NCBI GenBank assembly: GCA_048939765.1
Contig: JBHLPF010000034.1
Coordinates: 1 to 12,395 of the forward strand
Length of the DNA stretch: 12,395 nt
Reading direction: 5' to 3'
Origin: Promethearchaeota archaeon
GTDB lineage: Archaea > Asgardarchaeota > Thorarchaeia > Thorarchaeales > Thorarchaeaceae
Made by a program: the position numbers and the translations under genes. Numbering within the stretch: position 1 is the stretch's first letter; each line of letters starts with the position of its first letter. Positions 1-12,395 of this stretch are shown here, one piece after another. The notes under the pieces were generated by a model, which ran no database searches, was not told the origin of the DNA, and saw only the letters and a program-made list of their open reading frames with translations.

Positions 1-23
1 TGCATCGCCATCACTATAATTCG

Positions 24-395
24 GTGTTCAAATTGGCTAGTGTCTGTGTGATAGGAGTCTATGTTGATGACATGGACAAAGCGCTGGAGTTTTACTGCAA
101 CATGCTTGGATTCAAGGTGCGACACAAGTATGATGACTGCCTAATCCATCTGGAGAATGAAGGGCCATCATTGATTCTTGAAACGACTGACAAGCCATCT
201 AATGCAAAGTACCCTGGCATGTCTCAAGTGGCATTAGGTATTGAAACGAAGAATGTAGTGGAAACGGCTAGGAAGCTTAGAGATCTCGGTGCCGATGTCA
301 TTCACGAAACTCCTGAGAAGTTCCCAGTGGGAGTCTTTATGGCAGTTCGAGACCCTGCTGGAAATCTGATTGAGCTATTGCAGTTTGATGAGTAA
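24..395 (+). CDS. VOC (glyoxalase/bleomycin resistance) family protein
   Basis: N-terminal IGVYVDDMDKALEFYCNMLGF and C-terminal AVRDPAGNLIELLQ match the VOC-fold signature; 123 aa, GTG start. Confidence 0.9.
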   Translation: MFKLASVCVIGVYVDDMDKALEFYCNMLGFKVRHKYDDCLIHLENEGPSLILETTDKPSNAKYPGMSQVALGIETKNVVETARKLRDLGADVIHETPEKFPVGVFMAVRDPAGNLIELLQFDE

Positions 396-420
396 TATTC
401 AGGTTGAGCGGTTTCTCACC

Positions 421-861
421 TCATCCATGAGATTCTGCTAGGTTGAGCAAGAGTCTCCGCAGATACTGCTCGAATAGAACTATTTCCTCATCTGAGAAGC
501 CACGATAGAACAGATCCGTCATATCCTTTGAAACAGCCAGATACTTGTCGTGAAGTTTCTTCGTCACCTCAGTCAGCTGGACCAATGTTCTGCGTTTATC
601 CATATCAGAAGTCTTCCTCTCGATTAGGCCATCCTTCTCCATCCTATCAAGCATATCCGTCAGGGTCGATTTACCGAGCTGAGTCCTTCTGGTCAACTCT
701 GTAATTGATATATCATCTTCTTGCCAGAGTGCAAATAGAATTCTACCTTGACCGGGACTAATTTTAATCTCATGGTCCTTGAGTTTCTTAGAGAATATTC
801 TTCCAGAAAGATGGTGTATCTTGGTAATTAGAAACCCTCCCTCCCTTATACTCAATGTCAA
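421..861 (-). CDS. MarR family transcriptional regulator
   Basis: ISPGQGRILFALW...SITELTRRTQLGKSTLTDMLDRMEKDGLIER...DKRRTLVQLT is a typical MarR wHTH. TTG at 861 overlaps the upstream stop; TTG at 855, behind GGTGA, is an alternative start. Confidence 0.92.
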   Translation of the reverse strand: MTLSIREGGFLITKIHHLSGRIFSKKLKDHEIKISPGQGRILFALWQEDDISITELTRRTQLGKSTLTDMLDRMEKDGLIERKTSDMDKRRTLVQLTEVTKKLHDKYLAVSKDMTDLFYRGFSDEEIVLFEQYLRRLLLNLAESHG

Positions 862-1325
862 TCACCAAGCTTGATCAGGAAGGTCCTGTTCTGGTTCCAT
901 CCTCTGGCAACTTTCGCATGAAGCCTCAGGACTGTATGATCGGGGTCGTCGTACCCGGTAGGATAGTACCTCTCCATTCCGTCCTCCCATATGGCTTTCT
1001 TCATCGTATTGCCTGGTACTATCTCAAGTGTCCCTCCAAGCATCACCCCTCGCGATTCATCTGGAAGACAATAATATGCTGATGCTTTGGAGCTTGTAGC
1101 TATATTCTCGACCTTTGTAGAGGAGGTATTTGTTGAGAAGATCACGAAGAAATCGTCGTCCTGTTCCGAAAAGAAGGAAATCAGCCTCGGATACTTCTCT
1201 GCATTTCTCAGGTTGTACATGGCTCTAGTCTGCGGGAAACCATCTTTGTCGATGGTCGTGAGGATTACTGGCCACGCTTCACTCACAAGCCTAATACATA
1301 CCTTACGTATTTCATCATCATCCAT
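858..1325 (-). CDS. Pyridoxamine 5'-phosphate oxidase-like / general stress protein 26 (FMN-binding split barrel)
   Basis: LTTIDKDGFPQTRAM, FSTNTSSTKV and KAIWEDGMERYYPTGYDDPD are characteristic motifs. ATG at 1325 follows SD GAGGTGA, preferred over GTG at 1334. Confidence 0.85.
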   Translation of the reverse strand: MDDDEIRKVCIRLVSEAWPVILTTIDKDGFPQTRAMYNLRNAEKYPRLISFFSEQDDDFFVIFSTNTSSTKVENIATSSKASAYYCLPDESRGVMLGGTLEIVPGNTMKKAIWEDGMERYYPTGYDDPDHTVLRLHAKVARGWNQNRTFLIKLGD

Positions 1326-1340
1326 TCGGTTCACCTCGAT

Positions 1341-1386
1341 TATTGGTACGATACCGTACTAAATAGTACGATACCGTACTATTTAA
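1341..1386 (-). promoter_or_regulatory. Tandem palindromic operator (probable MarR sites) overlapping a TATA-like box
   Basis: GTACGATACCGTACT occurs at 1346-1360 and 1366-1380. 1361-1384 is a perfect 10-4-10 inverted repeat (AAATAGTACG-ATAC-CGTACTATTT). TTAAATAG lies on the minus strand at 1386-1379. Confidence 0.75.
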
Positions 1387-1410
1387 GGATTGGTGACAAC
1401 GCAAGGTCAT

Positions 1411-2262
1411 CTACGTCTTGACTGCCCAGAAAATCACAAGCCCTGGAAAAGTTTCATAGGCCCCACATTGGGCGAAATTAGCTTCTATCACTGCCCCCAC
1501 ATCGTTTCCCTCAACCACTCCGAGTTCGGGATAGAGATGTGTAGAGGTCACCCGGATGAATTCTCCCAGACCTGGTTTTGTGGGTTCTTCAAAGAATGCA
1601 AATGGTGCGACGATTCTGAGTGCCCCTCCAACCTTGAGGATGCGTTTGCATTCTGAGATGGCCTGTGGAAAATCATTTCTAGCAGGCACCCCAATCAACC
1701 ATGCCTCCGCAAAACGCTCATTTGGCGAAGCAATATCACAGATATTTCCTTTCATCTCTCTATATTTGATTCCTGTCCGTTTGACCATGGAGGACTCACC
1801 AAGTATGTCGAGTGGATTCCCTTCATTTCTGGTTGCTAGATAATCCACGGTCTTCATGTCCCTCTCCTTGAAACGAGGAAAAGACGCAAGTAGAATTCTT
1901 CCGTCAATTCTGTCTATTGTGCCCACATCTAAAACGTCGTGGAGATAGGTAGCTGCTGTGTGTCGATATGCGTCATAGAAGTGAAGAACGATCTCAATCG
2001 CATCTCTCAGAATCTGACGGAGATGTGTTTCTCCTCTGGGGCCCAATCGATAGACCCGCCTGTCCGGTCCATGAGGTCCTGACTCTCTTCTGCTCTCAAC
2101 GAGTCCTTCTGACTCCAAAGTATGCAACCATCGATACAGAGTGGTCAGTTGAAGCCCTCTTGCTTCTTCAGGCAAGGCATTAAGGAGGTCGTACCCGTGA
2201 TGGGGCGCCTGATCTAATGCGAGCAATATCCGGTTTCTTATCCAATCCTTTGATACCTTCAA
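1411..2262 (-). CDS. PadR-family wHTH regulator fused to a degenerate class I SAM-methyltransferase-like domain
   Basis: N-terminus has HHGYDLL...LYRWLHTLESEGLVESRRESGPHGPDRRVYRLGPRG (PadR). C-terminus has GNICDIASPNERF...AISECKRILKVGGALRIV (MTase post-II/III motifs) but no GxGxG motif I. Confidence 0.8.
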   Translation of the reverse strand: MKVSKDWIRNRILLALDQAPHHGYDLLNALPEEARGLQLTTLYRWLHTLESEGLVESRRESGPHGPDRRVYRLGPRGETHLRQILRDAIEIVLHFYDAYRHTAATYLHDVLDVGTIDRIDGRILLASFPRFKERDMKTVDYLATRNEGNPLDILGESSMVKRTGIKYREMKGNICDIASPNERFAEAWLIGVPARNDFPQAISECKRILKVGGALRIVAPFAFFEEPTKPGLGEFIRVTSTHLYPELGVVEGNDVGAVIEANFAQCGAYETFPGLVIFWAVKT

Positions 2263-2287
2263 GCTATATGCAGCTCCACGTATAGCT
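2262..2287. promoter_or_regulatory. Inverted repeat at the PadR-MTase start; candidate autoregulatory operator
   Basis: AGCTATA (2262-2268) and TATAGCT (2281-2287); it also contains the imperfect 14-mer palindrome AGCTATATGCAGCT (2262-2275). Confidence 0.45.
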
Positions 2288-2344
2288 ACATGGGCATTCG
2301 TACTTATCTTCTCTGCTTCTTTGAATCAATGCGGTGAATAGCTA

Positions 2345-2578
2345 ATGAAATGTGAATCATGTGGAATGACTATGACCAAAGCTGAGGAGTTCGGTGGCGG
2401 GAAATTGGGCAACAAGACTTGCGTCTACTGCAGTGATGGTGAAGGGAATATCAAGCCCAGGAATGAGGTCCGTGAAGGGATGATCAACTTCTGGATGCAA
2501 CGTGAGAACATAGACCGTTCGACGGCCGAGAAGAAAACTGATGAGTACATGAGTATTCAACCTGCTTGGAAGACCTAG
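2345..2578 (+). CDS. Small zinc-ribbon protein (Zn_ribbon_2-like)
   Basis: CESCGMTM...CVYCSDGEG...QPAWK pattern; SD GGTGA upstream. Confidence 0.8.
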   Translation: MKCESCGMTMTKAEEFGGGKLGNKTCVYCSDGEGNIKPRNEVREGMINFWMQRENIDRSTAEKKTDEYMSIQPAWKT

Positions 2579-2641
2579 TCAGAAATGTAGAAAGAAGTCA
2601 TCAAACCTTTGCGAAATATGGATCGGAGAATGGAGGACTAT

Positions 2642-3556
2642 TTAGCCATTGTTCGCAATGCGTCTTGCTTGAAGCACCTGTATCAAAGCCACACAGAGTG
2701 CCATTAGGATTAGGCCAAACCAATCAAGAAGATCAGGCATTTCTCCTAGGAAGACGATGGACAGGATAACAATTTGGGGCAACATCGTGCTATTAATCAC
2801 GGTGATGTCCACAGCTCGAAGAGTTTCCATTGCTCTATTCCATATGGTGAACGCAAAAGCGGTATTCACAACGCTCAACCATAGAATGTACAGGAGCGCC
2901 AGGGGAGTTACGATTGTTATCCCCTCCAGAATCAGACCAGTGACTACCATCAGACACGCACCTATTGTCATACTAGTCCCAGTTATTACCAGAGGCGGTG
3001 CTGCCTGTTCCTTGTTGATTGACCTTCCCAGAATAGATGAGAACGCGTTCGCCAATACACCGATCAAGACCACAATTAGGCCAATGGTCTGTGAGAAGTC
3101 CAAATCCACTGGATAGAAGTATATCATAGCTCCTGCGACAACCAAGAACACCAATACTGTCTGAGTCCTAGTCGGTGTTTCTTTCAGCATCACAATACCC
3201 AGACCAAGCACAACAATCGGCGTCAGGTTGAGTAGCATCGATACTGGTATTGCATCCAGTAGATCAAGCCCAATGAACTGAGCTGCTTGAGTGACTGCCA
3301 CGAAGACGACGCCATAAAGAGCAATCCTCCACCACCATCGCCGGTCCTGCTGCTTGAGTGATAGGCGGTGCGCGGGATTTGACAGCATTAGAACAAGAAG
3401 AATCATCGCTGCAATGGCATAGCGGAGACCTGCGAATGTAATGGGAGGGATTCCCTCCCGCTCGAGACCGAATTTTATGATGACCCAAGAAGATGCCCAA
3501 AGCACCGTCACAAAGAGTGCTTCCACGACAGCTCTGTAGTGTTTCTTGGTTGACAT
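2642..3556 (-). CDS. DMT/EamA family transporter
   Basis: About 10 hydrophobic helices in two repeats; LWASSWVIIKFGL...PPITFAGLRY and FLGE motifs. Start at ATG 3556 (MSTKK) is preferred; the ORF is open to 3613. Confidence 0.9.
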   Translation of the reverse strand: MSTKKHYRAVVEALFVTVLWASSWVIIKFGLEREGIPPITFAGLRYAIAAMILLVLMLSNPAHRLSLKQQDRRWWWRIALYGVVFVAVTQAAQFIGLDLLDAIPVSMLLNLTPIVVLGLGIVMLKETPTRTQTVLVFLVVAGAMIYFYPVDLDFSQTIGLIVVLIGVLANAFSSILGRSINKEQAAPPLVITGTSMTIGACLMVVTGLILEGITIVTPLALLYILWLSVVNTAFAFTIWNRAMETLRAVDITVINSTMLPQIVILSIVFLGEMPDLLDWFGLILMALCVALIQVLQARRIANNG

Positions 3557-3577
3557 ATCTGCACTAAAAACATCAAG

Positions 3578-3623
3578 GTCAGTAGATGGCTCCATTACTT
3601 CGATTACACCCATGTCAGTAGAT
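3578..3623. repeat. 10-bp direct repeat GTCAGTAGAT x2 in the EamA/HTH_10 divergent region
   Basis: Exact copies at 3578-3587 and 3614-3623. Confidence 0.55.
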
Positions 3624-3671
3624 TCATTAGAAACGAATCAATATGATGCCGTCATAAGACGGGTGTATATA

Positions 3672-4316
3672 ATGGTCGTTCAGTGTACTATTGAGGTTGG
3701 CGCAGAGGATTACTATTCCTGTGATCTCACTCGTGAAATCCCGGTTCGTGTGACACTTGTAACCATAAATGGGGATACTGGGTTTGGGATAACTGAATCT
3801 TCAGTTGGTGATGAGGAAGCAATCAAGGACTACATCAAGGGACTTGAGTCTTCTCCAAGCATCAAGGAAGTGAGCATTCTCCACAGGTCTCAGGATGCGT
3901 ATTGGACCAGGGTAGTCCATAGGCTTAGCAAGGCGTCCATACATGAAACAATCCTTGATAGTGGATGCATGACCCGTCTTCCTATTGTTGTGGAACATGG
4001 ACTACAATATCACACCATTCTGGCACCATCCCAAGATACCCTGAGTGAGTTGATTCGATTGCTTCGAAAACGGTTTCCTCATGTCCGTATTAAACGATTG
4101 AGGTCTCAACCAATGTCTTCCTTTAGAATCGCCTTAACAAAGAAACAGAAAGAGGCATTTCTCCTTGCATTTCGGTCAGGCTACTATGAGATGCCTCGCA
4201 AATCGCGCATTGATCAGATGTGCAAGAAGCTCGGCATAAAGCGAGTGGCAATGCAAGAACGACTCCGACGAGCTGAGAGACGAATCATCGCTGAGTTTGT
4301 GGAGACACTACCCTAA
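3672..4316 (+). CDS. Bacterio-opsin-activator-type HTH_10 transcriptional regulator
   Basis: C-terminal [52 protein letters not shown] is the HTH_10 signature. Start is set at ATG 3672 (MVVQC); the longer ORF overlaps EamA. Confidence 0.88.
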
Positions 4317-6316
4317 TGCTCTATCAGTTTCTTGACATGTTTAATGATGTTTTCAACAGTGAATCCATATTTCTCGAATACGATTTCATTCGGAGCAGAA
4401 GCACCAAATGTTTCCACCGCCATTATCGCTCCCTTGTCACCGATCCAACGTTCCCAACCTTGCGACCTGCCAGCCTCTACCGCCAGACGCGCATACACTT
4501 CAGGCGGAAGAACTGAGTTGCGGTAATCTTGACCTTGTTGTTCAAAAAGCTCCCAGCTGGGGAATGAAATTAACCGGACATTGACACCCTCTTTGGATAA
4601 CTTCTCTCCTGCTTTGGTGATTAGGCTGACCTCTGAACCTGTAGCCATTAATATGGCGTCTGGCGGGGCGTCCCCAAGGTCTGCAAGGACATATGCTCCT
4701 CTTGCAAGTCCGCTCGCAGGACTGTATGTGTTGCGATCAAGAATTGGTATCTTTTGCCGAGTCAGCGCCATCAGCGTGGGTCCTCCTGAACGGTTTATGG
4801 CAATCTTCCAAGCTTCAACTACCTCATTTGCATCGCAGGGACGTAGAACAATGATGTCTGGTATGGCACGCAATGCGGCCAATTGCTCAATCGGTTGATG
4901 AGTTGGTCCATCTTCGCCTACCCCTATGCTATCATGAGTGAATACCCAGATGCTTCTGTGCTTCGAGAGGGCAGAAATTCGAATCGCAGGTCGCATGTAA
5001 TCTGAGAATATCAGAAATGTGGCACCGTAAGGAATGAATCCACCATGGGCTGCCATGCCGTTTACAACGGCGCCCATTGCGTGTTCGCGGACCCCGAAGA
5101 AGAAGTTCCGTCCCTCGGGGGATTCCTTCTGAAATGCTGGATGCCCCTTCATCCATGTCTTGTTTGAGCCAGTAAGGTCCGCAGAACCACCGAAAATCTC
5201 TGGAAGATGAGGAGCAAGTGCATTAATCACATCTCCTGAGGGATTCCTTGTTGCGACGCCAGTTTCATCAGCATCATAGTGTGGAAGGTCCTTGTCCCAG
5301 TCCTTGGGAAGTCTGCCTGACATTCGACGTTCAAACTCCCTGGCCAACTCCGTATGCTTCTTCCTGTAGTCTTCCATCTTGGCATCCCAAGTTCTTTCCA
5401 TTTCCTCTCCCCGTTTAATGGAATCTCGGAAGTGTTTCAAAACATCATCAGGAATCAAGAAACGCGGCTCTAAGGGCCACCCAAGGTTCTTTTTCGCTGC
5501 TTCCAGCTCTTCTTCACCTGGAGGCTCCCCATGTGCTTTCGCTGTGTCTTGCTTGTTTGGCATGCCAAAACCAATGTGAGTTCTAACCATGATTATTGAT
5601 GGTCGTTGATCTTCCTTCGCATTTGCAATTGCTTGGTCGATTGCAGCAACATCATTTCCGTCACCTACTGACTGAACATGCCATCCCAGTGACTCGAATC
5701 TGGCACCTCGATGCTCAGTGAAAGTCACGTCAGTACTGCCATCGATTGAGATGCGATTATCATCGTAAAGCAGAATCAGCTTGCCCAGTTGATGGTGTCC
5801 AGCCAATGAGGCAGCCTCATTGGAAATTCCCTCCATCAAATCCCCATCGGTAACTATCGCGTAGGTATAGTGATCGACGATATCATGTCCGGGTCTGTTG
5901 AACACCGCAGCCAGATGCTTCTCAGCAATAGCCATGCCAAGCGCATTGCCCATTCCCTGACCTAGAGGTCCAGTGGTGACTTCCACTCCAGGTGTGCAAT
6001 AGTTTTCAGGATGCCCAGGAGTTCGACAACCCCACTGTCGGAAGTTCTTGATGTCATCGATTGACAAATCATATCCTGTGAGATGAAGGAGTGCATATAG
6101 GAGCATAGAGCCATGTCCACCGGAAAGCACGAATCGGTCACGGTCGAGCCAATCTGGATTCTGTGGATTGAAACGCAGGTGTCTGGTCCAGAGTGTATAT
6201 GCCATGGCTGCTGCGCCCATAGGCATTCCTGGATGTCCTGAGTTTGCCTTCTGCACAGCATCGGCAGCCAAAAATCGAATAGTATTGATTGCTCGGTTTT
6301 GAAGGTCGTCCGACAT
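4313..6316 (-). CDS. tkt: Transketolase, full-length single chain
   Basis: [34 protein letters not shown], the ThDP motif TDGDLMEG...DDN, and [22 protein letters not shown] at 6316 has GGAGG 7 nt upstream. The stop overlaps the convergent HTH_10 stop. Confidence 0.97.
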
Positions 6317-6353
6317 TATATGGCCTCCCAACTGAAAGGAGTATACATCATTG

Positions 6354-6398
6354 ACGGTCCGCAAACCCTCCTGCTTTTGGGTATTGCGTCATGACCGC
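6354..6398 (-). other. Stem-loop with AUGA/GA core (K-turn or SECIS-like) between GNAT and tkt
   Basis: Minus strand reads GCGG-UC-AUGA-CGCAAUACCC-AAAAGCAGGA-GGGUUUGCG-GA-CCGU. Confidence 0.35.
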
Positions 6399-6566
6399 GT
6401 AGAGGACAACCCCTATACAACTGTTACCATCAGGCGGGGGTGAATTCAATAATGATATGACTCGGCGTCGATTGGCCACAGACTTTGCACAAAGATCTGA
6501 TGATGAATGTCAACTTCCAAAGTACTAGTATCTCTCAAGTCCATCTTAGGCACGAGAACTGTAATT

Positions 6567-7136
6567 CTATCCCTCACCCACGGTTTTGCCGGGAGGATAC
6601 ATCTCTAGGAACTCATCTTTGAGGATGTCCATAGCCACAAGATCGTGGAACTGACCCTCGGTGAAGTCAGCTTGTCTGAAGGTGCCAATTCTCTTGAAAC
6701 CTGCCTTCTCGTAGGCCTTCTGTGCTCGTTCGTTAAATGAAACTGTGTACAGGTAAATGCTGTTGAGACCCAAGACTTGGAAGCCAATCCAGAGCATGAC
6801 TTTGGCGGCATCTGTTCCGTAGCCCTTCCCCCAATTATCAGGACTATGAATAGCAATTCCAAATTCGGCCCTTTGCGTCTGCTTGCTAATGTCAAATATG
6901 CCCGTCGTTCCCAGAAACTCACTGGTCTTCTTATCTTCGATGACAAGATTGAGCGCCCCGTCCTGCCAAGGCCTTGCTTTCGATGCTTTCTCCAACCACT
7001 CTTTCTCGGCATTTTGAGACATGGGAATTGCACCAGCCAGAAACCTTCGCATCTCAAAGTTGTTCCACCCCTTCATGATATTGTCTAGATCTGACATCTC
7101 CAAGGCGCGGAGTTTGACCTTTTCACCGTAGTACAT
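6567..7136 (-). CDS. GNAT acetyltransferase, RimJ/RimL-like
   Basis: VKLRALEMSD, AEFGIAI, the acetyl-CoA loop NWGKGYGTDA, and NERAQKAYEKAGFKRIG. Confidence 0.92.
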   Translation of the reverse strand: MYYGEKVKLRALEMSDLDNIMKGWNNFEMRRFLAGAIPMSQNAEKEWLEKASKARPWQDGALNLVIEDKKTSEFLGTTGIFDISKQTQRAEFGIAIHSPDNWGKGYGTDAAKVMLWIGFQVLGLNSIYLYTVSFNERAQKAYEKAGFKRIGTFRQADFTEGQFHDLVAMDILKDEFLEMYPPGKTVGEG

Positions 7137-7247
7137 GAGTCCGAAGGGATTGCATTTCTGTTATGAATCCTGCCCTAACCCGTGAGTCAGTACGCTTTTA
7201 TCTTGGTAGTTCACGAATCTCTACATCTCGATAGTGGAGATTATACA

Positions 7248-7616
7248 ATGCAGTTCGAATGGATTGTAGAAATACTATACGCCATGGTGGGCTTTTTGGC
7301 TCTCTTTGGCATTATTATGATTATAGTTAATATCCTAATTCTAGGATGGGCCCTACGCTATGTTGGCGGCACTAACACTGACTTCATGGATGCAGCCATC
7401 TCTGCGATTCTGATCAGTATACTGACCGCGTTCATCCCATGCCTTGGGTGTATAATCAGTCTATACATCCTAACATTGCGTCACAAAATCGGATGGGGGT
7501 CAGCACTTATTGCGTGGATTATTGCAGCACTCATCTCAATAGTTGTAGCAATCCTCGTCTTCATCATGTTCTTTGGAGGATTCGGCGCATTCCTTGCCCT
7601 CTTTCCATTCATATAG
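7248..7616 (+). CDS. Hypothetical membrane protein (3-4 TM)
   Basis: Very hydrophobic ORF; ATG at 7248 (MQFEW) is preceded by GGAG. Confidence 0.7.
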   Translation: MQFEWIVEILYAMVGFLALFGIIMIIVNILILGWALRYVGGTNTDFMDAAISAILISILTAFIPCLGCIISLYILTLRHKIGWGSALIAWIIAALISIVVAILVFIMFFGGFGAFLALFPFI

Positions 7617-7651
7617 GCCGCGGACTGGATTAGGGTACTCTTGGAAGTAGA

Positions 7652-8338
7652 ATGGTGATGGAAAAGGAAGGCGGAGAACCAGAGAAGACTCCCTGTGAAG
7701 AGGTCCTCATGGACGAACTGCGAGGCCCTCTGAGATTCAACATGAGGCTCATTCTCCGCCAACCTTTGAAATTCCTCAGATCACTTGGCCCTCTTCTGAC
7801 ATCACACCATCCTTTTTGCACTGTATATGAGGCTCATCTGTTCACACTGAGAGGAAGAAAGTGGTGTATTGGGTGCTTCTTCAATTCTCTCTCTTTCTTC
7901 CTGGCGTTGGGCCTCCTAATTGTATCCACCATTGCAGTTCCCATGATGATTGATAGATCCTTTCTCTTCTGGGGTGGAGTGGTTCTCATTTCGGTGTCAT
8001 TTGCGATGAGTGTTCTGCATCTAACTGAGAACAAGCAGCTTAAAGTTCTCTCAAAGCTGCTTCTAGGTTCTTCATTTGCCTGTGTCAGTTGGGCGGTTCT
8101 CCTTGCAGACGGTCTTATGACAAACCTAGAGATGAAGTTCGCATTGATTTTCTCACTCTATCTCATTGTAGTTCTTATCTTGGGATTCCGAAGAGTTGTT
8201 GAAGTTGAGAAAGAGTGTAAGGCATGCGAGTATGGAATGAGATGGAGTAAGTGTCCCGGTTTTAAGGGCATCCTGTGTCCGCTTATTGACCACAAATTCC
8301 TCTTCCCTGAGTCACCTTCTCAACCAATCTCCGACTGA
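7652..8338 (+). CDS. Hypothetical membrane protein with His/Cys metal-binding clusters
   Basis: HHPFC-x5-H...CIGC before about 4 TM helices and CKAC...CPGF...CP after them; loosely reminiscent of DUF2085. Confidence 0.72.
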   Translation: MVMEKEGGEPEKTPCEEVLMDELRGPLRFNMRLILRQPLKFLRSLGPLLTSHHPFCTVYEAHLFTLRGRKWCIGCFFNSLSFFLALGLLIVSTIAVPMMIDRSFLFWGGVVLISVSFAMSVLHLTENKQLKVLSKLLLGSSFACVSWAVLLADGLMTNLEMKFALIFSLYLIVVLILGFRRVVEVEKECKACEYGMRWSKCPGFKGILCPLIDHKFLFPESPSQPISD

Positions 8339-8514
8339 CTCTGATTATTCCATTCGACAGGCTCTTACAGAGAATATGACTTCCGAGTATTCTTAGTCAA
8401 AGCCATGGTGTTTCACAAGAAATAACACACAGAATGAGTATATAATGCCGAGCCACAACTAGGGGTCACAGAGCGGAGTCATATAATGTGACTGCTAAGT
8501 CAGGGATGAAGAGC

Positions 8515-8754
8515 ATGAGCGACTCTCTAAAGGAGATAACTGTTACAGGTCTGATGTCAAAGATATTCGACTCCTATACTGTCACGATGGACGATGGTAC
8601 CGAGTACAAGCTGTCAGCAATAATGCCCTGGGAGGCTGTTTCTGCAGGCTTTGATAGTGGAAAGTTTGCCGTTGTGCTGGGGAAGCGTGTTAGTGTGAGC
8701 GGAATGACTGATGGTGACACGATATGGGGTGCGGAAATAGCTGAGGGGACTTAG
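8515..8754 (+). CDS. Small hypothetical beta-rich (OB-fold-like) protein
   Basis: ITVTG...TMDDGTEYKL...GKRVSVSG pattern. Start is uncertain (8488, 8506 or 8515). Confidence 0.6.
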   Translation: MSDSLKEITVTGLMSKIFDSYTVTMDDGTEYKLSAIMPWEAVSAGFDSGKFAVVLGKRVSVSGMTDGDTIWGAEIAEGT

Positions 8755-8831
8755 ACAAGAATGTCTGTCCCGAGGGAAACTTGATTCAACTATCACAGCG
8801 GATTGAGGATTACACAGGACGAAAATAATGG

Positions 8832-8883
8832 GGTTTTGGCCCACAGATATCGTAGGCCAAAGCCGGACAATGGGATTGTTCGG
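8832..8883. terminator. Two adjacent hairpins between convergent genes
   Basis: GGTTTTGGCC (8832-8841)/GGCCAAAGCC (8855-8864) and CCGGACAAT (8863-8871)/ATTGTTCGG (8875-8883). Each has one G-U pair when read on the + strand. Confidence 0.4.
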
Positions 8884-8887
8884 TCCT

Positions 8888-9268
8888 TCAGAGCTTCAAC
8901 TCAGCTTCGCTCTTCCAAAGTCCATGAATATTACAGTATGAAGTAGCCATCAACGTGCCTGATTTGTTGGTCTTGAAGACGAACTTGGCAACTGGCTCGC
9001 TGTATATGCCGCTACTATCAGGTCCATCAGCAGATTCACCGTGGTGATCGAAAGTACAGTATCCAATCTCTACGGGAAACTTAGCTCCTTCTGGCCAGAG
9101 GAAGAGATCACACCATTTGATATGATGCGCAGTCGTGTTTGGATGTGGAATCTCCTTGCCAACAATCACTTTGACGTACGCCTTTCCATCTTCGACCTTC
9201 ACTATATCAATTGAAGGCACATGTTTCTCTTTCTTCCAGTCATCGGTCTGTATCCATTTCTTTGACAT
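8888..9268 (-). CDS. sor: Superoxide reductase (1Fe-SOR, neelaredoxin type)
   Basis: EKHVP, HPNTTAHHIKW and SYCNIHGLW iron ligands; no desulforedoxin domain. ATG at 9268 has GGAGG 7 nt upstream. Confidence 0.93.
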   Translation of the reverse strand: MSKKWIQTDDWKKEKHVPSIDIVKVEDGKAYVKVIVGKEIPHPNTTAHHIKWCDLFLWPEGAKFPVEIGYCTFDHHGESADGPDSSGIYSEPVAKFVFKTNKSGTLMATSYCNIHGLWKSEAELKL

Positions 9269-9350
9269 AGGCTTTCCTCCCTCAAAGGAGTAGGATAATA
9301 GGCTCATCGCTCTAATGCCATAAAACAGTTCTCCTAGGTACACAATCTAG

Positions 9351-10844
9351 CTAACGGTCCAATTTCCTAATTTGATTCAGAGTCCACTTTCCCCTTTGAG
9401 TCAGGGTATAATAGCTTCTATGACGATTTTCATATGTCTTCTCGACTCGCGAATTAATAATCAGTCCACTGCTAGTCAGCTCTGTAAGGTGCTGGTATAT
9501 ACTTGGGATCTTAATGTCCACTCCATATTCATCCGAAAGAACCCTCCAAATTCCATATCCATAAGACTCACTCTTAGAGAGTATCTGTAGAATGCGGATT
9601 TTGGTCTGGCCTAGCTTCGTTGTAACTCTACGACCCTCCACCCTACTGAGCAGCTGCTCAAGAGGCCCCTTCCCCTTGACAAAGGTCCTTGCAATCTCGG
9701 GGTACTTGAGCCCCATTCCAGTAATGACACATACCACAGAATCATCACGTCCTATCTTTCCTGAGTGAATGAGTTTCTGCAGAGCTGCTATAGTGGTAGC
9801 TGATGATGGCTCTGCGAAGACGCCTTCTCGTCTTGCGAGCTGCCTCACAGCTTCCAATATCTCTCTATCGGAAACAGAAATAGCGATTCCGCGTGACTCC
9901 TCAATTGCCATCAATGCTGTACGTCCACAGACTGGATTCCTTACGCATATGTCAAAAGCTACCGTAGACGTAGACGAAGGCGGAGTGATGCTTTTCACAC
10001 CGCCCTTAAACGCCTCAACAATTGGTGCACAACCGCTAGCCTGAGCCCCGACTATCTTAGTATGCGAAGCATCAATCAGTCCAATCTGCTCCAGCTCCCT
10101 TAGCCCCTTCCATATCATCGACACATGACCGCCATTTCCCATTGGGGCAATAATCCAATCTGGTGCATTCCAATCCAGCTGCTCACACGTTTCGTAGATC
10201 GTTGTCTTCTCTCCTTCCATGAAGTGTGGATTGGAGGATGTTATGAAGTGGCTTCTTCCACTCTCTTGACGTGCCATTGCCATGGCTTCTTCTTGATCTC
10301 TGACTATCTCAACATCTGCTGCATAGGCGAGAATCTGGTAGAACTTGCCAATATCCACATTGCCTTTCTGACCTATGAACACCTTACTCTCAAGGCCAGC
10401 CCGAGCTGCGTAGGCAACAAGAGACGCAGCAAGATTCCCAGTAGATCCACAACACACCGACCTGAATCCATATTCCCTCGCTGCAGACACCTCGACCGCT
10501 GTACCACGATCGATGAATGCTCCAGTTGGGTTTGTTGTTTCGTCTTTGAGGTAAAGGCTATGAGTTCCCACGTCCTTTGCGAGACCATCACACTTGTGTA
10601 AGTAAGTTCCACCCTCACCTAGCGATACCATGTTCGCTTCGTTTTGAATTGGCAGTAGTTCAAGATACTTCCAAATGCCCTGTCTTCTTCTTCCAAGACC
10701 CTTGGAAGTGATCTTACTCTTCGCTGTTTCGATGTCATAGACGACATTCAGAACCTGTCCGCAAACAGAACAAGAACTGACGTAGTTTTGCGTAATGAAC
10801 TCATGTCCGCAGTCAGTGCACTTGAATCCAGACTGAAGTGACAT
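9351..10844 (-). CDS. Threonine-synthase-like PLP fold II domain lacking the catalytic Lys, fused to a C-terminal PadR wHTH
   Basis: Zn ribbon CxxC...CxxC, SLGEGGT, NPTGAFIDRG (canonical NPTGSFKDRG), STGN, PMGNGG, EPSSA and TGMGLK, followed by SYGYGIW...SIYQHLTELTSSGLI...RSYYTLTQRG (PadR). Confidence 0.88.
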   Translation of the reverse strand: MSLQSGFKCTDCGHEFITQNYVSSCSVCGQVLNVVYDIETAKSKITSKGLGRRRQGIWKYLELLPIQNEANMVSLGEGGTYLHKCDGLAKDVGTHSLYLKDETTNPTGAFIDRGTAVEVSAAREYGFRSVCCGSTGNLAASLVAYAARAGLESKVFIGQKGNVDIGKFYQILAYAADVEIVRDQEEAMAMARQESGRSHFITSSNPHFMEGEKTTIYETCEQLDWNAPDWIIAPMGNGGHVSMIWKGLRELEQIGLIDASHTKIVGAQASGCAPIVEAFKGGVKSITPPSSTSTVAFDICVRNPVCGRTALMAIEESRGIAISVSDREILEAVRQLARREGVFAEPSSATTIAALQKLIHSGKIGRDDSVVCVITGMGLKYPEIARTFVKGKGPLEQLLSRVEGRRVTTKLGQTKIRILQILSKSESYGYGIWRVLSDEYGVDIKIPSIYQHLTELTSSGLIINSRVEKTYENRHRSYYTLTQRGKWTLNQIRKLDR

Positions 10845-10898
10845 CCTATATCATGCCTATATATAGGCTCAAAATTATATATCCTTCTCTCAGAGAAG
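10845..10898. promoter_or_regulatory. Divergent promoter with a central TATA element flanked by two perfect palindromes
   Basis: GCCTATATATAGGC (10855-10868), TTATATAT (10875-10882) and CTTCTCT-C-AGAGAAG (10884-10898). Confidence 0.65.
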
Positions 10899-10925
10899 AG
10901 AATGATGAATAGAGGATGATCTGCA

Positions 10926-11498
10926 ATGGAGCTCTTCAGACCCAAAATACAAAGTAACACAATGTTTGTCGCCTTATTGGCTATTCTAACAGCCCTGACC
11001 ACAATTGCTACAATAGTACTTGCCATTCCTATCCCGGCAAGTGATGGGTTTCTCAATTTTGGAGATGCACTAGTGATGCTAAGCGGTCTCTTACTTGGTC
11101 CTTTGGGCGGCTTTATCGCTGGGGGAGTCGGTTCAGCAATGGGTGATGTCATCTTGGGCTACGTCCATTTCGCTCCAATCACTTTAGTTGTAAAGGGCTG
11201 CGAAGGGTTGGTGATGGGACTTTTTTGTAGTCGAGCCAGAAGTGCCAGTCTATTGACGGTATGGGACGTGGTTGGACTTGCTGTATCCTCACTTGTCATG
11301 TTGACCGGATATTTCCTCGCAGAGATCCCTTTGTACGGATATGGAGCTGCACTAACTGAGCTGTTGACAGCAAACTGGCTTCAAGTGGCAGTTGGTTCAA
11401 TCGTCACTGTCATTGTGGGACCTGTGGCAAGGCGCTTTCTGCAGGACACACTGTATCCATTCGAAAATGACAATTTGGTGGATATGCAGAACGAGTGA
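10926..11498 (+). CDS. ECF transporter S (substrate-binding) component
   Basis: IPIPASDGFLNFGDALVMLSGLLLGPLGGFIAGGVGSAMGDVILGYVHFAPITLVVKGCEG matches the S-component pattern; about 6 TM helices. Confidence 0.88.
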   Translation: MELFRPKIQSNTMFVALLAILTALTTIATIVLAIPIPASDGFLNFGDALVMLSGLLLGPLGGFIAGGVGSAMGDVILGYVHFAPITLVVKGCEGLVMGLFCSRARSASLLTVWDVVGLAVSSLVMLTGYFLAEIPLYGYGAALTELLTANWLQVAVGSIVTVIVGPVARRFLQDTLYPFENDNLVDMQNE

Positions 11499-11682
11499 CC
11501 GGAAACATCTCTTGCCAAAAAAAACAAAGAATGTTGGGGTTTTAGCGAGAATCTGATCAGCACGCATCTAAAGCAAGATTATTTGCCACTTGGAATCAAT
11601 GTTCTTTTAAAGAGGAATCCTATCGTTGCCATGGGGCCCATGGGCTACACACTTATCCGACATATGAATTGGAGTCTTTGAA

Positions 11683-12395
11683 ATGACGGATAGACAGAAG
11701 CTTAAGATAAGCGTCCAGCGCCTAAACGAGATTAACGAGTTTCTCCTTAAGGAAGGCAATCCTCTGGTTGATGGACTTATAGCGGTCATTGAAAAGCATG
11801 GCGGCGTAGACGAGATCAACAAGAAGGCGAATGAGGCTCGCAAACTTGAGAATCTAATGACGAAGTTGGAGAAGAAGGATTCCCCATATGTGAAGGACCT
11901 CCAGTGGCTTCAAGAAAAACGTGATAATGAGTCATTCATCAGTGTGCCTGATTATCAAAAGAAAGTCTTGGGGGACAAGGCTGACTCCATGGACTTCGAT
12001 GAGAGCTTCGCAGTCACACTTGAGATCAGCGCGTGTCAATACTTCCCATGGGTCATAGAAGAGGCAAAGCAGTCTATTGAGAATCAGGACCTAATGCCGG
12101 GACGTTTTATTCGAGTACGAAATATGCAGGAACAGACTGATGATAATGATGTGATTGCTTTTGCCGCAGCGATGCAGATTATCGATTCATCATATGTTGA
12201 AACTCTGGACACAAAAGGCACTTACCCTGGACCAGATGGGGCACCAGTTAATATACACCTAGGAGGTCCAGACACAATCACAGGTTATTTTGGCGGAGTT
12301 GGAATGCCAAATAACTTTGTTTTGAAATGGGCAGACGAATACCTTCACTACTACACTGAATATGGTGTCAAACAGGTACTCAACATCAATCCGGG
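11683..12395 (+). CDS. Hypothetical protein, 3'-truncated by the window end (absent from the ORF track)
   Basis: Open for 237 codons from ATG 11683 (MTDRQKLKIS...TLEISACQYFPW...LMPGRFIRVR...NIHLGGPDTITGYFGGVGMPN...KQVLNINP); GGAG SD at 11671-11674. Confidence 0.85.
   Translation, partial: MTDRQKLKISVQRLNEINEFLLKEGNPLVDGLIAVIEKHGGVDEINKKANEARKLENLMTKLEKKDSPYVKDLQWLQEKRDNESFISVPDYQKKVLGDKADSMDFDESFAVTLEISACQYFPWVIEEAKQSIENQDLMPGRFIRVRNMQEQTDDNDVIAFAAAMQIIDSSYVETLDTKGTYPGPDGAPVNIHLGGPDTITGYFGGVGMPNNFVLKWADEYLHYYTEYGVKQVLNINP

Follow-up and report, generated by a model that had tools for sequence, protein, structure and literature searches.

In this study, we describe a family of archaeal proteins in which a domain resembling threonine synthase (ThrC) lacks the Schiff-base Lys and is joined to a C-terminal winged helix-turn-helix (wHTH) domain of the PadR type. 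The best explanation for the gene of 497 amino acids analysed here is that it encodes a transcription factor and not an enzyme, whereby both the enzyme activity and the DNA binding are matters of inference only. We consider it likely that the protein is a dimeric repressor with a Lys-less ThrC-fold sensor, which binds a vitamin B6 vitamer, most likely PLP, non-covalently and controls the gene of a transporter S-component together with its own gene. The support for a B6 regulator comes from comparative genomics and from models; there are no ligand-binding, DNA-binding or expression data.

The window, by which we mean the whole stretch of DNA that was analysed (12,395 nucleotides), comprises forward-strand positions 1 to 12,395 of contig JBHLPF010000034.1 of Promethearchaeota archaeon (assembly GCA_048939765.1; GTDB lineage Archaea; Asgardarchaeota; Thorarchaeia; Thorarchaeales; Thorarchaeaceae). 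The genome amounts to 3.37 Mb on 108 contigs with a completeness of 88.5%.

Loss of the Schiff-base Lys in a ThrC-PadR fusion

The fusion gene is located on the minus strand at 9351..10844 and consists of an unbroken open reading frame (ORF) of 497 aa, as a preliminary description of this DNA had stated. In the databases the protein is named threonine synthase, and it matches ThrC-type NCBIfam models above their cut-offs (TIGR00260, 206 bits, cut-off 167; PRK08197, 322.7 bits, cut-off 303); a further NCBIfam model, PRK05638, extends over the PadR part too. An N-terminal zinc-ribbon-like motif of four Cys (C9, C12, C25, C28; 10761..10820, minus strand), which are near-invariant in the family alignment, is followed by the PALP domain of fold-type II PLP-enzymes at residues 73-376 (Pfam PF00291, E 4.7e-65; 9717..10628, minus strand). 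The PadR-type wHTH occupies residues 418-490 (PF03551, 44.4 bits, cut-off 27, E 1.7e-11; 9375..9593, minus strand), inside the span of roughly 9351-9615 that had been claimed for it. An AlphaFold model based on an alignment of 41 sequences reached a pLDDT of 90.9 and a pTM of 0.79. Its closest PDB folds by Foldseek are ThrCs, headed by 2zsj (TM 0.87 by target, rmsd 2.1 Å, 340 columns). The linker between the ThrC-like and the PadR domain is disordered at 404-409 in the model, and the PadR part consists of three helices (413-424, 429-440, 446-458), a beta wing (462-481) and a last helix (483-496). This last short helix is all that follows the wing; none of the usual C-terminal dimerisation helices is present in the model.

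The preliminary description had read the active-site motif as NPTGAF-I-DRG, with an Ile codon at a distance of two substitutions from Lys. Both statements hold. Codon ATC for residue 111 is found at 10512..10514 of the minus strand (10514-10512 in reading direction) and differs at two positions from AAA as well as from AAG. HMMER alignments with the solved ThrCs 2zsj and 2d1f place I111 opposite the Lys of SFKDRG; in 2d1f, the M. tuberculosis enzyme, this Lys is K69 as counted on the alignment. The best 120 homologues from a collection of 5.8 billion proteins all combine PALP with PadR and come from Thor-, Loki-, Hod-, Odin- and Sif-archaeal bins. Together with the query they carry I in 100 cases, L in 17 and K in none at the Lys position, the motif search being unable to read it in the remaining 4. 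As K is absent from all 117 readable sequences, the loss of the Lys is not due to chance or to a sequencing error.

Moreover, the loss follows the fusion to PadR. Representatives of 50%-identity clusters were searched exhaustively with HMMER. Among about 67 PadR-fused representatives the position is taken by I, L, V, M, T, R, N, A or F and by K only once, in a protein (P0200) from a contig of only 1.9 kb, too short to reveal its gene neighbourhood, while K was found in 57 of the 57 unfused representatives with a readable motif. A census of genomic loci, using contigs from one genome per species, placed 47 Lys-less loci (the window and 46 other genomes). PadR is fused in 47 of these 47 and in none of 39 loci of Lys-bearing relatives; the residue is I, L, M, V, T, N or R if fused and K if unfused. 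Tabulating the Lys position across ThrC+PadR homologues had been proposed beforehand as a check, and Lys is near-absent by either count (one of about 67 fused representatives, none of 47 loci). The fused form was found in Asgard archaea, Bathyarchaeia, Nitrososphaerota, Aigarchaeota, Methanomethylicota, Thermoproteota and one Methanomicrobia bin, its identity to the query ranging from 51 to 91% across the Asgard classes and from 33 to 50% in the other phyla. In a maximum likelihood tree of the enzyme domain, calculated without the Lys column, a single branch (SH-aLRT 98, one change) separates Lys-less from Lys-bearing proteins. This would be compatible with a single origin; the tree is unrooted, comes from a quick search and is made up of sequences that were selected for resembling the query. 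Absence of the Lys characterises the family and goes together with PadR fusion.

The likely ligand pocket and the neighbouring genes of probable B6 function

Regarding the remainder of the pocket, the motifs described as intact are all in place: STGN (134-137), PMGNGG (234-239), EPSSA (345-349) and TGMGLK (375-380). Invariant or nearly so in the family are F110, D112, R113, G136, N137, the Gly-rich loop 235-239, E345-P346 and T375-G376. The same applies to K100, K213 and K380, which are conserved in Lys-bearing ThrCs as well. Among the conserved motifs are, presumably, the elements which in fold-type II enzymes hold the phosphate, the ring and N1 of PLP. The substrate side gives a different picture. 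The query reads TSSNPHF against NSVNPYR of the solved ThrCs, a segment (NSxNPxR) whose Asn-Ser...Arg residues we take to hold the phosphate of O-phosphohomoserine; its Arg, we assume, is the contact to the substrate phosphate in the T. thermophilus ThrC structures. At this position, 208, fused proteins have F, L, I or V, most bacterial ThrCs R and some Lys-bearing archaeal ThrCs Q or T. The first two positions of the STGN loop are variable across the family. Since the PLP motifs are kept, the NSxNPxR Arg is replaced by hydrophobic residues and the start of STGN varies, the cofactor site looks preserved and the O-phosphohomoserine site lost, as far as alignments can tell. Two tests that define a ThrC, the Schiff-base Lys and the phosphate-site Arg, are failed by the fusion protein. 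With the PLP pocket kept and the Schiff-base Lys gone, a B6 vitamer would bind reversibly only.

An unlikely, though not negligible, alternative is that the protein senses an amino acid or a phospho-amino acid (threonine, homoserine, O-phosphohomoserine or serine), possibly as a PLP adduct, and thus reports on amino-acid and not on B6 status. The domain is of ThrC descent, the conserved G136-N137 lie in the loop which holds the substrate carboxylate in fold-type II enzymes, and without the Lys the aldehyde of bound PLP could, by inference, condense with an amino acid to an aldimine. However, the hydrophobic residue aligned with the NSxNPxR Arg makes a phospho-amino acid, which the preliminary description had named as the other candidate ligand, less likely, the variable first half of STGN does not favour an amino-acid ligand either, and the genes conserved nearby, a B6-type importer and pdxST, do not belong to the threonine pathway.

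The importer gene, encoding an ECF transporter S-component of the PdxU/HmpT family (PF07155, COG4720), is located at 10926..11498 on the plus strand, divergent from the fusion gene at a distance of 81 bp. It matches PF07155 with 115.9 bits (cut-off 26.7; E 2.5e-33), and its sole sequence match in the PDB is 4hzu_S, HmpT/PdxU2 of L. brevis (E 1.1e-15, residues 17-169). HmpT was originally predicted to be a carrier of HMP and was then shown to bind pyridoxamine (PMC4860826). The two named prokaryotic B6 S-components, PdxU and PdxU2/HmpT, both belong to PF07155/COG4720 (PMC9997740). The neighbour is the only PF07155 gene in the genome, and EcfT-type genes are located elsewhere in it. We propose that it is a regulated importer of a B6 vitamer, its transport, binding and expression being inferred only. 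Which vitamer is transported remains uncertain, as the residues aligned with E41 and H84 of HmpT, whose roles have been described (PMC4860826), are D and K, respectively.

The pairing of the two genes extends far beyond the window. A search within 3 kb of the regulator with an HMM built from five Asgard S-components found an S-component in about 30 of the 47 Lys-less loci, where with few exceptions it directly precedes the regulator gene in divergent orientation; none of the 39 loci with a Lys-bearing ThrC gave a match. The linked loci span five or more archaeal phyla (Asgard archaea, Bathyarchaeia, Nitrososphaerota, Aigarchaeota and Crenarchaeota). Two Bathyarchaeota loci that have no S-component (L033, L036) show pdxS-pdxT in its place, again divergent from the regulator gene (PF01680, E about 1e-96; PF01174, E 2.8e-52). 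Likewise, in four of ten pdxS-bearing Asgard genomes the Lys-less ThrC-PadR gene adjoins pdxS-pdxT (three divergent, one co-directional), which brings the loci of this type to six.

Concerning PLP synthesis itself, searches for PdxS, PdxT and PdxJ found none in the genome of the window (88.5% complete), none in a 3.2 Mb genome on a single long contig, which holds locus L008, and none in a 4.3 Mb Loki bin. PdxS was absent from all 76 genomes searched of the window's family, many of them more than 95% complete, and present in 46 of 301 genomes across Asgard archaea. The regulator family shows a phyletic complementarity, its S-component partner standing in genomes without detected PLP synthase and pdxST elsewhere. 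The counts of neighbourhoods and of PdxS are drawn from related genomes and are not independent, for which reason they are given without a statistic. A salvage kinase was not identified in the genome of the window, where pyridoxal kinase models (PF08543) gave weak matches only (31.6 and 23.8 bits); the missing clear pyridoxal kinase counts against a B6 function, for a salvage route would need one. About one third of the Lys-less loci have neither an S-component nor pdxST within the flank. A sub-branch with Arg111 (L041, L044, L048, L079) falls outside the B6 interpretation, as it has no counterpart of the DNA element described below and carries an AIR-synthase-related gene nearby; it may have another role.

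Could the substrate of the S-component be another micronutrient, for example riboflavin or HMP, a precursor of thiamine, and the PLP fold sense something unrelated? The Pfam name of PF07155 is ECF-type riboflavin transporter, S component, with substrates verified for few members; HmpT itself was first assigned to HMP, and the substrate-contact residues differ from those of HmpT. We nevertheless regard this as improbable, because the same regulator family stands beside pdxS-pdxT in six loci, the S-component pairing occurs in genomes without a detected PLP synthase, and the sensor has kept its PLP-pocket motifs. The identity of the ligand is an inference. Taken together, the PdxU/HmpT-type S-component, pdxST elsewhere and the lack of PdxS in the lineage point specifically to vitamin B6. 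This gene context had not entered into the preliminary description, whose interpretation is supported by each computational check it suggested; ligand binding and its effect on DNA binding are inferred.

The dimer model and the conserved intergenic element

A model of two copies of the fusion protein gave an ipSAE of 0.83, the best of three controls 0.00. Of proteins solved as one-chain pairs, 20 of 30 reached the mark applied, as did 1 of 23 whose structures are of single chains. At least 65% of the contacts agreed between homodimer runs, with a partner pLDDT of at least 85. Both interface segments, residues 52-180 and 333-403, belong to the ThrC-like domain. ThrC dimers have already been solved, so the pass may reflect likeness or memory instead of being independent evidence. 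As a model, the dimer fits a palindromic operator and a PadR domain that is without the usual C-terminal dimerisation helices.

The model also bears on the possibility that the protein has retained an enzymatic role besides DNA binding, as a bifunctional protein of the RbkR type, with free PLP or another residue in place of Lys111. The PRK08197 score above its cut-off could be read in this direction, and K167 is the only Lys enriched in the fused group (100% of fused and 33% of unfused proteins). Yet the counterpart of K167 is a Lys in the solved ThrCs 2zsj and 2d1f too, and its neighbours are located in the modelled dimer interface; K167 was therefore rejected as a new active-site Lys. A substitute Lys had been named beforehand as an outcome that would speak against a pseudoenzyme, but the comparison of fused with unfused sequences revealed no family-specific replacement; distances in the model were not measured. 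Moreover, the Lys position is hydrophobic clade-wide, and the genome already encodes two Lys-bearing ThrC paralogues, so that the separate canonical thrC which the preliminary description had asked for does exist. One of them (L003) has the motif NPTGSFKDRG, scores 485 bits against PRK08197 and shares the N-terminal four-Cys motif; the other (L002) is a Lys-bearing gene of the ThrC family with 322 bits. We thus give a residual enzyme very little credence. That the gene is decaying, or is a functionless product of assembly or sequencing errors, has nothing in its favour but the missing catalytic residue and is refuted by family-wide conservation, with the frame of 497 aa intact and both motifs and synteny conserved at 33 to 91% identity.

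Between the divergent genes a conserved DNA element was found, TATATAA-N7-CCTATATATAGG (10856..10881, minus strand), which we regard as a candidate operator; there are no binding data, and DNA binding is inferred. It ends 12 nt before the ATG of the regulator and starts about 45 nt before the ATG of the S-component. Within it are an imperfect 22-bp inverted repeat, TATATAAT-N6-CCTATATA, and the 12-bp palindrome CCTATATATAGG. Allowing two mismatches, the element is kept in 26 of 29 S-component-linked loci from several phyla, the rest of the spacer being unalignable. In Hod/Hermod loci it appears as a perfect 22-bp palindrome, TATATAAG-N6-CTTATATA; a perfect 22-bp palindrome is present in loci L010, L111 and L115. 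Such perfect palindromes in relatives make the core look like the inverted repeat of a dimer. In two pdxS-linked Asgard loci its counterpart is TATACAAG-N6-CTTGTATA; the exact element was found in none of the 46 PdxS-bearing Asgard genomes.

Searched for exact copies of the element, the 3.37 Mb genome of the window contains only this one. Further operator sites were not recovered there: the next best matches have four mismatches and are, with 8 sites against 5 for the reversed control, noise. The regulon in this genome would thus consist of one divergon. Across 301 Asgard genomes, searched with at most one mismatch, the element was present in 44 (48 sites), usually as one site per genome, against a single match of the reversed control. 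Extra sites in two genomes are found directly upstream of a gene for a DUF89/ARMT1-like phosphatase, and a third extra site is flanked by an HTH_10 regulator gene on one side and a GNAT gene on the other. The element overlaps a TATA-like sequence. We infer from this overlap and from the distance of 12 nt to the ATG a placement typical of archaeal repressors. In part, the TATATA cores may be nothing more than the usual archaeal TATA boxes of the two divergent promoters.

Proposed regulation of B6 supply and relation to known systems

In the mechanism we propose, the regulator would descend from a ThrC paralogue in which the Schiff-base Lys disappeared and to which a PadR domain was added. Dimerisation via the ThrC-like domain would present two C-terminal PadR winged helices to the intergenic inverted repeat. 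When B6 is plentiful, the liganded dimer would probably sit on the site overlapping the TATA-like elements, and occupation of the site would shut off both the S-component gene and that of the regulator itself. Under B6 shortage, this block on uptake would be lifted. In PLP-making genomes, the same family would repress pdxST and its own gene as long as B6 is sufficient. What the data show is the loss of the Lys with its family-wide tie to PadR, the gene neighbourhoods, the phyletic complementarity and the DNA element; the ligand, the binding to DNA and the sign of regulation are inferred. On a wider scale, the family may be the missing B6 regulator of Archaea, an ancient Asgard/TACK family of single origin that senses free PLP and governs uptake, pdxST and sometimes a DUF89 phosphatase; we lean towards this broader proposal, but only slightly.

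We found no description of the ThrC-PadR family in the literature and none of a B6-responsive regulator in Archaea; our search coverage was incomplete, and a paper may exist. In prokaryotes generally, B6 transport is poorly charted (PMC9997740). If the proposal is true, studies of B6 homeostasis in Asgard and TACK archaea gain a regulator, an operator and a set of targets that can be tested. The proposal would also flag B6 auxotrophy in the Asgard family of the window (PdxS in 0 of 76 genomes), which is useful for cultivation, and correct a systematic mis-annotation, as many entries named threonine synthase would be transcription factors. It would further add a clear example of a pseudoenzyme that has been turned into a ligand sensor, where loss of the covalent anchor may make sensing reversible, and offer synthetic biology a ready PLP-responsive switch.

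Among known proteins, the ThrCs (EC 4.2.3.1; 2zsj, 2d1f, 1uim, 6cgq) resemble the fusion protein in fold and sequence (TM 0.87, rmsd 2.1 Å, 36-40% identity), in the N-terminal Cys motif, in the PLP phosphate loop and in the domain through which the dimer is modelled. In contrast to them, the fusion family is without the Schiff-base Lys, has a hydrophobic residue in place of the NSxNPxR Arg, carries an appended PadR domain and is found in the context of B6 genes and not of threonine genes. With the PadR/LmrR family it has in common a wHTH that matches PF03551 above the cut-off and a candidate operator whose inverted repeat suits a dimer. Classical PadR proteins are small, with an N-terminal wHTH, and dimerise through C-terminal helices; the fusion protein, with its wHTH at the C-terminus and a dimer modelled on contacts of the ThrC-like domain, is an atypical member of the PadR family.

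The combination of a cofactor-pathway enzyme fold with a DNA-binding domain is reportedly found in the archaeal regulators ThiR and RbkR of Rodionov and co-workers, which are said to derive from the thiamine-phosphate synthase ThiN and from riboflavin kinase, respectively, and to control synthesis or uptake genes of the respective cofactor that are often adjacent. The design logic of Lys-less ThrC-PadR is the same; the parent enzymes, the DNA-binding domains and the vitamins differ.

In Bacteria, the MocR subfamily (PdxR, GabR, TauR) joins an N-terminal GntR wHTH to a fold-type I aminotransferase domain which has kept its Lys and binds PLP covalently (PMC5320631). PdxR controls pdxST, B6 transporters are among the regulon members, and repeats in divergent promoter regions are bound (PMC5320631). 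As in MocR regulators, a PLP-enzyme fold joined to a winged helix serves as the sensor of the transcription factor we propose. The archaeal family differs by its fold-type II ThrC domain without the Lys and by its C-terminal wHTH of the PadR type, and Pfam lists neither an aminotransferase nor a GntR match in the fusion protein, only PALP and PadR. Lys-less ThrC-PadR and MocR proteins are analogues and not homologues, and MocR-type regulators such as PdxR are its closest functional analogues.

Genes flanking the proposed regulator

In the window, the stop codon of the regulator gene (9351-10844, minus strand), which encodes the ThrC-fold and PadR fusion protein P0001, is followed after 7 bp on the same strand by the start of a desulfoferrodoxin (superoxide reductase) gene (8888-9343, minus strand; PF01880, E 1.7e-26), and co-transcription of the two genes is possible. 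A desulfoferrodoxin gene is also next after the regulator in Loki locus L009 and Sif locus L013; it is not the following gene in L008 or L010. Farther away in the window lie a gene for an HTH_10/BAT-type regulator (3546-4316, plus strand), a full-length transketolase gene (4313-6364, minus strand) and a GNAT acetyltransferase gene (6567-7136, minus strand). Transketolase and GNAT genes are again found close to the regulator in L013, and GNAT genes flank it in several Asgard loci.

Further copies of the operator-like element and candidate regulon members

Two Asgard genomes other than that of the window carry a second copy of the element (L101:105-130 and L103:3070-3095), in each case immediately upstream of a gene encoding a DUF89/ARMT1-like 'damage-control phosphatase' (140-1072 and 3126-4034, respectively; PF01937, E 1.5e-51 and 4.6e-50). 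We regard this gene as a candidate additional member of the regulon, perhaps encoding a B6-phosphate phosphatase. In one genome from the genus of the window the element occurs three times, twice at regulator/S-component pairs on separate contigs and once between the genes for an HTH_10 regulator and a GNAT acetyltransferase (L099:10936-10961). Some Nitrososphaerales loci have the element, but their divergent gene, on the minus strand, encodes a transporter of the amino-acid permease family (PF13520) or a 315-aa protein without Pfam match (L046:1362-3101 and L045:2008-2952, respectively); both proteins might serve as alternative carriers of B6. The window's own genome yielded no convincing candidate for a pyridoxal kinase (L015, L016), the top PF08543 matches reaching 31.6 and 23.8 bits. 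If B6 is salvaged there, the kinase step lacks an assigned gene.

Variants at the lysine position and annotation of the fused family

One sub-branch of the fused family (L041, L044, L048, L079) has arginine at the position of the Schiff-base lysine. The TATATA element is absent from these four loci, and in L044 and L048 the regulator gene is divergent from an AIR-synthase-related gene (PF00586/PF02769). The ligand sensed by this sub-branch may differ. The sole PadR-fused representative retaining the lysine is P0200 (L105:407-1819; motif NPTSSFKDR), encoded on a metagenomic contig of 1.9 kb; this protein could represent either an intermediate or a reversion.

Concerning annotation, the match of P0001 to the NCBIfam equivalog model PRK05638 'threonine synthase' (442 positions) covers residues 8-491, the PadR domain included, and the lysine-less protein also exceeds the cut-off of NCBIfam model PRK08197. 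Annotation pipelines will therefore go on giving the fused family the name 'threonine synthase'.

Follow-up and report, generated by a model that had tools for sequence, protein, structure and literature searches.

The window, a 12,395-nt stretch of archaeal DNA, is contig C41 of a 3.37-Mb genome that is 88.5% complete, and its closest protein matches are to Thorarchaeota and other Asgard MAGs. Two of its genes stand head-to-head, separated by 81 bp. The minus-strand gene (9351–10844) encodes a 497-residue fusion of a ThrC-like domain to a PadR domain, recognized by Pfam and NCBIfam matches, and the plus-strand gene (10926–11498) encodes a 190-residue ECF S component of the HmpT/PdxU2 type (PF07155, E = 2.5 × 10−33), preceded by a Shine–Dalgarno-like GAGGA at 10912–10916. 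The original prediction had described this pair, its 81-bp gap and a set of repeats around a TATA element within the gap, and all of them were found where it had placed them. Going from the regulator to the transporter, a half site CCTATAT (10845–10851), which is a direct repeat, abuts the start codon of the regulator. It is followed by a perfect 14-bp inverted repeat, GCCTATATATAGGC (10855–10868), which consists of an unoriented 12-bp palindrome, CCTATATATAGG (10856–10867), and its G/C flanks. Beyond a plus-strand spacer, CTCAAAA (10868–10874), lie an unoriented TATA box, TTATATAT (10875–10882), and a 7-1-7 palindrome, CTTCTCT-C-AGAGAAG (10884–10898). On the far side of the regulator gene, 7 nt downstream and on the same strand, is a gene for a desulfoferrodoxin-type superoxide reductase (8888–9343, minus strand), which may therefore be co-transcribed with it.

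The fusion begins with a CxxC...CxxC zinc ribbon, continues with a PALP fold (residues 73–376, about 9717–10628, minus strand; PF00291, E = 4.7 × 10−65) and ends with a PadR winged helix (residues 418–490, about 9375–9593, minus strand; PF03551, E = 1.7 × 10−11, above the cut-off), an architecture shared by all fusions examined. Databases all label it ‘threonine synthase’; it scores 206 bits against TIGR00260, for which the cut-off is 167, and also passes the cut-off of NF006050. The PALP and TIGR00260 matches establish descent from ThrC, not activity. In an alignment to five solved threonine synthases, the site of the PLP Schiff-base lysine is taken by Ile111 (codon 10512–10514, minus strand), so that the fusion reads NPTGAF-I-DRG where threonine synthases read NPTGSF-K-DRG, and the Ile111 codon is two base changes away from any lysine codon. 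Across 120 homologues surveyed, isoleucine or leucine occupies this position in all 116 with a readable motif. Among 42 aligned fusions, the near clade has isoleucine, leucine, asparagine or threonine there and never lysine; a second clade (clade B) mostly has arginine, with lysine in three sequences, and the two clades may therefore not bind the cofactor in the same way.

Other active-site motifs have changed as well. The NPxRxEGQKT motif, invariant in the five solved threonine synthases, is NPHFMEGEKT in the fusion, and its arginine is absent from 42 of 42 aligned fusions; STGNL, GNGGH and AFDICVRNP stand where the solved enzymes read STGNT, GNAGN and ATAIRIGNP. The replaced ThrC arginine and threonine are residues that we take, from the Thermus enzyme, to be the holders of the substrate phosphate. 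In contrast to these losses, N137, G236/G238, E345 and TGxGLK are invariant or nearly so among the fusions, and the asparagine of STGN, the glycine loop and TGxGLK are presumably the cofactor contacts of the fold. Two ThrC paralogues elsewhere in the genome both retain the Schiff-base lysine. We reject the annotation of the fusion as a threonine synthase (EC 4.2.3.1), since it lacks the Schiff-base lysine and departs from other invariant active-site motifs. Most likely the 497-residue protein is a dead enzyme that acts as a transcription factor instead. Because catalytic motifs are lost, cofactor motifs are kept and lysine-bearing paralogues are present, a ligand sensor is the best reading of the ThrC-like domain, which to judge from its sequence probably holds PLP or another phosphorylated B6 vitamer non-covalently.

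The PadR part of the fusion gives weak PDB matches, which are to PadR and RosR proteins. PadR dimers bind palindromes via two conserved tyrosines and one basic residue (PMC5728393); compared with this published motif at motif level, the residue ahead of the wing YY is mostly basic in the aligned PadR domains. The YGY...YQHL recognition region is invariant in 33 of 33 aligned sequences, and its invariance parallels the deep conservation of the palindrome described below. Since ThrC and PadR proteins alike work as dimers, we expect the palindrome CCTATATATAGG to be bound by a pair of PadR winged helices.

The S component belongs to its family and has the expected six-helix fold, as seen from the PF07155 match and from an AF2 model with a pLDDT of 90. 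Only one PDB chain, 4hzu_S, was matched by its sequence (E = 1.1 × 10−15), and a profile of 33 orthologues reached E = 3.7 × 10−29 for this chain, 0.027 for RibU and 1.7 for BioY, in a comparison of solved structures, to which PdxU and other unsolved groups do not belong. The best Foldseek match of the model is again 4hzu_S (TM 0.84, 30% identity); the next matches are folate, riboflavin, thiamine, biotin and pantothenate carriers at 12–20% identity, and all top matches are S components. Among solved S components, both profile and fold searches thereby group the protein with HmpT/PdxU2, which the original prediction had named as an example of B6/HMP specificity, and away from riboflavin, folate, thiamine and biotin carriers. 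Of the proposed pyridoxamine contacts of HmpT, Asn140 and Gln143 are kept, Glu41 is replaced by Asp47 and Ser136 is not kept. HmpT, earlier predicted to be a hydroxymethylpyrimidine carrier, carries pyridoxamine according to one study by mass spectrometry and simulation (PMC4860826), and PdxU and PdxU2/HmpT are among only three characterized prokaryotic B6 transporters (PMC9997740). Two ABC ATPase genes and a CbiQ/EcfT gene form an EcfA–EcfA′–EcfT operon on contig C46 that has no S gene of its own.

The pairing of regulator and transporter is conserved well beyond this genome. We sampled 151 genomes of the phylum, many of which have a full-length fusion, and fetched 30 Asgard loci. The S gene adjoins the fusion in 26 of these (25 divergent, 1 convergent), pdxS does so instead in two, and two have neither; coordinates added co-directional and convergent pairs from other families. 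A scan of species-representative genomes, using a full-length fusion alignment and a lysine-excluding pattern, yielded 572 relatives, of which the best 80 were examined; they include Thorarchaeota, Hermod-, Loki- and Njordarchaeota, Bathyarchaeia, Nitrososphaerota, Methanomethylicota, Brockarchaeota and Thermoprotei. Within these best 80 of 572, a PF07155 gene lies beside the fusion in 66 loci, pdxS–pdxT in 4 and an EamA or MFS gene in 2, and several of the remaining loci are at contig ends. Both sets together place an S gene beside the fusion in 92 of 110 loci and pdxS–pdxT in 6 of 110. The synteny implied by the original prediction is thus borne out in Asgard and Thermoproteota lineages alike and in three arrangements, divergent, co-directional and convergent.

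Loci with pdxS are informative as to cargo. In one genome (G041) the fusion is divergent from pdxS–pdxT with the same palindrome in between, in a second (G007) the fusion comes first in an operon fusion–pdxS–pdxT, and in a third (G048) an S gene is directly upstream of pdxS. The S component is predicted to carry a vitamin B6 vitamer, and the linkage to pdxS–pdxT supports B6 transport.

Several variant loci were seen in the same survey. A sister species of the same genus (G134) has two pairs of a fusion and a divergent S gene, at C68:4923–6982 and C14:52857–54904, with 68% and 65% regulator identity; with two complete copies, the module has been duplicated there. In several close Thorarchaeota relatives the operator and the S gene are separated by a gene of about 180–206 codons on the S-gene strand (L077:3292–3909, L092:3365–3907 and L080:1914–2468, all minus strand), which makes the divergent unit a two-gene operon. 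Two Bathyarchaeia loci have other genes just upstream of the fusion, at the usual place of the S gene: a divergent EamA-family gene (L089:92–1060, minus strand) and a fragment of an MFS gene on the strand of the fusion (L106:3069–3773, plus strand). These neighbours are candidate alternative B6 carriers. In G100 the fusion is divergent from a gene for a 395-residue protein without a Pfam match (L040:205–1392, minus strand), and the S gene is on another contig.

Our search of the host genome (88.5% complete) for pdxS found none, and none was found in any of 26 genomes of the family, many of them 95–99% complete; in the sampled phylum, 24 of 151 genomes have it. For pdxT there was no match above the cut-off in the host genome, and the search there for a pdxK/pdxY pyridoxal kinase turned up nothing beyond a YjeF protein and a pfkB sugar kinase of generic type, an apparent gap in the path from an imported unphosphorylated vitamer to PLP. 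With none of pdxS, pdxT and pdxK found in the host genome, the regulon here is one of uptake only. The pattern suggests that the Thorarchaeota lineage of the host is a B6 auxotroph. On contig C87 of G000 (L046), a gene for a stand-alone 116-residue PadR protein (1024–1374, plus strand) is convergent with, and abuts, a gene for a 311-residue pfkB-family kinase (1375–2310, minus strand), which is the only weak Phos_pyr_kin match in the genome.

We then come to the 81 bp between the two genes. In dinucleotide shuffles of this region (n = 5,000), a gapless palindrome with 7-nt arms arose in 3.7% of cases, a 7-1-7 palindrome in 2.6% and 7-nt arms with any gap of 0–5 in 13%. Each palindrome alone is only mildly unusual within so AT-rich a sequence, and the case for an operator therefore rests on conservation, which goes beyond chance at 10856–10882 only. 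Of 25 intergenic regions between divergent Asgard pairs, 22 contain CCTATATATAGG, exactly or with up to two mismatches, together with a 6–7-nt spacer and TTATATAT. The consensus of these 22 loci, anchored on the palindrome, is gCCTATATATAGGct.aa.ctTATATAT, with no conserved position outside; the spacer is semi-conserved in it as ct.aa.c, and the TATA box is conserved in the same 22 loci. In relatives whose flanks can no longer be aligned, the 12-mer is invariant or nearly so.

The same element extends across phyla. A second set, again with up to two mismatches to the 12-mer allowed, has it at 24 of 25 Asgard loci, at 7 Bathyarchaeia loci, at one from Brockarchaeota and, among the 9 Nitrososphaerota loci whose upstream sequence is long enough, at 7. 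Read in the orientation of the fusion, the composite element comprises ATATATAA(G), 6–7 bases, CCTATATATAGG, 3–11 bases and the start codon. The spacing of palindrome and TATA box is constant across the second-set loci. The CC/GG flanks of the palindrome are conserved across phyla as strictly as its AT core. On the strength of this conservation, we predict that CCTATATATAGG is the PadR operator. The simple CCTATATATAGG pattern does not hold for the second fusion clade or for most Bathyarchaeia whose operon has the fusion followed by the S gene; the palindromes there are related but different, and loosely defined. Lineages in which the S gene is not divergent carry related palindromes, such as CTTGTATACAAG and CTTATATATAAG, upstream of the S gene, and this supports the S gene as a direct target.

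Not every element of the original prediction shares this conservation. It had also listed the extra half site on the regulator side and the 7-1-7 palindrome on the transporter side. No half site is seen in relatives whose proteins are 84% and 68% identical; the 7-1-7 palindrome survives in the 84% relative with one mismatch and has been lost from the 68% relative. Neither being conserved, and chance expectation for them being modest, we reject both as functional parts. Within the 3.37-Mb genome the exact 12-mer occurs once, its three one-mismatch copies are all intragenic and without a TATA partner, and a reversed control pattern is commoner than the 12-mer itself. A scan of the host genome with the 12-mer, at up to one mismatch, thus gave no further regulon member or good operator copy. 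In other genomes the palindrome is also kept at loci in which pdxS replaces the S gene.

Taken together, we consider it likely that the locus is a vitamin B6 homeostasis module, in which a PLP-type sensor-regulator controls itself and a B6 importer via the palindrome. The possible B6 uptake regulon that had been proposed from the window gains from the HmpT/PdxU2-like S gene, the kept cofactor motifs, the pdxS–pdxT swaps and the pdxS-less family. The linkage of the S gene, the swaps for pdxS–pdxT and the absence of pdxS leave B6 as by far the likeliest candidate for both signal and cargo. It is unlikely that the signal is another one, with the ThrC-like domain sensing threonine, homoserine or its phosphate, or a PLP–amino acid adduct, or with the S component carrying hydroxymethylpyrimidine or another compound. 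Such a reading can point to a domain that derives from threonine synthase and still lies above one NCBIfam threonine synthase cut-off, to the several substrates carried by members of PF07155, to the first prediction of HmpT as a hydroxymethylpyrimidine carrier (PMC4860826) and to a host genome in which no pyridoxal kinase was found. However, the genes swapped in for the S gene in six loci are pdxS–pdxT and not thr, hom or thi genes, and in G048 an S gene stands in front of pdxS. Moreover, the arginine and threonine that presumably hold the substrate phosphate are replaced here, and the arginine is lost in every aligned fusion.

The spacing of the conserved block bears on how such a module might work. 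From the centre of the TATA box to the start codon of the regulator the distance is about 26–27 nt where the gap between palindrome and start codon is 3–5, mainly in Nitrososphaerota, and 30–35 nt in Thorarchaeota. The archaeal rule for a leaderless transcript is 26–27 nt, so that 30–35 nt implies a leader of a few bases in Thorarchaeota. TTATATAT is predicted to be the core promoter of the regulator, with a leftward start site near 10852, and is possibly also the promoter of the S gene, with a rightward start site near 10905. In Thorarchaeota the palindrome is too near the start codon, at only 6–11 nt, to serve as the TATA box of the regulator itself. Its place in the window would be about −4 to −15, a region that RNA polymerase must occupy, which makes autorepression by occlusion a well-grounded reading.

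Two geometries are compatible with control of the S gene. The first has a shared TATA box, TTATATAT, which would put the start site of the S gene near 10905 and the palindrome right beside its BRE. BRE–TATA–BRE promoters fire both ways in Pyrococcus, with paired start sites approximately 50 bp apart (PMC6640164), and here TTATATAT has BRE-like flanks, CTCAAAA on the plus strand and GAGAAGG on the minus strand; the spacer CTCAAAA would thus be the BRE-like element for rightward transcription of the S gene. In the second, the palindrome core TATATATA would be the TATA box of the S gene, with a start site near 10888 and the regulator competing with TBP. The distances fit both geometries, including those in the short pdxS-divergent loci. 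The notion of one TATA element for both directions is therefore sound in its geometry and has a precedent (PMC6640164), but the palindrome core fits as a TATA box for the S gene too. In Archaea a site upstream of the BRE can mean activation rather than repression. With the S gene on the shared TATA box, the palindrome would be upstream of its BRE, and the effect may be activation.

It is very unlikely that the conserved block is a core promoter only, that is, a strong bidirectional promoter with two TATA-like boxes and their BREs, a palindrome that is no operator and a PadR domain that binds elsewhere or not at all. The palindrome centre TATATATA is indeed TATA-like, the near-symmetric TATA boxes of Archaea can drive transcription in either direction (PMC6640164), and shuffling makes the palindrome only mildly improbable. 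Against this, the CC/GG flanks are as strictly conserved across phyla as the AT core, and a 12-mer that is unique in the genome, where the reversed control is commoner, is no general promoter element. At 6–11 nt from the start codon of the Thorarchaeota regulator the palindrome is also too close for a TATA box, and the related palindromes upstream of the S gene in other lineages have non-TATA centres (CTTGTATACAAG).

We favour the operator. From the observed anatomy, conservation, homologies and gene linkage we infer a ligand, a mode of DNA binding, start sites and a sign of regulation that would combine as follows. The PLP-loaded regulator would bind the stretch that separates the TATA box from the start site of its own gene, with the PadR dimer on the palindrome CCTATATATAGG, 7 nt from the TATA box, blocking RNA polymerase and so repressing its own gene. 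The palindrome also abuts the BRE/TATA element from which the divergent S gene is probably transcribed. With B6 in good supply, the loaded regulator would shut off both the importer gene and its own, and under a shortage of B6 it would release the two. The S component would then dock on the shared EcfAA′T module and import a B6 vitamer that the host is apparently unable to make. With somewhat less assurance than for the local module, we think it reasonably probable that this family of a ThrC-derived pseudoenzyme fused to PadR is the missing archaeal B6-responsive factor, in which a near-unchanged spacing of operator and TATA box from Asgard to Nitrososphaerota, Bathyarchaeia and Brockarchaeota lets one dimer site in a BRE–TATA–BRE promoter control both the regulator and the importer, or a PLP synthase.

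Bacteria regulate vitamin B6 via MocR/PdxR, which Archaea lack (MocR regulators are reported to be absent from Archaea; PMC5320631). The fusion resembles MocR/PdxR in joining a PLP-enzyme fold as sensor to a winged helix and in its regulon, which in the bacterial case is pdxST and/or a PF07155-type B6 carrier, pdxU (PMC5320631). PdxR is also divergent from its target and autoregulated together with it (PMC5320631); the fusion is divergent as well, and autoregulation is predicted for it. MocR regulators, however, have a fold-type I aminotransferase domain with a Schiff-base lysine and an N-terminal GntR-type helix, whereas the fusion has a fold-type II ThrC-like sensor that has lost the lysine, a C-terminal PadR domain and an archaeal TATA/BRE logic. 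We do not count it as a member of MocR/PdxR, a family defined by GntR and fold-type I domains, because its PadR and fold-type II PALP domains both come from other families and stand in the opposite order. In full-text literature searches, neither a named archaeal B6 regulator nor a description of a ThrC–PadR fusion came up.

Closer in design are two regulators of the same domain of life. ThiR for thiamine and RbkR for riboflavin, from papers of the Rodionov group, reportedly join an enzyme paralogue to a DNA-binding domain and control genes of vitamin uptake or synthesis. They share the design principle of the fusion and differ from it in their folds, ThiN and a CTP-dependent riboflavin kinase, and in their vitamins; RbkR is moreover catalytically active, whereas the fusion is without the ThrC catalytic lysine. 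That the fusion is likewise an enzyme and a regulator at once, an active threonine synthase or other PLP enzyme that also binds DNA, is highly improbable: enzyme-regulators do exist in Archaea, RbkR being listed as such (PMC8305020), all databases name the fusion threonine synthase and the NF006050 cut-off is passed, but its Schiff-base lysine is an isoleucine two base changes from lysine codons and never lysine in the near clade, further invariant ThrC residues are replaced, and the enzymatic role can fall to two lysine-bearing paralogues.

If our reading of the fusion as a B6-responsive regulator is true, hundreds of archaeal ‘threonine synthase’ genes are misnamed, and a fold-type II PLP pseudoenzyme would be a new type of sensor among one-component regulators. 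One would then predict that Thorarchaeota are B6 auxotrophs and rely on vitamers supplied by the community, which would be useful for cultivation and for metabolic models. The short, sharp operator by the TATA box would offer a clean test case for an archaeal repressor on a possibly bidirectional promoter.

The two partners of the module each have a relative among known proteins. HmpT/PdxU2 of Lactobacillus brevis (4HZU chain S) has the same S-component fold as the archaeal protein at 30% identity, and is bacterial. PadR proteins of subfamily 2 (LmrR, Pex and archaeal RosR-like proteins) have a winged helix and one C-terminal helix, as in the fusion, for which dimeric binding of a palindrome is expected; they differ in being stand-alone proteins of 11–13 kDa with an effector pocket made from dimer helices, whereas the fusion has a separate N-terminal sensor of 390 residues. 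The window holds a second PadR-domain protein, of 283 residues (1411–2262, minus strand), in which the PadR domain (residues 12–82) is followed by approximately 200 residues without a Pfam match.
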